Assembly: GCA_930979925.1 (NCBI GenBank) | Contig: CAKNIB010000008.1 | Span: 217-64,216, forward strand | Direction of reading: 5' to 3' | Origin: an uncultured Clostridia bacterium | GTDB lineage: Bacteria; Bacillota; Clostridia; Christensenellales; UBA1242 | DNA length: 64,000 nt | Shown: positions 1 to 64,000 of the stretch, piece after piece | Numbering within the stretch: the first letter of the stretch is position 1 | Layout of the letters: every line of letters starts with the position of its first letter | Notes under the pieces: generated by a model | What the model saw: only the letters and a program-made list of their open reading frames with translations | What the model was told of the DNA's origin: nothing | The model's database searches: none | Program-made: the position numbers and the translations under genes

Positions 1-35
1 CTAAAATGAGGGATGGAGCGTATTATTTTTATATT

Positions 36-656
36 TTATTTTGTGGCTTGTTTAGCCTGTTTGGGCTGTTTTGCTGGTTGTACTGAGGTCTGTTTTTGTT
101 CTTTATCTAGTTTTGAGTGCTTTTTCTTGCTTATTACAATTGCGCTCAAGAGCGAGTAGGCTACGTCAAATAGTGATATAGAAAGAATTGCCTTGACTGC
201 AAACTGGCAAAGCTCACGATTATAGGACACGGTATCATTTAAAGATAAGGTCGCCGTAGGTTTCTTGTTCTTTATATTTGTAAATAATATGGTTACTGCA
301 AAATTGACAAGTCCTGCAAGGATGGCTGAGAGAAAGGCGTCCTTAACTCCTATATTGTAAAAGACAGAAAGTTCCCGAAGTCGCGTCTTATCCTTTATTT
401 GACTCATAAAGGTTTCAAGAAAGATTACCTCTTCGCTTTGAAAGTCCATCTCCTTTGTCTCAATCTCATTATCTTTCTTTGTGATTATTTTCTTGCCCTT
501 TATCCAAAATTGTTGATGGGTCAGCTTTATTTTATAGAAGAAAACGCCAAAAGCACCCGAAAAGTCAAGGACATTAAAAGACACTCTCGCCTCCATTTTT
601 ATTGGAAGAAAGAAGATAATTATTATAACAAAAGGGATAAATAGATAATAATTCAT
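36..656 (-). CDS. hypothetical membrane protein (possibly DUF2953/YtfI-like, unverified)
   Basis: 206-aa ORF with GAGGT RBS. Hydrophobic N-terminus MNYYLFIPFVIIIIFFLPI and K/Q-rich C-terminal tail. Lies directly downstream of gpr. Confidence 0.5.
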   Translation of the reverse strand: MNYYLFIPFVIIIIFFLPIKMEARVSFNVLDFSGAFGVFFYKIKLTHQQFWIKGKKIITKKDNEIETKEMDFQSEEVIFLETFMSQIKDKTRLRELSVFYNIGVKDAFLSAILAGLVNFAVTILFTNIKNKKPTATLSLNDTVSYNRELCQFAVKAILSISLFDVAYSLLSAIVISKKKHSKLDKEQKQTSVQPAKQPKQAKQATK

Positions 657-734
657 TCTACCTCGCGCAACTATTTAAGTATATATGGTAACGCCATATA
701 TAAGGTCAAATGTTTAAGGCAAAAACACGTTTTA

Positions 735-1493
735 TTATTTTAAAACCTCGTTAATTGTGCTTGCAATGATTTGACCGGCAATTGCAACATTTTCACGGAT
801 GTCTTTAGGAGTTAAAATTAAATCGGGCGGAGAAGATGATTTTAGGTCGTTTGCAAATATCATAAATGGCACGCCTATAGACAGGCATGGCACGCCCATA
901 CTGACCTCGTCTATTCGTCTATTAAAGCGCGTAACTCCACTACCCGCTGTCATTCCGCTTGTTGTAATTTGAAAAGATGTGCCAAGGCGAGAGATGGTGT
1001 TTGTCGTGAGTGAGTCAATTATTATACAATAATCAATATACATACATTTGACAAGCATCTCGACCATATCAACCGTTTCTATTCCTGTAGAAAAATAGAT
1101 ATTTGGGCAAAATTTAAAAATATTGTTGTTCTTGCTAAGAGCGTCAATGGTTATGTTATCAAAAACCTCTTTGCCTAGGCGGTCAGCTGAGATATCAGGA
1201 TTGCCAAGCCCTATGATAAGCACCTTGTCTTTATGTCTTATCTTTAAGCCTTTCATAAAAGCTTTGAGTTTTTCTGAAAGTACATCTGCAATATATACCT
1301 GGCAGTCAAGTCCAAAATCATAAAGATGAGGAGCATTTAAAATAAAATATTCCCCTGGTCTCATATGATAGCGTTCCTCTTCGTCATCCTCTATGGACAG
1401 CGAGCCGACATTAATACCATATTTATCAAGCTTTTTAACGGTATAGCCATAGGCACGCAAGTCTTTTCCGCATTCATCAATTAAATCAAACAT
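735..1493 (-). CDS. gpr: germination protease GPR, short form (252 aa)
   Basis: Aligns by eye to B. subtilis GPR blocks: LIIGLGNPDISADRLGK (cf LIVGLGNWNVTPDALGP), GIETVDMV..IIIDSL..QITTSGMTAGSGV..GVPCLSIGVPF and LILTPKDI. Divergent from rpsT, as in B. subtilis. Confidence 0.8.
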   Translation of the reverse strand: MFDLIDECGKDLRAYGYTVKKLDKYGINVGSLSIEDDEEERYHMRPGEYFILNAPHLYDFGLDCQVYIADVLSEKLKAFMKGLKIRHKDKVLIIGLGNPDISADRLGKEVFDNITIDALSKNNNIFKFCPNIYFSTGIETVDMVEMLVKCMYIDYCIIIDSLTTNTISRLGTSFQITTSGMTAGSGVTRFNRRIDEVSMGVPCLSIGVPFMIFANDLKSSSPPDLILTPKDIRENVAIAGQIIASTINEVLK

Positions 1494-1592
1494 ACAACTA
1501 TTTTGGTAAATTTTTAAAAAAATATTTATTTTTACTTGATTTTATTTCTTTTATATGCTATACTCAAATAGAATTTTTAAAGGAGACGAGAT

Positions 1593-1868
1593 ATGCCTAA
1601 TATTAAATCAGCAGAAAAAAGAGTAAAAATTATTGAAAAGAAAACAGCTGAAAACAAAGCAGTTAAAAGCAAAGTTGCTACTTTCATCAAAAAGTTTAAA
1701 GCTGCAGTTGAGGCTAAAGACGTTGCAGTAGCTGAAGTTGCATATAACGATGTTGTTTCACTACTTGATAAGGCTGCTAGCGATAACGTTATACATAAAA
1801 ACAGTGCAAATAGAAAGAAGGCTCATTTTGCTAAAATGCTAGACGACTTAAAAAAAGAAGCAAAATAA
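1593..1868 (+). CDS. rpsT: 30S ribosomal protein S20
   Basis: MPNIKSAEKRVKIIEKKTAENKAVKSK... is the typical S20 N-terminus. 91 aa with a GGAG RBS. Confidence 0.95.
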   Translation: MPNIKSAEKRVKIIEKKTAENKAVKSKVATFIKKFKAAVEAKDVAVAEVAYNDVVSLLDKAASDNVIHKNSANRKKAHFAKMLDDLKKEAK

Positions 1869-1886
1869 GTTTTTAAATTGTCATGT

Positions 1887-1916
1887 AAAGATCCTGTAAT
1901 GGATCTTTATTTTTTT
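1887..1916 (+). terminator. intrinsic terminator of rpsT
   Basis: Stem AAAGATCC/GGATCTTT with loop TGTAAT, followed by ATTTTTTTT. Confidence 0.7.
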
Positions 1917-2109
1917 GCAAAAAACCATATTTAAATAAAACATTAAAAATTAAAATACCACAAATTTCGACAAAAGTTACTTAAATTTCTTTCCTTTTAG
2001 TATTGACTTTTATTAAAAAATAAGTATAATTTAATAACACGCGCATAAAAATACCTAATTTTAGGTATATTTTATAACAAACAATAATCATTTATAAAAG
2101 GAGGGAAAT

Positions 2110-2532
2110 ATGGACGCACAAGTTTTAACGCAACATAAAGGTTTAGTAAAAGAAAGCGAAAACTTTAAGGTAGAAGTTCTACATAGCGACGATGAAAGTT
2201 ATCAGGCTCTTTTAAAAACAAAACAAATTTTAAGAGAATTTAGCCCGCTTAACAACTTGTATCTTTCATCTTCTGAGTTATACAACAGGTCACTCACCTG
2301 CTCCAACGAAGAGGATTTTCAACTTTTCTATACCCACATTATCAATTCTAGCAATGCAAGATATGTTTATCAATTTGCTAACTACTTTGCAGATAGGTTG
2401 TCTCTTAGACAGATGAGAGAGTCATATAAAGCTCTTGTAGATATGAACAACGAAAAATATATCTATTTGTTTATAAAGAACGTTTTACCTAAGATAAACA
2501 GCAAAGACTATGAAGAAGACAGAGTAAGATAA
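2110..2532 (+). CDS. hypothetical protein
   Basis: 140-aa ORF with strong RBS AAAGGAGGG. No recognisable motif. Confidence 0.6.
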   Translation: MDAQVLTQHKGLVKESENFKVEVLHSDDESYQALLKTKQILREFSPLNNLYLSSSELYNRSLTCSNEEDFQLFYTHIINSSNARYVYQFANYFADRLSLRQMRESYKALVDMNNEKYIYLFIKNVLPKINSKDYEEDRVR

Positions 2533-2533
2533 C

Positions 2534-2563
2534 AAAAAAACAGCACCTTAAGTGCTGTTTTTT
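2534..2563. terminator. bidirectional intrinsic terminator between convergent genes
   Basis: A-run, stem CAGCAC/GTGCTG, then T-run. Confidence 0.7.
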
Positions 2564-2599
2564 AATCCTTTTTATAGACTATCAATAACAAAATAGCTA

Positions 2600-3136
2600 T
2601 TAATAATTTAAGTCTATAAGACCAAATTTGCCATCTTTTCTTCTGTAAAGGATGTTGATTTTGCCTGTCTCTGCATTTAAGAATACAAAAAAGTCATGAC
2701 CAAGTCTTTCGATTGCAAATCTAGCATCGTCAATGAGCATTGGGTCAAGGTCAAAGGTCTTTTTCTTGTAGATTGAAGGAAGCTCTTCTGGCTCCTCTTC
2801 CAAGAACTCAAATGGCAAGAAGTTCTCCTGTTTTGAGCCTTTTGCCTTCTTTTCCTTTCTCTTCTCGTTGTTTCTGACAATTTGCTTTTCAAGTTTTGGA
2901 AGAGCTATATCAATATTGTCATACATATTGTCGCTGATAACTTCGCTTCTGAAAAGTAGTCCTTTGCTTGTAATTGTAATTTCAAGTTTTTCCTGTTTTG
3001 CCTCTTTTTGGCAAACAACCTTAGCATTTGGCTCGTCATCAAAATATTTGCCAAGACGCTCTAACTTTTCTCTTAAAATTCTGTCAAGTCTTTGGCTAAC
3101 CTTATAGCCACCTCTTTCAACTATATCTATTTTCAT
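2600..3136 (-). CDS. hpf: ribosome hibernation promoting factor, long form
   Basis: 178 aa. N-terminal sigma54-modulation/S30EA-type sequence MKIDIVERGGYKVSQRL..LEITITSKG, plus the C-terminal dimerisation domain FFVFLNAETGKINILYRRKDGKFGLI. Confidence 0.9.
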   Translation of the reverse strand: MKIDIVERGGYKVSQRLDRILREKLERLGKYFDDEPNAKVVCQKEAKQEKLEITITSKGLLFRSEVISDNMYDNIDIALPKLEKQIVRNNEKRKEKKAKGSKQENFLPFEFLEEEPEELPSIYKKKTFDLDPMLIDDARFAIERLGHDFFVFLNAETGKINILYRRKDGKFGLIDLNY

Positions 3137-3225
3137 AAATATTCCTCCTATAGTTTTATATTACCAAATTAAATTAAATTTTCCAAATAAAAAACGGAAA
3201 TTATAAATTAGATTTAATAAAAGTT

Positions 3226-5673
3226 TTAGGCATTTACGAAAGTTAAGTTGCCATTCTCAACATCAATTATTATCTCGCCCTCATTTTTAAGCTCGCCAAG
3301 TAGTATTTTCTCGGCAATTTGGTCCTCAACCTCTTGTTGGATATATCTCTTTAATGGTCTTGCGCCATACTCAGAATTTGAGCCCTTACTTACAATAAAC
3401 TCAAGGGCGTCCTCTGTTATTTTGAGTGAAAGATTTTTCTCTTTTAGCCTCTTGTTTATATTCGATATTAGTATCTTGGCAATCTTGACAAGGTCCTCTT
3501 GAGTGAGTGGGTCAAAGATACAGATAACGTCTATACGGTTGATAAACTCTGGTTTGAACTTGTTCTTTAATGCGTCCATGTAAATCTTCTTAGAGTCAAC
3601 TTCTTCCTCGTCCTCATTGCCAAAACCGAGTTTACTGCGGTGTTCTTTTACCTCTCTTGCGCCAAGGTTGCTTGTCATAATGATAATGGTGTTCTTAAAG
3701 GATACCGTTCTGCCCTGTCCGTCAGTCAGCCTGCCATCGTCAAGTATTTGCAAAAGTGCGTTGAAGATGTCTGGGTGTGCCTTTTCTATTTCATCGAACA
3801 AAACTACAGAATACGGATGACGGCGTACCTGTTCGGTTAGTTGCCCGCCTTCGTCATAGCCTACATAGCCTGGAGGCGAGCCGATAAGTTTGGATACAGA
3901 ATGTGGTTCCATATACTCGCTCATATCAATTCTTACAATGTTGTTTTCATCGTCAAACATTGCCTCGGCTATGGCTTTACAGAGTTCTGTTTTACCTACG
4001 CCAGTCTGCCCCATAAACAAGAAGGACCCGATTGGACGTTTGCTATCCTGCAAGCCTACTCTTGACCTGCGAATTGCCTTTGCGACAGCCTCTACTGCCT
4101 GATTTTGTCCAACAACGCGCTTATGAAGGATATCTTCAAGGTGAATAAGTCTATCCTTTTCGCTCTCGGTTATCTTAGTAACAGGTATACCTGTCCACTT
4201 AGATACGACAGCAGCAATTTCATTGGCGCCAATGGAGTTTTTATTTGACTTTTCCTTTTTAACGTCAAGTTTATCTTCTTTTTTCTTGAGTTCGTTCTCA
4301 AGGTTTATAATCTCAGACTGCAGTTTTGCTGCCTTTTCATAATTTCTTTGAAGGCTGGCTTCATCTCGATTTGCTGAGAGAGATTTTATCTTATCTTCTA
4401 GCTGTCTTACCTCTTGTGGTTTTAAAGTAAAGTTGACCTTTGCCTTACTACTTGCCTCGTCGATAAGGTCGATTGCTTTGTCTGGGAGGCTTCGATCTGA
4501 GATATATCTATCTGAGAGTACTGCGGCAGCCTCAATAGCCTCATCTGTGATGGTTATCTTGTGGAAAGCCTCATAGCTGTCTCTTAGACCTTTTAAAATT
4601 TGGATAGTTTGCTCAACCGATGGCGGATTTACCATGATTGGTTGGAAACGACGCTCAAGCGCCTTATCCTTTTCTATAAACTTTCTATACTCGTCAGTTG
4701 TGGTTGCGCCTATTGTTTGAAGTTCCCCTCTTGCAAGGTATGGTTTGAGCATATCAGCTGGAGAGGTCTCGCCTTTTTCAGAGCCTGCCTGTGCGAGTGT
4801 GTGGATTTCGTCGATAAAGACGATTATATTCTTGCTTGCTATGATTGTCTCAATGGCGTCCTTTAGTTTTTCTTCCATAGAGCCACGATACTTTGTGCCT
4901 GCCATAAGTCCGCCTATCTCAAGTGCATAGACAACCTTATCTTTTAAAACCTCTGGCACATCGCCGGCAACTATTGCCTGAGCAAGTCCTTCAACGACCG
5001 CTGTTTTACCAACGCCTGCCTCACCTATGAGGACTGGGTTATTTTTTGTCTTGCGACATAATATTTCTACCACCCTTTGTATCTCTTCTTCCCTGCCGAT
5101 TACTGGGTCAAGTTTGTGTTCCTTTGCCTTTAAGGTTATATCAGTGCCCATGGCAAGAAGTTTTTCAGGCAATGTGCTCCCTGCCTGATTATTTACTGAT
5201 TGCTCTTGTTTCTCCTCGCCTTGGCTTGCTGACATAAGCGCTTTTGTAAGTCTATCTTTTAAAGCTTCTACGTCTACGCCATATTGTCCGACTAAAATTC
5301 TATAGGCAACGCTACCTGTACTTGAAAGAAGGGCGAGTAGTAGGTGCTCGGTGCCAATAAATGAGTGATTCATTTGAAGAGCTATCTGCTGAGCTATTCT
5401 AAACAAATCTTTTGTTCTTGGGGTCATTTCTACTTCGTCAGAAAATAGTATATTATCCTCGCTGACATTCTCTTCGAAAAACTCGAATAAGCTTGGCTCG
5501 GTTACGCCTACATCGGCAAGGTATTGCGATGCAAGGCAATCTTTAACACTTGTAAGACCATATAAAATATGCTCGCTTCCTATCAAGTTGGAGCCAAAAC
5601 GCAAAGCAAACTTGCTGGCATTTTTGATTACTTTTTGTATGTTATCTGAAAATGTTGATGATTGATAATTCAT
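3226..5673 (-). CDS. clpC: ATP-dependent Clp protease ATP-binding subunit ClpC
   Basis: 815 aa with Clp_N repeats and two AAA+ modules (GEAGVGKTA, GQTGVGKTE) separated by a coiled-coil linker. Follows mcsB, as in Firmicutes. Confidence 0.95.
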   Translation of the reverse strand: MNYQSSTFSDNIQKVIKNASKFALRFGSNLIGSEHILYGLTSVKDCLASQYLADVGVTEPSLFEFFEENVSEDNILFSDEVEMTPRTKDLFRIAQQIALQMNHSFIGTEHLLLALLSSTGSVAYRILVGQYGVDVEALKDRLTKALMSASQGEEKQEQSVNNQAGSTLPEKLLAMGTDITLKAKEHKLDPVIGREEEIQRVVEILCRKTKNNPVLIGEAGVGKTAVVEGLAQAIVAGDVPEVLKDKVVYALEIGGLMAGTKYRGSMEEKLKDAIETIIASKNIIVFIDEIHTLAQAGSEKGETSPADMLKPYLARGELQTIGATTTDEYRKFIEKDKALERRFQPIMVNPPSVEQTIQILKGLRDSYEAFHKITITDEAIEAAAVLSDRYISDRSLPDKAIDLIDEASSKAKVNFTLKPQEVRQLEDKIKSLSANRDEASLQRNYEKAAKLQSEIINLENELKKKEDKLDVKKEKSNKNSIGANEIAAVVSKWTGIPVTKITESEKDRLIHLEDILHKRVVGQNQAVEAVAKAIRRSRVGLQDSKRPIGSFLFMGQTGVGKTELCKAIAEAMFDDENNIVRIDMSEYMEPHSVSKLIGSPPGYVGYDEGGQLTEQVRRHPYSVVLFDEIEKAHPDIFNALLQILDDGRLTDGQGRTVSFKNTIIIMTSNLGAREVKEHRSKLGFGNEDEEEVDSKKIYMDALKNKFKPEFINRIDVICIFDPLTQEDLVKIAKILISNINKRLKEKNLSLKITEDALEFIVSKGSNSEYGARPLKRYIQQEVEDQIAEKILLGELKNEGEIIIDVENGNLTFVNA

Positions 5674-5675
5674 AG

Positions 5676-6689
5676 TTAAACCTCCTTTGTTAAACTTTTT
5701 ACCTTGGTAGATATATACTCAGCTCTTATAATGTTTTCCTCTTTTTTATCAGATATTTCATAAATTTCTTTTAAATTGGCGCTCATCCCCTCATAATACA
5801 ATTTTTGATATTTTTCGTCAGACGATATATCTAAAAATCCTAGCACGCTACCTAGTTTGACCTGTGACAGAAGGTCTATCATCTCCTCTTCTTCAAGGCT
5901 ATAGCAGTGAGTCAATATGCCGTAAGCGCGCATGGAGCTATCTTTGTACTTTGCATAGTCGGTCTCTAAAAGATAAGCACGCAATTCCTCTTCCTGTTTG
6001 CAAACAGAATAGATAAACTCACTAACCTTGTCGATAATCTCGTTTTCGTCAAGTCCTAGTGAGCCTTGATTGGAGATTTGATAAAAGTGGCCTAGAGCCT
6101 GGCTCCCCTCGCCGTAAATTCCGCGTACAGTAAGACCATTTTCTTTGGCGCGAGTTATTATATCTTCAATCTTACCGCACAATTTAAAGGCTGGCAAAAA
6201 CAGCATGACAGACGCTCGCATGCCTGTTCCAAGATTTGATGGGCTTGCCGTGATAAAACCAAGGTCTTTGTCGAATGCGATAGGAAGACTTCTTAAAATT
6301 TCGTCATCTATCTTTGATATTCTTCTATATGGTTTATATAAATTAAAGCCCTTTTCAAGGCATTGTTCACGGATGTGATCCTCTTCGTTTATCATGACGA
6401 TAATCTTTTCGTCCTCGCTTATTGCAACACCTGAGATGTCTTTATTTTCAATAAGTTCCTTGCTGATAAGGTGTTTTTCAAACAGAGCATTGCATTCGTT
6501 GAGTGACAGGCTTTTTAGCGACATAAAGTTAAACACATCAAATTTTTCAAGTGTTTTCATCACGGAGTTTGTAATGTACTTTGCGTCAATATCGCTATCA
6601 AGCTTAGTATAAAATTTAAGTCCTTCAACATTTCTTGCAAGGCGAATACGCGATGAGATGGCGATGTTATCAAAAATTTCCATTACCAC
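5676..6689 (-). CDS. mcsB: protein arginine kinase McsB
   Basis: 337 aa. ATP:guanido phosphotransferase motifs (NEEDHIR, SPSNLGTGMRASV). Lies immediately upstream of clpC. Confidence 0.9.
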   Translation of the reverse strand: MVMEIFDNIAISSRIRLARNVEGLKFYTKLDSDIDAKYITNSVMKTLEKFDVFNFMSLKSLSLNECNALFEKHLISKELIENKDISGVAISEDEKIIVMINEEDHIREQCLEKGFNLYKPYRRISKIDDEILRSLPIAFDKDLGFITASPSNLGTGMRASVMLFLPAFKLCGKIEDIITRAKENGLTVRGIYGEGSQALGHFYQISNQGSLGLDENEIIDKVSEFIYSVCKQEEELRAYLLETDYAKYKDSSMRAYGILTHCYSLEEEEMIDLLSQVKLGSVLGFLDISSDEKYQKLYYEGMSANLKEIYEISDKKEENIIRAEYISTKVKSLTKEV

Positions 6690-6840
6690 TCACCTTTTTA
6701 CCTTTATGCGTTTTGCCACCATACATCTTCTTTATCGTCTCTTTTAGCTGGTCGATTTCATAATAACAATGTGCACAACCGACAAAGCCAGTCTGCAAAA
6801 TCTCATTATATGATGTGTTACAATATGGACATTTACTCAT
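6670..6840 (-). CDS. mini McsA-like zinc-finger protein (56 aa, below ORF-track cutoff)
   Basis: My own translation is MSKCPYCNTSYNEILQTGFVGCAHCYYEIDQLKETIKKMYGGKTHKGKKVSGNGNF. It has CxxC...CxxC and overlaps the mcsB start by 20 nt in the position where mcsA normally sits. Confidence 0.55.
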   Translation of the reverse strand: MSKCPYCNTSYNEILQTGFVGCAHCYYEIDQLKETIKKMYGGKTHKGKKVSGNGNF

Positions 6841-6930
6841 CTTTCACCTATAGAATAATTATAACATATTTTTTAAGTTTTTCTATTAAAATAGCAACTA
6901 TTTTTTATATTAATACATGAAAATTTCATC

Positions 6931-6969
6931 AAAAAAACATATCATTTTGGTTTTTATGATATGTTTTTA
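6931..6969 (-). terminator. intrinsic terminator after tex
   Basis: Stem ACATATCAT/ATGATATGT flanked by A-run and T-run. Confidence 0.6.
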
Positions 6970-6978
6970 GATTATCGT

Positions 6979-9132
6979 TTAGTTATCCTTTTCTATACCT
7001 TTCATAGTAAGTGAAATGCGCTTTTTAGGGATGTCAACAGAAAGCACTTTTACGTCTACTCGGTCGCCTACTTTGAGTACTTCGCTTGGGTGTTTGATAA
7101 AAGCGTCTGAGATTTGGCTTATGTGGACAAGTCCGTCTTGGTGCACTCCGATATCAACAAAGGCGCCAAAGTCGACTACATTTCTTACCACTCCTGAGAA
7201 TACCATACCCTCTTTTAAGTCCTCTAAAGTTATAACGTCACTTCGAAGTACTGGTTTTGGCATGCTTTCACGAATATCTCTACCTGGCTTAAGTAGCTCG
7301 TTTGTAATATCATTGAGAGTTGGCAGACCTATTTCACATTCTTTAGCAACCTTTTCCTCGCCCTTTAGTTTAATAAGGTTTGGAAGGTTTGAAATATTGC
7401 CATTTTTAACATCCTCTTCGCTCATATCAAAGAGTTTTAAAAGCTTTCGTGTTGCCTCATAGCTTTCTGGGTGCACGGCGGTGTTGTCAAGTATCTCATC
7501 GCCACCTACAACCCTTAAGAAACCGGCGCATTGTTCGTATGCCTTTGGCCCAAGTTTTGAAACTTTAAGAAGCTCCTCTCTATTTTTTATACCTTTGACT
7601 TTTGCTCTGTAGTCTACGATATTTTTAGCTATTGACATATTAAGACCAGATACATAGCTTAGTAGTGATGGGCTTGCTGTGTTTATATCAACGCCTACAC
7701 TGTTTACACAGTCTTCAACAACACCTGTTAGCACCTCGGTAAGTCTATTTTGTGGCATATCATGTTGGTACTGACCTACGCCTATAGATTTAACGTCTAT
7801 TTTGATAAGCTCGGCAAGAGGGTCTTGAAGGCGTCTTGCAATTGATACTGCCGACCTTAGTGATACGTCATAGTCAGGAAATTCCTCTGCACCTAGCTTT
7901 GATGCTGAGTAAACAGACGCGCCCGCCTCGCTGACAACCGCATAACTAACTGGGCGAGAAACATGCTTAATAAGTTCGGCTACAAATATCTCTGCCTCTT
8001 TTGACGCGGTACCATTGCCAATTGAGATTACGTCAACTCGGTGTTTTTCTATGAGTTTTTTAAGTTTTTCTATAGACTCCTCTGTCTTAGATTGTGGTGG
8101 TGTTGGATAAACAACTGCAGTGTCAAGCACATTGCCGTTTGTATCAATAACTGCAATCTTACAGCCTGTACGATAGGCTGGGTCAAGCCCCATTATAACA
8201 TTATTTTTAAGTGGCGCCTCCATTAAGAGTGGTTTAAGGTTAACCTCAAACATCTTAATAGCCTGCTCATCCGCTTTGTCTGTCAAGTTGCTTCTACATT
8301 CACGCTCAAGTGCTGGGAAAAGTAGTCTATCGTAGCTATCCTGCAGTGTCTCTTCCATAAGCGAGTCAGTGTCTGGGTTATTCTTCTTAAAATACTTATT
8401 AATTACTGCCATAGTAAGCTCTGGGTTTATCTCAATGTCTACCTTAAGGCATTTTTCTTTCTCACCACGGTTGATGGCAAGTATTCGGTGACTTGGGATA
8501 GTTTTAACTTCCTGTTTAAAGTTTGCATAGGTCTCATAAATTGGGCTATTTTCATTCTCTACAAGTTCGCATTTAATAAACGCCTTGTTCTCTAAAAGCG
8601 AGCGAAGCTCTTTTCGCAATTCGGCATTATCAGAAACACGTTCAGCAATAATATCCTTTGCGCCAGCTAGAGCCTCTTCTACTGTTGGAACCTCTTCGGT
8701 AATAAATTTTTCAGCCTCTTTTCTTATCTCGTAGGACTTTGATTGAGCTTGTAAAATATCAGCAAGTCCCTCAAGTCCCTTTGCAATAGCGACTGACGCT
8801 CTTGTTTTACGTTTTGGTTTATATGGTCTATAAATATCTTCGACCTCTGTCAAAGTTTTAGCATTTTCAAGTGCTGTTTTTAGCTCTTCTGTCCACTTGC
8901 CTTGCTCGGTTATTGCCTTCTCGACTTTCGCCTTCTCATCGTTTAAGTTGCGAAGATATTTAAGGCGATCGGCAAATGCTCTCAGTGTTTGGTCGTCACA
9001 AGTGCCGTGCATCTCCTTTCTATAACGTGCAATGAAAGGTATGGTGCAACCTTCGTCAAGCAAGTTAATAATATTTTGTGAGTACTCCTGTTTTAATCCA
9101 AATTCTTGGGCAAGTGTTGTTGTAATATCCAT
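6979..9132 (-). CDS. tex: Tex-like transcription accessory protein (YqgF/HhH/S1 domains)
   Basis: 717 aa. Typical Tex N-terminus (IPFIARYRKE), a RuvC/YqgF-like centre, and a C-terminal S1 domain (GMVFSGVVRNVVDFGAFVDIG). Confidence 0.9.
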   Translation of the reverse strand: MDITTTLAQEFGLKQEYSQNIINLLDEGCTIPFIARYRKEMHGTCDDQTLRAFADRLKYLRNLNDEKAKVEKAITEQGKWTEELKTALENAKTLTEVEDIYRPYKPKRKTRASVAIAKGLEGLADILQAQSKSYEIRKEAEKFITEEVPTVEEALAGAKDIIAERVSDNAELRKELRSLLENKAFIKCELVENENSPIYETYANFKQEVKTIPSHRILAINRGEKEKCLKVDIEINPELTMAVINKYFKKNNPDTDSLMEETLQDSYDRLLFPALERECRSNLTDKADEQAIKMFEVNLKPLLMEAPLKNNVIMGLDPAYRTGCKIAVIDTNGNVLDTAVVYPTPPQSKTEESIEKLKKLIEKHRVDVISIGNGTASKEAEIFVAELIKHVSRPVSYAVVSEAGASVYSASKLGAEEFPDYDVSLRSAVSIARRLQDPLAELIKIDVKSIGVGQYQHDMPQNRLTEVLTGVVEDCVNSVGVDINTASPSLLSYVSGLNMSIAKNIVDYRAKVKGIKNREELLKVSKLGPKAYEQCAGFLRVVGGDEILDNTAVHPESYEATRKLLKLFDMSEEDVKNGNISNLPNLIKLKGEEKVAKECEIGLPTLNDITNELLKPGRDIRESMPKPVLRSDVITLEDLKEGMVFSGVVRNVVDFGAFVDIGVHQDGLVHISQISDAFIKHPSEVLKVGDRVDVKVLSVDIPKKRISLTMKGIEKDN

Positions 9133-10071
9133 TTAAATTCTCTCCTTTATCTTTTTTACAATCTCTTTAACCTTATCAATGTTAAACTCGTCTTCTTCAA
9201 GCTCCACCCTTTTATCTAAAAGGTTTTCAAGAGGCTCTTCATCGTCAAAGTCGATTTCAAGTTGTCCGCTATCCTCTAAACTTTCTAAGACTTTTTGGCT
9301 GTCAATAAGGCTATTATCGTACATGAGATTATTTGTATTTATTATTGCAAGCTTTCCTTCAGCTAGCATGTCAATATTATAGCATCTTCCGCTTGAAAAA
9401 CCAAATTTTATTTTGTTGTAAATAAAATTATATAAATTTATTCCACCTTTTCCCTCTTCTCCATCACTGCGCGGAGAAAAAATGCAAGTTTTATCGTAGT
9501 CACAGATAAGTTTTTGGTCCTCCTTATCAATAAAGTTTAGACCATAAAGCAAACACTTTCTATCTAAAAAGCCAAAGCTTTCGAGCACCTCAACTGGTGA
9601 GCATTTGTACATGTTTACAAGCTTGCCAACCTCTTCAAGGTCTCTTCCTATATGAAAGATAAGAGGCAGGTCACATCTAGCTGAAAAGTCTGATAGGTCG
9701 TTTAAAAAAGATGGGTTATAGTCAAGCAGGCTTTCAACCTCAAGCATAAGTCTCTCGCCAATTAGCGCGCTTGTTGGAAGAGATGGAAAGTCTTTGGCTG
9801 ATAGTATTTCGCGTCCTTCTAGCCCATATTTTTCTAGTGCCTTTAACCCCTGACCGTATTTTGTCACCTTTATATTAACCCGTCCTACGCCCGCTTTTTT
9901 ATTCTTGAAAATGGCATAGTCAGCTAAAGTTTGATTTTCTTCTTCTGATAAATTTTTAAGAATATTGTCAATATCATCTATCTTTAAAAACTGTCCTAAA
10001 GTGCAATAAATTGCATCGCAATAGTAGTTATAAAGCCTTTTTATTTTTATCTTGTTTGTTTCTCTTTGCAT
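9133..10071 (-). CDS. amidohydrolase-superfamily-like protein, apparently degenerate
   Basis: 312 aa. The central part aligns by eye to MtaD/SsnA-type amidohydrolases (IFHIGRDLEEV..SPVEVLESFGFLDRKCLL..SPRSD). The N-terminal HxH and the GTDG aspartate are not seen. Confidence 0.45.
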   Translation of the reverse strand: MQRETNKIKIKRLYNYYCDAIYCTLGQFLKIDDIDNILKNLSEEENQTLADYAIFKNKKAGVGRVNIKVTKYGQGLKALEKYGLEGREILSAKDFPSLPTSALIGERLMLEVESLLDYNPSFLNDLSDFSARCDLPLIFHIGRDLEEVGKLVNMYKCSPVEVLESFGFLDRKCLLYGLNFIDKEDQKLICDYDKTCIFSPRSDGEEGKGGINLYNFIYNKIKFGFSSGRCYNIDMLAEGKLAIINTNNLMYDNSLIDSQKVLESLEDSGQLEIDFDDEEPLENLLDKRVELEEDEFNIDKVKEIVKKIKERI

Positions 10072-10120
10072 AAAACCTCTCGCTAATACCTATTATACAT
10101 AAAATGGAGAGTTTAGGCAA

Positions 10121-11311
10121 ATGAAAGAGCGAGTTATTTTGCACTCTGATGTAAATAATTTTTTTGCTTCGGTAGAATGTGCAAATAGTCCAGAGCTTTT
10201 TGATAAGCCGGTGGCAGTTACTGGAAATCCTGAAAAGCGAAATGGAATAATCCTTGCAAAAAATGAAATAGCGAAAAAATTTGGAGTGAAAACTGGTCAA
10301 GTTATAGGCGAGGCTAAAGCGCTATGTCCTGGGCTTGTGTGTCTACCTCCGCACTACCAGCTGTACGAAGAAATCAGTGGAAAACTGCACCAGCTTTATC
10401 TTGAGTACACCAATTTTGTTGAGCCTCTTGGGCTTGACGAGTGCTGGCTTGATGTAACCGATAGTTTAAAATATCTTAAAAAGACAGGAGTTGAAATTGC
10501 AGACGAATTGCGGTCAAGAATACAAGAAAACTTTAATTTTACCGTGTCTGTTGGCGTGTCTTTCTCTAAAATCTTTGCAAAACTTGGCTCTGATATGCGT
10601 AAGCCTAACTTTACCACCTGTATACCAAAAGATAAGTTTAAAGAAATGACCTATCCCCTGCCTCTTGACTCTATAGTTGGCATTGGACGAAGGCTTGAGA
10701 AAAAGTTTGCATCCATTGATGTAAAAACTATTGGTGATTTTGTGGCTCTAGAAGATAGTTTTTTGCAAAATTTAATGGGCATAACGGGGTTACGACTTAA
10801 GCAAGACCTGCTTGGCGAGCGAGATGACCCTGTTGCCGACTATTACTCTCTTCCCCCACCTAAAAGTATTGGAAATGGTACTACAACGCTAAAAGATATT
10901 GTCTCGCGCGAAGAGGTCAAAAAGGTTATTTACTTTTTAGCCGAGAAAATCTCCTACCGAATGATAAAACACAAAGTGCTGGCAGGAAGCATTTCAATTA
11001 CACTAAAAAATAAAGACCTCAAGACCTATCATACTAGCAAAAAAATTTCGCCAACGAACAAGATTGAAGAGCTAGCAAAGTATGCGCTAGAGCTTGCAGA
11101 CAAGATATGGAAATATAACTATCCAATAAGAGCAATAAGGGTTAAAGGCTCGTCATTTACAAGTGCCGATGTCGTGCAGTTATCTGTGTTTGATAAGCCA
11201 AAATCGGAAATTTCTCAGGCAGTCAAAACAATTAACGACAAGTATGGTAAGATAGAACTTGCTTCCGACATGTCGGCTTTTTTAAATAAAAGTTCTCATC
11301 CTCAGGAATAA
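10121..11311 (+). CDS. dinB: DNA polymerase IV (Y-family)
   Basis: ILHSDVNNFFASVE, LGLDECWLDVT and SVGVSFSKIFAKLGSDMRKP motifs. 396 aa. Confidence 0.9.
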   Translation: MKERVILHSDVNNFFASVECANSPELFDKPVAVTGNPEKRNGIILAKNEIAKKFGVKTGQVIGEAKALCPGLVCLPPHYQLYEEISGKLHQLYLEYTNFVEPLGLDECWLDVTDSLKYLKKTGVEIADELRSRIQENFNFTVSVGVSFSKIFAKLGSDMRKPNFTTCIPKDKFKEMTYPLPLDSIVGIGRRLEKKFASIDVKTIGDFVALEDSFLQNLMGITGLRLKQDLLGERDDPVADYYSLPPPKSIGNGTTTLKDIVSREEVKKVIYFLAEKISYRMIKHKVLAGSISITLKNKDLKTYHTSKKISPTNKIEELAKYALELADKIWKYNYPIRAIRVKGSSFTSADVVQLSVFDKPKSEISQAVKTINDKYGKIELASDMSAFLNKSSHPQE

Positions 11312-11513
11312 TTTTAAAGATAATTCGACAAAATTTAATAAAAATTTAACAATATTCTTTTGCAATATTGTCATTTTATTTTGAAATTTTTGAATTTTGT
11401 ATTATACTGATGCTAGATTTAATAGTTATTTACCTTGCAACCTAGATAGCATTTTATGGAAATATTTACGTGTTGCCTCATATATTAAATTAGATTATTT
11501 TTAGGAGATTATT

Positions 11514-12341
11514 ATGAAATATCAAATTTTAGTTGATAGCGCTTCCGACCTATTGAGCGACTATTGCAAAGACGAAAATATAGGTTTTAAAGTTATTCCA
11601 CTTACTATTAATGTCAATGATAAAGAATATGTAGACAACGACAGTCTAAACATTGAAGAGATGTTAAAAGATATGCACTCGACTAAGAAAAGCTCGTCTG
11701 CCTGTCCGGCTCCCCAGTCTTTTTTGCAAGAATTTGACAATGCAGAGTATACTTTTATTGTGACTATAACCTCAAAACTCTCAGGATGCTACAATGCCGC
11801 TTGTGTTGCTAAAAATTCTTATTCTAAACCTGAAAATATCCATGTGATTGACTCTAAAGCTGTTAGTGGAACAGAGATACTAATTGTTGACAAGCTTATA
11901 GAGTTAATAAGGCAAGACCTTAGCTTTGAAGAAATTAAAAAGGAAATAGACGAGTATAGAGATAAAAAGAGTCTATATTTTATCTTGCAAAAGTTTGACA
12001 ACCTTGTCAATAATGGCAGAATGAGCAAAATTGCAGGTATTATTGCAAGTAAGCTTGTTATCCGCCCTATTTGTATAGCTCATGAAGGCGAAATAAAAAT
12101 GGCAAAGAAAATTATCGGAATTAAAAATGCGTTTATGAAAATGGTACAAATGATCTGCGAAAAGGCAAAAGATTATTCTAAAGACACCATTATTATTACT
12201 CATTGTTTTGCCGAAGAAGAAGCAAACTTTATTAAGCATGACCTTGAAGAAAAATGTAACTTTAAAGAGATAAGAGTGCTTCCTATGCGTGGACTTTGTT
12301 CCTACTACGCCCTTGAAAAAGGTATAATTGTTTGTCATTAA
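11514..12341 (+). CDS. DegV family fatty-acid-binding protein
   Basis: 275 aa. ILVDSASDL start and SSACPAPQSF serine motif, typical of DegV. Confidence 0.85.
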   Translation: MKYQILVDSASDLLSDYCKDENIGFKVIPLTINVNDKEYVDNDSLNIEEMLKDMHSTKKSSSACPAPQSFLQEFDNAEYTFIVTITSKLSGCYNAACVAKNSYSKPENIHVIDSKAVSGTEILIVDKLIELIRQDLSFEEIKKEIDEYRDKKSLYFILQKFDNLVNNGRMSKIAGIIASKLVIRPICIAHEGEIKMAKKIIGIKNAFMKMVQMICEKAKDYSKDTIIITHCFAEEEANFIKHDLEEKCNFKEIRVLPMRGLCSYYALEKGIIVCH

Positions 12342-12419
12342 AAAATATAAAGTTATTGTTATATAATTATATTAAAATAACCACTTATATAAATCAAGTG
12401 GTTATTTTGTTCTTAGAAA

Positions 12420-13346
12420 TTATTTGGTTTGTAAGTGTTTTTGTCTTAGCGCATACTTGCTGGCTTCAGTACCGGCAATGGTGCCTTCGCCAACTGCTGT
12501 TGAGATTTGCTTAATCAAATTTTGCCTAACATCACCGCAAGCATATACGCCCTCGCAGGTCGTCTGCATATTATTATCGGTGACGATGTATCCATTTGGC
12601 GTGACTTCTATTTGTCCTTGTAAGTTCTCGGTCTCTGGTTTTCTTCCAATTGCAACGAATACGGCATCAACGTCTATAGCCTTCTCCTCTCCATCGCAAT
12701 CATAATAAAGTTTTTCCACCTTATCACTGCCTTCTATACGTTTTGAAATTGAATTTTTAAGGATAGTCACATTATCTTTGTCTGATAGCTCTTCCTCGGA
12801 GTAATTATGCAATTTTAGATAGCTTTTGGTTAAAATGTACACCCTGCTACATATGCTTGATAGATAAATAGCGTCAGAGAAAGCCGAGTCGCCTGAGCCG
12901 ACAACTGCAACCGCCTTCCCCTTAAAAAAGTTACCGTCACAAAGAGCGCAATAGCTAACACCTCTACCCTTAAATTTTTCTTCTCCGTCAATGTTGAGCT
13001 CTTTTGGGTGACTGCCAAGAGCAAGCACTACTGCATAGGTTTTATATGTCTGTTTGCGACAGATAACCTCTTTTATGGGCAAGGATAAATTGTATCCAGT
13101 TACCTCTTCTCGTCTTATTTCGATATCAAGAGCTTTAGCATGAGCGTGAAAATGCTCGGCAAGATCGCTACCACTGATTTTGGAAAAGCCGGGATAGTTT
13201 TCTATCTCACCGATAAGTCCTAGTTGTCCGCCAACGGCAAATTTTTCGAGTACAAGCACTTCCCTGCCTGCCCTCTTTGCATAGATTGCTGCAGCAATGC
13301 CCGCCGGACCACTTCCAACGATAATCACATCATAGATTTTATCCAT
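12420..13346 (-). CDS. trxB: thioredoxin-disulfide reductase
   Basis: YDVIIVGSGPAGIAAAIYAKRAG FAD motif, redox CALC in SYCALCDG, and VVGSGDSA NADPH motif. 308 aa. Confidence 0.9.
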   Translation of the reverse strand: MDKIYDVIIVGSGPAGIAAAIYAKRAGREVLVLEKFAVGGQLGLIGEIENYPGFSKISGSDLAEHFHAHAKALDIEIRREEVTGYNLSLPIKEVICRKQTYKTYAVVLALGSHPKELNIDGEEKFKGRGVSYCALCDGNFFKGKAVAVVGSGDSAFSDAIYLSSICSRVYILTKSYLKLHNYSEEELSDKDNVTILKNSISKRIEGSDKVEKLYYDCDGEEKAIDVDAVFVAIGRKPETENLQGQIEVTPNGYIVTDNNMQTTCEGVYACGDVRQNLIKQISTAVGEGTIAGTEASKYALRQKHLQTK

Positions 13347-13497
13347 AAAACCTCCAACTTATATACAAGTATTATATCCTTAATATATTTTACTATAAAA
13401 AAGAAAGTTTGTAAAACAAATTAAGCAAATTAAAAAAGACTAGAATATCAATAAACTAGCCTTTTTACATCTAAACATTATTATTAAATAATAACAA

Positions 13498-13905
13498 TTA
13501 TCTCTTTGAGAATTGAGAGGCTTTGCGGGCTTTTTTGAGACCGTATTTCTTTCTCTCTTTCATTCTTGGGTCACGTGTGAGAAGTCCTGCCTCTTTGAGC
13601 TCCTTCTTATACATCTCGTCTGCCTTTACAAGTGCTCTTGCAATGCCGTGTGAGATAGCTCCTGCCTGGCCTGATATTCCACCGCCAACAACTCTTACAA
13701 TAACATCATATTTGTCAGCTGTGCCTGTAACGTCAAATGGTCTACGAGCAATTAAAAGAAGGGTATCTCTTTGAAGGTACTCACCCATTTCTCTACCATT
13801 AACAGTCCACTTTCCACTACCTGGGAAAAGTCTAACTCTTGCGATTGATTTCTTTCTTCTACCAGTTGAAATAATTTGACTGGTCTTTGTTTTCTTCTCT
13901 GCCAT
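13498..13905 (-). CDS. rpsI: 30S ribosomal protein S9
   Basis: 135 aa, with the C-terminal motif [29 protein letters not shown]. Confidence 0.95.
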
Positions 13906-14348
13906 TAGTTTCTAACTCCTTTTATTTCAACTTGCTCTGGTTTTTGAGCTTGATGGTTATGCTCGCCATCCTTATATACATGCAATCTAGTAAACTGTTT
14001 TCTACCAAGTGATGTCTTTGGAAGCATGCCTTTTACAGCCTGCTCGACAGCCTTTGGTGAGTTCTTTTGCATGAGTGTACCGTAATCAACCTCTTTAAGT
14101 CCGCCGATGTAGCCGGTGTGCCATCTGAGTTTTTTATCTGTAAGTTTGTTTCCTGTTAAAACAACCTTATCTGAGTTTAATACTATTACAAAGTCTCCGC
14201 AATCTACATGAGGAGTGTAAGTTGTTTTGTTTTTACCTGTTAATATATCAGCTACTTGACTTGCCACTCTACCAAGTGGAACATTTGTAGCGTCTACTAC
14301 GAACCATTTTCTTTCAATGTCCGCTGGCTTTGCCATATATGTTTTCAT
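13905..14348 (-). CDS. rplM: 50S ribosomal protein L13
   Basis: 147 aa. The [19 protein letters not shown] motif is typical of L13. Lies upstream of rpsI. Confidence 0.95.
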
Positions 14349-14465
14349 CTTTTCCTCCGAATAAAATTTATCATATTTTAAAACTTGATTGTCATCCGTT
14401 AAGTCTTCGGGACCTTATGGACAAACCGTCTCAACTTGGCAAATTTTATCCGCGGGGCTAGTGCA

Positions 14466-14493
14466 AACAAAAAACGCCTTAAATTTAAGACGT
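14466..14493 (-). terminator. intrinsic terminator (or leader attenuator) upstream of rplM
   Basis: On the minus strand: ACGTCTT-AAATTT-AAGGCGT, with a G.U wobble only on this strand, followed by TTTTTTGTTT. Confidence 0.5.
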
Positions 14494-14592
14494 CTATATT
14501 TTAATATATATAAAAAGCTTTGTCAAGCGTTTAATAAAAGTTTTTAAAAAGTTTTATTAATTTATATAACTTGACCTATAACATCATATTAT

Positions 14593-15249
14593 CTAAATTG
14601 AAGACTCCTCTTCTTCACGTTTTGCTATCTCGTTATCTGCGTAAAAGTCTATTAAGTAATCAGCCACCCTTGTGTAATAGCTGGTCTTATCCTTAATAGC
14701 GTTTTCTGCCATATTTTTACAAAGCAAATCTGTCTTCTTTTGATATGCTGCAATTCCTTCAGGGCTAGTTATGCCCATTTGACCTGCCACCTGCTTAATA
14801 AACTCTGGAGTAAACTTTGCGCTTGCCGTTTCAAAGTCTATCACGCTGTTTGTGTAATTGGTTCTATCATTGTCTATATTGACGCCAGAGTTATGGCTAT
14901 AGTCGCCAAGTTCTGCCTGATATCCAATTGCCATGTCCATAAGAGCTGACACCTGTGTTGCATAGCCACCGCTAGAAAAATTAAGCTCTTCTGGTAAGGC
15001 CTTTCTGTACTCGTCAACACACTCTGGATGCGATGATACATCAAAATATTTAGCGTATTTTGGTAATGATTTCATAACTTTATCAAACTTCTCTTCAAAC
15101 TCAGTAATGTCAGTTTTAACGCCTGTTTGTTTATCTCTATTTCTTAAATAATTTAAAGTGATACCATAGTGGAGTGCAAGAAACTCCTCTTCCCCTATCG
15201 AATTTGCGCACAGTAATTTATTATGTAAATCATCTATTAAGTTTTGCAT
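14593..15249 (-). CDS. hypothetical protein
   Basis: 218-aa ORF with RBS AGAGGAG. No recognisable motif. Confidence 0.6.
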   Translation of the reverse strand: MQNLIDDLHNKLLCANSIGEEEFLALHYGITLNYLRNRDKQTGVKTDITEFEEKFDKVMKSLPKYAKYFDVSSHPECVDEYRKALPEELNFSSGGYATQVSALMDMAIGYQAELGDYSHNSGVNIDNDRTNYTNSVIDFETASAKFTPEFIKQVAGQMGITSPEGIAAYQKKTDLLCKNMAENAIKDKTSYYTRVADYLIDFYADNEIAKREEEESSI

Positions 15250-15405
15250 ATATTCTCCTCTTTTGTCTATGATTTTATTATATCAACATATTATCTCTTT
15301 TGCAAGCGATTTTGCATAATTATGCAAAAAAGTTTATTATTATGTTGATACTCTATTTATTATGTGCTTTATTTGTTAAAAAATTTATTTTTATCGTAAA
15401 AACCG

Positions 15406-15434
15406 TTGACATTCCTTTATTTATATTATATAAT
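15406..15434 (+). promoter_or_regulatory. consensus sigma-A-type promoter TTGACA-17-TATAAT
   Basis: TTGACA at 15406-15411, a 17-nt spacer, and TATAAT at 15429-15434. Lies upstream of the 15573-24313 operon. Confidence 0.6.
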
Positions 15435-15572
15435 AAGGTTAATTAATATGAAACAATATTAATTACAACTAAAAACACAAAAAACTAACTAATTCCTTTT
15501 ATTTACCTAGCGTGTAGGCTTTATAACTTATTGAAAATTGTGTTTTTAATTGTTAACATTTAAGGGGGTTTT

Positions 15573-15782
15573 ATGGTAAGCAGTAATACTGTTTTAGCCA
15601 TGCAAAGTTTGCAAAAAGCAAACTTATCAGCCTTAACATTTGTCAATTTTGACCTCTTAAAAAATTTTTACCAAGATTATTCACACGGACAAGCCGTGAT
15701 TACATATAATAAACTGAATATGTCAAAAATAGACGAGTGTGCTGAGCCCTATAGTAAGGGGTGCAGAACATGGCTAGTTTGA
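15573..15782 (+). CDS. small hypothetical protein (69 aa), first gene of the giant-protein operon
   Basis: Good RBS AAGGGGG 5 nt upstream of the ATG. Overlaps the next gene by 13 nt. No motif recognised. Confidence 0.45.
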   Translation: MVSSNTVLAMQSLQKANLSALTFVNFDLLKNFYQDYSHGQAVITYNKLNMSKIDECAEPYSKGCRTWLV

Positions 15783-17140
15783 GAAATGGAAAAAAGAATT
15801 CTGCAAAGAATGAAGATATAAAATTAAAAAATCAATCTGTTGATGCTGGTGAGTATCTCATTTTTGATGTCAATGGCGATAGCATAGATAGCGCCATTGA
15901 AAATCAAGTACGCGCGGAAGGCGACGATAAAGTTGAGAAAACAAGTAATACTAAAACTAACCAAGCTGACACTGCAAAAAGCGACCTTGCAAGTAAGCCT
16001 GAAGAGAGCGAAGACTATGAGAAGGCGATGGAGCTTTTTAAGCAAGGCAGTTATGGGCTATACAGCGACGAAGGCAAAGAAGGTAAAGCTGAAGAGGTCA
16101 AGGATGAAGGGCTTGATGTTTCAGCACTAGCCGAAGAATATAACAAGACAAAACAGGTTAAAGTCAAAAAGACAAGGCCTCAAAAAGAGCCTAAAGCAAA
16201 AGGTAAGAAGAGAATACGAGACAAGAAAGGTCACAAACACCGCATGAGAACGCTGGGTGTGCTGGTAGTACTTGGTATATTCACTGGAAGTGGTTTGGGT
16301 GTTTGGTATTTTAACGATGTATTAAGGTCTGATGTCAACTATAACCAATATGACATTTCAGAATTTATCACAACGGCAAGTGAGGTCTTGAGTGAAGTTT
16401 ATGGGCTTAGTGAAAGTCAGCAGAGAAATTGGCTGGAAGTTGCCAAGGCCTCTGACAAAAACTCCCCTGACGACTTGACCGCTGTACAGAGTTTTATACT
16501 TGCTGAGTACAATGCGACTTTAGCTGAAAGGTTCCATGCTGAAGGCAACGGTCGAGTTGCAACTATCGCCACCCAATCAGTATATAGCGAAAAGAACTAT
16601 GATGGCAATCGTTACACCTTTGAAAGTATCAGTAAAGGTATGATGTCTATAGCTATTTGTTCGGCGATGGATAAAGGTGGCAAGAAAGTTGAGTTATATA
16701 GAGGGGCAAACATTCAACCTAATGACGCAGAGTGGAGCCTTGCTGATGATGACGTGTACTCGCTTGATGAGTACGAAGAGCTTGCAGGCTCAACCCCTGA
16801 CGCCATTCAACCTTATATTATTTCTGATAAAACAGTGCTTAACTCTTCAATAGAAAGAGATGAAGAGACCGGTTACTATACTTTAACTTTTGAGCTTGAC
16901 CCAATAACAAGCGTGCTACGATATGCAAGGCAGGTAAGGCAGACAAGTGGACTTAGCTCCTACCCTGAGTTTAAAACGATTTCACAAACAATTACCATAG
17001 ATGAAAATTGGAATCTCATTTGCATTGATGTGCATGAGACTTATAGTGTGGTTGCTTTTGGTATTCCTGCAAGTTGTACGGGTACGCTGACAACCTATTA
17101 CTACTTTAACGACGACGCGGTTCTTGACCTGCCCGTCTAA
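15770..17140 (+). CDS. single-pass membrane protein with K/E-rich cytoplasmic N-terminus and a ~270-aa extracellular domain
   Basis: ORF runs 15761-17140. ATG 15770 has RBS AAGGGG 8 nt upstream. TM helix is TLGVLVVLGIFTGSGLGVWYF. Its stop lies 12 nt before the giant gene. Confidence 0.7.
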   Translation: MASLRNGKKNSAKNEDIKLKNQSVDAGEYLIFDVNGDSIDSAIENQVRAEGDDKVEKTSNTKTNQADTAKSDLASKPEESEDYEKAMELFKQGSYGLYSDEGKEGKAEEVKDEGLDVSALAEEYNKTKQVKVKKTRPQKEPKAKGKKRIRDKKGHKHRMRTLGVLVVLGIFTGSGLGVWYFNDVLRSDVNYNQYDISEFITTASEVLSEVYGLSESQQRNWLEVAKASDKNSPDDLTAVQSFILAEYNATLAERFHAEGNGRVATIATQSVYSEKNYDGNRYTFESISKGMMSIAICSAMDKGGKKVELYRGANIQPNDAEWSLADDDVYSLDEYEELAGSTPDAIQPYIISDKTVLNSSIERDEETGYYTLTFELDPITSVLRYARQVRQTSGLSSYPEFKTISQTITIDENWNLICIDVHETYSVVAFGIPASCTGTLTTYYYFNDDAVLDLPV

Positions 17141-17152
17141 AAGGATAAAATT

Positions 17153-20100
17153 ATGAGAAGTGTATTTAGATTTTTATCATACTCTTTATTATACATTATC
17201 ATTGCGGTGGCTTCAGCGTATGGGGTCATCACTATTTCTATGAGCAATTATACTAGAGAGCTTAACGCGTCAAATAATAGCGGTGGTGGGTCGCAAGAGA
17301 TTGTTATACCAGAAGAGATTTCTTCCATGTTTGAAAAAATCACCTCCTCCCCGGCGCTTGGAATAGAACTTGAAGTTGGCGTGCAGGCGGGAGAGACTAA
17401 TATCGACATCCTTGTTGACGGCGAAGTTGACTTGTCAGCAGGGGTTGATAACCTTGCCGTAGCTGCAGACATAGCCATACTTTTAAATGGCAGTCCTATA
17501 AATCTTGACCTAACTTATCAAAACGGTAACCTATATCTTGAGATGTTAAACAACAAGTTCTTTATAGCAACCGATAATTTGCTAAGCTCGGTAGACCAAA
17601 TCATGACACTACTTAACGTTGAAATGCCTGAGCTTGGTATCGACCTTGATAGTCTGTCGCTTGACACTATTATGGGCTTCTTTGCAAATTATGAGGAAAG
17701 TGTCAATGAAGATGGAAGCTTAACTCTTAGTGTTGCCCTTCCAGTTGGAGACAACATCAATCTTGAGCTTATTACAACATCTGACTATACCTTAACTGGA
17801 ATTGGTCTTGAGCCAATCAGTATTGAAGGCACAAGCATTGAGGCGCAAGGACAATTACACTATCTTGTAGAGTCAAGCATTCCTACTTTAGATAGTGAAG
17901 ACTACATTGACCTTACAAATGTAATTGATTTAGCTTGTGGTGTTATCAACTATGTAAAACAAGACAACTTTGCGCTGGAGCTAAACTTTAAATATCAAGA
18001 TGTTGTTTTAAATGGCGACATTCTATTCTCGCTAAATGATAAGAAGGCGCTTGTAAAGTTAAATATTGAGGAATATGCTGTCAACCTATTATATATAGAT
18101 AATAATATATATTTAGAATTTAACAATATATTTGTTAAGTTTGACCTTAGTCAGACAAATCAGCTTTTTGAGCTTTTGAGTAAGTATTTTGACATTGATA
18201 TCCCAAGTCAACTTATCTCTTCAATATTTGGAGCTATTGAAAGTGGCGATTTCTCTGAAGTTATTGATAGCGCTGGGCTAGCAGATTTTGACCTTACTCA
18301 ATTTGATTTTTCTAGCATTGACCTTGGCATTCTTAATAGCATAGAAAAAAACGGCAATATTACCACAATATCAATCGAGGAAATCGGAGATATATTGGTA
18401 ACCATTGACCAAGGCAGTTTATCGCAGATTGCTTTTGATGGTTTTGGAATAGAGGCAGATTTAAGCGTAATTGACTACTACGAGTACAGTTTATCGCAAA
18501 ACCAAGGCGACTATGCCGACATTAGCTTGTTATTACCAACCATCGATAATGTGCTCGGATTGCTTCAAAACAACACCTACTCTGGCGTGATTTCTGCCAA
18601 AATTGGCGATTTTAACCTCGATATAAACTATCTTTTACACCGTGGAGAGAGTACGTTTATTACCCTGTCAACAACTTTACTCGGACAGGACATCAAGGCA
18701 ACTGTTATTGATGGCAAAATATATGTTGAGATTTCTGATAGCAAAATTGTAGCTACTCTTGATAATCTTGGAAATGTAATAAATCAGCTTGTTTCAACCT
18801 TCAGTAATAGTCAGGCTGTTGGTGGTAATGGTGAAAGTCAGCTAATAGATGTTGACAGTATCCTTGATAGCTTGCTTGAAATAATTAACCCTGATGTAAA
18901 CCCTAAACTTATCACTAAATTTACCACAACTGAAAATGGTGTTGCTATTACCCTTCTTGATAAATATAACATTACCCTTTCAAACTTCTCAAATCAACTT
19001 GATGTTGCGTTTAACTACGACAGCATTGACGTTAAAATAAACGTTATTGGAAGTGAGCAAAATATTGTAGCTCCTGTATTAAACGATGAAGAATATACTC
19101 CTATCGAGGACATCGCAAACACTATAATCAATGTTTACAACTATGTGCTTGATGGTAAGTTCTATATTAGTCTTAATGCAAGCTATAAAGATTTAGTTGT
19201 AAGTGGCGGTATCAACTATGATGAGAGCGGTTTGAGTGCTACTATCACCCTAACCTATAAGAATTTAACCGCAAATGTGATATTCTATGAAAATAGTTTG
19301 TATGTTACAGCTGAGAATATCAAACTTGTATTTAACCTTGACGATATTGACTACGTAAAAGCATTCTTAAATGACTACTTCGGATTGGATATCGAGAGCA
19401 TGCTTCAAGAGCTTTTAAGTGGAGAGCAAAATAGTGATGTAACTGAAGACGGAAAAACTTCTGAAAGCGTTGAGGAGGCTTCTGACAACAAGCTGCTTGA
19501 TATGCTAAGTGGACTTCTTGGAGAAAAGTCGATTGAGGAGATTATTGCTGAGGCAAAACTTGCAATCACTTCTGACAATATCTCTTTAACTGCGCTTGAT
19601 GGGCTTCAAGTTGACATCCTTTTAAGTGGCAATATGATTGACCAACTCGCAATCAAGTATCAAGATATCTCTGCAAGTGCAAGCATCAACAAAGAGCCAA
19701 TCAGTATTGGTGTCAACGCAAGTGAGTATTACAATATTATTGACCTTGTTGACATCGTCAAAGGTGGAGTTGACCTTGCAAGGCAAAAGCAAATAGGTTT
19801 AAGTTATGATGTGACCTATAAAGAAATTGCTCTTTCTGGCAATATATACCTTGACCTTGAAAGTAAGTCGGCAAAAATAGTTGTAAATTACAAAGATATT
19901 ACTGCTAACGTTATTCTTATTGATAATGTGCTCTATCTTGAAGCGTATAACCTTTATGCAAAATTTGGGCTTAGTGATATTGGAAATGTTACTTTGCTTA
20001 TTGAAAAGTACTTCGGTGTTGATATGCCTGATGAGCTTATTGCAAAACTTGTCTCTGTAATAGAAAGTGGTGACTTATCACAACTTTTAGAGAGCATTGA

Positions 20101-23100
20101 CACCTCAAGTGTTGACCTTTCTTCTATCGACCTCTCAGTTGTAGAAGGCATTGTAAAAGTTGAAGACAAAACTATAGTTTCTTTAGCTGATATTGGAGAC
20201 ATAACAATATCTATGACTGAAGGCAAGTTAAACTCTGTAGGCTTTGTTGGCTTTGATATTACTGTAAATATATCAACAAGCACATATCAGACAATTTCTC
20301 TTTACTCACCTATTGAAAGCTATATTGACATAGCTGACCTCTTGCCTACCCTTGACAATATCTTAGCGATACTACAAAATAACACCTTCTCTGGAAAGAT
20401 TAACCTAATTTATGGTGACTACTCGTTTGATGTTGACTATATAATTCATACTGGAGATAACTCTTTTGTAACGCTTTCAACTACCATATTTGGTCAAAGC
20501 ATTGTAATTAACATTATTGAGAATAAAGTCTATATAGATGTTAGCGAGAGCAAAATTGTATGTGACCTTGACAATATCGGCAATGTTATCGATAAAATTT
20601 TGGCTAAATTTATGCCAGAGCAAGAAGCGCCAAGTTTTGATTTAAAAGAAGAGCTTGATAGTCTCTTGGATGTAAACAACAATCCACTTCTTATCACAAG
20701 TTTTGTAAAGAGTGAAAATGGCATAAGTCTTGCTATCCTTGACAAAATATTTGTATCGCTTGGCAATGGTGATAAATCCTTGACCATCGATGCTAATTAT
20801 CAAAACATTGACATTTCTGCAAGTTTAAAAGCAAGTGAAGAAACATTAGCTCGTCCTGAAATTGTCGGACAGTATACTCAGATTGAAAATATTGTAGATA
20901 CTGTCATAAATGTATATGATTATGTTGCAAGCAAAACCTTCTATGTATCATTTAATGCAAGTTATCAGGATATCGCGCTTGTTGGTGGAGTCAACTATGA
21001 CGAAAGTGGTTTGAGTGCTACTGTTACCCTAACCTACAAGAATTTAACCGCAAATATTATACACTATCAAAACAGCTTATATATCACAGCTGAGAATATC
21101 AAACTTGTATTTGACCTTGACGACATTGACTACGTAAAAGCATTCTTAAATGACTACTTTGGACTAGATGTTGAGAGCATGCTTCAAGAGCTTTTAAGTG
21201 GCTCTAAGCCAAGTGAAGATGTAGCAAGTGAAGAAACTCAAGATGTAGCTAACGAAACAGCTTCTGAAAGCGGGCTACTTGATATGCTAAGTGGTCTACT
21301 TGGTGGTAAGTCAATTGAGGAGATTGTTGCTGGAGCTTCATTTAAAATAACTGACAATATTATTAGCCTAACTTCTCTTGATGGTCTAAAAATAGACATA
21401 TCTCTTGAAAATAATATGATTTCAACTGCATATGTTGAGTATATATTGCAAAGAGAAAGCGACAACAGTGCAACTGAAAGTGAGCCCGCAAGTCAATCAA
21501 AGATTATTTTTAATGCTACGATTGAAGATAGTCCACTTGTGTTTAACCCTGTTGGAGAGTTTACTGATGTTGCTGGTATTCTTAATTATGTTGAGCTTTT
21601 CATGCAATATGTTGAGACCAAAAAGCTTGAGCTTGGAGTTGACCTAAATATTGATGATGACAATATAACTGGAGCGCTTCAACTTGATTTAACCTCTACC
21701 CTAATGATGAGCGCAAGTTTGACATCAAATACTATAGAAAACTTTGATATCAATATTAACATTGAAAAAGACGAGACTGGAAAGCAAATGCTGTACGTCG
21801 ATTATAGCGGACTTTGTCTCAAGATTGACAACTCAAACTTCAATGAAATACTTTACATTCTACTTGAAGTGCTTGGTATTGATACAACAAAGATACCTTT
21901 CTTAAGCGAAATAGACCTTGACCTTAACTTCTCGCAAATTGACACAGACATTGCAAGTATTGACCTCTCTATCGAAGATATTATAAACATGCTTAAGATG
22001 GTTAAGAGCATAAAAGATGAGAATAATGCCCTTGTCATCACGCTTGATGGAGGAGCAATCTTTGGTAACGATAATGCTGAAGACCTTATGATTTCTCTTC
22101 ACAAAGAAGGCGGGAAGATTAGCAAGCTTGTCATTGCAAACTGCTACCTTAACAGCGAGCTTTCTGGCAAGATTGGTGCTACTATTACCTTTAATGAAAT
22201 CACTGAGTTTAAGCATGTTGATAATAGCAAAAATTATATTGATATCTCTGGTTCTAATGAGCTTATTAAAGCGATTGTCAATATGTCAAACGACACCGAC
22301 TTCCATGTGCACGGTTCGCTAAATGTTGTTGGAAACCTAGCTGGAATTGAAATCAAATGGAATGTTCCTTTTGATATCTACATTAAAGCTGTTGCTAAAG
22401 GTAAAGTTGAAATTTATGGCGTTATTGGTGAAATTCCAACCATGGTTGGTGTTAACAATGATGTGCCTTACAAGTTTGATGACACAGAAAGTGGCTCGAA
22501 TAGATATCTTTACTTCTATTATCAAGACGATTATATCTACCTTTATAGGTCGGAGACTATTGGTCAATTCTTTGGTAGTGGCAGGACCTATGAAAAATGT
22601 ACTAAAGTTTCTGTAGACACCTTCTTTGGCAATATTATGTATTATGTGCAATATTGTTTCGGCTTCACTGATACAATTATGAATGCAATCATTGAGTCTA
22701 TGAACAATCCACGTACTGAGCCTATGGATATGAGCAATATCATTACTTCCTTCGTGGTACAGGATAACACTAATTTTGCTGTTGAGCTCAATATGCATGA
22801 GCTTACTAACAACCCTGACCTTGACAAGTTGAGTCTTACCCTTGGGCTTAGACAGGATAGTGAAGGCAAAAACTACATTGGCGATATGACCGTTGCGCTT
22901 AATATGCCTCTTGCTGATATCTTTACCCTATATCTAACTAGCGATGATATCACTTTGGTTGATTATGGTAAAGAAGTTGATATGACTCCGCTGTATGATT
23001 TTATTAACAACTATAAATACCCTAACGAGTCTGAGTGGGAAGCAAGTGATGGCGAGTGGAACATGGTATCAGAGACGCTCTACACCATTAACTTTGAAAG

Positions 23101-24313
23101 CAATAGTGAGCAGACAATATCTTCTCAAACATATCACTATAAAGACGCGCTTGAGCTGCCAGTTTTAAGTGATTATGTTGTAGATGATGGCAAAACTAAC
23201 ACCTATTACCACTTCGTTTCTTGGCATACAAGTGAGGATTTGTCAAATGAAAGCGTATTTGACTCAACCACAATGCCTCGTGGTGATATAACGCTATATG
23301 CTAAGTGGACTACTAATACCACAACCTACTACACAATAGATTTTGTTACAAATAGTGAGCAGAAATTTGATAGCATAACTAAGCTTGAGGGCGAGGCAAT
23401 CACTCTGCCTGTACTTACAACAAAAGAGGAATCTGACGAAAACACTACCACCTATTATGAGTTTGGTGGATGGTATACCACTTCAACCTTTGACGAGGGA
23501 AGTGAGTTTAACGAAAGCATTATGCCTTCAAATAATGTCACACTTTACGCAAAGTGGAATCTTGTTAAAACTGAGTATACTCGTTCGGTTAATATCTATG
23601 ATGGCGACCAACTTTTAACAACATTGCGTGTTAAAGCGGGAGACGTGATAGACTTCTCTACCCTTTCAAATGTAAGTGACACTACTAAGTTCTATTATGA
23701 CAAAGAGTTTAAAAATCAGATGGTTGATTTCACAATGCCTGATAATGATATAAATGTCTATATTAGAAATATGTACAAAGTTACATTTACAAGCTTGTAT
23801 GGCAATACCTCGACTGTTACCTACTCACTTTATCAAGGCGAAAGCATTACTGAGTTGCCAGCTCAATCAAGTTATGTCTATGATGATGGCACGCAAACAG
23901 TACAGACAACTTATACCTTTAACGGATACAATGTGACAACAAATGTTATGCCAAATCATGATGTGACTTTTGAAGCTGACTGGACTGTGACTGAGAAAAA
24001 GTATTACACTATCACTTTTGATATTCTTGACAATGATGTGTCTCTTCATATTAGTCCATGGAGAGGCAACGCAAAACTCTATTATAATGGAGTGGAAACA
24101 TCTACTATGTCTTATCGCTTCCTTGAAGGACAGGTTGACTTAAATGCTTTTGTAGCTAGATGTAAATATAGAGCAGTTCTTTATTACTATTATATCTTCC
24201 AAGGTTGGAAAGGTGCTGACGAAAACGGATACTACAATTTAACTGGTGATGTAACCATTGAAGCGTCCTTCTCATCGTTACAATCTGGTAAGGATGGATA
24301 TGATAGAAACTAA
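17153..24313 (+). CDS. giant (2386 aa) N-terminally membrane-anchored repetitive surface protein with C-terminal Listeria-Bacteroides (Flg_new) repeats
   Basis: Uninterrupted 7.2-kb ORF with RBS AAGGAT. N-terminal TM is FLSYSLLYIIIAVASAYGVITI. There is a ~590-600-aa tandem super-repeat. Five C-terminal repeats have the pattern YTINF..G....Y.F.GW.....F.....MP..DITLYAKW. Confidence 0.85.
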   Translation: MRSVFRFLSYSLLYIIIAVASAYGVITISMSNYTRELNASNNSGGGSQEIVIPEEISSMFEKITSSPALGIELEVGVQAGETNIDILVDGEVDLSAGVDNLAVAADIAILLNGSPINLDLTYQNGNLYLEMLNNKFFIATDNLLSSVDQIMTLLNVEMPELGIDLDSLSLDTIMGFFANYEESVNEDGSLTLSVALPVGDNINLELITTSDYTLTGIGLEPISIEGTSIEAQGQLHYLVESSIPTLDSEDYIDLTNVIDLACGVINYVKQDNFALELNFKYQDVVLNGDILFSLNDKKALVKLNIEEYAVNLLYIDNNIYLEFNNIFVKFDLSQTNQLFELLSKYFDIDIPSQLISSIFGAIESGDFSEVIDSAGLADFDLTQFDFSSIDLGILNSIEKNGNITTISIEEIGDILVTIDQGSLSQIAFDGFGIEADLSVIDYYEYSLSQNQGDYADISLLLPTIDNVLGLLQNNTYSGVISAKIGDFNLDINYLLHRGESTFITLSTTLLGQDIKATVIDGKIYVEISDSKIVATLDNLGNVINQLVSTFSNSQAVGGNGESQLIDVDSILDSLLEIINPDVNPKLITKFTTTENGVAITLLDKYNITLSNFSNQLDVAFNYDSIDVKINVIGSEQNIVAPVLNDEEYTPIEDIANTIINVYNYVLDGKFYISLNASYKDLVVSGGINYDESGLSATITLTYKNLTANVIFYENSLYVTAENIKLVFNLDDIDYVKAFLNDYFGLDIESMLQELLSGEQNSDVTEDGKTSESVEEASDNKLLDMLSGLLGEKSIEEIIAEAKLAITSDNISLTALDGLQVDILLSGNMIDQLAIKYQDISASASINKEPISIGVNASEYYNIIDLVDIVKGGVDLARQKQIGLSYDVTYKEIALSGNIYLDLESKSAKIVVNYKDITANVILIDNVLYLEAYNLYAKFGLSDIGNVTLLIEKYFGVDMPDELIAKLVSVIESGDLSQLLESIDTSSVDLSSIDLSVVEGIVKVEDKTIVSLADIGDITISMTEGKLNSVGFVGFDITVNISTSTYQTISLYSPIESYIDIADLLPTLDNILAILQNNTFSGKINLIYGDYSFDVDYIIHTGDNSFVTLSTTIFGQSIVINIIENKVYIDVSESKIVCDLDNIGNVIDKILAKFMPEQEAPSFDLKEELDSLLDVNNNPLLITSFVKSENGISLAILDKIFVSLGNGDKSLTIDANYQNIDISASLKASEETLARPEIVGQYTQIENIVDTVINVYDYVASKTFYVSFNASYQDIALVGGVNYDESGLSATVTLTYKNLTANIIHYQNSLYITAENIKLVFDLDDIDYVKAFLNDYFGLDVESMLQELLSGSKPSEDVASEETQDVANETASESGLLDMLSGLLGGKSIEEIVAGASFKITDNIISLTSLDGLKIDISLENNMISTAYVEYILQRESDNSATESEPASQSKIIFNATIEDSPLVFNPVGEFTDVAGILNYVELFMQYVETKKLELGVDLNIDDDNITGALQLDLTSTLMMSASLTSNTIENFDININIEKDETGKQMLYVDYSGLCLKIDNSNFNEILYILLEVLGIDTTKIPFLSEIDLDLNFSQIDTDIASIDLSIEDIINMLKMVKSIKDENNALVITLDGGAIFGNDNAEDLMISLHKEGGKISKLVIANCYLNSELSGKIGATITFNEITEFKHVDNSKNYIDISGSNELIKAIVNMSNDTDFHVHGSLNVVGNLAGIEIKWNVPFDIYIKAVAKGKVEIYGVIGEIPTMVGVNNDVPYKFDDTESGSNRYLYFYYQDDYIYLYRSETIGQFFGSGRTYEKCTKVSVDTFFGNIMYYVQYCFGFTDTIMNAIIESMNNPRTEPMDMSNIITSFVVQDNTNFAVELNMHELTNNPDLDKLSLTLGLRQDSEGKNYIGDMTVALNMPLADIFTLYLTSDDITLVDYGKEVDMTPLYDFINNYKYPNESEWEASDGEWNMVSETLYTINFESNSEQTISSQTYHYKDALELPVLSDYVVDDGKTNTYYHFVSWHTSEDLSNESVFDSTTMPRGDITLYAKWTTNTTTYYTIDFVTNSEQKFDSITKLEGEAITLPVLTTKEESDENTTTYYEFGGWYTTSTFDEGSEFNESIMPSNNVTLYAKWNLVKTEYTRSVNIYDGDQLLTTLRVKAGDVIDFSTLSNVSDTTKFYYDKEFKNQMVDFTMPDNDINVYIRNMYKVTFTSLYGNTSTVTYSLYQGESITELPAQSSYVYDDGTQTVQTTYTFNGYNVTTNVMPNHDVTFEADWTVTEKKYYTITFDILDNDVSLHISPWRGNAKLYYNGVETSTMSYRFLEGQVDLNAFVARCKYRAVLYYYYIFQGWKGADENGYYNLTGDVTIEASFSSLQSGKDGYDRN

Positions 24314-24321
24314 AAACAAAA

Positions 24322-24351
24322 ATGGTATGCAAAAAGCATATCATTTTTTTG
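24322..24351 (+). terminator. intrinsic terminator after the giant gene
   Basis: Stem ATGGTATGC/GCATATCAT, loop AAAAA, then a T7 run. Confidence 0.65.
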
Positions 24352-24497
24352 TATTTATATTTTTTATATCTATATTATATATTTATTTTCTTTTTAATTT
24401 TTAAATTTATTTTTATTTTAAAATATTAATTTTCTATATTTTTATATTATTTTTTTATTCCTTAATTTTTTTTGAAATTATATCATTAAAATAAATT

Positions 24498-24728
24498 TTA
24501 ATATGGAATATATCCAAATGGTTTTATTCGGTCTGCCTCAAATTCTATCCAAAAAATATTTTTATCTTTATCCTTTTTAAAACGAACTTTAACATCGCTA
24601 TCAAGCTGGATATAGCTTTCAATAAGTGGCTTTAGCTCATCTTTTAATACTTCACATACACGTTGAGGATCTGAGATTTTATCGTTTGATAAAATATTAT
24701 TAAGGCGGTTTGTAATTCGATAATCCAT
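24498..24728 (-). CDS. minE: MinE-like cell division topological specificity factor (short N-terminus)
   Basis: 76 aa with RBS AAGGAG, downstream of minD. RLNNILSNDK...VLKDELKPLIESYIQLDSDVKVRFKKD resembles MinE (RL..IL.HDR...L..EIL.VISKYV.ID...V.V). Confidence 0.5.
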   Translation of the reverse strand: MDYRITNRLNNILSNDKISDPQRVCEVLKDELKPLIESYIQLDSDVKVRFKKDKDKNIFWIEFEADRIKPFGYIPY

Positions 24729-24812
24729 ATTTACTCCTTTATTTTAATACTTTAATATTTTATTTATTTTTTAATTAATTTATTTTTAATATTATTATAA
24801 TTAACCTATTTT

Positions 24813-25604
24813 TTAAACATGCTTTTTTATATTTCTTTTAATATAACCCATAAGTCCACGATATTTATATGTGCAATCAAAAATTTTCTTAGAGCCATTG
24901 TGTATATTTTCGCTAAGCAGAGTAAAGGCTCGGGCACTTTCGATTGACTGCACCCTTCCGCCAAGTGAGTTTGAAGCGCCGATTGCATCATCTTCTGGTA
25001 TAACGCCAAGAAGAGGCAGGTTAAGAGCGCGAACAATATTTTCTACCGTCATCATTTCGCCATTTAATAAAAGATCGCCTCGGACACGGTTTATTACTAG
25101 TCCTTTATACTGGATGTCATAATCGTTAAGAAGCCCTATCACCTTATCAGCGTCGCGGATAGATGACAAATGTGGAGTGACCACGATTATTGCCTCAGTT
25201 GCTGGAAAGACTGCACGATGAAAGCCTGCTTCTACTCCCGCGGGACAGTCAATAAGAATATAGTCAAAGCTGGAGTCAAGTTGGTCAATTATATTTTTGA
25301 TGTGCTCCCCTAAAATATTTGTCTTATTGTAAGCATGAGATGATGGCAAGATATATAATGAGGATATATTTTTGTCTTGTACAAGAGCTTGGCGAGGTCG
25401 GCATCTGCCCATAATGCAATCTGTGATATCAAAAACTACTTGGTCCTCAACACCCATGACAACATCAAGGTTATTAAGACCAATGTCTACATCAAATAGC
25501 ACCACTCTAAAGCCTAGCTTTGCAAGATACATGCCAAGGTTTGCGCAGACCGTTGTTTTGCCTACCCCACCTTTGCCACTTGTCAATACTATTTTTCTTG
25601 CCAT
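24813..25604 (-). CDS. minD: septum site-determining ATPase MinD
   Basis: 263 aa. Deviant Walker A motif SGKGGVGKTT plus DVDIGLNNLD. Confidence 0.9.
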   Translation of the reverse strand: MARKIVLTSGKGGVGKTTVCANLGMYLAKLGFRVVLFDVDIGLNNLDVVMGVEDQVVFDITDCIMGRCRPRQALVQDKNISSLYILPSSHAYNKTNILGEHIKNIIDQLDSSFDYILIDCPAGVEAGFHRAVFPATEAIIVVTPHLSSIRDADKVIGLLNDYDIQYKGLVINRVRGDLLLNGEMMTVENIVRALNLPLLGVIPEDDAIGASNSLGGRVQSIESARAFTLLSENIHNGSKKIFDCTYKYRGLMGYIKRNIKKHV

Positions 25605-25649
25605 ATCACTCTCCCCTTGACTACAATTTTACCAAATGACCGCAGATAT

Positions 25650-25678
25650 AAAAAAGGAAGAAATGTCGTTTTCTTCCC
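25650..25678 (-). terminator. intrinsic terminator after LRR gene A
   Basis: Minus strand: GGAAGAAA-ACGACA-TTTCTTCC followed by TTTTT. Confidence 0.65.
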
Positions 25679-25699
25679 TTTATTGTCTAATTATAGCTA

Positions 25700-26773
25700 T
25701 TAAGCTATTGCGGTGATTTTGTCAGCGTAACTAGACCAGACACTTGCCGTTTTGTATGCGTCCACACTCTCTGCTGGAACGTAGATATTGGTTAATTTTG
25801 GCACTATAGATAATGTAGCTGAATTTAGTGTAGGAGGAATGCTTGCAAAAGATGTTATAGATATTAAATTTGTGCAATTTTGAAAAGCCATATCTCCTAT
25901 ACTTAATATCGTTTTAGGTAATTCAATAGATATCACACTATAACATTCTTGAAAAGCCATATAACCTATACTCTCGACACCATCTGGAATATCTATATTT
26001 GTTAAATTTTCACAAGCCATAAAAGTAAAGTCACCTATTTTTTTTAAGTTTGATCCATTCTCTGTAATAAAGTATTTTAAATTTTTACAATTATAAAGTG
26101 ACATGCTGGCAGTTTCTGTTACAGGATATGTTTTCCCATCTAGTTCATTTATTATAGTTGCAGGAATAATAGCGATTTCTGCAATATCTTTGTTTAAACA
26201 GTTAGTTATTCTAGCTTCAGAATCACTGAAAGAATACTCTAGCTCGGCTAAAACACCATTATAAATATTTATAGTAATCATAGATAAATCTATTTCTGCA
26301 AGGTTTGGATTTATAACCTGTAGTTCTAATGTAGTTGTAACTTCAGTTGTAGACGTTATCTCGGTGATCGTCTCAGAGTTTGCAGTAATCATGTTAGTTA
26401 TATATACCTCAACTCCTGATACACTACTACTTAACTCGCTATAATCAGCAGTGACAATATAAGAATCAGTAGTGGTATTTATTATATCAAAATACAATGC
26501 AAATGAGCCGTGGTTGTTTTCAAAATTTCCTACATTAAAGTTAAAGTCGCCATTGATGTATCCTGGAGTAAAGTTTAAAACAACTACTGGGTCAGAACCC
26601 GACTCTTGCATCCTTACCTCTTTGACCCATAGGCTTTTATCGGTTACGTTAAAGTTAACACTACCATTCATAGTAATCGTTTGACTGCTTGCGGCAAGTA
26701 CTCCTGTTATAACTAATCCTAGTACTAATACAAATGCCCCTACTAAAGATATTAGTTTCATCCTTATGCTCAT
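25700..26773 (-). CDS. secreted BspA-type leucine-rich-repeat (LRR_5) protein, paralog A
   Basis: 357 aa. Signal-like N-terminus is [27 protein letters not shown] conserved ~170-aa N-terminal domain is shared with 46932-47897. C-terminal repeats include IGDFTFMACENLTNIDIPDGVESIGYMAFQEC..ISIELPKTILSIGDMAFQNCTNL. Confidence 0.85.
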   Translation of the reverse strand: MSIRMKLISLVGAFVLVLGLVITGVLAASSQTITMNGSVNFNVTDKSLWVKEVRMQESGSDPVVVLNFTPGYINGDFNFNVGNFENNHGSFALYFDIINTTTDSYIVTADYSELSSSVSGVEVYITNMITANSETITEITSTTEVTTTLELQVINPNLAEIDLSMITINIYNGVLAELEYSFSDSEARITNCLNKDIAEIAIIPATIINELDGKTYPVTETASMSLYNCKNLKYFITENGSNLKKIGDFTFMACENLTNIDIPDGVESIGYMAFQECYSVISIELPKTILSIGDMAFQNCTNLISITSFASIPPTLNSATLSIVPKLTNIYVPAESVDAYKTASVWSSYADKITAIA

Positions 26774-26795
26774 TTTATCTCTCCTTTTAATTTTT

Positions 26796-26820
26796 GCGCC
26801 TTCGGCGCCGGCTAAAAAAT
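26796..26820 (-). promoter_or_regulatory. conserved GC hairpin block in the 5' UTR of LRR gene A
   Basis: GCGCC-TTC-GGCGC plus the flank GGCTAAAAAAT. An almost identical block lies at 48036-48060 upstream of paralog B. Confidence 0.5.
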
Positions 26821-26854
26821 AGAAAAATTATATCTATATTTTTAGTGATACTCT

Positions 26855-26882
26855 ATATTACCCCCCCCGAATTTTTTGTCAA
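26855..26882 (-). promoter_or_regulatory. promoter TTGACA-16-TAATAT with a G8 tract in the spacer
   Basis: Minus strand reads TTGACA AAAAATTCGGGGGGGG TAATAT. The C8 run occupies 26861-26868 on the plus strand. It lies ~80 nt upstream of ATG 26773. Confidence 0.55.
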
Positions 26883-27016
26883 GCAAAATTGCGTCATTTT
26901 CGAAAAATGTTTTAAAAACTTAAATTGTAAAAAAAATAAAAACAATTTAATAAGAAAAATGAAGCTTACCTATGCAAGCAGTATCAGCGTTTGCGTTTTG
27001 TTGTCTTCTTAAATAT

Positions 27017-27134
27017 GAGGCTTGCCTATTGTTAACTTTTAATGAAAAGTTAACAATAGAATGTTGTGACAGTCGAAGATTGGCACAACATAAAAGATAC
27101 CGAAGGGTTTTCCTTCGGTCTCTTTGCAAGCCTC
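27017..27134. repeat. 118-nt conserved structured element (closing stem plus three hairpins), copy A
   Basis: GAGGCTTGC...GCAAGCCTC encloses hairpins at 27026-27059, 27062-27090 and 27095-27123. About 83% identical to 48537-48654, with compensatory changes in the stems. Confidence 0.6.
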
Positions 27135-27138
27135 GTGG

Positions 27139-28140
27139 CTATGTGTTTTCGTAAATCTTTTTGAGAAGGTCGGGGTCGTCAAGCAGTTTGCCAGCGCCTA
27201 GGATTGAAACATTCTCGCCGTCCTCTACTATCTTAAATGGATAGCGAAAATGCGTCTTTAAGTAATGCTCAAGTCCTGCTATTTGGCTCATTCCGCCAAC
27301 AAAAATTACCCCATTATTTATAATATCTGTGGTTATCTCTGGCGGAAGAGAGGTTATTGTTACGTCTATCGACCTTATTATCTCGTCAAAGAAAGGCTCT
27401 AGAACAACCAATAAATCATTTGAGGAGATTATATATGAACGTGGAATTTTGCTCTCTATATCCACGCCATTGACCTCCATATTTAAGGTATCATTTGGAT
27501 AGAGACTGCCAACCTCGCGTTTTAGTTTTTCGCTGGTGCCAAGACCGATTACAAGTCCATGGTTATATGCAATGGTGTTTGCAATGGCTACGTCAACTGC
27601 CCGTCCGCCTAGTCCAAGCGTGGCACCCTTTAAAATGGAATTCATATTAATTACTGCTATATCGGTGTTTGCACCACCAATATTGACTATCATATTTGTT
27701 TTAGTTGAGCTTATATTCTTGCCCGCTCCAATACATGAGCATATGACGGTAGGAATTAGAATAACCTCTTTAAACCCGATTTCATACAAGAGTGTCAAAA
27801 ACTGGTCTTTATCGTTTTGGCTCAGTCCGCAGTTTACAAGCACCATGATTGAGTCTCTTTTCTTTTTAAAATCAAGTTTATCAAAAAAGTACACAAGAAG
27901 CGCCTTAAGGTATTCATAATTTTTTATTTGACCGTTAGAGACTGGGCTAAAAACCTCCACACTATCATTGGTCTTGCCCATCATAGCTTTAGCTTCTTGT
28001 CCAAGACCTATTATTTGGTAGCCTTGAGGAGTTGGCTCTGCTGCCACAAGTGTTGGCTCGCAAAGTGCAAAGCCATTGTCTTTTACATAAATCTTTGTAT
28101 AAGACCCGCCTATTTCTATAGCATATTTGTATTTTACCAT
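27139..28140 (-). CDS. mreB: MreB-family actin-like protein (divergent)
   Basis: 333 aa. VNIGGANTDIAVIN, LGLGGRAVDVAI and GVIFVGGMSQIAGLEHYL align with MreB phosphate/adenosine motifs. N-terminal DLGT is replaced by EIGGS. Confidence 0.8.
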   Translation of the reverse strand: MVKYKYAIEIGGSYTKIYVKDNGFALCEPTLVAAEPTPQGYQIIGLGQEAKAMMGKTNDSVEVFSPVSNGQIKNYEYLKALLVYFFDKLDFKKKRDSIMVLVNCGLSQNDKDQFLTLLYEIGFKEVILIPTVICSCIGAGKNISSTKTNMIVNIGGANTDIAVINMNSILKGATLGLGGRAVDVAIANTIAYNHGLVIGLGTSEKLKREVGSLYPNDTLNMEVNGVDIESKIPRSYIISSNDLLVVLEPFFDEIIRSIDVTITSLPPEITTDIINNGVIFVGGMSQIAGLEHYLKTHFRYPFKIVEDGENVSILGAGKLLDDPDLLKKIYENT

Positions 28141-28233
28141 ATCTTCTCCTTGATTTTAAAAAGAGGCAACGTTTATCACGATGCCTCGTATCCATCTTAT
28201 TATTTATCTGAAAGTTTAAGAGGCAAAAGAGAC

Positions 28234-29718
28234 TTAAATTATCTGAAGGCTTTTCTTATATACCTTTTTATAATCTTGAGCGACTTTCATGCCCTCAATT
28301 ATCTCATAAGTTGCATCGCCATCAATCACTGTTTTCATTATAATTGAGTCGCCTAAGATATCGCAGACAATATCTTGTATCACTGGCTTGCGTGAAGCAT
28401 TGAGAGCAACTGCAAGTTTGACAATAATACCGAGCTTTCTTACTGCGTCTAGGTCCTCTTCTGTCAAGATATCTTTATACTTTATCCAGTCATTGAGTGA
28501 AAAGTCGTCTAAGTTTTGGCAAACGCAAATAAAGCCAGCGATAAGTAGCTCACGATGAGTTACGCCTGCAAGGTCAGAATAAACAATCTTATCAAAGCCA
28601 TATTTAGAATAATTTTCGCTGTTTATGCACTTTCCTGAGTCGTACATAAATGAGGCTATTCTTAGTGGTTTAACATAAAATCTAGACAATTTATGCATAA
28701 CCTTTAACTGTTTAAACAATATTGTAGCCATATTGTAAACGCTTTGGTTGATTGAAAACTCGTCATTATTAAACTCGTAATAGCTTTCAAGAGAGTTTGT
28801 GAGAAGGTCATTGAACTTTTCTTGGCTAGCATTTAATATATTTACCTGCAAAAGTCCTGCACGAAGATTTGCCGAAGAAATTGTAACCTCTTTAAGACCT
28901 AAAGTCTCATAAAGCGCCTTAATAATTGCAAATCCTGTGGTTACTCTATCAGCGTCATCATAGTCTATACCTTTAATCTTCTTAATCTTATCAAGGTCAA
29001 GACCTTTTATAAACTGATAACTCTTTTCCATGTTCTCTTTTGTAAGTTGGAAGTTGTTATCAACGTCCAAAGAATACCTTTGTATTTTCTTAGCTATCCT
29101 ACCTGCTGAAACAAAGGCGTCACCTATTCCAACAATCTTGCTATCCTCGTCTATATCCTGCAGGAAGCCATCTACCTTTATATCTTTCTTAATACTTGAT
29201 ACAAGTGCATCTAAGTTGCCCTCAAAGCTTGCAAGGCTATAGGTGCCAAACTTCATTATGCTACTGCCGAGTATTGCACGTCTATTATATTTTACTATAT
29301 ATGAGCTATATGCGCCAACATAGATAAAGATACCTTTTGCGCTATCTATACTATTTACAACAGCATTGAAAAGGTTCTTTATATAATCTTCATCGCTTAA
29401 AATTACAAAGTTTAAACCGGTGTTGTTATAAATCTCATCCAAAAAGCCACGATAATTTCTTGCTTTTAATACCACATTTGTAGTTGTTGAGATTATCTTA
29501 GATACATTATAGCTCTCGATGAGTTTTCTATAAACTTTAAGTATCTCAAGCAAAGAATTTTTTGTGTTAGGATTGATAAGCTCATCTCTATCAAGCTCCT
29601 CGCCTAGCATTACGCTGTGATTTTTGCATAGCGAGAGCATTCCTTTGCCATTACTAATCTTATAAATAGATAGTTTTAATGCCTTTTCATTTAATTCTAT
29701 TATAGCAATCTTTTCCAT
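28234..29718 (-). CDS. Ppx/GppA-family-like protein with C-terminal HD-like domain, non-canonical motifs
   Basis: 494 aa. ISTTTNVVLKARNYRGFLDEIYNNTGLNFVILSDEDY aligns with the Ppx-GppA core. Expected DxGSNS and DIGGGS read ELNEKA and YVGAYS. Confidence 0.5.
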   Translation of the reverse strand: MEKIAIIELNEKALKLSIYKISNGKGMLSLCKNHSVMLGEELDRDELINPNTKNSLLEILKVYRKLIESYNVSKIISTTTNVVLKARNYRGFLDEIYNNTGLNFVILSDEDYIKNLFNAVVNSIDSAKGIFIYVGAYSSYIVKYNRRAILGSSIMKFGTYSLASFEGNLDALVSSIKKDIKVDGFLQDIDEDSKIVGIGDAFVSAGRIAKKIQRYSLDVDNNFQLTKENMEKSYQFIKGLDLDKIKKIKGIDYDDADRVTTGFAIIKALYETLGLKEVTISSANLRAGLLQVNILNASQEKFNDLLTNSLESYYEFNNDEFSINQSVYNMATILFKQLKVMHKLSRFYVKPLRIASFMYDSGKCINSENYSKYGFDKIVYSDLAGVTHRELLIAGFICVCQNLDDFSLNDWIKYKDILTEEDLDAVRKLGIIVKLAVALNASRKPVIQDIVCDILGDSIIMKTVIDGDATYEIIEGMKVAQDYKKVYKKSLQII

Positions 29719-29726
29719 TCTTACCC

Positions 29727-29897
29727 CTATTTGTTAATATCTATAGCTTCGACTGGGCAACTTGCCTGACAAGCGCCACATCTTATACATTTATTCTTAT
29801 CTATAACCGCCTTACCATCTTCGCCAAAGCTGATTGCTCCTACTGGGCAGATTGCAACGCAAGTTCCGCAACTTATACATTTTGTTTTGTCTACCAT
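29727..29897 (-). CDS. 2x[4Fe-4S] ferredoxin (56 aa, below ORF-track cutoff)
   Basis: My own translation is MVDKTKCISCGTCVAICPVGAISFGEDGKAVIDKNKCIRCGACQASCPVEAIDINK. It has two CxxCxxCxxxCP motifs. Confidence 0.85.
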   Translation of the reverse strand: MVDKTKCISCGTCVAICPVGAISFGEDGKAVIDKNKCIRCGACQASCPVEAIDINK

Positions 29898-29947
29898 GTG
29901 TGCTCCTCCATCTACGGTATTTTAGCACATTCTTGTCCAAAAGTAAA

Positions 29948-30322
29948 CTATTTTTTTAACACTTTTATAACTTCTACTATAGATAATATACATAAAAACA
30001 CTCCGAACGCTATTCGAAGGATATTGCTTGGCAAAAAGCCGGCAAGAATTGCTCCAAGTCCTGAAAATATTAAGCCACTTAAAATTATGTAAATTATGCC
30101 TTTTGTAACTATATACCCGTTTTTGTAGTGCACAATCAAGGCAAAGATTGCCATAACTAAAAAAGAGACCAAGTTTATCCCCTGACAAAGTTTTTGGTTA
30201 TAGCCTAAAAATATGGTAAGAAGAGGTATAAGTAGCGTTCCGCCACCCATACCTAATCCGCCAAATACACCTGCAACTAGACCGATTAGAATATTTATCA
30301 AAACAGTTAGAAATATGCTCAT
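29948..30322 (-). CDS. TSUP (TauE/SafE, DUF81) half-size permease, C-terminal half
   Basis: 124 aa with 4 predicted TM helices and the motif GVFGGLGMGGGTLLIPLL. Its start overlaps the upstream stop (ATGA). Confidence 0.75.
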   Translation of the reverse strand: MSIFLTVLINILIGLVAGVFGGLGMGGGTLLIPLLTIFLGYNQKLCQGINLVSFLVMAIFALIVHYKNGYIVTKGIIYIILSGLIFSGLGAILAGFLPSNILRIAFGVFLCILSIVEVIKVLKK

Positions 30323-30849
30323 ATGATAAGTTTTATCCCTCCTACAAACATGATTATGGCAAAGATAAGTCTTATTGCCTTAGGCGGAAGAAACTTTAGT
30401 GCAAAGGCGCCTATTATGCCTCCTGCTACAACGCCTATGCCAATAGTTAAAAGTGGAAAAGATTTGATATAACCGTTTATCACATAGATAAAGGCAGAAA
30501 TTAGGCTTAATGGAAAAATAACAGCAATAGCCGTAGCGTGTGAGTGTTTTGCGTCAAGTGAGAGCGACTTTTGCAGAAGAGGCACGCATATCATACCGCC
30601 GCCCCCACCAAAAAATCCATTTAAAAATCCTATTACAGCGCCACAGGCAAGCAAAACAAGTTTCTTCTTGCTAGAAAGTTTTTTGTCAGATTTTTGCACC
30701 TTTTGTCTCTTTTTAGAAAGCTTTCTATTTTTCGACTTTTTTTGCATGGCAAAAATGCAAAATTTAAAATTTCCTTTTATAATGTCCATCTGTTTTGCAC
30801 ACTTTAATTTTAGACAGTTATCTTTTATTCGCATATTTTTATCTTTCAT
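30319..30849 (-). CDS. TSUP (TauE/SafE, DUF81) half-size permease, N-terminal half (start uncertain)
   Basis: The C-terminal ~110 aa has 4 TM helices with GFFGGGGGMICVPLL. It is preceded by a K-rich stretch, and no clear RBS supports any of the in-frame ATGs. Confidence 0.65.
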   Translation of the reverse strand: MKDKNMRIKDNCLKLKCAKQMDIIKGNFKFCIFAMQKKSKNRKLSKKRQKVQKSDKKLSSKKKLVLLACGAVIGFLNGFFGGGGGMICVPLLQKSLSLDAKHSHATAIAVIFPLSLISAFIYVINGYIKSFPLLTIGIGVVAGGIIGAFALKFLPPKAIRLIFAIIMFVGGIKLII

Positions 30850-30881
30850 GCAATTATTATGAATAAATATGCCAAAAATAT

Positions 30882-30910
30882 TTGATTAAAATTGATAAAT
30901 GTTGTATACT
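30882..30910 (+). promoter_or_regulatory. candidate promoter TTGATT-17-TATACT
   Basis: Hexamers at 30882-30887 and 30905-30910, ~80 nt upstream of ATG 30989. Confidence 0.4.
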
Positions 30911-30988
30911 ACTAGGGTAAATGTGCAAAGCCGTCCTCGAGAAAGCTTTGTAATTATACTTTTCAAGACTAACTTAAAAAGGTGGATT

Positions 30989-33900
30989 ATGATAAAAGGA
31001 AAATATCGTTCAACTAAATCTAAAATATTAAAGCTTTGTGTAGCCTTTCTTTTCCCTTTTACTCTATTTGGAGGGCTAGCCTCTTTGGGTGGAAATGTCT
31101 ATGCGGAATCTGCTGATTATGCATACTCTCATCAAGAGAGTGTAGAAGTTACTAACTCTTCTTTTACCGAAGGCTCTTCACCTTATGCACAAGGTAATTC
31201 GCTAAGCGGTTGGAGTGCTATTGAAACAAGTTCTAATGCTACAGGTATGCTTATTGATGTAGGCACTGGTACTAACACTGAAGATAGTGGCGCAAACCAG
31301 GTCTTCTCTGAAAACCAAGACACATATATGCTTCAAGAAAACCCTAGAACCTACAGCAGAGATGATAGCAGAATTTTAATGATTAACTCAAAATCTACAA
31401 AAAACAGTTCTAATGTTCTTGCTTCTAAGGGATACCGTTCTAGTTCTATAACTCTTGAGGCTAACTCTTATTATCGTTTTTCTGTTGCTGTTAAAACCAT
31501 GGACAATGGTGACGATTCGGCTTCTGCTTCAATCTATCTTTCTGGGCTTGGGGTTGAAGATGAAATGGGGAATGAAAAGTTAGTCGGAGCTGAGAATATC
31601 GTAGCAAGCAACTGGACAGTCTACTACATTTTTGTTGCTACCGGAAGTGAGAGCAAAACTGTTACGCTTGACCTTTATCTTGGTGGAAAAAATATTTCAA
31701 GCACAGGTGTTGTATTCTTTGATGAGGTCCATATTGAAAGATACTCAGAAAACGCCTTCTTTGATGAGTGCTATGCAACAGGCGAATATTTTGGACAAGA
31801 TACTCTTGATGATTTAAGCAGACGTTACTGCTTCGTTGTAGATGAGTTAACTGAAAATCAGTCTTTAATTGATACAACTGGCTATAACTTTGATTTTGAA
31901 GAGGCTATAGACATCGTCAATCAGCCTGACACTCTTGGCGACGATTGGTCTATTGTAGAAAAGTCTAAAGGCCATGCTATTATTTCTGACATTAGAACCA
32001 AACAACCGGGAGATTTCTTTGACCAAACTGGATATTACTACACTGGTAACGACTTTAGCTATCAAAACACTCAGGCGATGCTACTCTATACAGACACGGA
32101 CGGCGGATATGTTGGCGTTGAGTCGGCTGACTTTGATATAAAAGCTCATGGAATTTATAAAGTCTCTGTCAATGTAAAGTTTGCTGGGACATTGTCTGCT
32201 GGGTCATTCCATCTTAAAGTGCAAGAAAATGGTAATATTTACGATATCTATTCCGATATCTTGACTGACGACGAAGAAGAGACTAACACAAATAGGCAAT
32301 ATTACGCTCTTCAAAGTGGACAGACAAGTGGATATTCGTCTAACAACGACAATGCGTTTACAAATGACTACCAAACTATAGAATTTTATATCAAAGGTCA
32401 CTCTTTGTATGACACTTCAGTTAACTTCCAACTTTGGCTTGGAGACTCCTCTACTTCTGCAAATGGCTGTGCGGTTGTCGACAACATCCAAGTAGAGTAT
32501 GCTACTAATGAAGAGTTTGCTGGTGGCTCCAATACATTAGAACTTCTATCTTTTGCAAACACACCTTCTACTTTTACAAACCCATATTTTAATGCAACTG
32601 AGTTTGATGATGCAACCCTAGAATATCCTGTAGTAGCGTCTGGATGGACGGTTGAAAAAGAAAATGATAGAAGCAATGAGTCTGGCGTTGTATACTTATA
32701 TGACGAAGAGCACTATCAAAGCACTTATATTGGCAATTATGACTGGGCTGGTATAAATCCTGGAAATCCTGCTAACACAACCGATTTAGTGCTTCCAAAC
32801 AATGTATACATGATGTACAATAGATATAACAGTTACCAATCAATTACCTCTTCTAGTTTTGAACTTAGCGGTAACTCCTACTATAAACTATCATTTAACT
32901 ACTACAATCAGGAAGGCATGGGCAGTGTAAACCCTTCTAGCATAAATGTTGATGTTGTTGATGCAAACGGCATTGTGCTATTCTCAAGAGAAAATATTTC
33001 TAGCATTGACAGCTGGAGCACAATGGATATATATTTCCACACGGCTGAGACCTTGACATCAACTGTTACTGTGCGCATCTCGCTTGGAGAGGAAGATGCA
33101 AAGGTTGGAGGATACGTTTATCTTGACAACTTCACCCTTGAAAACCTTTCTTCTAGTGAAAGTTTTAACGAAGAGGAATTTGTTGAGAGCACTTTCAATA
33201 ATGCAATAAACAAGTCAGACCTATCAAATTACTATTTCAACCTAACTGAAAACGGTGAGGTTACAAACCAAATAATCTCTTCCCCTGCTTACAATCTTAG
33301 TGTAGACACTGTTTATGACCCTAATGTTGATAGCTCAGAAAGTGAAAATTGTGCTGTTGCTGGGCTTATAAGTGGCAAAAATAACCCTTATGGTGAGAAT
33401 TTTATAATTGATGACTCTAACTACCTTGTGTTGCAAACATTGCAGGCAAGTCAGGCTACCATAACCTCAAACTACACACTTTCTCTTGAGGCAGATACCT
33501 ACTACAAAATGACATTTGACCTTGCTACCCTCTTCAATGCTGAGGCAAAGGATGCGTCAACTGACGAGCATGATTGTCAATATGGTGTTACAATCACAAT
33601 TGAAGGTTATGATCCTATTACTCGTGTTATTAACGAAAGTCAATTAAGAAGTTATTCTATTTACTTCCACTCTACAGAAGAATCAACCCCTACAATTTCC
33701 TTTAGTCTTGTTTCAGATTGTCATGAGACTTTAGGTGTTGCACTTATCACTCGTTTTGATGTAACTTCTGTTGAAGAAGCTGAGTATACAAATGCTACCC
33801 TTTCTTCACAACTTGGACAAACTGTATTTACAACTAGTGAAACCGCATCAGCAGACGACGACACTTCCGATGACGACACTACTACTGATGACGATACTAC

Positions 33901-34477
33901 AGCGCCTGATAATGGTAGCAATGCTTGGCTACTTATCCCATCTCTCATCTTTGGAGCTGCAATCATTATCGCTGTAATTGGATTTATCTTAAGACACATC
34001 AAGATAAAGAAGATTGAAAAGATTAGAAAAGAAACTTATGATAGAAAGCTTTCTGTAAACCACGATGTTATTCTGTCAGAGGCTCAGAAGAGAAGAGACC
34101 AAGAGGTTGCTGACCTTATAAGAGCTAGAAATATGCTTGAAAGCGACAAAGCTAAGATGGAACAAGACCATAAAGACTTTGTAAAAGAGAGCAGATTAAA
34201 CAACCAAGGTAAACTTACTAGAGAACTTGAGAAAGAGCTTAAGCGTTACAATAACAATATGATTAGGCTTGATGAAAAAATCAATATAATCAAAGAAAAG
34301 ATTGATACTGTAATGTCTGCTGAATACCTACTCACCCTTGAGCGAAGAATTGTGGCTGAGGAAGATGAGAAGTATAGAGCTGAAAAGCGTTCTTATAAAG
34401 CTCAAATTAAAGAGTTAAAAGCTAAGAAAGACGCAGAACAAAAAGAGTCAACTCAAGACGACAATAAAGAAGAATAA
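30989..34477 (+). CDS. large type-I membrane surface protein with repeated CBM/jelly-roll-like modules, C-terminal TM and coiled-coil cytoplasmic tail
   Basis: The ORF opens at 30899, but RBS AAGGTGG precedes ATG 30989. Signal peptide is KILKLCVAFLFPFTLFGGLASLGGNVYA. Recurring module openers include NSSFTEG..GWS, NFDFEE..DDWS and NPYFNA..SGWT. A D/T-rich linker is followed by TM helix AWLLIPSLIFGAAIIIAVIGFIL and a K/E-rich tail. Confidence 0.8.
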   Translation: MIKGKYRSTKSKILKLCVAFLFPFTLFGGLASLGGNVYAESADYAYSHQESVEVTNSSFTEGSSPYAQGNSLSGWSAIETSSNATGMLIDVGTGTNTEDSGANQVFSENQDTYMLQENPRTYSRDDSRILMINSKSTKNSSNVLASKGYRSSSITLEANSYYRFSVAVKTMDNGDDSASASIYLSGLGVEDEMGNEKLVGAENIVASNWTVYYIFVATGSESKTVTLDLYLGGKNISSTGVVFFDEVHIERYSENAFFDECYATGEYFGQDTLDDLSRRYCFVVDELTENQSLIDTTGYNFDFEEAIDIVNQPDTLGDDWSIVEKSKGHAIISDIRTKQPGDFFDQTGYYYTGNDFSYQNTQAMLLYTDTDGGYVGVESADFDIKAHGIYKVSVNVKFAGTLSAGSFHLKVQENGNIYDIYSDILTDDEEETNTNRQYYALQSGQTSGYSSNNDNAFTNDYQTIEFYIKGHSLYDTSVNFQLWLGDSSTSANGCAVVDNIQVEYATNEEFAGGSNTLELLSFANTPSTFTNPYFNATEFDDATLEYPVVASGWTVEKENDRSNESGVVYLYDEEHYQSTYIGNYDWAGINPGNPANTTDLVLPNNVYMMYNRYNSYQSITSSSFELSGNSYYKLSFNYYNQEGMGSVNPSSINVDVVDANGIVLFSRENISSIDSWSTMDIYFHTAETLTSTVTVRISLGEEDAKVGGYVYLDNFTLENLSSSESFNEEEFVESTFNNAINKSDLSNYYFNLTENGEVTNQIISSPAYNLSVDTVYDPNVDSSESENCAVAGLISGKNNPYGENFIIDDSNYLVLQTLQASQATITSNYTLSLEADTYYKMTFDLATLFNAEAKDASTDEHDCQYGVTITIEGYDPITRVINESQLRSYSIYFHSTEESTPTISFSLVSDCHETLGVALITRFDVTSVEEAEYTNATLSSQLGQTVFTTSETASADDDTSDDDTTTDDDTTAPDNGSNAWLLIPSLIFGAAIIIAVIGFILRHIKIKKIEKIRKETYDRKLSVNHDVILSEAQKRRDQEVADLIRARNMLESDKAKMEQDHKDFVKESRLNNQGKLTRELEKELKRYNNNMIRLDEKINIIKEKIDTVMSAEYLLTLERRIVAEEDEKYRAEKRSYKAQIKELKAKKDAEQKESTQDDNKEE

Positions 34478-34482
34478 AAAAT

Positions 34483-34524
34483 AAGTGTACAATTGACCAT
34501 ATAGGTTAGTTGTACACTTTTTTA
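34483..34524 (+). terminator. intrinsic terminator after 30989-34477
   Basis: Stem AAGTGTACAA/TTGTACACTT with a 17-nt loop, then TTTTT. Confidence 0.55.
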
Positions 34525-34596
34525 TAGAAAAAATAATTTTAATATATTTGTATTTTTGCAATATTTAATCTTCTACAATAATAACCTTTGATATAT

Positions 34597-34627
34597 AAAA
34601 ACCTTCTGAGAAAATCAGAAGGTTTTT
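34597..34627. terminator. bidirectional intrinsic terminator
   Basis: AAAA-ACCTTCTGA-GAAAA-TCAGAAGGT-TTTT. Confidence 0.7.
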
Positions 34628-34695
34628 GTGCTTATTATTACTTTTATATAATTTAATTGAAAATATTTTTGAGAACGATTTTTATCCTTTAAATT

Positions 34696-35211
34696 TTAGT
34701 CGTCATCGTCGTCGTAGTCAAAGTCGTCATCATCGTCTAGGTCGTCGTCATCGTCAAAGTCATCGTCGTCATCATCTTCGTCGCTATCTTCGTCGTCAAA
34801 CTCTTCATCACCAAACTCTAAACCTGAGTCGTCATCGTCAAAGTCTATATCGTCAGTGATATCATCGTCATCGAGTAGGCTTGACTTTGTAATGTCATTA
34901 ACGGATGCCATGTCCCCTGTCTCATCGTCTATGGTCATGATATCGTCTTCGTCATCTCTAACTACATAGTCTTCCCAATCAGAATTGAGCTCGCCATCCT
35001 CGTTTTGGTGTTCCTTCAAACAGCTGGCACACATAATCTCGTCTGGTTGGATATAGTTTGTTCGGCATATTGGGCAAAGCTCTAAGTCAATATCGTCAAC
35101 ATAATCTTTCTTAGCTTCCATTTCTGCCTTGCAAACAGGACAGAATTTATCCTTCTTCTGTATATAATTTAGTTCACATCTAGGACATCTAATATAAACT
35201 GGTTTTTTCAT
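34696..35211 (-). CDS. double zinc-ribbon protein with an extremely acidic poly-Asp C-terminal tail
   Basis: 171 aa with RBS AAGGAG. Contains CPRC..17..CPVC and CPIC..13..CASC. The last ~100 aa are dominated by D/E and end in DDDDDFDYDDDDD. Confidence 0.7.
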   Translation of the reverse strand: MKKPVYIRCPRCELNYIQKKDKFCPVCKAEMEAKKDYVDDIDLELCPICRTNYIQPDEIMCASCLKEHQNEDGELNSDWEDYVVRDDEDDIMTIDDETGDMASVNDITKSSLLDDDDITDDIDFDDDDSGLEFGDEEFDDEDSDEDDDDDDFDDDDDLDDDDDFDYDDDDD

Positions 35212-35319
35212 ATTTACTCCTTAATTTTGCAAAACAAGCTTTTTTGTTATTTTGCTTAACACATTATACATATATATTTAAAAAATGTCTATCATTTTTT
35301 AATAATTTTTTAAATTTTT

Positions 35320-35964
35320 TTAATTTTTATTTTTGTCACCTTTTGCGTCATTTAAATTGTCTTCTGCTTGGCTTTTTCTAAGGTATAAAGGTGTTAAATC
35401 CTTATCTTCTATAAAGGACTTTTTCTCTTGTAATTGCTCGCAAAGTGACAAGAGTTCTTCTGGCGATGGTCTAACTAAGATTTCGGCAAAACCTTCCTCT
35501 GATAGTCCTACTTTTGTCTCTTGCAAGTCTTGATACTCTTCTTGCGTCACAACTTGTGGCTCCTCTATTTTCTCACCGAGGCTGTTATATTTACATATAT
35601 AATATAAGCCACTTAAAGCATTTATTACAGTGATAAAATCTTTTTTGGGATTGTTTTCTTTTACATAATAGTATGCCATAAGGTCAAAGGTGGTTAAAGC
35701 GATAAGTTTTTTCCTCTGCCCTGCCTGTAAGCCTTTAATAAGTGCTATGCCTATCCTTATTCCAGTAAACGAGCCTGGACCTATCACAACAGCGTAAGTA
35801 TCATTTTGAGATAGTGTTTTGCCTGTGCTATCTATAAGCTCGTCTAATGCTGGCATAATGCTTTCTGCGTGTTTGGCATTGCCGTCAAGCGAGCGAAAGG
35901 CTTTTTTACCCTCTATGTCAACGGCGATTAGTGCCTCTTTATATGCTGTAGATATTGCTATCAT
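35320..35964 (-). CDS. tsaB: tRNA t6A37 biosynthesis protein TsaB
   Basis: 214 aa. The YAVVIGPGSFTGIRIGIALIKGL motif is typical of YeaZ/TsaB. Follows tsaE. Confidence 0.85.
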   Translation of the reverse strand: MIAISTAYKEALIAVDIEGKKAFRSLDGNAKHAESIMPALDELIDSTGKTLSQNDTYAVVIGPGSFTGIRIGIALIKGLQAGQRKKLIALTTFDLMAYYYVKENNPKKDFITVINALSGLYYICKYNSLGEKIEEPQVVTQEEYQDLQETKVGLSEEGFAEILVRPSPEELLSLCEQLQEKKSFIEDKDLTPLYLRKSQAEDNLNDAKGDKNKN

Positions 35965-36401
35965 TTTTTACTCCCAACAATTATTTTTCTTTGATTATCT
36001 GAAAGCTTTTCAATTTTTATTTCAATATGCGGGCAATTTATAAGTCCTTCAACCTGCTCTGGCCACTCGACCATAACAATGCCGTCAAGGGTTTTTAGGT
36101 CAAAGTACTCATCAAAGCCTAGCTCTTCTGCCTCCTCTTTTGAGGATAGTCTATACATATCAAAATGATAGACAGGATATTTGCCTCCCTCGTAAATGTT
36201 AAGTAAAGTGAAAGTGGGACTGGTAACTAAGCTATTACTGCCAATGCCTTTGACAAAACCTTTCACAAAATGAGTTTTTCCTGCGCCTAAATCGCCTATA
36301 AGTGTAAAAACTACCCCCTTTCCTACCGTCTTTGCAAGTTTTTCTGCAAAAAGCATTGTCTCTTCGTCGTTATTTGTTGTAACTGAAAAAAGTTGGTCCA
36401 T
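35961..36401 (-). CDS. tsaE: tRNA t6A37 biosynthesis ATPase TsaE
   Basis: 146 aa. Walker A GDLGAGKTHF, plus SPTFTLLNIY and YHFDMYRL. Confidence 0.9.
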   Translation of the reverse strand: MDQLFSVTTNNDEETMLFAEKLAKTVGKGVVFTLIGDLGAGKTHFVKGFVKGIGSNSLVTSPTFTLLNIYEGGKYPVYHFDMYRLSSKEEAEELGFDEYFDLKTLDGIVMVEWPEQVEGLINCPHIEIKIEKLSDNQRKIIVGSKK

Positions 36402-36422
36402 GATAAATTCCTTTTTACTAAT

Positions 36423-37025
36423 TTATTTGTTATGTCGTTGTTGTATTTTCCTCTTTAAGCGCATTTTTGCTAAATGTCTATGTATTAGCAGGCCTATTAC
36501 CGCAAAAAGCACGCCTAAAGCTATTCCGACAAGGGTGTCACTTAAATAGTGCACGCCTAAAACCATACGCGAATAAGCTATCAAAAATGGAAATAGGCAA
36601 CAAAATATTCCGCCAATTATCTTAGTACTTAAGTCGTACGGGCTTGATAACAACGTGTAAAACACAAAAGTTGCAAATAGTCCTGCGCACAGACTATGAC
36701 CTGATGGCATGCTGTAGCCGTCCTCTCCGCCATAGTTTATTATATCATCATAAGTGACAAAAGGTCTATCTCGTGCAATTATTAGCTTGAGTACCTGATT
36801 TATCAAGCTTGCAAAGGCAAAGGTTAAAACAAAGGTAATAGATAGTCTTAATCCACCTTTAAACCACATAATAACCAGAACGATGATAAACCCTAGATAA
36901 CTTCCAAACAATGTTATAAATTGAAATAGTGTTATCCAGTTAATGCTAGCGTTTGTCTGTAAAAATCTTATTATATTTGCCTCTATATCACAAATCATAC
37001 ATATATATTGTAACAAATATCTCAA
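36423..37025 (-). CDS. PAP2-family membrane phosphatase (BcrC/undecaprenyl-diphosphatase-like)
   Basis: 200 aa. PAP2 motifs KLIIARDRP, SMPSGH and SRMVLGVHYLSD. Confidence 0.8.
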   Translation of the reverse strand: MRYLLQYICMICDIEANIIRFLQTNASINWITLFQFITLFGSYLGFIIVLVIMWFKGGLRLSITFVLTFAFASLINQVLKLIIARDRPFVTYDDIINYGGEDGYSMPSGHSLCAGLFATFVFYTLLSSPYDLSTKIIGGIFCCLFPFLIAYSRMVLGVHYLSDTLVGIALGVLFAVIGLLIHRHLAKMRLKRKIQQRHNK

Positions 37026-37063
37026 AAAAAAACAACAGATATTGCATTTTCTGTCGTTTTTTA

Positions 37064-37648
37064 TTAATTTAATTTGCTTATGCTGTAGCCATCGTCAATA
37101 TCATAAAAATTTGTAGTAAAATCTTTATCATTTTTTAAAAGTTCTATATATTTTCTAAGGTTTACCACCATTGAGCGATGCTTATGAGCTATTTTCCCCT
37201 CGCTCTTTACCATGCCATGCATATAGATATTATCGGTAAATAAAATTCCATCGTGATTTAAAAGTTTCTTTATTAATGGATAATATTTTATATACTGTCC
37301 CTTTGCTCCATCTAAAAAGATAAGGTCAAACTTCTCATTATCCTTACAAAGTTTTTCAAGTGCGATTAACGCATCGTCAAGTATTAATTTTACCCGTGCC
37401 TCTTGTCCAAAAAGTTTGAAGTTCTTCTCTGCCTCGGCTAATCTTTGCTCATCCTTTTCAATAGTATAAAGATAAGCTTGACAGTTTTGTAACATTAAAA
37501 GTCCTGAGTAGCCGATTGCTGTGCCTATTTCTAGTATTTTTTTAGGGTTTTTCTCTTTGCAAACACTGATTAATGCTTGAGCGGTATTGTCGCGTATGAT
37601 AGGAATATAACCTTCTCTAGCCCTGTTTGCTATCTCCTCTAGCGTCAT
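37064..37648 (-). CDS. class I SAM-dependent O-methyltransferase (family 3, YrrM/TrmR-like)
   Basis: 194 aa. ILEIGTAIGYSGL SAM-binding motif and DLIFLDGAKGQY. Confidence 0.65.
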   Translation of the reverse strand: MTLEEIANRAREGYIPIIRDNTAQALISVCKEKNPKKILEIGTAIGYSGLLMLQNCQAYLYTIEKDEQRLAEAEKNFKLFGQEARVKLILDDALIALEKLCKDNEKFDLIFLDGAKGQYIKYYPLIKKLLNHDGILFTDNIYMHGMVKSEGKIAHKHRSMVVNLRKYIELLKNDKDFTTNFYDIDDGYSISKLN

Positions 37649-37656
37649 GATAACTC

Positions 37657-39312
37657 CTAGTCAAGAGTGACAATAGTCAAAATCATTGGACGGCGTTTGG
37701 TGCGTCTAAAAATAAAGTTTGATACGTTACGGCGAAGAGATGCCCTGATAACTGATGGTTCTACGCCACGAAGATCGCTTTCCTTAAGTGATGCGATGAT
37801 GCATGCCTTAGCATCTTGTACAAAGCTCTCCTGCTCGTCTGCATATACAACGCCACGGGTTATGATAAATGGGTCACTTGTAACCTCGCCTGCAACATTA
37901 TTGATGTTTACGCAAACTACGCAAATACCATCTTCTGAAAGCTGTTTGCGCTCTCTTAGAACATTGCTATCCATGTCACCTATACCAATACCATCAACGA
38001 GGCGTTGACCTGCCTTTACAAAGCCAACCTCTTTGATTGAGTTAGGTCCAAGCTCCACCTGCATACCTATGCTTGGTAAAAGTATATTTCTTGCGTCCAC
38101 ACCAAGTGTCATAGCAAGCTCCTTATGAGTTTTAAGGTGTCTATACTCGCCGTGGATTGGCATGAAAAACTTAGGTTTTACAAGGCTATGCATGAGTTTG
38201 AGCTCCTCTTGGCAAGCGTGCCCTGAGGTGTGTACCTTTTCAAGTTCATCATATATTACGTCAGCGCCCAATTTGTATAGTGCATTTATTACGTTGTAAA
38301 CATTTTTCTCGTTGCCTGGAATTGGCGATGCTGAGAGAATTACTAGGTCATTTGGTCTAATCTTTACGCTCTTAAATTCGCCAGCTGCCATACGAGTAAG
38401 TGCGCTCATTGGCTCGCCTTGGCTTCCAGTTGTCATGATAAGAATTTCTTTATCGTCAAGTTTGTCGACCTTGTCAATATCAACAATATTGTCGCGATTA
38501 AAGGTGAGCTCACCTATCTTCATTGCAACTTCGCTGACATTTATCATGCTTCTGCCTGTAAAGGCGATTTTGCGATTATATTTTTCTGCAATATCCATAA
38601 TCTGTTGCATACGATGGATGTTTGATGCAAAAGTAGCAACAATAATTCTATTATTTGCGTGATTTTTAATAATTTCGTCGAGTGTACGACCTACTGACTT
38701 TTCACTCATAGAATAGCCTGGTCGGCAAACGTTGGTGCTTTCGCAAAGAAGAAGGCTTACTCCCTTTCTACCTATTTCACCAAGGCGAGAGATATCTGTC
38801 ATAACGCCGTCGATTGGCTCGTAATCTATTTTAAAGTCACCAGTGTGGACTACAGTGCCTACTGGAGTTGTAATTGCAAGTGCAAGTGAGCCTGCAATTG
38901 AGTGGCTAACCTTGATAAATTCTATTGAAAACGAGCCTATTTTGAGAACATTTTTTGGCTTAACTGAAATTGCCTTGTATTTTACGTTTGGATGCTCCTT
39001 CATCTTGTTGTCAACAAGAGCAAGTGTAAGTCTAGTACCATAGATTGGCACATTAATCTGCTCAAGTAAAAATGGAACAGCACCTATGTGGTCCTCATGC
39101 CCATGCGTCAAAAGTAGCGCTTTGATTTTGCTTTTGTTTTCAATTAGGTAGGTCATATCTGGGATGACGATATCCACGCCTGGAAGGTCATCATCTGGGA
39201 AGGTTAAACCTGCATCAACGATAACGATTTCATCATTATACTCAAGTGCGGTCATATTTTTACCTATTTCGCCTACCCCACCTAAAAAAGTAATTTTTAA
39301 TTTATTATTCAC
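37657..39312 (-). CDS. rnj: ribonuclease J
   Basis: 551 aa. LGGVGEIGKNM, the beta-lactamase motif LTHGHEDHIGA, a beta-CASP region and HTSGHA. Confidence 0.92.
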   Translation of the reverse strand: MNNKLKITFLGGVGEIGKNMTALEYNDEIVIVDAGLTFPDDDLPGVDIVIPDMTYLIENKSKIKALLLTHGHEDHIGAVPFLLEQINVPIYGTRLTLALVDNKMKEHPNVKYKAISVKPKNVLKIGSFSIEFIKVSHSIAGSLALAITTPVGTVVHTGDFKIDYEPIDGVMTDISRLGEIGRKGVSLLLCESTNVCRPGYSMSEKSVGRTLDEIIKNHANNRIIVATFASNIHRMQQIMDIAEKYNRKIAFTGRSMINVSEVAMKIGELTFNRDNIVDIDKVDKLDDKEILIMTTGSQGEPMSALTRMAAGEFKSVKIRPNDLVILSASPIPGNEKNVYNVINALYKLGADVIYDELEKVHTSGHACQEELKLMHSLVKPKFFMPIHGEYRHLKTHKELAMTLGVDARNILLPSIGMQVELGPNSIKEVGFVKAGQRLVDGIGIGDMDSNVLRERKQLSEDGICVVCVNINNVAGEVTSDPFIITRGVVYADEQESFVQDAKACIIASLKESDLRGVEPSVIRASLRRNVSNFIFRRTKRRPMILTIVTLD

Positions 39313-39546
39313 ATTATCCTCCTTGTTATGTAAATTACTTATTTGTTATGTAGGTTTTTTTTGGCTCTTTACTGCATAAAAAAGCCATAGAAAAATGTTG
39401 TTTATTACAAAATTTTCAGGCTACAGGAAAACGAGCGAGGCAAGGCTCGGAAAATGCTCAAAGCCAGGAGTTTAGTAAGCCTAAATGACTGGTTTTGAGC
39501 GTTTTACAGTAAACGCAGCATCGCGACGTTTTAGTGCAGTCTGAAA

Positions 39547-40467
39547 CTATAAAATGTATTTTGCATCCTCAATCTTGTCAACCTCTTCGAGTTTCTTTGG
39601 TGACAAAATTGTATCACTGTCAACATAAAATCTCATGCCTTGACTTGAGAAGAACATTACCATCTCAAAAATATGAAGTAGTGGTGATATTAGTGGCAAT
39701 ATTATGATAATTGAGTAAAGTCCAAGCACGATAGAAAGCACTATTGCAAGCAAGAAGATTATAAAGGCAGTTGAAAATACCCTTGCTCCACGTCTTAGTA
39801 CTGCGCGCATTCCTATTGAGAAAGACTTGAATACATTTTGATTATACACCACCTTTGCTGGTGCCCAACCACCCGTAAAGGTCTCTTTAAACGCCATAAG
39901 TAGGGCTGGAACAATTACAAAGACAAAAGGCATGATATAATCAAAAACTTGATTATTTATCCTTGTTAAACCCCACATGCTTAGCACTATTATAGCGTTA
40001 AATGGCAAGGAATAAAGAACTTTTAATGCTGAGTAGCCAAAAGCTTTAAGTGATTTTAAATAGGTGCCGGTGAAACTTTGTTTTGTGCAGGAAGACATAT
40101 AGCCATACATCATCTCGCAGGTAACATATTTGCCTTGATTTATAAGAAGTGGAAAGATGATAAAGGTTATGATGACAAAATAAATTCCTATGCCAACATT
40201 TGTAAAAATCTCTCTAAAAAAGATTATTACAAAGTCGGCTACAGCGGTCAGACCATTGGCTATTGACGAGCCATAAAGAGTACCAGTCGCAAAAAAGCTT
40301 GATAAATTTGACTCCTCATAGGCAAGAGAGCCGGCGTCAATATAATAATTATAAAATATTGCAAGAAGTGCCACGCATACGCCAATCGATAAAATATGGT
40401 AAACAAGAAGTTTCCATACCTTATCAAAATTAGCACATAATAGTCTTACAGAATTTTTAAACATCAT
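39547..40467 (-). CDS. polytopic membrane protein, function unknown
   Basis: 306 aa with at least 6 hydrophobic segments. No recognised motif. Confidence 0.6.
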   Translation of the reverse strand: MMFKNSVRLLCANFDKVWKLLVYHILSIGVCVALLAIFYNYYIDAGSLAYEESNLSSFFATGTLYGSSIANGLTAVADFVIIFFREIFTNVGIGIYFVIITFIIFPLLINQGKYVTCEMMYGYMSSCTKQSFTGTYLKSLKAFGYSALKVLYSLPFNAIIVLSMWGLTRINNQVFDYIMPFVFVIVPALLMAFKETFTGGWAPAKVVYNQNVFKSFSIGMRAVLRRGARVFSTAFIIFLLAIVLSIVLGLYSIIIILPLISPLLHIFEMVMFFSSQGMRFYVDSDTILSPKKLEEVDKIEDAKYIL

Positions 40468-40599
40468 AAATCTTTATTTCCAAACTTTAATAGTAAATAT
40501 ATTATACTATAAAAAATCACAATTTGCAAGAATTATAACATATTATTATGAAAAATTTGGCTAAAAAAGACTTATAAATATTCTTTGACAGTCAAAAAT

Positions 40600-41064
40600 T
40601 TATTTTATAGCGAGAATTTTATATGAGATATCTCCGCCGTCCATCTTAACTTTGATTGTGTCACCCTTTTTGTGACCTATTAATGCTGAGCCAACTGGAG
40701 AAATGTTGCTTATAATGCCGTTGGCTGGGTCAGACTCAGTTGAGCCTAAAATTTTATACTCAAGCTCTTCGTCAAACTCCTCATCATAAAGTTTTACAGT
40801 AGAGCCTATTGCCACTGTATCGCTTGCACCCTCTGTAGGATTGATTATTTGGCAAGTCAAGAGAATGTCTTCCATCTCCCTTATTTCTGCCTCTATTTGA
40901 GCTTGTTCCTCTTTTGCTGCGTCATATTCTGAGTTCTCAGAGAGGTCGCCAAATTCCCTTGCAATACCTATTTTTTTGCTAACTTCTACTCTTCTAACTG
41001 TCTTATAATAATTCAACTTTTCTTCAAGTTGTTTTTTGCCTTCTACTGTCAATAAATGTACCAT
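40600..41064 (-). CDS. greA: transcription elongation factor GreA
   Basis: 154 aa. Contains LT.EG...L..EL..L and REFGDLSENSEYDAAKEEQ. Confidence 0.92.
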   Translation of the reverse strand: MVHLLTVEGKKQLEEKLNYYKTVRRVEVSKKIGIAREFGDLSENSEYDAAKEEQAQIEAEIREMEDILLTCQIINPTEGASDTVAIGSTVKLYDEEFDEELEYKILGSTESDPANGIISNISPVGSALIGHKKGDTIKVKMDGGDISYKILAIK

Positions 41065-41188
41065 ATTATTAACTAGCTCCTTTTAGTTTTTCGATAAATT
41101 ATACATATTTTTAATTGCAATGTCAACTTTTTTTCGCATTTTCGTATGATTTTTGTTTTTCTGCCAACACTACCATTGGAGGTTTATT

Positions 41189-41629
41189 ATGCTTACTATT
41201 ATATCCTTTTTACTTACCATTTTAGGCTGTATAAATTGGCTTCTTGTTGGACTACTTCAGTACGACTTTGTCGCTGGTATATTTGGCTACCAAGCCAGTA
41301 TGTTATCTAGAATAGTCTACATTATCATAGGTGTTTCTGCCCTCTTTTTGGTGTATAAGCTCATTAAAGGTAAAGGAACAGTTGCCGTATTCTCACGAAG
41401 AAACAAAAAAGATTTAGCTAAGAACATCCAAAAAATGAACAATGACGATAAAGAGGAAGTCAAGGCGAGCAAACAAGAGCGAGAGGAATATAGTCCTAAT
41501 CTCAATGTTGAGGCAAGTCAAGAGTTTGACCGTCATGACGAATATGGAGATTATTCTAGTCACAGCTATAGAGATGACAGCCCAAAAGGATTATTTAATG
41601 AGCATTTCAATGATGACGACTACAGATAA
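41189..41629 (+). CDS. DUF378-family small membrane protein with an acidic/basic C-terminal extension
   Basis: GGAGG RBS precedes ATG 41189. Contains LGCINWLLVGLLQYDFVAGIFG...SRIVYIIIGVSALFLVY. Confidence 0.7.
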   Translation: MLTIISFLLTILGCINWLLVGLLQYDFVAGIFGYQASMLSRIVYIIIGVSALFLVYKLIKGKGTVAVFSRRNKKDLAKNIQKMNNDDKEEVKASKQEREEYSPNLNVEASQEFDRHDEYGDYSSHSYRDDSPKGLFNEHFNDDDYR

Positions 41630-41807
41630 TCCTAATTATATTCCTATTTTTGTTTTTTATGCGAAAGAATTTCTTGTTTTTAAAGTCTTTAGCAAAAAGA
41701 TGTAAATTTTAATTCTTTTGCAAGTAAAAAAACTATGCATTTTGTGGCTCAAAATGCTAGAAATAGGTGTATATAAATATATGAAAACAATATACGTGAG
41801 GTGAAAA

Positions 41808-41891
41808 ATGTATAAAAATCTTTCTATTTTATCTTTGCTTGCTCTATTTTGTAGTGTTCTTTTTACAATCTTATTCTTTAATTTGCTTTAA
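41808..41891 (+). CDS. candidate 27-aa hydrophobic micropeptide
   Basis: Translates as MYKNLSILSLLALFCSVLFTILFFNLL. RBS GTGAGGTGA lies 5 nt upstream. Located in an otherwise empty 315-nt intergenic region. Confidence 0.25.
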   Translation: MYKNLSILSLLALFCSVLFTILFFNLL

Positions 41892-41944
41892 AAAATTTTA
41901 GAATTGCAGGCAATGGATAAGAAAAATATGCTATTACATCTTTA

Positions 41945-42403
41945 TCATTTATGATATTTGTTTCCTGAGCTTATCATAAAAGCGCGGTAAATTTGTTCGA
42001 GCAAAACTATGCGGGCAAGGTTATGAGGGAGAGTTATCTTTCCAAATGACAACTTGTCCTTTATTTTTTCCTTAACGGCGTTGCTACAGCCATACGAACC
42101 GCCTATTACAAAGGTAATAGTACTGTTCTCTTGTGCAAGTTTTTCTAAATACGAAGATAATTCTTCGCTTGACAACTCTTTACCATTGATATCTAAAAGT
42201 ATGGGCTTGCCGGAGAGTTTATCAAGTATTTCCTCCCCTTCAAGTGAAACTATCTTATTTATATCTTGGTATTTATTTTGTTCCGCCACCTCAACGATGG
42301 AAAGTTTACAAAATCTGCCAAGTCGTTTTTCGTACTCTTTAGACGCTTCCGTCCAAAAGCGTTCTTTTAAATTGCCTACGCAAACAAGCTTAATATTTAT
42401 CAT
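41945..42403 (-). CDS. rlmH: 23S rRNA (pseudouridine1915-N3)-methyltransferase RlmH
   Basis: 152 aa. SPOUT motifs FVIGGSYG and LSFGKITLPHNLARIVLLEQIYRA. Confidence 0.9.
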   Translation of the reverse strand: MINIKLVCVGNLKERFWTEASKEYEKRLGRFCKLSIVEVAEQNKYQDINKIVSLEGEEILDKLSGKPILLDINGKELSSEELSSYLEKLAQENSTITFVIGGSYGCSNAVKEKIKDKLSFGKITLPHNLARIVLLEQIYRAFMISSGNKYHK

Positions 42404-43524
42404 AATACACCAAACACAAAAGTCATAAGAGTTACAAGTCCTGTTAGCAAGAAACAGGAAATAAGAAGAATTTTTGATAAAGTATCCATTTTATATGGTC
42501 TTTGGAAAACCTCTATTGGCTCTTCAAACTCACCTGACTGGCTTCTTATAATCTCTTCCATACGCCTATTCATGTCTTGTGCCCGTTTAACGTTATCTGT
42601 CTGCCCGCTAGTGATTTCTTCAACCTCTTGTTTAAAGGTTGTGCGCATGTACTCGGTAAATATAGCCTCTTGAAGAGCGTACATTTTTTTGAGTGCAGTC
42701 TCTTTGTATAATGCTTTTACAAGCCATCTTAAAGCGATTATTAAAAGTGCAGACAAAACAAAGATGAAAAGTATTGCGATTATTGTGTTGTTGTTTAAGT
42801 TATAGGTAAGCCATGAGAACATATTTTCAAAACCTAGGTTATTTGCGCTTGAGAAAGACATAAATACGCTGAGTGCATTATTCATAAAGTGTATTATTAT
42901 TGCTGGATATATATTGTCGGTCAAGGTTGCAAGGTAGCCTAGGAAAAAGCCTATTAATGTAGCATAGAAAAACTGGGTTATATTCATGTGAAGAAGTCCA
43001 AATAAAAGTGAAGATATCACGATGGCTTTTTGCGTGCCTAGTCTAGATAGTCCTTTTAAAAGCATGCCTCTATGTGCGGTCTCTTCGCATATGCCTGGCA
43101 GAACTGCCGTGCAGATTATATTCACAATAAACAGCCAAAATGGATAGGAACCTGAGCTTGAAGATGTGCTAAATCGATAGCCAAGTGAGGCAAGCACTGA
43201 ATTGAAGAAGGTTACTACAAACACATTTAAAATGTATACTATGATACCTATTAATATTGAGTAGAGAACTGCCTTCCATGAAATTTTATGATACCCGTAT
43301 GATTTTAAGACGTCCTTAGTTTTAGACTTTTGCAAAAATTTAAATAGGAAAACTGATACCAAAAACAATATTATCTGTATAGATGCATTGGCTATATATC
43401 TTTCTACTGTAGAAAGCTCTCCTAGCACGCCAAAAAAGTCAGATGATAGCAGTCTTATCACCACAAATAAAAAGATTATTAGACTATAGCATATAAGAGT
43501 ATTCTTTACTATCTTATTTTTCAT
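42400..43524 (-). CDS. CPBP-family intramembrane glutamic endopeptidase
   Basis: 374 aa. Motifs EETAHRG, FGLLH and HFMNN. Confidence 0.85.
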   Translation of the reverse strand: MKNKIVKNTLICYSLIIFLFVVIRLLSSDFFGVLGELSTVERYIANASIQIILFLVSVFLFKFLQKSKTKDVLKSYGYHKISWKAVLYSILIGIIVYILNVFVVTFFNSVLASLGYRFSTSSSSGSYPFWLFIVNIICTAVLPGICEETAHRGMLLKGLSRLGTQKAIVISSLLFGLLHMNITQFFYATLIGFFLGYLATLTDNIYPAIIIHFMNNALSVFMSFSSANNLGFENMFSWLTYNLNNNTIIAILFIFVLSALLIIALRWLVKALYKETALKKMYALQEAIFTEYMRTTFKQEVEEITSGQTDNVKRAQDMNRRMEEIIRSQSGEFEEPIEVFQRPYKMDTLSKILLISCFLLTGLVTLMTFVFGVL

Positions 43525-43766
43525 TTAATCTCCTTAAAAGATTTTTCTTTTAGTGTTTTAAAAATTCTTGGGTGCGCACAAAAGTATTAAAGGAAATCTT
43601 TATTTCAGGTAATTTCCTTACACTCATATATTAATACATTATTTTTACGCTGTAAAGAGGCAAAATATTATTTTTTAAAAAATTATTTTTGCTAAAAAAA
43701 TTGATTATTGTCATTTAATAAGACTTTTTGTCGTAATATGTCGAATGCCATTTTATAAAAAACTAT

Positions 43767-44795
43767 TTAAGCGCTCACAAAGTTAAAAATTGTAATAAAA
43801 AGTAGAAGCACCAAGGCAATCGCTATAGAAACATAAATATAAACTGATGTTTTTGTCGAGCTTTTTTCTACCATTTCTGCACTTTTATGCTTGAAATAAT
43901 ATCTATCAATTAAATACATAATTCCAAAAGTTACAGCCAGCAGAAGTATGGTAATCAAATATGACCACCAAGTGTTTGGCATGTTAAGTGAAAATGACGT
44001 TGTATTGCTTAAATAGGTAAATAATATGACTAGGAAATTATTTATAAAATGCACAATCATTGAAGAGACGAGAGAGCCCGTTCTTACCACCAGCCATGCC
44101 ATGATTGAGCCTAGCAAAAACGGATAAACGAGTTGTTGCAGGCTTTGATGCATGAGAGCAAACATAAATGCCGACAAAAAGATTGCGCTATAATCGTTAA
44201 ATCTAGTGCGAAGACCGTTTAATATTATACCGCGGAAAAGTAGCTCCTCAGTTATGGCAGGTATAAGTCCGGTTATAAAAACAGCGAGAACGAAAATTCC
44301 AAAACTTTGAGGATTGGCGAGCGACTCTGGGCTGTCAGGAGAGGCTTCTTGAAGCGGAAAGCCTATCAGTTTTAGTAGGTCATCAACTCCCCCGATAAAA
44401 TATTGAATACCAAAGAGTGCTATCACTCCTATGGCTACAACTATTAAATAAGTATGCCACTTCATTTTAAACTTGAGTTTTATGGCATTATACTCAATCT
44501 TATTAATCTTATTATAAACAAGATAAAGCACAACATAAGATATGGCACTTACCACACTTAAAACGGTGGTAAACCAAATGCTATTTGTGACCTCTGAGCT
44601 GTCCTCATAACCACCTGCGGCTACTATTACATTTGCAATAAGAGAAAAAACAAGCGATAAAAGAATAGGTAAGATTAAAGAAAAGAGGAATACCATACCA
44701 CTGTCTTTATCATTATAAAAATTTCTTTTGTCAAAGGTTGTCGTTTTTTTGTCCATTAATTCATTATACAACATAATTTTGCAAAAGACAACCAA
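43767..44795 (-). CDS. CPBP-family intramembrane glutamic endopeptidase (start uncertain)
   Basis: 342 aa. Motifs TEELLFRG, FALMH and HFINN. Confidence 0.8.
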   Translation of the reverse strand: MVVFCKIMLYNELMDKKTTTFDKRNFYNDKDSGMVFLFSLILPILLSLVFSLIANVIVAAGGYEDSSEVTNSIWFTTVLSVVSAISYVVLYLVYNKINKIEYNAIKLKFKMKWHTYLIVVAIGVIALFGIQYFIGGVDDLLKLIGFPLQEASPDSPESLANPQSFGIFVLAVFITGLIPAITEELLFRGIILNGLRTRFNDYSAIFLSAFMFALMHQSLQQLVYPFLLGSIMAWLVVRTGSLVSSMIVHFINNFLVILFTYLSNTTSFSLNMPNTWWSYLITILLLAVTFGIMYLIDRYYFKHKSAEMVEKSSTKTSVYIYVSIAIALVLLLFITIFNFVSA

Positions 44796-44836
44796 AAGTG
44801 CTTTACTTATCGGTAAAATTTTATTAAAATTATATT

Positions 44837-45277
44837 ATGATAGATTTTATGGAAGAAGCTTTCAAAGAGGCACAAAAGGCGCTAAAAAAAGATGAGGTTC
44901 CTATTGGGGCTGTCATTGTAAAGGATGGAAAAATTGTCGCGAGAGGGCGAAATAGTAGAGAAAAAAGCCAAAATGCTCTAAAACACGCAGAGATTATTGC
45001 AATAAACAAAGCGTGCAAAAGGCTAAAATCATGGCGTCTTGATGGGTGCGAGATTTATGTTACCTTAGAGCCCTGCCCTATGTGTGCGGGTGCGATTGCT
45101 AATGCTAGAATATCTAAGGTTGTATATGGTGCTAAAGAAACAACCTCAGAGGACAATCTTTGCGAGCTGATTTTAAAAAGTAACAGGCTTAATCACAAGC
45201 CTAAAATAGAATATAGAGAAAATAAGTTTTGCAAAGATATTTTACAAGATTTTTTCAAAAATAAAAGAAAAAAATAA
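44837..45277 (+). CDS. tadA: tRNA adenosine(34) deaminase
   Basis: 146 aa. Motifs HAEIIAI and LEPCPMCAGAI. Confidence 0.9.
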   Translation: MIDFMEEAFKEAQKALKKDEVPIGAVIVKDGKIVARGRNSREKSQNALKHAEIIAINKACKRLKSWRLDGCEIYVTLEPCPMCAGAIANARISKVVYGAKETTSEDNLCELILKSNRLNHKPKIEYRENKFCKDILQDFFKNKRKK

Positions 45278-45383
45278 AATGTTATTTTATAAAAAATTAT
45301 TGACCGCATAAATACTTGTCAATAATTATTTTTTTAGTCTTTTATTGTTTTATAAAATTATTATTTTAGCAATTTTAATTTAC

Positions 45384-45866
45384 TTACAATAATTTCATAA
45401 GTTCTTCTTGGAATTGTTCTTCTGTTATCTTCCCTTCCTCTTTAAGTTTACGCAATTTTGCTATTTTATCTTCCTTGCTTTCGTTTATCACTTCTACATT
45501 GTCGCCGACCTTTGTTGTGTCCTTATCTGGTTTTATCCATACCCAGTCTGAGATAAACATGGTGATAATTAAAAGAATACTTGATACTGAGAGTAAATTT
45601 ACAATAATAGAGAGAACTAGCGCCGTCATGTAATAGCCGTAACGCTGTCTAAATAGTGCGCCGTTTTTCCAAATAGCCATGGTAAGTAAAACTATTATCG
45701 CTATGCAACATGCGATGGTGATAAAAGTAAATACTACATAAAAAACTGAGCTTCGCACTTCAGGGTCAGTTTGAAACCAATCTACAATCGCGTAAATATC
45801 CCAGGCTATTTCTACAAAGTTAAAAATTATTGCTACGATTATTAACCATTTTTTTGTTGTATTCAT
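45384..45866 (-). CDS. membrane protein with C-terminal SHOCT-like motif
   Basis: 160 aa with four hydrophobic segments. The C-terminus KIAKLRKLKEEGKITEEQFQEELMKLL resembles the SHOCT short oligomerisation domain. Confidence 0.6.
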   Translation of the reverse strand: MNTTKKWLIIVAIIFNFVEIAWDIYAIVDWFQTDPEVRSSVFYVVFTFITIACCIAIIVLLTMAIWKNGALFRQRYGYYMTALVLSIIVNLLSVSSILLIITMFISDWVWIKPDKDTTKVGDNVEVINESKEDKIAKLRKLKEEGKITEEQFQEELMKLL

Positions 45867-45984
45867 AGTTCTCCTTACGATAATTTCTATAATTCTACCA
45901 CTTAAAAAAATTTAAGTCAAATCATTTTGTTATTTTAATAATTTGTGCTAAAATTTCTTATATATTATTAAAAGGAATTTAATT

Positions 45985-46785
45985 ATGGAAAGAATTGTTG
46001 TTATTACTGGCGGGTCAATGGGTATTGGTAAGGCTACCGCCACCCTATTTAGGCAAAAAGGCGACACCGTGCTTAGCATTGCTATGCAAATAGATGAAGA
46101 GTACCCAGAGGAAAGTTATGTCGCTGATATATCTAATGAGGAGCAGGTCAAAAATATTATCTCTCAAATTGGAGAAAAATATCACAAAATTGACGTTCTT
46201 GTCAATAATGCCGGTATTGGCGTAAATGGAGCACTTGAACTGGTACCTTCTGACGTTTTTGATAAGATTATGGATGTCAATATCAAGGGCGCTTATTTAG
46301 TTACAAAATATGCCCTTCCATACATGAAAAAGGGAGGAAAAATCATCAATATTTCAAGCGTATCAGGAATGTTCCCTTCGCCATTTAGAAGTCTTTATTG
46401 TTTTTCTAAGTCTGCCCTACTTATGTCTACAATGTGTCAACGTATGGAGCTATCGCGAGCCGGCATTGATGTGTGCGCGGTTTGTCCTGGTGAGGTTAAA
46501 ACTGGCTTTATGAAAAAACGTGTGCGAATTGAAGATACTAACGAGCGTTATGGCAAGCAAGTTGAGCGGGCTTTTGCTTTTCTTGACAAGCATGACGGCG
46601 GCAAACGTATGCCACCTGAGAAAGTTGCAAAAGTTATCTTTAAACAGGCAAAGCGAAGAAAATCTAAACCTTTTGTTATAGTTGGAGCTAGTTTCAAGCT
46701 TATCTACTTTGGAATAAGAATTCTTCCTACCCGCTGGGTACTTGGTCTTACCAACAAATTTATGGGCGGCGGAAGCATTGAGTAA
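45985..46785 (+). CDS. SDR-family oxidoreductase
   Basis: 266 aa. Motifs ITGGSMGIGKA, NNAG and the catalytic YCFSK. Confidence 0.85.
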   Translation: MERIVVITGGSMGIGKATATLFRQKGDTVLSIAMQIDEEYPEESYVADISNEEQVKNIISQIGEKYHKIDVLVNNAGIGVNGALELVPSDVFDKIMDVNIKGAYLVTKYALPYMKKGGKIINISSVSGMFPSPFRSLYCFSKSALLMSTMCQRMELSRAGIDVCAVCPGEVKTGFMKKRVRIEDTNERYGKQVERAFAFLDKHDGGKRMPPEKVAKVIFKQAKRRKSKPFVIVGASFKLIYFGIRILPTRWVLGLTNKFMGGGSIE

Positions 46786-46890
46786 AAATAAAATAAATAA
46801 ATGAATAAATAAAAAATTTGTTTTGTTAAAATTTAAAAATATCAAAAATAAAAAACAAAAAATATATTTAATAAAAACAATTATAAATAT

Positions 46891-46926
46891 AAAAAATCTA
46901 ATGCCAATTTAATGGCATTAGATTTT
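46891..46926. terminator. bidirectional intrinsic terminator
   Basis: AAAAA-ATCTAATGCCA-loop-TGGCATTAGAT-TTTT, between convergent genes. Confidence 0.7.
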
Positions 46927-46931
46927 AATTT

Positions 46932-47897
46932 TTATGTTCTAGACATTCCGTAAACGCCAGAAGAACCTTTCAGCCATTCGGCAGCAGTTGATGGATCTGC
47001 AAGAGTTTCTTCATCAATATCTCCATGTGCAAATGTCCAGCCTGTTGGAATCTCATAGTAAGCTAAAGCTAAACTATTGCAATTAGTGAAGGCACCAGAA
47101 CCGATGGCTGTCACACTCGATGGAATTGTTATTGAGGTTAAACTGCTACAACCACTGAAAGCATATCCTCCAATACTTGTCACACTATCTGGGATTGTAA
47201 TTAATGTTAAACTACTACATCCGCCGAATGCATTATTACCAATGGCTGTCACTGTAGCAGTTCGTCCATTATACTGAACTGTTTCAGGAATGATTACAAC
47301 TTCTGCATCTGGACTACAACTTGCAACACTTACACTTTGTCCACTTCCACTATTAAGTGAATAGGTTAATGTACCTAAAACGGTTTCATTGATATTTATT
47401 GTTATCATTGATAAATCTATATTTTCAAGATTTGGGTTTGATACAGTTAACTCTAATGTTGTTGTAATAGGTGTTTCTGAGGTTATAGTTGTTACAGTCT
47501 CTGTATTTGCTGAAATTAGGTTAGTTATATTTATCTCTATACCAGTTATACTACTTAGTCCACTATAATCTACATTAACTAAATAAGTGTTAGTTGTAGT
47601 ATTTATTATATCAAAATACAATGCAAATGAGCCTCGGTTATTATTATGATCGCCTACATTAAAGTTAAAGTCTCCGTTGATGTAGCCTGGAGTAAAGTTT
47701 GAGATTATGACTGGGTCCTCTCCTGCCTCTTGCATTCTAACCTCTTTTACCCATAGGCTTTTATCATTTACATTAAAGTTTACACTACCATTCATGGTTA
47801 TTGTTTGACTACTTGCGGCTAGCACTCCAGCTACTACCAGTCCAAGGACTAGAATAAAAGCACTTATTAATGACAGCAGTTTTAATTTGATTGACAT
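46932..47897 (-). CDS. secreted BspA-type leucine-rich-repeat (LRR_5) protein, paralog B
   Basis: The ORF opens at 47909, but GGAGG precedes ATG 47897 (MSIKLKL...). The N-terminal ~170 aa are ~70% identical to paralog A. The C-terminus has [59 protein letters not shown]. Confidence 0.85.
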
Positions 47898-48035
47898 TTT
47901 TACCTCCATTTTCTTTAGTATTTGATAAATTATTTAAATTATTACCTAGTTTACAATCTTATTTTATATTTAAAAATAATTGTCACTTGGGTGACGATTT
48001 AGCAAATTTCAAAGAATTTAAAATTTGCTAATTTC

Positions 48036-48060
48036 GCGCCTTCGGCGCGGGCTAAAAAAT
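48036..48060 (-). promoter_or_regulatory. conserved GC hairpin block in the leader of LRR gene B
   Basis: (C)GCGCC-TTC-GGCGC(G) plus GGCTAAAAAAT, matching 26796-26820. Confidence 0.5.
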
Positions 48061-48395
48061 ATTTTACATTTCGCGTTATGCTATAACACCCCTTGCGTCT
48101 AACCCCATAAAATCTCACGATTTTATGGGCACCCGACCGGGTCCTTATTACGAAGAAAATTCCAGAGGAATTTTCGAGGAGGTCGGAGGGGGAGTTCTAC
48201 CCCACAAATTATAAAATTTGTGGGGAGCCCCGGGGTGGGGAACCGAAAATATTTTTTATCACGAAGTGTAAAAAATATGTGTTTTAGCGGTTAGACGCGC
48301 ATAAGCGCGTCGTGCCCGCGTTTCATTTTTCTTAAATTAAAAAATTTAAGAAAAATGATAAAACTTGGGTTCCACCCTAAAAGCGATAGCTTATT
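48061..48395. other. ~335-nt GC-rich, hairpin-dense insertion between promoter and GC hairpin of LRR gene B (structured RNA or MITE-like element)
   Basis: Perfect hairpins lie at 48105-48128, 48155-48175, 48200-48225, 48294-48311 and 48323-48358. There is a 10-nt long-range complement between 48095-48104 and 48289-48298. Absent from the equivalent position of copy A, where only 34 nt (26821-26854) occupy this position. Confidence 0.5.
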
Positions 48396-48420
48396 TTACC
48401 CCCCCCGAATTTTTTGTCAA
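48393..48420 (-). promoter_or_regulatory. promoter TTGACA-16-TAAAAT with a G8 tract in the spacer (twin of 26855-26882)
   Basis: Minus strand reads TTGACA AAAAATTCGGGGGGGG TAAAAT. The C8 run occupies 48399-48406 on the plus strand. Confidence 0.5.
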
Positions 48421-48536
48421 GCGATTTTACGCTATTTTTGAAAATTGTTGAAAATTTTTGCATGAATTCTTAATTTCAAAATCTTTTATACGACCGCATG
48501 AAGCGAGCGTGATGGATTTGGTGTCACGCCAAGCAT

Positions 48537-48654
48537 GAGGCTTGCCTATTGTCAGCTTTTATAAAAAAGTTGACAATAGAATGTTGTGACAACCAAAGGT
48601 TATTACAACATAAAAGAGACCGAAGAATTTTTCTTCGGTCTCTTTGCAAGCCTC
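48537..48654. repeat. 118-nt conserved structured element, copy B
   Basis: Same length and architecture as 27017-27134. Lies 138 nt downstream of the groEL stop. Confidence 0.6.
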
Positions 48655-48791
48655 GTGACTGAGGTGTTAAAATAAAACTCTTGTCTCGTGGCTGATATTA
48701 TACTAAACTGATGATATACTAAAATGTAGTTTATGTTATATTAATAATAATGATTGATAAGTATGACAACTATTAATAATCAACTCTATTA

Positions 48792-50414
<1,623 letters not shown>

Positions 50415-50702
50415 CTAGTCCTCAATAACTGCGAGTATGTCAGGTTGTCTTACAACAACATACTTTTGCTCGTCAACTGACACCTCGGTGCCTGTGTATT
50501 TGCCGTAAAGCACCTTATCGCCTACCTTTACTGCCATGCCGATGTCTTTGCCTTCGGCGTTCTTACCGCTACCTACTGCCACAACTTCGGCAAGTTGGCT
50601 CTTCTCTTGAGCGGCGGTTGGAAGGAGTATTCCTCCCTTAGTTTCGCTCTCGCTTTCTAGTGGTTTTAATACCACTCTATCAAACAATGGTTTTATTTTC
50701 AT
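50415..50702 (-). CDS. groES: co-chaperonin GroES
   Basis: 95 aa. [14 protein letters not shown]...GGILLP. Confidence 0.95.
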
Positions 50703-50716
50703 TTTTCCTCCTTTTG

Positions 50717-50756
50717 TTAGCCATTGGCTAAAAAGTGACTGTCATGGGCAATCACT
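50717..50756 (-). promoter_or_regulatory. two palindromes in the groES leader (possible operator, not canonical CIRCE)
   Basis: TTAGCCA-T-TGGCTAA lies at 50717-50731. AGTGACTG-N7-CAATCACT lies at 50734-50756. Both sit between the promoter and the RBS. Confidence 0.35.
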
Positions 50757-50773
50757 TTGGCTTTTGCATAGAT

Positions 50774-50802
50774 ATTATACTACTTTTTTTCGCGCATTGC
50801 AA
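50774..50802 (-). promoter_or_regulatory. groESL promoter TTGCAA-17-TATAAT
   Basis: Minus-strand hexamers lie at 50802-50797 and 50779-50774 with a 17-nt spacer. Confidence 0.6.
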
Positions 50803-50857
50803 AAGATTGTGCCACTTTATTTTTCATAGATTGTAAAATTTTGTCATACATTAAACT

Positions 50858-51628
50858 ATGTCACGACTTAAAGAGTTTGTTTCTTCCAAGAAATCCATCA
50901 TCACGGTTTTTGCCGTTGTTTTTTTGATTGTATGTCTGTTGGTTGCAAATTTTCTATCACTTTTACTTGTAAGAACTGGCGGAGAAGGCGAAAGTGTAAG
51001 CTCTAGTGCCTTTGATGTATATATGCTATCGCTTGCCAAAAGTCAGGTAGAAAAAGAGGCTGAGGCAAGAGCCTCTGACTTTCAGTCTATTGGCGCTGGT
51101 GGGTACATTTGGGAGCAAGACGGTTACTACCATGTGATAGCAAGTTGCTATATTAACAAAAATGATGCCGTGCTTGTGCAAAACTCAGTTAAGGCAAATC
51201 AGGGGCTTGAAAGTGAGATTATTTCTGTGCAGTTTAAGAGTATCACCTTAAATGGAAGTTTTACAAGTGAGGAGAAAAAAGTTTTAACAAAAGCGCTGTC
51301 CGCCTGTTACGACTACTACTTAAGTATCTATGATGTTGCTATCAGTCTTGACACAAAGGTATACAATGAAATCTCGGCAAGGCTGGCTGTTAATAACACG
51401 CATAACAGCCTCTCCACTACCCTAGCTAACTTTAATACCCTCTTTGAAAATGTAGAGTTTGAACCTATAAAAAAGCTTGGCGCTACGCTTGAAAGTGCAC
51501 TTGAAAAAAGCAAAGAGTTGTGTGGAGGCATGCTTGAAAACACAAGCCAAACATATTCCTCTTTGCTAAAATATAGATATACCGAGGTTCTAGGACTATA
51601 TTTTGATTATATTGAAGAAAACATATAG
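50858..51628 (+). CDS. membrane-anchored protein, possibly SPOR-like domain
   Basis: 256 aa. N-terminal TM is IITVFAVVFLIVCLLVANFLSLLLV. GAGGYIWEQDGYYHVIASCY...AVLVQNSVKA loosely resembles SPOR. Confidence 0.55.
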   Translation: MSRLKEFVSSKKSIITVFAVVFLIVCLLVANFLSLLLVRTGGEGESVSSSAFDVYMLSLAKSQVEKEAEARASDFQSIGAGGYIWEQDGYYHVIASCYINKNDAVLVQNSVKANQGLESEIISVQFKSITLNGSFTSEEKKVLTKALSACYDYYLSIYDVAISLDTKVYNEISARLAVNNTHNSLSTTLANFNTLFENVEFEPIKKLGATLESALEKSKELCGGMLENTSQTYSSLLKYRYTEVLGLYFDYIEENI

Positions 51629-51630
51629 AA

Positions 51631-51658
51631 AAAGCAGAGAATGGGCTCTGCTTTTTTT
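51631..51658 (+). terminator. intrinsic terminator
   Basis: AAAGCAGAG-AATGGG-CTCTGCTTT followed by TTTT. Confidence 0.7.
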
Positions 51659-51659
51659 A

Positions 51660-51925
51660 AGATCGCGAAATTCCAAATCCGTTACCAGAACCACCTGAAG
51701 CGAGCGTGGCGAAAGTCGTGCGAGCGTTCTCGCGTGCGACCAACGGGAGCGTGAGGATAATGGAGCGATAGCGACACCACAAAAAGCCCGTGCGTCCAGC
51801 GGGAGCGTGGGCGAGAGCGACGTCGAGGCAAAGCCGAGGTGGAGCGGATGCGAGCGTACGAGCAAAGCGAGTGTGCGAGCAAAGCGAGTGTGCGAGCAAG
51901 AGTGAGCGAAGCGAACGAAGTAAAA
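51660..51925. repeat. GC-rich degenerate ~16-17-nt tandem-repeat block
   Basis: A perfect 17-nt unit AGCAAAGCGAGTGTGCG occurs twice (51861-51877 and 51878-51894), flanked by degenerate copies of the form GCGAGCG(T/A)... The local GC content is far above its surroundings. Confidence 0.6.
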
Positions 51926-52047
51926 GCTGGTAAAATTGAGTTTTTAAGTCATACCATTATTAAGGTTTTGTTGTCTCTCTAATGTTTTTCATTCGTCTTG
52001 TTAAATGGCTTATCAATGTTTTGGGAAAAAATCTAAAAAAACACATA

Positions 52048-52083
52048 CAAAAAAGCACCTCATTAAAGTCTATTTGAGGTGCT
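52048..52083 (-). terminator. intrinsic terminator after the M1 peptidase gene
   Basis: Minus strand: AGCACCTCA-loop-TGAGGTGCT followed by TTTTTT. Confidence 0.7.
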
Positions 52084-52130
52084 ATAAATGCATGGTTTTG
52101 AAATCATTTTACTTGAAAAATTGTTAAAAT

Positions 52131-53636
52131 TTATTGTATTACTACTTCGCCGTTTAGCCAGCTGGAGATAAAGCCTTCTAGGTCATAGCCTGTGCTTTTA
52201 TTAAATGAGGCTATCATATCGGCAGGAGTGGCGTTTTTATAAGCAAAGTCTTGATAGTAGTCTTTTAGCGCCTTAAAAAACTTGCGGTCGCCAACAGTTT
52301 CCCTGATAGAATTAAACATTAAGAGTCCTTTAGTGTATGTGCATTGAACGTACTCGGGCTCTGTGTTAAATTGGCTAAGCGGTCTATCCATGCTGGTATC
52401 AACTGAGCCTGTCACGTTGGTGTAAACTCTGACAAAAGTTTTATAATTTGTTGTGGCGTTGTCTATCATTTGGTCAAAATCTTCACCATAGCTTTCGTTT
52501 TCTTCAAAAAATAGCATTGTGCTATATTCGGTTAGTCCCTCGTCCATCCATGCGTGGTTGTACTCGTCATTGCCAACAACTCCGTACCACCACTGGTGTG
52601 CTATCTCATGTACAATTACATAGGCGACGTCTTCGCTTGAAACATCATCACTAATAATGACAAGGTTAGGATACTCCATACCGCCATGCAAGAAGTTAGC
52701 TTTGACAACTGACAGCTGACTATAAGGATACTGACCAAACATTGAATTAAAAGTCTCTACCGCTTTGGCGCTTACCTCAAGAGAGCTATCTATATTATTA
52801 TCATTTTGATAGCCGTAGTAGTTTACAACGGTATTTCCTACCTTGGTGCTGGCATGAGAGAACTTGTCGCTAAGCACAAAACAAAAGTCTCTTATCTTAT
52901 CACCCTTTAATTGAGCGGTGGTAATATCATTGGTTGTTTCTGCTGTTATAAGCTGTCCAGATGAGGCTAAAGTAAGATTTGATGGATAGGACAAACTTAT
53001 CTCATAATTTGCGCATTCGCTATAAAATGGGTCGCCATTTGAGTGATAAAGGTCAGTCTTGAAGCCAACTCCACTTTCATACATACAGAGAATTGGATAG
53101 AAATTACCAAAATTTATAGTATTATTGCCGTAGCCTAGCCTATGATTGATATTTGCAAGTGTGGTCGAAAACTCTATTGTGAAGCTAATCTGCTCGTCTG
53201 GATAGACCTCCTCATTAAGCTCCACTTTAAGTATATTTTGGTCCTCACCTTCTATTGTATAGTTAAGAGGCTGTCCTTCTTTTGTTACGCCCTCTATCTT
53301 GATAGAGCCATAACTTGCCTCATTTGGATATGCGCTGTCAATATCGGATGAAGCAACTATTGGGTTTTTCGCGCCCTCTCTAAAAGCATTAGGATAGAGG
53401 TGCAAATATAAATATGTGAACATATTATCATAATTATTTACAAATGTGACCTCTTCTTGTCCTGTCAAGACCTTGCTCTCATCATTATATGAAAGCTCCA
53501 TTTTATAAGAAGAAAGCTCAAGCTCCTCCTTCTTTAAACCTTTTATACATAAAAAGGTAACTAAAAAAATGACCAAAGCGAGCAAAATGGCGACAGCGAT
53601 AATTTTAAACTTTTTATTGATTACTATTTTTTTCAT
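52131..53636 (-). CDS. membrane-anchored M1-family zinc metallopeptidase
   Basis: 501 aa. N-terminal TM helix. Gluzincin motif HEIAHQWWYG...WMDEGLTEY. Confidence 0.88.
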   Translation of the reverse strand: MKKIVINKKFKIIAVAILLALVIFLVTFLCIKGLKKEELELSSYKMELSYNDESKVLTGQEEVTFVNNYDNMFTYLYLHLYPNAFREGAKNPIVASSDIDSAYPNEASYGSIKIEGVTKEGQPLNYTIEGEDQNILKVELNEEVYPDEQISFTIEFSTTLANINHRLGYGNNTINFGNFYPILCMYESGVGFKTDLYHSNGDPFYSECANYEISLSYPSNLTLASSGQLITAETTNDITTAQLKGDKIRDFCFVLSDKFSHASTKVGNTVVNYYGYQNDNNIDSSLEVSAKAVETFNSMFGQYPYSQLSVVKANFLHGGMEYPNLVIISDDVSSEDVAYVIVHEIAHQWWYGVVGNDEYNHAWMDEGLTEYSTMLFFEENESYGEDFDQMIDNATTNYKTFVRVYTNVTGSVDTSMDRPLSQFNTEPEYVQCTYTKGLLMFNSIRETVGDRKFFKALKDYYQDFAYKNATPADMIASFNKSTGYDLEGFISSWLNGEVVIQ

Positions 53637-53772
53637 ACTATATGATATTATCCTTGTCCAAAAATAATGTCATGAAAAAAGTAGATAATTGTAAAATTTT
53701 AATACATCATATTTTGCTTAAAAATGTTTGTAAATTGCGTCTTTGTGTGGTAAAATGTTAGTGGAGATTATT

Positions 53773-55215
53773 ATGGCGTTCTGTAAATATTCTACTGAGT
53801 TTATCGCAAGCTCTAAAACTGAAATTGACAACATTTTCTTAAATGACTATTTGCCTTATGCTCAACCGCAGTTTGTGATTGTGTATATCTATGGGCTGTA
53901 TCTTTGCAGTAGCACTTCCTTTGATAATTCTATGGAAAACTTTGCAAAAAGGCTCAACATGAGTGAAGAAGATGTAATTGGTGCGTTTGAGTACTGGGAA
54001 GAGCAAGGGCTTGTAAGAATATTACATACCTCTCCTATTCAAGTTACATATATTCCTCTCAAAAATGTGGTAACAGCTAATAAGTTATACAAGCCTGACA
54101 AGTATGAAGTGTTTAATCAGCAGGCTCAAGACATCTTTCAAGGAAGGCGTGCCATTTCAAAGCATGAGTATGAGGAGTATTATGACTTTTTAGAGCGTTA
54201 TCATGTGGAGCAGGAAGCTCTTCTTATGATTATGAAATACTGTGTGGAGACCAAAAAGTCGGCAGTTGGATATAACTATATTTTAACTGTTGCTAAAAAC
54301 TGGGCAAATGAAGGCATTACCTCTACCGCTCAAGTAGAAGAAAGGTTAAAATCATTTGAAGACAAGAGCCCTGAGCTGAGTGAGATTTTCAACGCTGTTG
54401 GATTGAAGCGTGCGCCGTACGTTGAAGAGCGAGCACTACTTAATAAATGGCTAAACGACTATGGGTTTAACTTAGATGTTACACTTTATGTCTGCAAAAC
54501 TATTAAGAAAAAAGCTAGATTTTCTTTTGAGCGAATGGACAATATACTTACTAAGTATTACGAGATGAAGCTTATGTCTATCATGGAAATTGAGAGCTTT
54601 GAAAAAGAAAAGCAATCGCTATATGACCTTGCTAAAGAGATAAATAAGACTATTGGTGTTTACTATGAAAACCTTGAAGGCGTGGTTGAAAACTATATCC
54701 TCAAATGGATAAACATGGGCTTTGATAGGGAGCTACTGCTTGAGATTGCCTCCTACTGCTTTAAAAACTCTATAAGAACACTTGAAGGCATGGATAGAAC
54801 GGTGGCAAAATTCTATAAGCTGGGTATTCTAACGCTTTCTGCCTTCAATGAGTATATGGGGCAAATCCTTGCTGATGATAGCAAGATAAAAGATATACTA
54901 ACCACGCTCAATATAAGCCGTAATGTCAGCACATATGACAGGTCAAACTATAAAATTTGGACGCAGGAGTGGAAACTATCGCAGGAGCTTATATCCTATG
55001 CAGTCGAACTTGCCAAAGGCAAGGAAAACCCTATGAAATATCTTGTACGAGTGCTTGCCGACTATAGAGATAAAGGTATAAAGACAATAGAAGAGGCAAA
55101 AAATAATACACCTATTAAAGAAACTACCCAAAGTAAAAATAATTTTGGCGGAAGAAGCTACTCGAAAGAGGAAATAAACGCCCTCTTCCAAGCTATAGAT
55201 GAAATTGATGTTTAG
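53773..55215 (+). CDS. dnaB: DnaD-domain replication initiation/membrane attachment protein (B. subtilis DnaB-like)
   Basis: RBS GTGGAG precedes ATG 53773. Two DnaD-like C-terminal motifs are present (YNYILTVAKNWANEGITS and MKYLVRVLADYRDKGIKT). Lies immediately upstream of dnaI. Confidence 0.75.
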   Translation: MAFCKYSTEFIASSKTEIDNIFLNDYLPYAQPQFVIVYIYGLYLCSSTSFDNSMENFAKRLNMSEEDVIGAFEYWEEQGLVRILHTSPIQVTYIPLKNVVTANKLYKPDKYEVFNQQAQDIFQGRRAISKHEYEEYYDFLERYHVEQEALLMIMKYCVETKKSAVGYNYILTVAKNWANEGITSTAQVEERLKSFEDKSPELSEIFNAVGLKRAPYVEERALLNKWLNDYGFNLDVTLYVCKTIKKKARFSFERMDNILTKYYEMKLMSIMEIESFEKEKQSLYDLAKEINKTIGVYYENLEGVVENYILKWINMGFDRELLLEIASYCFKNSIRTLEGMDRTVAKFYKLGILTLSAFNEYMGQILADDSKIKDILTTLNISRNVSTYDRSNYKIWTQEWKLSQELISYAVELAKGKENPMKYLVRVLADYRDKGIKTIEEAKNNTPIKETTQSKNNFGGRSYSKEEINALFQAIDEIDV

Positions 55216-55223
55216 GAGTTAAA

Positions 55224-56126
55224 ATGAAAGCAACTATAATAGAAAAAGCTAAAAAAGTGATTGATAGTCGCAGGTACCAAGCCGAAAATGATGCAATTAA
55301 TAATAAAATCAAAGCGTTTGAAGACCCTATTTTTAAAACGCTCTATCAAGGCTACACAACGGCTATGATTGAAGCAAGCAAAGAAGGCAAAGAGTTATCA
55401 CCATTTATTAAAGATATGAAAAAACAATATTTGGCAAGGCTGAAAGAGCTTGGATTGCCTTCCATTGAGCCTGACTTTTATTGCAAAAAATGCAATGACA
55501 CAGGTTTTATTGATGGTAAATACTGCAGTTGTTTAATCAAAGAAATTAACAATGTTTTAATAGCTGAAAGCGGTTTTGACAAGCTTGAAGACTTTAAAAA
55601 AGTAAAATTTGATATCTTTGAAAACAAAGATTATATGAAAAAATTGTATCAAAAGATGCAAGAGTGGTGCCACTCAAATTTTGATAAAAATCTTATTTTT
55701 ATTGCTGGAGAAACAGGCGTAGGTAAAACTCATTTAATTAAATGTATGGCAAATGAGCTAATAAACTTAAACCATGTGGTCCTTCTCACCTCCTCTTTCG
55801 CAATGCATCAGGACTTTGTTAAAAGCTATTCGACTAAAGACCTTGAAGAAAAAAGTTATCTTCTTGACAGATACCTAAACAGTGAAATTCTTTTTATCGA
55901 CGACCTTGGAACAGAGCTCCGTAATCCTACCATAACACTCAATTATCTATATCAAGTGATTAACGAACGAAAAATGAAGCGTCTTCCTACAATAATCACA
56001 TCTAATCTTGACCTCTATGATATCAAAGATTATTATGACGAGAGAATTTCAAGCCGAATTATTGATAAGTCTAGTTCTATTTGTGTCTACATAAAGGGCA
56101 AGGATTTAAGGTTAAAAAAGGACTAA
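55224..56126 (+). CDS. dnaI: helicase loader DnaI
   Basis: 300 aa. Zinc motif CKKCNDTGF..CSC, Walker A GETGVGKTHL and Walker B LFIDDLGTE. Confidence 0.88.
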   Translation: MKATIIEKAKKVIDSRRYQAENDAINNKIKAFEDPIFKTLYQGYTTAMIEASKEGKELSPFIKDMKKQYLARLKELGLPSIEPDFYCKKCNDTGFIDGKYCSCLIKEINNVLIAESGFDKLEDFKKVKFDIFENKDYMKKLYQKMQEWCHSNFDKNLIFIAGETGVGKTHLIKCMANELINLNHVVLLTSSFAMHQDFVKSYSTKDLEEKSYLLDRYLNSEILFIDDLGTELRNPTITLNYLYQVINERKMKRLPTIITSNLDLYDIKDYYDERISSRIIDKSSSICVYIKGKDLRLKKD

Positions 56127-56162
56127 ATTTTAGAAAAAATACTTGTAAATACACAAAAAAGC

Positions 56163-56193
56163 AAAAAATCTCGAAAAATTCGAGATTTTTTTT
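56163..56193. terminator. bidirectional intrinsic terminator
   Basis: AAATCTCGAA-AAA-TTCGAGATTT flanked by A and T runs. Confidence 0.7.
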
Positions 56194-56248
56194 AATAAGA
56201 TGTAATTTTAGATTGAAATGAAATGAGTTGGGCTTGTGTTCTGAGTGG

Positions 56249-56866
56249 TTATCTTGTCAAAAAACGTTTGAAAACTGTTATATTCTTCATCTGCATAGCA
56301 TAGTCGCTTTTCTCACCATGTCCACTATAGCAGTGAGAAAATTTTATATTTTCAAGTTTGCAAAGGCTTTTATACATATCCTCTTTATTTGAACCAATAA
56401 GGTCGGTACGACCTATGCTTTTATCAAAAAGTACATCGCCTGAGAAGAGATTTTCGCCATCTACCAAATAGCACTCACAGCAAGGGCTATGTCCTGGGCA
56501 ATGGAAGCACTCAATAGTAAAGCTCCCTATCTTAATAGTTTTATCTTCGTCAATGTACTCAAAACGCGAGAGGTCTTCTATTGTCTCGCCATGTTCGCTA
56601 TAAAGTGCTTTGGCATCAGTGAGCGTCTTAACAGCCTCTGCACTTGCGTAAACTTTACATCCAAAGAACTTGGCATATTCTGCAACATGGCAGGAGTGGT
56701 CGTAATGTCCATGTGTGAGCAGTATCCCCACCACTTTATTCTTGCCTACTGCCTTGATTGTGTCGTATAAGAAGGCTCCGCCATCTACAATAAGGCACTC
56801 GTTATCCTTGCTAACAATATATACATTTGCTTCTAAAAATTGACCAATTAGTTTATTTATTTCCAT
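56249..56866 (-). CDS. MBL-fold metallo-hydrolase
   Basis: RBS GAGGTGA precedes ATG 56866. Motifs LLTHGHYDH and CPGHSP. Confidence 0.85.
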   Translation of the reverse strand: MEINKLIGQFLEANVYIVSKDNECLIVDGGAFLYDTIKAVGKNKVVGILLTHGHYDHSCHVAEYAKFFGCKVYASAEAVKTLTDAKALYSEHGETIEDLSRFEYIDEDKTIKIGSFTIECFHCPGHSPCCECYLVDGENLFSGDVLFDKSIGRTDLIGSNKEDMYKSLCKLENIKFSHCYSGHGEKSDYAMQMKNITVFKRFLTR

Positions 56867-56928
56867 ATTTTCACCTCTTGTCTTTAAACGCATAGCAATA
56901 TTGTAGCACTTTTTTGAAAATATCAAAA

Positions 56929-58140
56929 CTATTTTTCAATTATTTCATCTTCGTGTGCATTTTCTTGAGATAGGTCGTCAGATAGATAGTAAGCCATTAT
57001 TTTAAGTTCGTTTAAATAAATGTTTTGTTGAAGATAGAGCATATCAACAAGGTATTCGACAAACTCGGTGATGTCTTTACTATTTATGCAACGTGCAAGG
57101 CGCTCGTCATACTCTATTTTTGAGCCTGCTCTAAAGGCAATGGTTGGATAGTCATTCTTTAAAATCTCATAATTAGTAAAGAGTCTTGCTACCCGCTTAT
57201 TGCCATCTCTAAATGGTTGAAGGCGCGATATTTCTAGGTTAAGTATTGCAGCGCGCTCAAGTGGTGACAATTGTTTTGCCTCGCCACCATTGTACCAAGT
57301 AAATAATTGGTCAACTTGGTCAAGAAGAGGCTTGTTGTTATATCCTCGAGGATTGCCAAGGTCATCTCGTCTTGTAACCTCACGAAGTACGACCGTCTCC
57401 CACATAGGTGGATAGCCAACCATTACATTTGTCTCTCGGAACTTGCCAAAGCCTGTTTGCCCTTCATGCTCTGTACCTTTAAAAAGAATATTATTTATCT
57501 TTTCAAGTGAGTGGGCGCTTAGTTTTGCATTCTCAGTTTTACTCCTTTGAGCCATCTCAATTATTTCGTCAAGTGCTATCATATGATTTTTGTTTGGAAG
57601 CACTTTGAGCTCTCTGGTTGAAGGATTTATAAATATTAGATTTGTCTTTTCAATAAGCTTATCAGTTGGCATGTAAGCTTTAAAAGAGCCCATAATCCCC
57701 GTCTTTTTATAGAAAGAGCGCAGTTCTTCAAAAGATATTATCCTAATTTTGCTATCTTGATTTTTTAAAATATGGCTGAAAGCCTGTTGAAAGTCTATGT
57801 TGTTTTTAAAGTTAATTGTTTCCTTTCTATCTCGCTTCCTTCGCATATCACTTGTGACCTCAAAAGCCAATATCCCCTTTTGAGTGATTAGTGCATACTT
57901 GATGTCCTTTAACTCGTCTTCCATATCGCCATAGTCAACATGCTCAAGTTTGTCGCTCTTTATTACGTAATCTAAGTTGACAAGGTTATTGAGTTGTGTC
58001 AAAAAAGGTTTAATAAAGCAGGCATACTGTCCGTTTTTAAGCTCCTCTATTTGAGCGTGCTGAGCACGTATATTTGATAGGTCAATCTCTCGCGAAATAT
58101 AATAACCATTAAATCCTAAATCTCTTCTAAAATTTTCCAT
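56929..58140 (-). CDS. Fic/Doc-family protein with a non-canonical active-site motif
   Basis: 403 aa. The C-terminal Fic fold has LQPFRDGNKRVARL where HPFx(D/E)GNGRxxR is expected. That is His to Gln plus a Doc-like NKR. Confidence 0.7.
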   Translation of the reverse strand: MENFRRDLGFNGYYISREIDLSNIRAQHAQIEELKNGQYACFIKPFLTQLNNLVNLDYVIKSDKLEHVDYGDMEDELKDIKYALITQKGILAFEVTSDMRRKRDRKETINFKNNIDFQQAFSHILKNQDSKIRIISFEELRSFYKKTGIMGSFKAYMPTDKLIEKTNLIFINPSTRELKVLPNKNHMIALDEIIEMAQRSKTENAKLSAHSLEKINNILFKGTEHEGQTGFGKFRETNVMVGYPPMWETVVLREVTRRDDLGNPRGYNNKPLLDQVDQLFTWYNGGEAKQLSPLERAAILNLEISRLQPFRDGNKRVARLFTNYEILKNDYPTIAFRAGSKIEYDERLARCINSKDITEFVEYLVDMLYLQQNIYLNELKIMAYYLSDDLSQENAHEDEIIEK

Positions 58141-58258
58141 AATAAGCTTATCCTTTGTCTATATAATTATGATACAATATTTTGTCAGCTTTTTCAATAA
58201 TTATTTATATATTTTTGACTTTTTATTTAAATTTGCTATAATAAAATAAGAGGTAAAT

Positions 58259-59473
58259 ATGGTAAATAATATAACAAAAATCAATTTAAATGAAATAAAG
58301 CTAAGCTTGAAAAGCCAATTAAATGGAGAACATCAGTTTATTAATGGCGGGATAAGTGACGTTTTGATTTGTCTTCATCCGCAAAATGACGATTTTATGC
58401 CCATGGTTATAGGCAGGCTTTTAAATAAAAATCATGGCTATTGTCTTGTCTGTGAGGGAAAAGATGACGGGAATGCTAAAAACAGCTTTAAAAATTTCCT
58501 CTTATCATCCTGCAGAAAATATAAACCGCTTATGGTGCTTGAACTAACTAGCACAAATGAAGACTGCCAAGTAAGTTTAGTATCTGATTACGGCAAAACG
58601 CTGCTTGACGATACTTTATCGCTCTCTTCGCTGATAACATCTTTCAATAAATATGGAATTGAAAAGGTTATTACTGATGGAAATTTCAGCGGAAATACAA
58701 ACCCTGCCCAAGTGGTCAGTGAAAAGCTATCATTAAAAGCCCTACAAATTGAAATTAATGAAGGATACGCAAATAAGTCAACTCTTAATATCATAAAAAT
58801 AGTAAATGCCATCCATCTTTTCTGCCAAATCCTGCGAAAACGCAACGAGGTCATGGCGCGTTATATTGATATCCCTCTTCTTCGCGAGATTGACAAACAG
58901 TTTGCAACAGGTCAAGGGCTAAACGACTTTGAGTATGTAAATAGTATAGACGACATCGTTTTATCTGCGCCTCATGCAAAGCAAAGTGTTTTTAACGGCA
59001 AAGTTAAAGCTAGTGAGAGCATGACAGGAAGCATTTGCAAACTCTTCAACACAGAATTTGGCTTTTCAGTAATTTACAAAACAAAAGATAATCAAATTGA
59101 CTATTTTAACACTCAAGCTAACCAGTACAAAGACACGCTTATTAAAAAAGTTATTAAGCCTGATACAAAGTTGTTCTTGGAGCTTCACACTTTAAGTCAA
59201 AAGCGCGTGCAAGATGTTACCCTCTTTTTGCCTGAGAATTATGACAAAGAAAAGCTCTATCAAATTATTAATGCCCTCAATAATCATGGCTTGCAATACT
59301 TTTCTATCAATTCGGTATTTGACTCATATAAAAAGCATAGAACGATAAACCAAATAAAAAATAACTGTTTTAAATTACAAATATGCTTTAATGAAAGACT
59401 TTATCAAAATGATGAAACACTTTCAAATGTAACTAGTGCTTTAAAGGAAATTATATCTATATTTTTAGATTAG
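58259..59473 (+). CDS. hypothetical protein, possibly a tandem N-formylglutamate-amidohydrolase-like fold
   Basis: 404 aa with RBS AAGAGGT. IVLSAPHAKQ and LQICFNERLY / LQIEINEGY weakly resemble FGase-family motifs. Confidence 0.55.
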   Translation: MVNNITKINLNEIKLSLKSQLNGEHQFINGGISDVLICLHPQNDDFMPMVIGRLLNKNHGYCLVCEGKDDGNAKNSFKNFLLSSCRKYKPLMVLELTSTNEDCQVSLVSDYGKTLLDDTLSLSSLITSFNKYGIEKVITDGNFSGNTNPAQVVSEKLSLKALQIEINEGYANKSTLNIIKIVNAIHLFCQILRKRNEVMARYIDIPLLREIDKQFATGQGLNDFEYVNSIDDIVLSAPHAKQSVFNGKVKASESMTGSICKLFNTEFGFSVIYKTKDNQIDYFNTQANQYKDTLIKKVIKPDTKLFLELHTLSQKRVQDVTLFLPENYDKEKLYQIINALNNHGLQYFSINSVFDSYKKHRTINQIKNNCFKLQICFNERLYQNDETLSNVTSALKEIISIFLD

Positions 59474-59555
59474 TTGTGCCAAAAATGTGCCTAAAAACAA
59501 TAAAAACCACTATAAATAGCGAATAAAAAGCTAATATATAGTGGTTTTTTGATTT

Positions 59556-59629
59556 TGGCAGGGGTGGTAGGAGTTGAACCCACCTCAGGAGTTTTGGAGA
59601 CTCTTATTCTACCGATGAACTACACCCCT
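59556..59629 (-). tRNA. trnW: tRNA-Trp (anticodon CCA), CCA end encoded
   Basis: Hand-folded cloverleaf. Acceptor stem AGGGGTG/CACCCCT, anticodon loop CUCCAAA, T-loop TTCAACT, discriminator G, then CCA. Confidence 0.85.
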
Positions 59630-59663
59630 ATTTGTTATATGGTAGATTTCGTTGACAAGTATA

Positions 59664-59692
59664 ATGATACTATAATTCTTCAATTTAGTCAA
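59664..59692 (-). promoter_or_regulatory. candidate promoter TTGACT-17-TATCAT for tRNA-Trp
   Basis: Minus-strand hexamers lie at 59692-59687 and 59669-59664, ~35 nt upstream of the tRNA 5' end. Confidence 0.35.
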
Positions 59693-59787
59693 TAAAAATT
59701 TGGAAATTTGATAATTTTTATTAAATTTTATTTTAACTATTTTCTTTTTTAAAGATTTATGATATAATCACCTCATGAGGTGTACAA

Positions 59788-60387
59788 ATGAAAATAGGCG
59801 TTGATGTCGATGGAGTTTTAACTCATCTTAGTGAGTATGTAAAAAAATATTTTACAATGTATCTTAAAGAAAATAATATTCCTTTTAAGTATAATAAAGC
59901 AAAGGAGCGCTTTTACGAGCAATTTAATGTAACAAAAGATATTGAAACCGATTTTTGGGATGAGCGGATATTTCATTACTCTAAAAACACTGTTATGATG
60001 AACAATGCTTCAAAATTCTTAAAAAAATTACATAATGATGGGCACACACTAACTATTATTACCTCTCGTACACACTCAAGTGAACAATCAGAAAAGGGAG
60101 AGCGTATGCGTGCGTCATTGCAAAAATGGTTTAATAAACATGATATCTACTTTGACGAGATTTATTATAGCAACGAGATTATAGGTAAGGTTGACCTTGT
60201 AAAGAAAAGTAAAATTGATGTCATGATAGACGACTCTGTTAGAAACATCAATGAAATATCAGAGCATGTGCCTGTAATCATTTTTAAAAACCCAGCAAAC
60301 AAAAAGGCAAAAGGTGAAAATAAAATTATTGCAAACAGCTGGAAAGATATTTATAAAATTATCTGTGAAATGGCAAAGACTAATTAG
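59788..60387 (+). CDS. HAD-superfamily hydrolase, 5'(3')-deoxyribonucleotidase-like
   Basis: 199 aa. N-terminal DVDGVL motif, ITSR and MIDDS motifs. Confidence 0.55.
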   Translation: MKIGVDVDGVLTHLSEYVKKYFTMYLKENNIPFKYNKAKERFYEQFNVTKDIETDFWDERIFHYSKNTVMMNNASKFLKKLHNDGHTLTIITSRTHSSEQSEKGERMRASLQKWFNKHDIYFDEIYYSNEIIGKVDLVKKSKIDVMIDDSVRNINEISEHVPVIIFKNPANKKAKGENKIIANSWKDIYKIICEMAKTN

Positions 60388-60393
60388 AGCAAA

Positions 60394-60425
60394 AAGCACT
60401 TAAAAAATTTTTAAGTGCTTTTTTG
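60394..60425 (+). terminator. intrinsic terminator
   Basis: AGCACTTAAAAA/TTTTTAAGTGCT followed by TTTTT. Confidence 0.7.
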
Positions 60426-60581
60426 ACTTATTTTGATAAAAATTCTATGCTTCACTACGAACTTTTCCAAGTCTTGTCATTACATCTTTGATTTCCATAT
60501 AAATATTATACAAAATTTATAAGTTTTTTTCAAAGCCATTTGTAAAAATAAAAAAATATTGATTATGTATTTTTCAATATT

Positions 60582-60929
60582 TTAAAAACCTAGTGAGATG
60601 AGAAGGGCTTTGTTGACCTCTCGCATTTTGTCGGGTGAGAGCGTGGTTACCTTTTCTTGCAATCGGCGTTTGTCAAGTGTTCGGATTTGCTCAAGAAGGG
60701 CTACCGAGTTTTTGGGCAAGTTGTATTTTTCGGCTGGCAGTTCTATGTGTGTTGGCAATTTTGCCTTGCCTAGTTGGCTGGTTATTGCAGAGACGATTAC
60801 AGTGGGCGAATACTTATTCCCTACATCGTTTTGGATTATTAGCACAGGACGAACACCACCCTGCTCGCTTCCAACAACAGGGCTAAGGTCGGCGTAATAA
60901 ATTTCTCCTCTTCTTATTTGATCGTCCAT
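60582..60929 (-). CDS. mazF: MazF/EndoA (NdoA) endoribonuclease toxin
   Basis: [60 protein letters not shown] is nearly colinear with B. subtilis EndoA. ATG 60929 is preferred over the TTG at 60950. Confidence 0.92.
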
Positions 60930-61155
60930 TTTCGAAAACCCAATAATCAATTAAATCGACTTTTTCTAGAGGGGCAAGTTCGCTTAAAACACGAGTGTAA
61001 CTCTCGGCATAAGTCTTTTCTTCCTCTACTAGCATATTATGCGAACCCCTCTCAAAATTTGCATGCAAAGAAGCAGAAATTAGGTCGACATTTGTCTGCT
61101 CGAGATCTTTAGCTCGTTTTTCGAGTCCGCGTTTAAGATTAATTTTTTCAAACAT
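60883..61155 (-). CDS. mazE: MazE/EndoAI-like RHH antitoxin (C-terminus overlaps mazF)
   Basis: 90 aa, immediately upstream of maz[28 protein letters not shown] fits a ribbon-helix-helix pattern. It overlaps mazF by 47 nt. Confidence 0.6.
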
Positions 61156-61306
61156 GATTATCTCCTAAGAAAATGGGTTTTAAACATATAAAGATAGTTT
61201 GAGTTAAAAAGTTTGCAAATATGCAAATAAAAAAATAAACACATGCTACAAATGTTTTATTGCTACAAAAAGAAAAGCCCCTAATGGAGCTATTATAATC
61301 AATATT

Positions 61307-61669
61307 TTATATAAGAATGGCAATGGCGGTGGCGTAAGCGGGAGTGTGCGAAAGAGAAACCTCTAGTTTTTTATCTGAAAAACACTGGTTGTATTTTTCT
61401 AGCGCCTTGCCGTGCAGAATGACTATTGGTTTTCCGCTATCCTCGTGAGAAAGCTCGATGTCTTTGAAGGTAACTCCGCTGTTTTTACCCATTTCAAGCG
61501 CCTTCATAACCGCCTCTTTCACGCAAAAAAGTGCACCTGTGCGTTGGTGGCGAAGGCTCTCGCAAAAGGACTTTTTTACATATTCTATTTCTTTAGCATT
61601 TGCGATGTGAGCCAAAAACTCGTCGCTTTTGTCAACTCTTTCTATATCTATAATGTCAATTCCTACCAT
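61307..61669 (-). CDS. acpS: holo-[acyl-carrier-protein] synthase
   Basis: 120 aa. Contains MVGIDIIDIERV and FCVKEAVMKAL. Confidence 0.88.
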   Translation of the reverse strand: MVGIDIIDIERVDKSDEFLAHIANAKEIEYVKKSFCESLRHQRTGALFCVKEAVMKALEMGKNSGVTFKDIELSHEDSGKPIVILHGKALEKYNQCFSDKKLEVSLSHTPAYATAIAILI

Positions 61670-62273
61670 TTAACTCCTCCCAAGCGTTTGCTATCATACC
61701 ATAATCGTAACCCTTTCCGGCAAAGTGATTATAAAACTTTTGCTTGTTTCTTAAGTCAAATTCCTTGTTTTTCATATATTTTTCAGCCAAAAGTTGTAAT
61801 TTCCCACGCTCTAAGTCTTCATTAAGCAAGTTTTCAAGTTTCTCGTCAATGATATCCTCTTTTATCCCCTTTGAAAGAAGGTCATATTTGAGTTTGCGTT
61901 TGCTCTTTGAAGAGCTATAAGAATTTATATAATTTTCGCAAAAAGCCTGATCGTCAATGTAGCCGTATTCTGACAATTTATTAACGGCTTTTTCTATGCA
62001 AGCTTTAGGATAGCCCTTCTCGCGAAGATAGTCTTTTAGCATTTTCTCGCTCTTCATACTTTTTTCTAGCAAGCTTAGTCCACGGTTGAAACAAGCATAG
62101 TCGCCATTTTCAATTTTAAGGTCTTCAAAAAATTGGTCATCAAAAGACTGCCCTGTCTTTAAACAGTGACGAGCTAAAATTTCAGCTTCATATACTCCAA
62201 AAAACTGGTCGTCAAGGTAGAGGTTATATCTTAATCCCTTGCCTATCTTTTTAATCTCTGTTATTGTTTTCAT
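61656..62273 (-). CDS. recX: RecX-family regulatory protein
   Basis: 205 aa. Three-helix repeat pattern with LREKGYP....A...L.E.GYIDD..F. Confidence 0.75.
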   Translation of the reverse strand: MKTITEIKKIGKGLRYNLYLDDQFFGVYEAEILARHCLKTGQSFDDQFFEDLKIENGDYACFNRGLSLLEKSMKSEKMLKDYLREKGYPKACIEKAVNKLSEYGYIDDQAFCENYINSYSSSKSKRKLKYDLLSKGIKEDIIDEKLENLLNEDLERGKLQLLAEKYMKNKEFDLRNKQKFYNHFAGKGYDYGMIANAWEELNGRN

Positions 62274-62316
62274 AGAAATATTATAGCATTTTTACCAGCT
62301 ATTTTAAAAGCAATTT

Positions 62317-62673
62317 TTAATTATTAAAAAGCTCAGAAGTTGTCTTTGCATAAATTCGCACAAGTCCGCCCGCGCCGAGTTTAACTCCGCCAAAATAACG
62401 AACAACAAAGACTGCAACATCCTCAACATTTTTCTTTTGCAAAACTGAAAGAATTGGACGACCTGCCGTGCCTCCTGGCTCGCCATCGTCAACCGCCCTT
62501 TCATAGAAAGGCGTTTTAAGGCGACAAGCCCAACAAATATGAGTTGCCTTCTTGTGTTCTGTCTTCAAAAATGCAAGAGCCTCTTTAACTTCGCTCTCGC
62601 TCCTACACTCTAAAAGGTAGCCATAAAATTTTGACTTTTTCTCTATAATACAAATTTCTTTTTTAAAAATCAT
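62317..62673 (-). CDS. IMPACT/YigZ-family N-terminal domain protein (short)
   Basis: 118 aa. Contains ATHICWA, DDGEPGGTAGRPIL and VVRYFGGVKLGAGGLVR. It lacks the usual C-terminal domain. Confidence 0.75.
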   Translation of the reverse strand: MIFKKEICIIEKKSKFYGYLLECRSESEVKEALAFLKTEHKKATHICWACRLKTPFYERAVDDGEPGGTAGRPILSVLQKKNVEDVAVFVVRYFGGVKLGAGGLVRIYAKTTSELFNN

Positions 62674-62675
62674 AA

Positions 62676-62879
62676 TTAATCTTCAAGACCACACAAATAA
62701 TCAGTTGAAACATTAAAAAATTTGGCAATAGTAACAAGTACTTCTATATTAGGAGTTTGTAATCCCCTTTCCCATCTACTGACCGCCATGGTACTACATC
62801 TTATTTTATCCGCAAGTTCGGTCATTGTCAACTTTTTCTCAATTCTAAGTTCTTTTAGTCTCTCTGCAAATATTTCCAT
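62676..62879 (-). CDS. XRE-family HTH transcriptional regulator
   Basis: 67 aa. Contains RLKELRIEKKLTMTELADKIRCSTMAVSRWERG. Confidence 0.85.
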   Translation of the reverse strand: MEIFAERLKELRIEKKLTMTELADKIRCSTMAVSRWERGLQTPNIEVLVTIAKFFNVSTDYLCGLED

Positions 62880-62927
62880 AACTCACCTAGCATAATTTTA
62901 AACCAAACGGTTACAAAATAGTTGACT

Positions 62928-63197
62928 TTAACCAAACATTGAGTTATAAGCAAGCATTATCTGCGTTTTATGATATATACCACCCTTTAAATTCATATTT
63001 TTTTGCTCAATCAATATATCAAGCAATTTGTTTTTTAATCTCTTGCGAATACTAGGTTTTTGAGCATTTTCTGGAATATTCCATGTTTTGCCGGTGATAA
63101 AAGCACCTTCTATTAATCCCTTTGAGCAATAATTTCTCATAGTTCTTTCAGATATTTCCCATTTTTTAGCTATTTCTGCTACTGATTTGTATTTCAT
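62928..63197 (-). CDS. small HTH DNA-binding protein (MerR/excisionase-like)
   Basis: RBS AGAGGT precedes ATG 63197. Begins MKYKSVAEIAKKWEISERTMRNYCSKGLI. Confidence 0.6.
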   Translation of the reverse strand: MKYKSVAEIAKKWEISERTMRNYCSKGLIEGAFITGKTWNIPENAQKPSIRKRLKNKLLDILIEQKNMNLKGGIYHKTQIMLAYNSMFG

Positions 63198-63361
63198 ATA
63201 TACCTCTTTGTATATATTATACCATGTTATCGGCAAAATATCAAGTGTTTTTAGCATTTGCCGATATCGGCAATATGTTTAGCAATAGTATTTTCTTGCC
63301 GATAATATAAAAAGTAAAACCTCAACTTAAATAATTGAGGTTTTTATCTTTATAAGTATTT

Positions 63362-64000
63362 TTATTTTATTACCACTTTTATAAAGTTCTTTTTGCCCTT
63401 TTTAAGTAAGAGAGAATTATCGGTAAAATCTGATGTGGTTATTTTTAGGGCTATGTCGGAAATCTTCTCGCCTTTTACAGAGATAGCTCCGCCTTGGATA
63501 AGACGGCGTGCCTCACTCTTAGAAGGTGCAAGTCCGGTCATAAAAAGTAGGTCACATATTAAAATGCCCTCTTCTGCTGACTGTTTTGCAAGCTCATATT
63601 CTGGTGCGTCGTCGCCACCTTGAGTGAAGAGATTTTCGCTCATATCGCGAGCCTTGATTGCGTCCTCTTCTCCACGGACGAACTTTGTTATCTCATAGCA
63701 TAGGGTCTTTTTAGCTTTTACGATATCCTCTTTGATAATAGTTTTAACCTCGTCCATCGGCAAGTCGGTAAAGAGAGCAAACATCATCTCAACGCAGGCG
63801 TCTGGAGTTTGATAAATGCCTTGGTAAAAATCATAGGCTGAGATTTTATCTTTATTTATCCAAATAGCACCCTTCTCAGTCTTGCCCATCTTTTTGCCTT
63901 CTGGAGTTAAAAGCAAAGGATTTGTTGCGCCTACCATAGTCCTAGTCTTTCCGTCCGCAAAGCTGAGTTTTCTTGCAAGTTTTACGCCGGCAGCAATGTT
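63362..64000 (-). CDS. tyrS: tyrosine--tRNA ligase, C-terminal part (gene continues beyond the window)
   Basis: The frame stays open to the window edge. KMGKT (a KMSKS variant) and a C-terminal S4 domain SKSEARRLIQGGAISVKGEKI are present. Confidence 0.88.
   Translation of the reverse strand, partial: NIAAGVKLARKLSFADGKTRTMVGATNPLLLTPEGKKMGKTEKGAIWINKDKISAYDFYQGIYQTPDACVEMMFALFTDLPMDEVKTIIKEDIVKAKKTLCYEITKFVRGEEDAIKARDMSENLFTQGGDDAPEYELAKQSAEEGILICDLLFMTGLAPSKSEARRLIQGGAISVKGEKISDIALKITTSDFTDNSLLLKKGKKNFIKVVIK

Follow-up and report, generated by a model that had tools for sequence, protein, structure and literature searches.

The closest described systems control surface-protein genes through simple sequence repeats, most of them promoter homopolymers. 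In Neisseria meningitidis porA and in Treponema pallidum tp0126, the latter with an optimum of 17 nt, a poly-G tract lies between the -35 and -10 elements, and a gain or loss of 1 nt moves the spacing to either side of 17 nt and determines how strongly the gene is transcribed (PMC7864442). The tprE/G/J/L genes encode paralogous putative surface proteins, and their promoters contain poly-G runs about 7-11 nt long, eight or fewer G being permissive; in these genes the tract sits a few nt upstream of the TSS and an extra site for a CRP-type regulator is present (PMC7864442). In Mycoplasma hyorhinis, each vlp gene has a poly-A tract in its promoter (PMC10502178), and the genes have in common a conserved homopolymer promoter, leader and N-terminus, together with a divergent external region (PMC10502178; PMC11868660). 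The BspA-like proteins of Ca. Mycoplasma girerdii are controlled by SSRs, with length variation detected in metagenome data; these SSRs are dinucleotides within the coding sequence, where frameshifts turn translation on or off (PMC5476646). Phase variation in Clostridia and gut commensals is described for invertible promoters, for example in C. difficile (PMC11868660). A limited literature search found no homopolymer-in-spacer switch in Clostridia.

Here we describe a G8 tract in the spacer of a promoter-like sequence, together with its twin and its counterparts in other assemblies. The window, by which we mean the whole stretch of DNA that was analysed, is 64,000 nt long; the GC content of its 2-kb windows ranges from 31 to 42%, and that of the genome is about 36%. 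On the minus strand, the initial annotation had read TTGACA-AAAAATTC-G8-TAATAT, and a direct reading of the letters finds this sequence at 26882-26855 as described. Written in full, this site, site A, is TTGACA-AAAAATTCGGGGGGGG-TAATAT, its G8 appearing as C8 on the plus strand. The G8 does lie wholly inside a 16-nt spacer, as had been claimed (spacer 26876-26861, G8 26868-26861), and the distance from promoter to the ATG at 26773, put earlier at about 80 nt, measures 82 nt after the -10 box. The second G8 reported at 48399-48406 is likewise in place, inside GCTTGACAAAAAATTCGGGGGGGGTAA, and marks site B. The elements of the two sites are as follows.

26877..26882, minus strand: -35 hexamer TTGACA of site A, invariant at all five paralogue loci described below
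26861..26868, minus strand: G8 of site A, making up the 3' half of the spacer (26861-26876, 16 nt)
26855..26860, minus strand: -10 hexamer TAATAT of site A, its TAnnnT positions conserved across loci
26883..26902, minus strand (48421-48440 at site B): block AAAATGACGCAATTTTGC directly upstream of the -35 hexamer, recognised by its conservation
26774..26854, minus strand: 5' leader of site A, with a conserved TATAATTTTTCT-ATTTTTTAGCC block
48415..48420, minus strand: -35 hexamer TTGACA of site B, from identity to site A and a promoter scan
48399..48406, minus strand: G8 of site B, in a 16-nt spacer
48393..48398, minus strand: -10 hexamer TAAAAT of site B, from the promoter scan
47898..48392, minus strand: leader of site B, about 495 nt, with an A-type start followed by inserted GC-rich, hairpin-forming sequence

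The twins are identical over 27 nt (48422-48396 at site B), and their -10 boxes read TAATAT and TAAAAT, respectively. A scan with the promoter consensus scores site A at 10/12 and site B at 11/12, each being the best promoter-like site of its intergenic region. The earlier remark that no other G/C homopolymer is this long can be put more strongly, the two sites being the sole G/C runs of six or more in the 64 kb. Overlapping matches to G7 number four against 0.62 expected, a count reached by 1 of 100 dinucleotide-preserving shuffles; for this rarity, sites A and B amount to a single evolutionary origin, as they are paralogues of each other. The leader of site A also contains a small GC hairpin (GCGCC-GAAG-GCGC) and an RBS, AAGGAG, and the leader orthologous to that of site B is, in other strains, either 204 nt long or of the short A type. 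At one further locus (locus C, contig L022), the block upstream of the -35 hexamer is a perfect 16-nt palindrome, AAAATGACGTCATTTT; this block may be an operator or an UP element. In an alignment of five loci, a second conserved TATAAT is found 28 nt downstream of the box, so that the true start site is uncertain.

Both sites precede genes of a single protein family.

25700..26773, minus strand: gene A, 357 aa, with a hydrophobic helix at the N-terminus, a beta-sandwich specific to the family and a BspA/TpLRR-type LRR
46932..47897, minus strand: gene B, 321 aa, a BspA LRR paralogue of gene A

The two products share 56% identity, their first ~180 residues being conserved and nearly collinear, and the start of gene B at ATG 47897 is backed by an RBS, GGAGG, 5 nt upstream. 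A BspA-type LRR had been proposed for gene A and is borne out by a match to PF13306 (E = 2.7e-20); against a gathering cut-off of 27.7, this LRR_5 profile scores 73 and 72.9 bits for genes A and B, respectively. For gene A, the structure predicted with AlphaFold from an alignment of 31 family members (mean pLDDT 77.7) comprises a helix at residues 3-29, a beta-sandwich at about 33-172 and an LRR solenoid. The closest PDB folds, T. pallidum TpLRR and leucine-rich cell-surface proteins of gut bacteria, cover the LRR half only; beyond it no convincing PDB fold was found, and the N-terminal domain gave no Pfam or NCBIfam match. In a search of 5.8 billion sequences, the family of this N-terminal domain comprises 42 clusters. 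Its C-terminus is variable and often a BspA/TpLRR-type LRR, and P0016, P0017, P0021 and P0028 have the N-terminal domain with no LRR_5 match on record. The family is predicted to be located at the cell surface.

To place the two sites among their counterparts, DNA was gathered around family members and neighbouring housekeeping genes in other assemblies; the window's exact GroEL matched its own contig only, and a near-identical GroEL variant yielded five more observations of site B. Across further metagenome assemblies of this organism, the same box around the G run (the G-box) stands in front of at least five scattered paralogue loci.

Locus A: flanked by MreB and MinD; paralogue gene A (357 aa)
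Locus B: flanked by GroEL and a short-chain dehydrogenase (adh_short); paralogue gene B (321 aa)
Locus C: flanked by a 206-aa gene and Spore_YtfJ, just past the left end of the window; paralogue P0016
Locus D: after a DUF1540 gene; paralogue P0028
Locus E: flanked by Lactamase_B and AspRS; paralogue P0021

P0017, which lies behind a thioredoxin gene, is without the G-box, and the promoter is therefore not universal in the family. In the five-locus alignment, 80-85% of columns per 20-nt window are invariant from about -60 to the -10 box, compared with about 0-15% further upstream. The TTGACA does not vary and the G run is unbroken at all five loci; changes in the -10 box are confined to its tolerant middle positions (TAATAT, TAAAAT, TACAAT), and point changes occur within the A-rich half of the spacer (AAAAATTC, AAAAAGTC, AAAATTTC), which gives the consensus GCTTGACA-A(4-6)(T/G)(T)TC-Gn-TAnnAT. 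Such a pattern of conservation is what would be expected of a working promoter of the sigma-A/sigma-70 type. The contigs of the organism carry spore genes (Peptidase_A25, Spore_YtfJ, DUF1540), and these, together with the MAGs that share the box, suggest that the host, an uncultured gut bacterium, is a Clostridia-like Firmicute and spore-former.

At three of the loci, A, B and E (at E in L062, L064 and L065), the G-box is preceded at a distance of about 110-130 nt by a second conserved feature, a structured element of about 120 nt.

27012..27137, minus strand: 120-nt structured element, copy 1, upstream of promoter A
48537..48657, minus strand: 120-nt structured element, copy 2, upstream of promoter B

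Its fold consists of a 9-bp outer stem, GAGGCTTGC/GCAAGCCTC, around three hairpins, the first of which is terminator-like. Among eight variants, 6 of the 44 pairs show compensatory double changes, and a few G-U pairs favour the gene strand. A search of the whole window against Rfam at gathering thresholds returned only tRNA-Trp, and matches at E up to 1 in both upstream regions were sub-threshold noise, which places the element and the leaders in no described Rfam family. Partial tandem copies are present in L062, and the element persists in L015 and L017, where promoter and gene are lost. It could be a complex terminator or insulator, or else a small MITE-like repeat.

The module extends beyond this organism. 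Species-representative genomes were scanned with the exact 20-nt pattern CTTGACAAAAAATTCGGGGG, outside which the box variants AAAAAGTC and AAAATTTC fall, and three other Clostridia MAGs (Eubacteriales, uncultured Clostridia and Oscillospiraceae) proved to share an identical 15-nt -35 block, CTTGACAAAAAATTC.

L002, 2660-2700: G11-TATAAT, preceding a BspA-like protein whose N-terminus has a hydrophobic, signal-like segment
L003, 4660-4700: G10-TAGAAT, preceding a protein with several hydrophobic, membrane-spanning-like segments
L004, 6008-6050: G11-TATAAT, preceding an ABC-transporter leader, the transporter having a perfect promoter of its own as well

Across these species the homopolymer is kept and its length is not (8 versus 10-11), which argues that selection acts on having a run and not on one particular sequence, and is what one would expect of a run kept for its mutability. 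The three MAGs suggest a wider promoter class in Clostridia. The pattern also occurs in Crocosphaera watsonii (L005 6768-6790, L006 and L007), where CTTGACAAAAAATTC is followed by G6, G5 or G8 and then TAACAT; the three assemblies represent one locus, and the downstream product starts with a hydrophobic, signal-like segment. Because about one chance 20-mer is expected in 596 Gb, we read this match as convergence, apparently a poly-G promoter tract of naturally varying length in a cyanobacterium. A scan of viral contigs for the box found none.

The annotation's idea of a variable tract can be set against strains of the organism itself, and the tract is not invariant: it measures 7, 8 or 9 across 33 independent assemblies, each counted once, at the five loci. 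In total, G8 accounts for 24/33 observations, G9 for 6/33 and G7 for 3/33, so that the spacer is always 15-17 nt. The counts of G7, G8 and G9 are 1, 4 and 0 at locus A; 1, 7 and 1 at locus B; 0, 6 and 2 at locus C; 1, 3 and 2 at locus D; and 0, 4 and 1 at locus E. Each locus is thus polymorphic, with G8 as its mode. By strain, site A has G7 in L010 and G8 in L008, L009 and L011; by assembly, site B has G7 in L072, G9 in L021 and G8 in six others. Six locus C contigs from different samples agree throughout 824 nt (487 nt in the one that is truncated) except in having G8 or G9; they are distinct strains, as the housekeeping genes on either side differ between them by many SNPs. Lengths were read from consensus contigs. 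Three of the G9 calls (L027, L055 and L056) come from contigs at 3-5x coverage, where a homopolymer miscall is possible, and some variants may share ancestry, the minimum number of events being about seven.

Runs of A/T at the same loci served as a control. Relative to the reference, 7/20 G tracts differ, versus 6/46 A/T runs of 7-8 nt, a marginal difference (odds ratio 3.6, one-sided Fisher p = 0.045). Polymorphic observations make up 13% for A/T runs versus 27-35% for G runs, about a threefold excess for G, and by tract all five G tracts are polymorphic versus about 3/10 A/T runs. The statement that only the G tract varies was dropped, as the A/T control runs vary too, and was cut back to this modest, roughly threefold excess. 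These comparative data argue for a mutable tract, frequent reversible switching being beyond their reach.

We interpret the G run as a slipped-strand dial or phase switch in the promoter spacer, a reading that we hold to be reasonably probable; the wording that the tract warrants is "rheostat-like or phase-variation-like". Slipped-strand mispairing during replication would gain or lose one G, moving the -35/-10 spacing to 15 nt with G7, 16 nt with G8 and 17 nt with G9. The strength of a sigma-70 promoter is expected to depend on whether its spacer is 15, 16 or 17 nt long, and G9 would presumably be the strong, G8 the intermediate and G7 the weak state. Transcription of each of at least five paralogues could in this way be tuned up or down independently, which would result in a population mixed in its surface-protein repertoire. 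The proposal takes the TTGACA/TAnnAT pair to be an active promoter and supposes length changes to be frequent and reversible. We envision that the 120-nt element, with its terminator-like hairpin, probably shields the switch from read-through out of the housekeeping genes.

The alternative that fares best is a fixed promoter feature, in which G8 is kept for contact with a regulator or for spacer geometry, and G7 and G9 are neutral or mildly deleterious indels or base-calling errors; we regard it as unlikely, though it deserves serious weight. It would account for the predominance of G8 at all five loci (the 24 of 33 given above) and for strain L052, in which one nucleotide has been lost ahead of the run and another gained behind it, both G8 and the 16-nt spacer staying in place. 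These offsetting indels, together with the modal G8, look like stabilising selection on one state. The length polymorphism of A/T runs of the same length fits it too, and the conserved, partly palindromic block upstream of the -35 hexamer suggests a protein-binding site. However, a fixed role would be served by an interrupted, stable sequence, and uninterrupted G runs are otherwise absent from these 64 kb of a genome with 36% GC. The G10-G11 runs that follow the same -35 block in other Clostridia, keeping the homopolymer and not its length, also speak against a fixed feature, as does the polymorphism of five out of five G tracts in comparison with the A/T runs. On balance, we retain the slipped-strand dial or switch as the preferred reading.

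The loci are variable in more than tract length. Among ten strains with identical MreB (L008-L017), the MreB-MinD interval, which corresponds to 25605-27138 of the window, is hypervariable: the alleles at site A encode 357 aa or 351 aa or, in L011, are a pseudogene that has lost 106 nt internally, and in some strains the cassette is absent, GC-rich degenerate repeats filling the gap and the last ~60 nt of the gene being left. The cassette of locus C is missing in the window's own strain, where the site is filled by repeats, and alleles at one locus can differ greatly (321 aa versus 456 aa). The GC-rich degenerate repeats, with units such as GCTCGCACACTCGCTTT, occur at 51690-51925 of the window, at about 3700-4100 in L012-L017 and at about 2100-2320 in L042-L049, and contigs often end within those that fill such "empty" cassette sites. 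Next to the site A region, the window also encodes a 2386-aa, internally repetitive protein (17153-24313, plus strand) with C-terminal Listeria-Bacteroides repeat (Flg_new) domains, whose called length varies by strain (1322, 1500 or 2386 aa).

Two site-B orthologues, L020 and L070, are chimeric, with B-type sequence upstream and an exact A/E-type leader downstream; the paralogues therefore exchange sequence, which indicates gene conversion. As the junction falls at the box, the 27-nt G-box might be mainly a block of homology for recombination or gene conversion among cassettes, the run having no regulatory role. The allelic differences and missing cassettes just described are in keeping with this idea, as are two contigs (L073 and L074) that end just past the box. 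We nevertheless consider it improbable that this is the main role of the box: homologous recombination does not need a homopolymer, and the geometry of the box is perfectly that of a promoter, correctly spaced from every gene. Moreover, a homology block is compatible with the slipped-strand switch rather than an alternative to it.

A broader and decidedly doubtful proposal joins these observations into one portable platform, made up of the 120-nt insulator-like element, a partly palindromic operator, the poly-G promoter, the conserved leader, a conserved N-terminal anchor and swappable C-terminal domains. Such a platform would sit at several housekeeping-gene junctions, its C-terminal domains being swapped or deleted by dedicated recombination. 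If true, phase variation and cassette exchange would be combined in one system, of a kind not described for Clostridia.

Reiterative transcription is known at Bacillus subtilis pyrG, and transcription might similarly start inside the G run from a weaker upstream promoter, ATGACG-17-AAAAAT, so that reiterative transcription would sense nucleotide pools without any mutation. Inspection does reveal this promoter-like pair, with 4/6 matches in each hexamer and ATGACG within the conserved block, yet the -10-like AAAAAT stops just 2 nt short of the run, locus B has ATAGCG in place of ATGACG, and a far better score goes to the canonical TTGACA/TAnnAT pair on either side of the run, which leaves this reading with very little probability. 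An assembly or polishing artefact, raised in the initial annotation and compatible with the low coverage of contigs behind some length variants, is scarcely credible and was rejected, since several independent studies, with different assemblers, recovered the tract together with its flanks, both at the five loci and in three further species.

In its mechanism, the proposed dial or switch would resemble porA and tp0126, with which it has in common a G homopolymer lying wholly in the spacer of a sigma-70-type promoter of a surface protein, here a predicted one. It differs from them in its Gram-positive-type, Clostridia-like, spore-gene-bearing host and in its shorter tract of 7-9. Unlike in porA and tp0126, the modal spacer of 16 nt is one below the optimum, and one promoter heads at least five paralogues. 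As in tprE/G/J/L, poly-G promoters are found across a paralogous family, and a partly palindromic block adjoins the -35 hexamer here; unlike in those genes, the tract lies between clear -35 and -10 hexamers.

Taken as a system, it comes nearest to vlp of M. hyorhinis, the likeness lying in paralogues that have a common homopolymer promoter and a conserved 5' end with a divergent remainder, as the locus comparison found, and independent switching of the paralogues would, as in vlp, yield combinatorial surface variation. The tract is poly-G here in contrast to poly-A, however, and the variable part is an LRR or other domain in contrast to short tandem repeats. Unlike the vlp lipoproteins, the proteins have no lipobox, their N-terminus being without cysteine, and unlike the vlp cluster, the genes are scattered in five chromosomal contexts among housekeeping genes; the missing lipobox and the unclustered genes exclude the system from vlp membership. 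With Ca. M. girerdii it shares the BspA/TpLRR-type LRR class, the many paralogues and a repeat whose length varies in metagenome data, but the repeat is here a promoter-spacer homopolymer and would act on transcription.

If real, the sequence TTGACA-N8-G(7 or more)-TAnnnT would provide a simple marker for contingency genes in gut metagenomes, and would let population heterogeneity be read straight from existing read sets. The mechanism itself is known from porA, tp0126/tpr and vlp; what would be new is probably the host, a Clostridia-like spore-former.

Follow-up and report, generated by a model that had tools for sequence, protein, structure and literature searches.

A sequence of 118 nt occurs twice in the window (the whole stretch of 64,000 nt of DNA analysed here), and in both places it can be folded into a closing stem, P1, that encloses three hairpins, hp1, hp2, and hp3. 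Which function does such a fold serve, and on which strand, or in which nucleic acid, is it used? In an earlier note on this DNA the two copies (here A and B) were taken as a sign of selection on secondary structure, of either an RNA or a DNA cruciform. The host lineage consists of uncultured, low-GC (36%) Clostridia that form spores and are known solely from ENA and Logan assemblies.

The fold and its conservation

Copies A and B have the same length, as had been noted, and are aligned over 118 nt without gaps; their identity, put at ~83% before, comes to 85.6% on recount (101 of 118 positions). The common shape is also confirmed. Both copies fold as P1 GAGGCTTGC/GCAAGCCTC around the three hairpins, with a P1 of 9 bp, stems of 15, 14, and 14 bp in hp1, hp2, and hp3, respectively, and linkers of 0–1 nt (Table 1). 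The minimum free energy (MFE) is -62.2 kcal/mol for copy A and -67.9 kcal/mol for copy B, with z-scores of -13.4 and -15.0, and none of 200 dinucleotide shuffles folds equally well. When the whole window was scanned in segments of 118 nt, the two copies were the most stable segments found (about -60 and -57 kcal/mol at the element sites vs. a mean of -19.7 and an sd of 6).

Seventeen positions differ between A and B. Six of them make up three double changes, from T-A to C-G at pairs 17/36 of hp1 and 57/63 of hp2 and from G-C to A-T at the terminal pair 90/96 of hp3, and five lie in loops; two more mend one mismatch, pair 82/104 of hp3 being T.C in A and G-C in B. These compensatory changes and the mended mismatch had all been recognized earlier. 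Absent from that account were three single changes between Watson-Crick and G.U pairs (positions 19, 56, and 68 in the + strand reading) and one change that creates a C.A mismatch at 54/66 in copy B. The T.C mismatch of copy A (27098) is private to the window sequence, with G-C at this place in strains L001 and L045. A 60-aa open reading frame (26972–27154) spans copy A, and no ORF of at least 50 aa overlaps the element in copy B, for which reason a small ORF across the element was rejected.

Table 1. Positions of the element copies, their parts, and associated features in the window.
Feature	Position	Strand	Basis or remarks
Element copy A	27017..27134	.	fold, z-score, inverted repeats, covariance model match of 134.6 bits
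Copy A, P1	27017–27025/27126–27134		
Copy A, hp1	27026–27059		
Copy A, hp2	27061–27091		
Copy A, hp3	27093–27125	- (gene-sense)	GC-rich stem then ATCTTTTATG; terminator scan
Conserved 31-nt extension beside copy A	26986..27016	.	repeat family, alignments
Promoter of copy A LRR gene	26855..26882	-	TTGACA-16 nt (AAAAATTCGGGGGGGG)-TAATAT; sequence motif
Secreted BspA-type LRR protein gene (357 aa), downstream of copy A	25700..26773	-	Pfam LRR_5, E = 2.7e-20
mreB, upstream of copy A	27139..28140	-	Pfam MreB_Mbl, E = 9e-69
1447-bp unit (element, promoter, leader, LRR gene)	25693..27139	-	empty-site alignments with L055 and L065
Ancestral mreB terminator	25650..25678	-	GGAAGAAA..TTTCTTCC then T run; conserved in L055 and L065
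Element copy B	48537..48654	.	fold, inverted repeats, covariance model match
Copy B, P1	48537–48545/48646–48654		
Copy B, hp1	48546–48579		
Copy B, hp2	48581–48611		
Copy B, hp3	48613–48645	- (gene-sense)	15-bp stem then TATGTTGTAA; terminator scan
Conserved 31-nt extension beside copy B	48506..48536	.	repeat family, alignments
Promoter of copy B LRR gene	48393..48420	-	TTGACA-16 nt-TAAAAT, G8 tract as in A; sequence motif
Paralogous LRR protein gene (325 aa), downstream of copy B	46932..47909	-	Pfam search
groEL, upstream of copy B	48792..50405	-	Pfam Cpn60_TCP1

The search proposed in the earlier note, with a covariance model built from the two copies (R1), was run on contigs encoding homologues of the LRR proteins found beside the element. 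The element was detected after mreB in near-identical strains (L001, L003, L004, and L045), after groEL in two relatives (L005 and L043), and as two diverged copies in tandem on contig L046. Related metagenome contigs thus gave five further distinct sequences, and in these the fold is kept; substitutions breaking the stems, which had been named as counter-evidence, were not encountered. In the case of the first L046 copy (L046:2257–2370), P1 is the same as in A and B and hp1 is strongly rewritten. The second (L046:2043–2155, hereafter L046 copy 2) is changed in sequence in all four helices with pairing kept. Its P1, CAACTCTTG/CAAGAGTTG, differs from that of A and B at seven of nine pairs and still pairs, over arms that lie 100 nt apart, and the order hp1-hp2-hp3 and the linkers of 0–1 nt are preserved.

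In an alignment of seven distinct sequences, few and related and fitted to the model, 98.9% of cells are standard pairs and 21 of 50 pairs have both-sided changes. Slid partners give 0–4 both-sided pairs, and the observed values are reached in none of 500 column shuffles. RNAalifold independently predicts the same structure from the alignment. The covariation of P1 comes from a single sequence, L046 copy 2, where a chance origin of a perfect 9-bp complement at exactly homologous positions is very unlikely. The stems are almost perfect throughout, the loops and linkers are variable, and there are almost no conserved unpaired bases. The pairing, the covariation relative to the controls, and the agreement of RNAalifold bear out the proposed selection on secondary structure: the element is a real fold held in shape by evolution.

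The element has a rare and narrow distribution. The failure of the earlier note to place it in a named RNA family agrees with the Rfam search (4227 models), which covered the whole window at the gathering score, with no match at or near either copy, and in which nothing relevant was found at E ≤ 10 between 26700 and 27300; the best matches at E ≤ 10 were scattered microRNA and sRNA models of 10–18 bits. An improved covariance model (R2) found only copies A and B in the window, where it was run without filters, and no copies beyond the cassette-linked ones in ~218 kb of other paralogue and related mreB loci (104,705 and 113,038 bases). The exact P1 pattern had 25 matches in GTDB genomes, in unrelated taxa and with varied spacing, none of which fits the covariance model, and they are ascribed to chance. 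In JGI metagenomes a 22-mer gave no match, and six matches of a degenerate hp1-hp2-hp3 pattern were all rejected by R2. Exact-pattern scans of viral contigs gave no match, nor did blastn against phage and plasmid records. The element is accordingly a small, clean, covarying fold that is missing from Rfam and for which a covariance model, R2, exists.

The LRR gene unit and its insertion

All genes neighbouring the element copies are on the minus strand, and the order on that strand is upstream gene, element, spacer of 116–134 nt, near-consensus promoter, leader, and LRR gene. Copy A begins 4 nt past the mreB stop codon, P1 of copy B lies 137 nt from the groEL stop, and L046 copy 2 begins 8 nt past the stop of a gene for a beta-lactamase-fold protein (Lactamase_B). 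The genes flanking the copies are mreB, ppx, parA, groES/EL, and SDR. The two LRR proteins of the window are 56% identical (E = 3e-111) and combine a conserved domain at the N-terminus with BspA-type LRR_5 repeats.

The flanks of the two copies had been described as not conserved, which holds only for the ~50–70 nt that separate the block of the element from that of the promoter. Conservation extends 31 nt 5' of the element (repeat 26986–27140 vs. 48506–48660, 80%), returns in a 73-nt promoter block (79%) that includes a 25-mer identical at both loci, and is also found in the leader hairpin and the first ~180 codons of the LRR genes (56% amino acid identity). The 31-nt extension holds a small hairpin, TTGGTGTCACGCCAA, in copy B and L046. 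Because both flanks and LRR proteins are homologous, copies A and B are paralogous parts of a duplicated gene unit and not isolated islands.

At the mreB locus the unit is an insertion of 1447 bp, for which related species have no equivalent between mreB and parA. In relatives with MreB proteins 87–89% identical, ppx precedes mreB, and mreB is separated from parA by an AT-rich spacer of 120–175 nt and, after it, a terminator (GGAAGAAT..ATTCTTCC, then a T run); both the element and the LRR gene are missing there, and the mreB loci of 20 related-species contigs are empty sites in which the element was not found. Homology to the relatives ends at the mreB stop codon (27140) and restarts at 25692, 8 nt past the LRR stop, and copy A lies 4 nt from the edge of the insertion. 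The ancestral mreB terminator, which stands behind mreB in L055 and L065, lies past the LRR gene in the window.

At the groEL locus the window was compared with L005 and L043. Divergence is 22–31%, with indels, in the spacer between groEL and the element, 3.4–5.1% in the element, and 0–3.4% between the element and the promoter (116 nt, 96.6–100% conserved); it is 1.5% in the leader (L005) and 10–12% at third codon positions of groEL. In this comparison the element evolves at about half the rate of synonymous sites. Since divergence drops at the element, the element forms the outer limit of a block that is constrained or recently exchanged.

A homopolymer placed between the -35 and -10 boxes, with a length that varies between strains, is a classic arrangement for phase variation. 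Every member of the LRR/N-domain family examined has the promoter TTGACA-(A5-6 N TC)-G8-TA(A/T/C)(A/T)AT (in the window at 26858–26882 and 48396–48420, minus strand), and the G tract is G8 at most loci and G9 in L037 (L037:2710) and L044 (L044:114). Judged by this sequence, the promoter of the LRR unit is probably phase-variable. BspA-like families are phase-variable through simple repeats (PMC5476646). The common promoter is present upstream of the LRR paralogues (L006, L032–L042, and L047–48), and the element was not found in these regions. The element is considered optional for promoter function because L032, L036, L041, and L006 have the family promoter without a comparable structure upstream.

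Several further features of the units were recorded. The B-type LRR leader (47910–48390, minus strand) is ~480 nt long, has dense stable hairpins (z -5 to -6.5) and a 16-bp perfect AT-rich palindrome at 48323–48358, and has been conserved in L005, in L046, and in part in L006; that of the A type is only ~80 nt long. A groEL-linked cassette in L043 (L043:2776–3000) combines a B-type element and upstream region with the short A-type leader. This cassette is a chimera, which implies that paralogous cassettes have recombined at or near the common promoter. Beside copy B, the sequence CTCGTGRCTGA (48652–48662) abuts P1 and is repeated 33 nt off at 48685–48695, where in sense orientation it is followed by ACAAGAGTTTTATTTT. 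By its sequence, the repeat has the look of a second, incomplete element that has degenerated, and it recalls the tandem arrangement in L046.

Possible functions of the element

When hp3 is read on the gene-sense strand, its stem is preceded by an A-tract and contains a GC-rich core of 11 bp, GAGACCGAAGG/CCUUCGGUCUC, behind which stands UUUUAUGUUGU. A terminator scan of the minus strand flags 27119–27099 and 48645–48613, and hp3 is the first terminator-like site past the mreB stop codon (27139–27141) in copy A and the only one from the groEL stop (48792) to the promoter in copy B. The U-rich tail is kept in all lineages, as UUUUAUGUUGU or, in L046 copy 2, as UUUUAUUUUGUG; read directly on the + strand, the tail is only UUUGCAAG. 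At mreB, groEL, and the Lactamase_B gene of L046 alike, hp3 lies past the stop codon in the orientation of the gene. It thus looks, by anatomy, like a canonical intrinsic (Rho-independent) terminator of the gene-sense strand, and may be called a putative one.

The explanation preferred here, tentatively, is that the element is a terminator/insulator module shielding the probably phase-variable promoter of the BspA-like LRR unit. This structure-constrained module heads the unit, which encodes a secreted LRR protein. As the first hairpin on the minus strand, hp3 would end the transcript of the upstream gene, whether mreB, groEL, or the gene of the beta-lactamase-fold protein, and the unit, on its insertion between mreB and the terminator of mreB, would have carried a replacement stop signal along. 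The whole fold (hp3, hp2, hp1, and P1) would act as a transcriptional insulator: transcription running on from strongly expressed genes upstream would be kept from entering the promoter of the unit, and antisense transcripts leaving the promoter region might be blocked as well. This reading is favoured because a unit landing between a strongly expressed gene and the terminator of that gene needs a stop, particularly when its promoter is of the on/off type. The position at the cassette edge and the terminator-like hp3 on the gene-sense strand change the most likely function relative to the earlier note. If the proposal is correct, a surface-protein unit carries its own upstream terminator/insulator and could land behind very active housekeeping genes, groEL and mreB among them, with its promoter switch staying clean; it would be a counterpart in nature to the insulated parts known from synthetic biology.

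Were termination at hp3 efficient, hp2, hp1, and the 3' arm of P1 would be missing from the sense RNA, which would then not explain the covariation of these parts. On the + (antisense) strand, G.U pairs are found in six columns of the alignment, some of them kept in three orthologous sequences, and A.C in only two private cells of the seven-sequence alignment; the count of six events vs. two is not significant (one-sided binomial, ~0.15). The + strand folds 4–8 kcal/mol better than the minus strand in all five variants, whereas for the hairpins of the transcribed leader the sense strand gives the more stable fold. Both the G.U pairs and the energies of folding speak mildly for the antisense strand, and with it for an antisense RNA or a role as single-strand or cruciform DNA. 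GC skew was rejected as a guide to the direction of replication, as it tracks the gene strand and is uninformative.

These strand data bear on a possible, though somewhat unlikely, alternative, by which the element is a small non-coding RNA of ~120–160 nt that is made from the + strand and folds into a four-way junction. It would be transcribed divergently from the LRR promoter, antisense to the neighbouring genes, and would travel with the cassette. The G.U pairs and the more stable fold of the + strand are in its favour, and the full junction can form on this strand, which has no strong terminator ahead of the 3' arm of P1; the strong conservation of the 116 nt between element and promoter among orthologues also fits. 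However, no + strand sigma-70 promoter common to A, B, and the L046 copies was found, the + strand has no terminator after P1, and almost perfect stems with variable loops and linkers are unusual for a trans-acting RNA, while the G.U count, as said, falls short of significance.

A signal at the DNA level is unlikely. Here the nested palindromes would form extruded hairpins or a cruciform when the DNA is single-stranded or supercoiled, and would mark or stimulate the recombination by which LRR cassettes are moved or converted, with a logic like that of integron attC sites or the pilE G4 of Neisseria. The arms are near-perfect, the loops have 3–5 nt, and the element folds well as DNA (z -12 to -14). 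Its place at the edge of the 1447-bp insertion and at the outer limit of the conserved block at groEL is consistent with such a signal, as are the tandem copies in L046, the partial repeat beside copy B, and the exchange between cassettes evident from the L043 chimera. On the other hand, no recombinase was found among eight flanking proteins tested, the other end of the cassette has no matching site, attC core motifs are absent on direct reading, copy numbers found are only low, and family members without the element are dispersed around the genome as well.

The two preceding proposals may be combined into a portable folded signal of phase-variable adhesin cassettes in gut Clostridia, serving as an antisense four-way-junction RNA or as a DNA recombination site, which is rated as quite improbable. 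In its DNA form, a structure-defined hairpin or cruciform site with the logic of attC or the pilE G4 would mark or trigger cassette insertion and gene conversion; we know of no structure-defined recombination site in this group of Clostridia. Should the cloverleaf act in either way, as antisense RNA or as a signal for DNA recombination, it would represent a new class of structured element in the surface variation of uncultured gut Clostridia.

It is likewise rather improbable that only hp3 is functional, as a terminator, and that the rest is a palindromic relic with a symmetry kept by mutation and not by selection, through hairpin-templated 'quasipalindrome' correction during replication. Nearly perfect stems, freely varying loops, the near absence of conserved unpaired bases, and the optional presence of the element within the LRR gene family are what such a process would leave, but the complete covariation of P1 over 100 nt in L046 copy 2, the hairpin order and short linkers kept in a copy that has diverged in all helices, and an evolution about half as fast as that of synonymous sites argue against it.

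A miniature transposable element of the MITE or REP type, with P1 as terminal inverted repeat, would fit the 118-nt size, the inverted ends, the intergenic sites just past stop codons, and the tandem pair in L046, but is very improbable and was rejected, as the P1 repeats are not conserved (L046 copy 2) and P1 is ruled out as a transposase-recognized end because it varies between family members. Homology also runs ~30 nt past P1, and the searches with R2, exact patterns, and blastn described above gave no copies beyond two in 64 kb and the cassette-linked ones.

Comparison with known systems and other features of the window

When membership in known classes was considered, hp3 alone could be assigned, by its anatomy, to the intrinsic terminators. 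Intrinsic terminators, including tandem and bidirectional ones, share with it the GC-rich stem, the A-tract before, the U-rich tract after, and the position past stop codons. Here, however, the terminator-like hairpin belongs to a covarying four-way junction as one of its arms, the others being two hairpins of 14–15 bp and a closing stem, none of which simple termination needs. REP/BIME elements, the BOX and RUP elements of pneumococci, and the Correia elements of Neisseria are short, strongly folding intergenic elements near gene ends that can terminate or stabilize transcripts and have conserved ends and tens to hundreds of copies. The present element, by comparison, has two copies in 64 kb and a variable P1, and is fixed at the head of one type of cassette.

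Integron attC sites, of ~60–140 nt, are defined more by structure than by sequence and form the boundaries of gene cassettes. They have RYYYAAC/GTTRRRY core sites, extrahelical bases, and an unpaired central spacer, and are associated with an integrase and a cassette array. The element resembles them in being defined by structure, in its place at a cassette boundary, and in a possible single-stranded fold antisense to the neighbouring ORF, but has neither extrahelical bases nor an unpaired central spacer, and its cassette has its own promoter. Assignment to attC was rejected: direct reading of P1 and the sequence beside it in copies A and B and in the two L046 copies shows no RYYYAAC ... GTTRRRY, no integrase or cassette array is seen among the flanking genes, and there is no second site at the other end of the cassette. 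The pilE G4 of Neisseria is a G-quadruplex that initiates recombination upstream of the promoter of a variable surface-protein gene. Both are alternative nucleic acid structures upstream of such a promoter; the present one is a hairpin cloverleaf, with no sign of silent donor copies or of recombination starting there.

Other candidates were rejected as well. A tRNA-like cloverleaf is not recognized by ARAGORN or the Rfam tRNA model, which have their sole match in tRNA-Trp (59556–59629), and the arms of the element measure 9/15/14/14 bp as against 7/4/5/5 bp in tRNA. For a retron msr-msd RNA there is no reverse transcriptase gene downstream; the element is flanked by mreB or groEL on one side and by the LRR gene on the other. 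CIRCE, the groEL operator considered for the groEL neighbour, has the motif TTAGCACTC-N9-GAGTGCTAA, which is unrelated to P1 on direct reading. No named counterpart was found, in Rfam or among the known systems compared, for a four-way junction whose closing stem covaries; in the way it would work, the element comes closest to a compound terminator or insulator.

Elsewhere in the window, a long hairpin unrelated to the element (39405–39550, + strand; MFE -59.2 kcal/mol, z -8.5) sits in the gap between minus-strand genes at 37657–39312 and 39547–40467. A run of degenerate repeats of 9–15 nt (GTCGTCATC...) occupies 34699–34875, where a minus-strand reading would give an acidic low-complexity tract. 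A giant ORF of 2386 aa (17153–24313, + strand) has internal direct repeats ~1.78 kb apart, with 84% identity between 19160–19422 and 20939–21201 and 72% between 19478–19617 and 21260–21399.

Follow-up and report, generated by a model that had tools for sequence, protein, structure and literature searches.

A G8 tract in the promoter spacer of a BspA-type LRR gene from a gut Clostridia bacterium: one of 23 genomic copies, a structured leader, and a putative slippage-based switch

Most known cases of phase-variable surface repertoires come from pathogens (Neisseria, Treponema, Mycoplasma, and Campylobacter), and in gut commensals the documented phase variation acts mainly via invertible promoters. 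The closest described promoters to the one reported here are those of T. pallidum tp0126 and N. meningitidis porA, in which a poly-G tract lies between the -35 and -10 hexamers, the optimum spacer is 17 nt, and natural populations show tracts 7 to 11 long (PMC7864442). In M. hyorhinis, a poly-A tract is found in the promoter of every vlp gene, and the genes are switched ON and OFF independently and in combination, according to the passage of PMC10502178 that cites Citti and Wise 1995. Candidatus Mycoplasma girerdii carries at least 28 BspA-like copies, with simple-repeat length variants among metagenome reads (PMC5476646).

The locus described here, locus B, lies in a window of 64,000 nt, the whole stretch that was analyzed, on contig C8 of a 1.13-Mb assembly (36% G+C, 97% complete) of an uncultured chicken-gut Clostridia bacterium. 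As at tp0126 and porA, a surface or outer-membrane protein gene has a sigma-70-type promoter with a G homopolymer in its spacer, and the tract sets the spacer length. Unlike them, the module occurs 23 times in the 1.1-Mb genome of a gut commensal of Gram-positive lineage, its usual spacer is 16 nt, its leader can hold a large structured element, and it is known from sequence. The resemblance to vlp, as that system is outlined in the cited passage, lies in a paralogous surface family in a small genome, with a promoter homopolymer of its own for each gene, a conserved N-terminus, and a differing C-terminal part; however, vlp has poly-A and a single cluster of 3-7 genes encoding lipoproteins, whereas here the tract is poly-G, about 20 genes are spread over many contigs, the products are BspA-type LRR proteins with a signal anchor, and switching is predicted. 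With Ca. M. girerdii the organism shares a large BspA-like family in a reduced, host-associated genome, but the repeats there are mainly dinucleotides causing intragenic frameshifts, whereas a homopolymer in a promoter spacer would act on transcription. This kind of promoter switch is already known from porA, tp0126, and vlp; what is notable is the scale and the join to an undescribed structured leader. We consider it probable that site B is one unit of a large contingency-gene family with a slippage-based promoter switch.

Promoter, leader, and gene at locus B

The features referred to below are as follows, in window coordinates.

46932-47897, minus strand: gene B, 321 aa, with an N-terminal signal anchor, a conserved domain of ~180 aa, and BspA-type LRRs (PF13306, E = 2.9e-20)
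47895-47907, minus strand: ribosome-binding site GGAGG (47903-47907) and start codon ATG (47895-47897); the protein start MSIKLKLL fits the family N-terminus
47982-48030, minus strand: two further leader hairpins (48000-48030 and 47982-47995), also present in the C5_69158, C13, C17, and C21 leaders
48035-48059, minus strand: leader module TTTTTTAGCC with a GC hairpin (GCGCC-GAA-GGCGC), from alignment and sequence
48104-48129, minus strand: extra perfect hairpin with a GTGA loop, from sequence and fold
48130-48378, minus strand: U element (nhmmer E = 9e-8; covariance model R1 74.4 bits, E = 3e-16)
48393-48398, minus strand: -10 hexamer TAAAAT (family variants TAAAAT, TACAAT, and TAATAT)
48399-48414, minus strand: 16-nt spacer, AAAAATTC plus G8, the G8 tract being 48399-48406
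48415-48420, minus strand: -35 hexamer TTGACA, unchanged in all 23 genomic copies
48421-48459, minus strand: conserved A/T-rich stretch upstream of the -35 hexamer, alignable in 23/23 copies (aaaatgacgcaattttgc and variants)
48507-48533, minus strand: truncated 5' U fragment (cttggcgtgacaccaaatccatcacgc), with the same start as the full-length U at C2, C9, and C11
48534-48657, minus strand: block B1, ~120 nt, the groEL terminator hairpin plus palindromes within a closing stem; 12 genomic copies
26855-26882, minus strand: promoter copy A (G8, -10 hexamer TAATAT), 81 nt upstream of gene A

The minus strand at 48393-48420 is the 28-mer TTGACAAAAAATTCGGGGGGGGTAAAAT, made up of TTGACA, the 16-nt spacer AAAAATTCGGGGGGGG, and TAAAAT, and so reads directly as the initial annotation of this DNA had given it. 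The site agrees with the sigma-70 consensus at 11 of 12 positions and is the best in 46800-48900, with none comparable nearer gene B; the homopolymer falls between the two hexamers, as it does in promoters of the porA, tp0126, and vlp type. On sequence grounds it is very likely a housekeeping sigma-A/sigma-70-type promoter with a spacer ending in G8, a statement we make with greater confidence than the one about switching, and its transcription start is predicted near 48386. When the window was searched with the 28-mer, allowing up to three mismatches, two matches were found, site B and copy A, against 0.00 expected from 100 shuffles. The two were originally described as identical in -35 hexamer, spacer, and -10 position; the -35 hexamer and the spacer including G8 are indeed the same, but a single base differs within the -10 hexamer (TAATAT at copy A). 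The A/T-rich stretch at 48421-48459 is a candidate UP-element-like or operator-like sequence, and its counterparts in other species terminate in ...caatttgcTTGACA.

PF13306 (BspA-type LRR) was found in both gene A and gene B, at E = 3e-20. Both proteins have a hydrophobic anchor at the N-terminus followed by the conserved domain of ~180 aa; they are 56% identical overall and ~80% identical over the first 180 aa, the LRR parts having diverged. The hydrophobic N-terminal signal anchor, together with PF13306, suggests that the gene B product is located at the surface. An in-frame ATG upstream of the start codon, at 47909, overlaps the gene B ribosome-binding site.

From the predicted start near 48386 to ATG 47897, the leader measures about 490 nt, in line with the distance and ATG already proposed, and the ribosome-binding site at 47903-47907 fits that ATG. 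It had also been called structured, which is borne out by a folding energy of -167 kcal/mol vs. -105 kcal/mol in shuffles (z = -10.9). In most family leaders the TTTTTTAGCC plus GC-hairpin module lies ~35-50 nt after the -10 hexamer; its stem sequence varies but pairing is kept.

Metatranscriptome contigs from run X24 cover gene B at 46816-47903 with a depth of 11-21, and a further contig covers the leader at 48115-48427 with a CDS-like depth of 14.8, which supports transcription of leader B at the level of the coding sequence. These contigs leave 47904-48114 uncovered, a stretch of repeat modules of the sort that break k-mer contigs, and they provide no coverage of 48433-48900. The leader contig reaches 41 nt upstream of the predicted start, across the promoter, so upstream read-through or DNA carry-over may contribute; however, a covered leader and coding sequence next to a bare 48433-48900 argues against uniform DNA carry-over. 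RNA over the leader, which the initial annotation had proposed looking for, was thus detected, on a contig that crosses the promoter as well. At the 3' end of the adjacent groEL (48788-48900), X24 had no contig at 95% identity or above and X25 showed the reverse, a contrast that may reflect strain differences or real differences in expression.

Poly-G promoters across the genome, genus, and order

A regular-expression scan of the 1.13-Mb genome located 23 poly-G promoters. Their tracts are G7 (1), G8 (17), G9 (4), and G10 (1) and their spacers 15 nt (3), 16 nt (13), 17 nt (5), and 18 nt (2); the conserved core of the 23 aligned promoters is ~95 nt long, from roughly -60 to roughly +35. On base composition alone, about 11 G/C runs of at least seven would be expected in this genome, randomly scattered, vs. 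the 25 found, 23 of which are in poly-G promoters. The remaining two are a decayed copy (C5:29001) and a C7 run in the spacer of another, unrelated promoter (C2:106272; TTGACAAATCCACCCCCCCGTTTTATAAT).

Twenty family genes, which share the N-terminus made up of signal anchor, conserved domain, and BspA-type LRR, were found by tblastn with the gene B N-terminus, and a poly-G promoter lies ahead of 18 of them. The search for further islands that had been suggested for the rest of the genome was therefore productive, and the family described at the outset as a small set of surface proteins is indeed a paralogous BspA-type LRR family, but with about 20 genes it is not small. At one of the two remaining family genes (C7:39380-39480), the promoter G tract is interrupted (TTGACAAATCGGTAGCTATGGGAGTAAAAT), and this promoter may be a locked variant. 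Five of the 23 promoters have no family gene after them; two precede decayed family members, and the others precede a methionyl-tRNA synthetase gene, which also has its own promoter, an Asn-rich ORF, and a contig end. At C16:10950-11330, the order is a poly-G promoter, a decayed family gene (a 32-codon stub), and then a UvrD/PcrA-type helicase gene, and at C13:900-1640 a poly-G promoter precedes a decayed LRR coding sequence without its N-terminus.

Other species were searched with the pattern TTGACA-N4-11-G7+-N0-5-TANNNT, using the same pattern reversed as the control. Within the genus, 32 of 61 species genomes gave matches, and elsewhere in the order 12 of 85 genera did, the reversed control giving 0 in both cases; several species of the genus hold larger sets (about 30, 17, 21, and 13 matches). 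The A/T half of the spacer varies by species (AAAAATGC, AAAAGGGC, TTTTGC, and others), but the G tract persists and so does the overall spacing; selection on the tract is thereby separable from simple copying. Most sampled family genes in two other MAGs have a poly-G promoter ahead of them, and in one species the family genes stand behind ordinary promoters. TTGACA-N-G8-10-TAnnnT sites in other genera of the order numbered 9, 5, 4, 4, and 3 (G193, G217, G161, G159, and G194, respectively).

Similarity between the loci is not confined to the promoter. Block B1 directly follows the stop codon of the upstream gene, groEL at B and mreB at A, and contains a terminator-like hairpin after groEL (48645-48613); its sequence at 48534-48657 is 85% identical over ~125 nt to 27010-27135 beside copy A. 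Loci A and B also have in common ~40 nt upstream of the -35 hexamer, the TTTTTTAGCC plus GC-hairpin module (93% identical over 30 nt), and the first 180 codons, so the initial statement that their flanks have diverged beyond recognition does not hold. Neither does the view that the island is no part of a longer recent duplicate: C2:20847-21274 matches locus B over 428 nt at 96.7% identity, with the first 153 leader nt 100% identical. Within this region, C2:20947-21235 carries the B promoter and leader; at the hairpin module these are joined to a ribosome-binding site and 5' coding sequence of the A type, 98.6% identical to those of A. The order over C2:20780-21500 (L082) is a dead promoter with only its -35 hexamer, a U element with terminator, a G8 promoter with B-type leader, and the A-type ribosome-binding site and 5' coding sequence.

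The loci are, to judge by these alignments, mosaics of common modules parted by unrelated or inserted DNA. The C2 recombinant, together with an X38 allele that joins B upstream sequence to a C15-type leader (see below), indicates that modules have evidently been swapped between loci, and such swapping explains both the range of leader lengths (81-499 nt) and a part of the promoter identity. The near-identity of B and C2 shows that copying between paralogs acts alongside selection in keeping the copies alike. The proposal that selection acts on promoter and tract as a unit is supported by the 23 copies and by a tract kept across species while the A/T part of the spacer changes; the conservation, however, takes the form of a mosaic and not of a 30-nt island, and some of the identity stems from recent copying.

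The U element

U itself is ~180 nt long and multi-copy; the copy at B, at ~250 nt, makes up about half of the leader. A single-sequence fold of leader B yields the U consensus helices. The outer helix pairs 48367-48378 with 48233-48244 and encloses a three-way junction (ACGCGGGCACG ... TAACCGCTA), and the consensus has conserved unpaired junction bases (ACGCGGGCACG ... CUAACCGCUA). Two perfect hairpins (48323-48359 and 48200-48225) are inserted in the B copy, and its 3' part comprises a C-rich linker (48178-48194), a hairpin (48151-48176), and a 3' hairpin (48130-48144) without a T-run. A G-quadruplex on the strand opposite the C-rich linker seems unlikely from sequence, which has just three G runs.

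The covariance model gave 23 U hits in this genome; other loci (G000) include C11:20253-20428, C2:21277-21454, C9:30235-30407, C17:8519-8912, C25:8027-8455, and C10:10240-10848. Of 121 species of the genus, 65 had U; of 84 other genera, none did. Over 38 distinct copies from about 25 species, 92.2% of cells were paired vs. 71.1% in shuffled alignments, none of 500 reaching the observed value, and slid controls gave 37-58%. Double compensatory changes were seen at 37 of 47 pairs, in an alignment that had been fitted to the model. The wobble counts compared for strand assignment were of similar size, 42 for G-U vs. 30 for A-C. Leader B and five U-bearing loci gave no Rfam 15 match at E < 0.1, all weak ones being far below the gathering score, and the window gave nothing credible. 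Reading the leader B motif AGGGTGGAACC as a T-box was rejected, as the B region had no RF00230 match at E <= 10. The only T-box matches, weak ones of 41.8 and 32.1 bits, are in another species, on the minus strand of L114 (G110:C42) at 1464-1645 and 2026-2136, with the canonical AGGUGGUACC antiterminator, upstream of an operon ending in TyrRS; two low-scoring U matches lie between them on the opposite strand.

The U copy at B begins 14 nt after the -10 hexamer, and the corresponding distance in three other species is 11-15 nt. Other copies, solitary or tandem, occupy the stretch from the upstream block to the promoter and finish with a hairpin followed by T4-7, whereas the leader copies, a small sample, are without a T-run. 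This fits a picture in which upstream U copies would be terminators or insulators and leader copies permissive; without its T-run, the copy in leader B probably lets transcription through. U-like elements also lie 150-400 nt upstream of fusA (EF-G), sometimes two in tandem, in four other species of the genus (L099, L103, L110, and L112), where RNase J, prfB, and a sigma-factor gene are likewise preceded by them. Since it also precedes housekeeping genes such as fusA, U is not confined to the surface-protein family.

Pneumococcal BOX, enterobacterial REP/BIME, and neisserial Correia elements are multi-copy, lineage-restricted, modular intergenic repeats with stable folds, at times co-transcribed with their neighbors and with terminator-like or promoter-affecting ends. 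U resembles them in being multi-copy, lineage-restricted, modular, and intergenic, but differs in its multi-helix junction enclosed by a long-range helix, its conserved unpaired bases, and the compensatory changes at 37 of 47 pairs. No transposase, terminal inverted repeats, or target duplications were identified with U. U may thus be either a mobile repeat with structure or a new RNA motif, and its features seem closer to those of a functional RNA than to those of a plain palindromic repeat.

Tract length in natural populations and readings of the locus

Tract lengths were read from assembled contigs (Logan) in a set of 47 public runs and are thus consensus sequences. On contigs that span the tract and include B-specific sequence, locus B had G8 in 12 runs (X1, X2, X3, X4, X8, X12, X17, X19, X30, X34, X35, and X37). 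A 1026-nt contig from run X6, with B-specific flanks on both sides and spanning 47850-48662, had G7; compared with locus B over 813 nt, its sole indel was the absence of one G at 48399. Run X7 carries an identical contig and is probably not independent of X6. In run X38, a contig matched 48380-48508 without substitutions, including an identical 110-nt upstream flank, except for one extra G (i.e., G9); downstream of 48380 it passes into the leader type of paralog C15, and it may represent an allele of B or else a paralog whose upstream flank resembles that of B. The tract-length variation foreseen for this promoter is therefore present as G7, G8, and G9 in different natural populations, the G7 and G9 variants belonging to diverged strains. 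G8 is the state of 17 of the 23 paralogs and, at locus B, of 12 of the 14 populations, so the tract may be fairly stable. Both mutS and mutL are intact in the genome, ruling out an absence of mismatch repair as the source of tract instability.

Under the slippage-based switch, slipped-strand mispairing at replication would add or remove a G, and the resulting shifts of the spacer among 15, 16, 17, and 18 nt would alter promoter strength. With a separate tract for every gene, switching would occur gene by gene, so that paralogs could be dialed up or down independently and heritably, giving cells with differing surface-protein repertoires. At locus B the transcript would run from near 48386 through the ~490-nt leader into gene B, its first ~250 nt being U and the rest hairpin modules of other family leaders; leader length would then mirror the shuffling of modules among paralogs. 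Tract-dependent expression, switching within lineages, and any role of U are, like the transcription start, inferences from these patterns.

The prevalence of G8 just mentioned, the presence of mismatch repair genes, and the strong signs of copying between paralogs could also be read as marks of a fixed promoter feature, a DNA-shape element or a contact for a regulator or sigma factor, homogenized by gene conversion and with neutral length changes; the conserved upstream motif could then serve as an operator for a common regulator. We regard this as distinctly unlikely, since a protein contact site would neither require a homopolymer nor accept the range of 7 to 13 seen across species, the sole indel in the 813-nt strain comparison falls exactly in the tract, and other long G/C runs are absent from the genome, which suggests that runs are costly, mutable, and kept where mutability is useful. 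It is more doubtful again that promoter B chiefly makes U as a small RNA or 5' product, with gene B expressed by read-through or from a weaker, nearer promoter. U does begin 11-15 nt after the -10 hexamer in four species, most U copies end in a hairpin and T-run like independent RNA genes, and X24 covers 48115-48427 and the coding sequence while omitting 47904-48114. However, the 3' hairpin of U in leader B is followed by no T-run, the gap in the RNA contigs coincides with repeat modules that break them, the best candidate promoter between U and gene B matches at only 9 of 12 positions, and 15 of the 18 family genes with poly-G promoters have no sense-orientation U in their leaders.

That island B is a non-functional relic of cassette duplication, with gene B silent or read from groEL, would be in keeping with the solo or relic promoters ahead of methionyl-tRNA synthetase, UvrD/PcrA-type helicase, and truncated LRR genes and with the RNA contig that crosses the promoter. 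It was nevertheless judged very improbable: both hexamers and their spacing are intact, as is the conserved gene B, a terminator-like hairpin (48613-48645) follows groEL, and X24 covers the leader and coding sequence with no RNA between groEL and the promoter. The slippage-based switch thus remains the reading that we favor.

An extension of that switch, put forward tentatively and in our estimation unlikely, is that poly-G promoter and U form a two-layer control that is general across the order, a heritable, stochastic DNA dial feeding a conserved structured RNA at the 5' end of the transcript. The RNA would be a new cis-regulatory leader, responsive to a ligand, a protein, or an sRNA, or else a small RNA coordinating, for the whole family, the choice of surface proteins produced, and its working parts would be the three-way junction, the conserved junction bases, the C-rich linker, and an optional terminator. 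Poly-G promoters heading surface-protein families would then be an undescribed strategy of small-genome gut Clostridia.

This reduced-genome, uncultured gut Clostridia lineage appears to give nearly all of its long G/C runs to the promoter spacers of one surface-protein family. If switching is true, this would be among the largest promoter-repeat contingency families described, and a natural system in which to follow commensal surface variation in metagenomic time series. U is a directly testable candidate for a new structured RNA motif. There is also a practical warning, in that poly-G loci break short-read assemblies: at loci A and C17, the promoter was split into unitigs of 30-80 nt common to the paralogs, and no contig crossing the tract had unique flanks. 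A second homopolymer length polymorphism was observed at locus B; in several populations (X2, X3, and the RNA run X24), U helix P5 in the leader has one extra A in its A/T run at window position 48269.

Follow-up and report, generated by a model that had tools for sequence, protein, structure and literature searches.

The leader of one leucine-rich-repeat (LRR) gene in an uncultured Clostridia bacterium contains a long, GC-rich and hairpin-dense block, and the question is what this block is and what it does there. The stretch of DNA analysed (64,000 nucleotides, contig C8:217-64216; hereafter the window) belongs to a 97%-complete genome of 1.13 Mb with 36% GC. The block lies in an 882-nt spacer between groEL (48792-50405, minus strand) and LRR gene B (46932-47909, minus strand), which encodes a BspA-type leucine-rich-repeat surface protein (Pfam LRR_5, E = 2.9e-20). 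As the original prediction had pointed out, the leader of gene B is much longer here than that of its relative copy A: from GGCTAAAAAATA to the AGYGATA...-10 region there are about 315 nt in B and about 22 nt in A. Three identities had been offered for the extra DNA, namely a large structured leader or riboregulator, a free-standing non-coding RNA (ncRNA), and an insertion resembling a miniature transposable element (MITE). The last comes closest in that a dispersed repeat family was found, whereas a dedicated riboregulator is unsupported. The block is a complete copy of a dispersed, modular, structured repeat that is restricted to a clade of small-genome gut Clostridia, and it probably rides as a passenger in the leader of gene B.

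Structure of the block and its surroundings

The copy in the window extends from 48062 to 48380 on the plus strand, the G-rich sense strand of the family, as delimited by nhmmer, covariance model R1, an identical copy on contig C2 and the comparison of filled with empty leaders, and is about 317 nt long. The raised GC content noted earlier was confirmed, at 42-50% in 100-nt windows over 48050-48250 versus 36% for the genome and about 20-30% for neighbouring intergenic DNA, and so was the lack of coding capacity, no ORF of at least 40 aa being present within the region. Both strands fold better than dinucleotide shuffles (plus strand, -126 kcal/mol versus -79.8 +/- 5.9, z = -7.9; minus strand, -124.6 kcal/mol versus -77.0 +/- 5.3, z = -9.1), with none of 100 shuffles folding as well on either strand. 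The five perfect hairpins that had been reported are all present, but the first is of 11 bp rather than 10 bp and starts one base earlier (48104-48114/48119-48129); the others have 9 bp (48155-48163/48167-48175), 11 bp (48200-48210/48215-48225), 7 bp (48294-48300/48305-48311) and 16 bp (48323-48338/48343-48358). A sixth perfect hairpin of 10 bp (48249-48258/48269-48278) had been overlooked.

The element consists of two domains: a 5′ domain with hairpins P1 and P2 and then a G-rich tract, and a 3′ domain (48233-48380, defined by the R1 match, the fold and covariation) in which the closing helix P3 surrounds P4 and P5. On the plus strand of the window, the 5′ lead-in (TTTTACATTTCGCGTTATGCTATAACACCCCTTGCG..., 48062-48103) is homologous to the TTTACTTAACGTCATAAAAATATACCCC stretch preceding other copies, and is followed by an optional 26-nt mini-hairpin, CCCATAAAATC-TCAC-GATTTTATGGG (48104-48129), which comes from a separate mini-hairpin repeat. 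P1 (48132-48141) is a short hairpin, CCC-GACC-GGG, that covaries between copies as CCC/GGG, GCC/GGC and GUC/GAC, and P2 (48155-48175) is a 9-bp hairpin with a family-conserved AGA loop and a stem that differs wholly between subfamilies. The G-rich linker (48176-48232) contains Shine-Dalgarno-like GGAGG runs, which may pair with a CCUCC-like tail, and is interrupted by a second optional mini-hairpin (48200-48225). Within the 3′ domain, P3 (48233-48247 with 48364-48378) encloses P4 (48249-48278), P5a (48281-48285 with 48360-48364), P5b (GCGG 48287-48290 with CCGC 48316-48319) and P5c (48294-48311), and P5b is separated from the 3′ strand of P5a by an additional, inserted A/T hairpin of 16 bp (48323-48358). 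On the minus strand, several loops are of the GNRA type.

The insertion site is bounded on its left by the GC hairpin GCGCCTTCGGCGC (48040-48052), which is common to empty and filled LRR leaders. On the other side lies a minus-strand promoter with a poly-G tract, TTGACA-16-TAAAAT (48393-48420; 11/12 consensus matches), whose predicted start point is about 6 nt from the 3′ edge of the element. Two further minus-strand features were called by consensus scan only: a weak terminator-like hairpin with a T run (47982-47995) and, between this hairpin and the ATG of gene B, a promoter-like TTGTAA-16-AATAAT (47956-47929). At 48512-48534 on the plus strand, sequence comparison also identified an orphan 3′ tail (GATGGATTTGGTGTCACGCCAAG) belonging to another copy, and the equivalent position at the C2 locus is filled by a whole second copy. 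The orphan tail directly precedes a 118-nt three-hairpin module.

A dispersed repeat family in the genome

The block is not particular to gene B: other copies occur throughout the genome, in a family of 20-26 members (29 pieces by BLAST, 26 hits by nhmmer and 20 by covariance model in 1.13 Mb). The model R1 matches window positions 48233-48380 on the plus strand end to end (41.3 bits, E = 3.5e-10, model positions 1-110). The multiple copies that had been suggested as a sign of a MITE do exist and are dispersed, but only the one on C2 is near-identical to the window copy, the rest showing 68-90% identity in patches. Copies measure 150-270 nt; all lie outside long ORFs, and none was seen within a real coding region. 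Most are antisense to local transcription. Tandem groups of three are found on contigs C10, C17 and C25, and two minimal copies are located in sense directly before the two 16S rRNA genes (C14:27492-27596 and C3:97592-97699), the two rRNA leaders being identical except over the element cassette of about 225 nt.

The mini-hairpin is itself a repeat of 26 nt (CCCNNAAAAT-loop-ATTTTNNGGG) with 31 copies in the genome, two of them in the window at 48104-48129 and 48200-48225. Of the 31, 18 lie within the large element, at three different sites, and 13 elsewhere. Its behaviour is that of a second-order insertion. The surroundings of the element are built from further repeat modules: one of about 70 nt with the poly-G promoter (about 25 copies), one of about 120 nt with three hairpins (about 12 copies), and the GC-hairpin module.

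Conservation of the fold and of the folding strand

The helices of the family covary. When the 3′ domains of 11 copies from this genome were examined with RNAalifold, compensatory changes were found at 18/34 pairs, and the internal loop is nearly invariant (GCGG-UUAG-[hairpin]-CGUGYC-CCGC). Model R1 collected 74 copies from other metagenome-assembled genomes (MAGs), from which 72 distinct sequences were analysed; 93.4% of cells are paired versus 74% in shuffles and double changes occur at 29/34 pairs, figures that somewhat favour the structure because the alignment was fitted to R1. None of 500 shuffles attains these figures, and slid controls do not exceed 57%. The closing helix covaries even between LRR leaders, as GGAACC/GGTTCC in the window and GGGAA/TTCCC in the copy on contig C15.

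Family comparison also bears on the long-range pairings that had been proposed. The perfect 10-nt complement of GCGTCTAACC (48095-48104) and GGTTAGACGC (48289-48298) is present in the window, but its pairing is not kept in the family. The proposed pseudoknot GGGCAC/GTGCCC is not kept either; the 5′ partners of both pairings are absent from most copies, the diverged C15 copy among them. The long-range helix that is backed by the family joins GGGTGGGGAACC (48233-48244) with GGTTCCACCC (48368-48377).

In 19 of 20 copies the G-rich strand is the more stable one, and consensus pairs contain 67 G.U versus 21 A.C combinations, which favours the same strand. The fold is thus conserved on the G-rich strand, which in the window is the plus strand, and with respect to the family's conserved fold the window copy runs antisense to LRR gene B.

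Distribution and contexts in relatives

In an R1 search, 17 of 25 genomes of the same genus were found to have the element, with 1-13 copies each, and the remaining 8 to have none; the same search gave nothing in 16 genomes that represent other families of this order. Relatives bearing the element are MAGs of uncultured gut Clostridia sampled from rabbits, mice, chickens and further hosts; the chicken MAGs include a record named Candidatus Caccovivens faecavium. Sense copies immediately precede 16S rRNA, tRNA-Lys/Gln, rpsL, rplK, dnaJ, minD and LRR genes; ahead of 16S they stop 6-14 nt short of its 5′ end, an arrangement seen in both rRNA operons here and in 6/29 other species. For 18 of 64 copies, a convergent gene, such as rpsG in several species, has its stop codon 1-6 nt from the 3′ tail.

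Another site is the T-box leader of tyrS, where some species have the element at Stem III, filled leaders being 349-409 nt long versus about 195-230 nt for empty ones. In the relatives L179, L186 and L192, it replaces or sits inside Stem III, just before the GGTGGTACCACG box. Most tyrS T-box leaders are without it, and occupancy of any single site is patchy across species. The filled leaders suggest that the closing helix of the element can stand in for T-box Stem III. A role as an essential rRNA-leader or rRNA-processing signal was considered and rejected, because the proximal sense copy is absent from at least 20/29 of the 16S leaders in the genus.

Probable history of the insertion in LRR leaders

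The genome has 23 poly-G promoters, which are TTGACA-16-TAAAAT-like with a G7-G10 tract between -35 and -10 and are mostly found ahead of LRR-family genes sharing one signal peptide; two of these promoter modules are in the window, at 26861-26882 and 48399-48420. The GC hairpin, where recognisable, is about 50 nt away from the poly-G tract. The element is located between promoter and GC hairpin at only three of the 23 (the window on C8, C2 and C15), with the same left and right junctions, and 20/23 are without it; most paralogous LRR leaders are accordingly empty at the insertion site. The C2 copy (C2:20878-21205) is 100% identical to the window over 48074-48409 (336 nt), while beyond this tract the flanks of the two are about 85-90% identical and the adjacent LRR coding region 78%. 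In the C15 leader the copy has diverged, and every helix is kept through different sequence. The hexamer CTAAAA is present at either junction in C8 and C2 and is imperfect in C15; the three filled sites seem to go back to a single event.

Identity of the C8 and C2 copies between differing flanks points to one old insertion followed by cassette duplication or gene conversion, and since the identical tract reaches into the promoter, about 30 nt outside the element, gene conversion is indicated rather than precise transposition. The element would therefore have entered an ancestral LRR leader once and then spread with its cassette or by conversion, although C15 and C8 share junctions but differ in internal modules, which requires an extra gene conversion or repeated insertion. 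Neither the element nor an LRR cassette was found downstream of groEL in 24 genomes of the same genus. The exact LRR-B protein was not on record in a look-up of other strains, and the other contig retrieved through groEL is identical to the window at this locus.

Searches for identity and mobility

The block corresponds to no family in Rfam. Rfam 15 at gathering score gave a tRNA as the only match in the 64-kb window, nothing exceeded 29 bits (versus thresholds of 42-113) between 47900 and 48800 at E <= 10, and neither HEARO nor IS605-orfB was matched; no description of the element was found in the published literature. An inverted-repeat scan gave internal hairpins only, with the ends unpaired, so that there are no terminal inverted repeats. 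In the genome, no match to Y1 transposase (PF01797) and only a sub-threshold match of 17.9 bits to TnpB (PF07282) were obtained. That the element is mobile is inferred from its distribution alone.

Two reverse transcriptase (RT) genes (PF00078) are present, both on contig C7 and away from every copy, and we rejected them as mobilisers, and the element as a retron or group II intron RNA, because neither RT is near any copy. One (C7:13308-15869) is a type VI retron RT (PADLOC RT_VI, 230 bits) adjoining an integrase-like ORF. The other (C7:56705-60094; RVT_1, 65.6 bits) has the motif ...GLPIGNQTSQ... and lies beside ORFs of 772 and 127 aa; we take this motif to resemble those of diversity-generating retroelement (DGR) RTs, and the locus may be a DGR. 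A hammerhead-like reading of P4 was dismissed on inspection, since only the tandem G.A motif is in common and CUGA is missing.

Possible effects on gene B and competing explanations

Judged by promoter consensus, the poly-G promoter would transcribe the reverse complement of the element as the first ~320 nt of the leader, the best-folding strand being the plus strand and antisense to gene B. Gene B would thereby get a strongly folded 5′ leader of about 480 nt. The terminator-like hairpin and the second promoter-like site before the ATG mean, on the other hand, that the poly-G transcript might end before gene B, and the element may lie outside the gene B mRNA. Its most probable effect would be a non-specific change of leader length, folding and mRNA stability, and effects on translation are plausible. 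By analogy with Bacillus 5′ stem-loops, a helix a few nucleotides from the 5′ end could shield the transcript against 5′ exonuclease. Because the element folds closed on itself, it can be tolerated at transcribed non-coding sites such as 16S leaders, T-box Stem III and the bases after stop codons. Selection on the fold concerns the strand that is not transcribed here, which fits a passenger and also fits an independent sense-strand RNA.

A dedicated cis-regulatory leader of gene B, that is, a riboswitch or riboregulator on the minus strand, would agree with the position between promoter and gene, with the minus strand also beating its shuffles (z = -9.1) and with the GNRA loops on that strand; it is nevertheless very improbable, as the element is a multi-copy family in unrelated contexts, 20 of 23 poly-G promoters lack it before the GC hairpin, wobble-pair counts favour the opposite strand, Rfam gives no match, and no expression platform is apparent, with neither a minus-strand terminator inside the element nor sequestration of a Shine-Dalgarno sequence. 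We consider it extremely improbable that the element is a classical MITE mobilised in cut-and-paste fashion by a transposase from another locus of the genome. The original prediction had stated that near-identical copies with terminal inverted repeats and target-site duplications would show a simple MITE, but such inverted repeats are absent, and the CTAAAA direct repeat at the junctions is doubtful at best. Dispersed copies whose number differs between species, one identical second copy and the occurrence of CTAAAA at both junctions in C8 and C2 speak for it; the imperfect repeat in C15, the appearance of one event at the three filled sites, the C8/C2 identity that carries on into the promoter for about 30 nt and the lack of a TnpB or Y1 transposase (the families searched) all speak against it. 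A free-standing ncRNA gene on the plus strand with its own promoter, acting as a cis-antisense of the LRR-B leader or on other copies in trans, is quite improbable. It could draw on the conserved plus-strand fold, an extended -10-like TGcTATAAC (48079-48087), a plus-strand terminator-like site (48303-48323) followed by CATTTTTCTT, and the predicted duplex of the LRR-B leader with the C3 and C12 sense leaders (about -120 to -125 kcal/mol versus about -59 for shuffled targets). However, no convincing sigma-70-type promoter with correct spacing was found upstream of the window copy or of other copies, the TTTACTTAACGTCATAAAAATATACCCC lead-in of the copies having no promoter hexamers with workable spacing on the sense strand; the terminator-like site would remove the 3′ strand of the closing helix; and complementarity arises automatically between any two oppositely oriented repeats.

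Two further explanations carry somewhat more weight. A host-useful RNA module would serve, in sense, as a leader or processing element (a cleavage or punctuation site, an aid to folding or anti-termination, or a protein platform) before rRNA, tRNA and highly expressed mRNAs, the LRR copies being by-products or secondary uses. This would account for sense copies 6-14 nt before 16S in both operons here and in 6/29 other species and for those before tRNA-Lys/Gln, rpsL, rplK, dnaJ, minD and LRR genes, as well as for the invariant internal loop, the strong covariation across species and the selection of the fold on the sense strand. We still regard it as unlikely, because the module is absent from at least 20/29 of the 16S leaders of the genus and from most tyrS T-box leaders, 8 of the 25 genomes of the genus are devoid of it, copy number varies between 0 and 20, and many copies, among them the majority of those in this genome, are antisense to local transcription. 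There is likewise a small but appreciable chance that the family is a structured RNA element of an undescribed kind, with a fold that promotes its own propagation or performs some function for the host, either as an RNA-level mobile or self-processing module that settles in highly transcribed leaders (16S, tRNA, T-box Stem III and ribosomal-protein genes), the dispersed copies deriving from sense-transcribed master copies, or as a punctuation or processing signal. Candidate master copies would be, for example, the two rRNA-leader variants, matching the GCGG and GCUG subtypes; such a model would reconcile selection on the G-rich strand with most genome copies facing the other way.

The structured repeat carried as a passenger thus remains our preferred explanation, and the orientation of its copies may have a secondary consequence. 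As LRR leaders carry the element in sense (C3 and C12) or antisense (the window, C2 and C15), their leader RNAs are strongly complementary. Judging from sequence, such leaders could pair and couple the expression of surface-protein variants, which is speculative.

Comparison with known interspersed repeats

On the most economical reading the family is a clade-specific, modular interspersed repeat with the shape of an RNA. Its closest analogues are structured interspersed repeats of the bcr1, BOX and ERIC type, with which it shares many non-coding copies, a narrow taxonomic range with variable positions, and compensatory changes. REPs are palindromes of 20-40 nt moved by RAYT (Y1) transposases, whereas the present genome has no Y1 gene. 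Rickettsia palindromic elements (RPEs) are repeats of small genomes that persist where a self-contained fold spares function, including inside functional RNAs, and T-box Stem III and the 16S leader are comparable sites of our element; RPEs, however, often lie in frame inside protein genes, and no copy of the element was seen inside a real coding region.

Like bcr1 of the Bacillus cereus group, the element is a clade-restricted Firmicute repeat of about 150-300 bp whose positions differ between relatives and whose structure is kept by compensatory changes (PMC3184786). bcr1, which is co-transcribed with neighbouring genes (PMC3184786), is a two-stem cruciform with 5-bp direct repeats, whereas the element has two domains, a closing helix with P4 and P5, optional mini-hairpins and no clear direct repeats. 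With BOX of Streptococcus pneumoniae it shares modularity, a variable number of sub-modules and location in intergenic and untranslated regions; BOX elements have predicted stable RNA folds and are reported to modulate the expression of neighbouring genes (PMC3184786). The 18 of 64 copies that adjoin a convergent stop codon are a further likeness to BOX and SPRITE. Unlike BOX, which is thought to be moved by an insertion-sequence transposase, the element has no such link and no sequence similarity to it, and is found in sense inside the 16S leader and in T-box Stem III. ERIC, REP/BIME and Correia elements of Proteobacteria are structured repeats co-transcribed at gene ends in either orientation, and effects on mRNA stability have been reported for some repeats of this kind (PMC3184786). 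The element is also a structured repeat, its transcription here being predicted from promoter consensus, but it lacks the terminal inverted repeats of ERIC and Correia.

Implications and additional observations

An apparent gene-specific riboregulator is replaced here by a clade-wide family of folded repeats that is listed in no RNA catalogue and accounts for a noticeable part of the intergenic DNA in a 1.1-Mb genome. The family offers a natural experiment on the sites at which a self-closing RNA fold is tolerated, namely ahead of mature 16S, where T-box Stem III would otherwise be, and just after stop codons, and it allows recombination tracts to be traced among the cassettes of phase-variable surface proteins. 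Should the fold itself prove active in processing, protein binding or mobility, uncultured gut Clostridia would have yielded a new class of functional RNA. For the annotation of MAGs, the family should be masked before riboswitches or small RNAs are called.

Two other loci with related features were observed. The C3 16S gene, which starts at C3:97706, has an insertion of about 100 nt in the helix 6/V1 region (about 97790-97890) that contains a P2-like hairpin, GAAAAATTC-GAA-GAATTTTTC; the C14 16S copy is without this insertion, and the relative L222 has a V1 insertion as well. The rpsG-fusA spacer of this genome (C11:7983-8423) contains a different sequence of about 95 nt (aaaaagtgcctaaggcacctaagctcctggtcgaaaatcgtcccgagcc...) twice as a direct repeat, and in several relatives the same spacer has the structured element instead, touching the rpsG stop codon.
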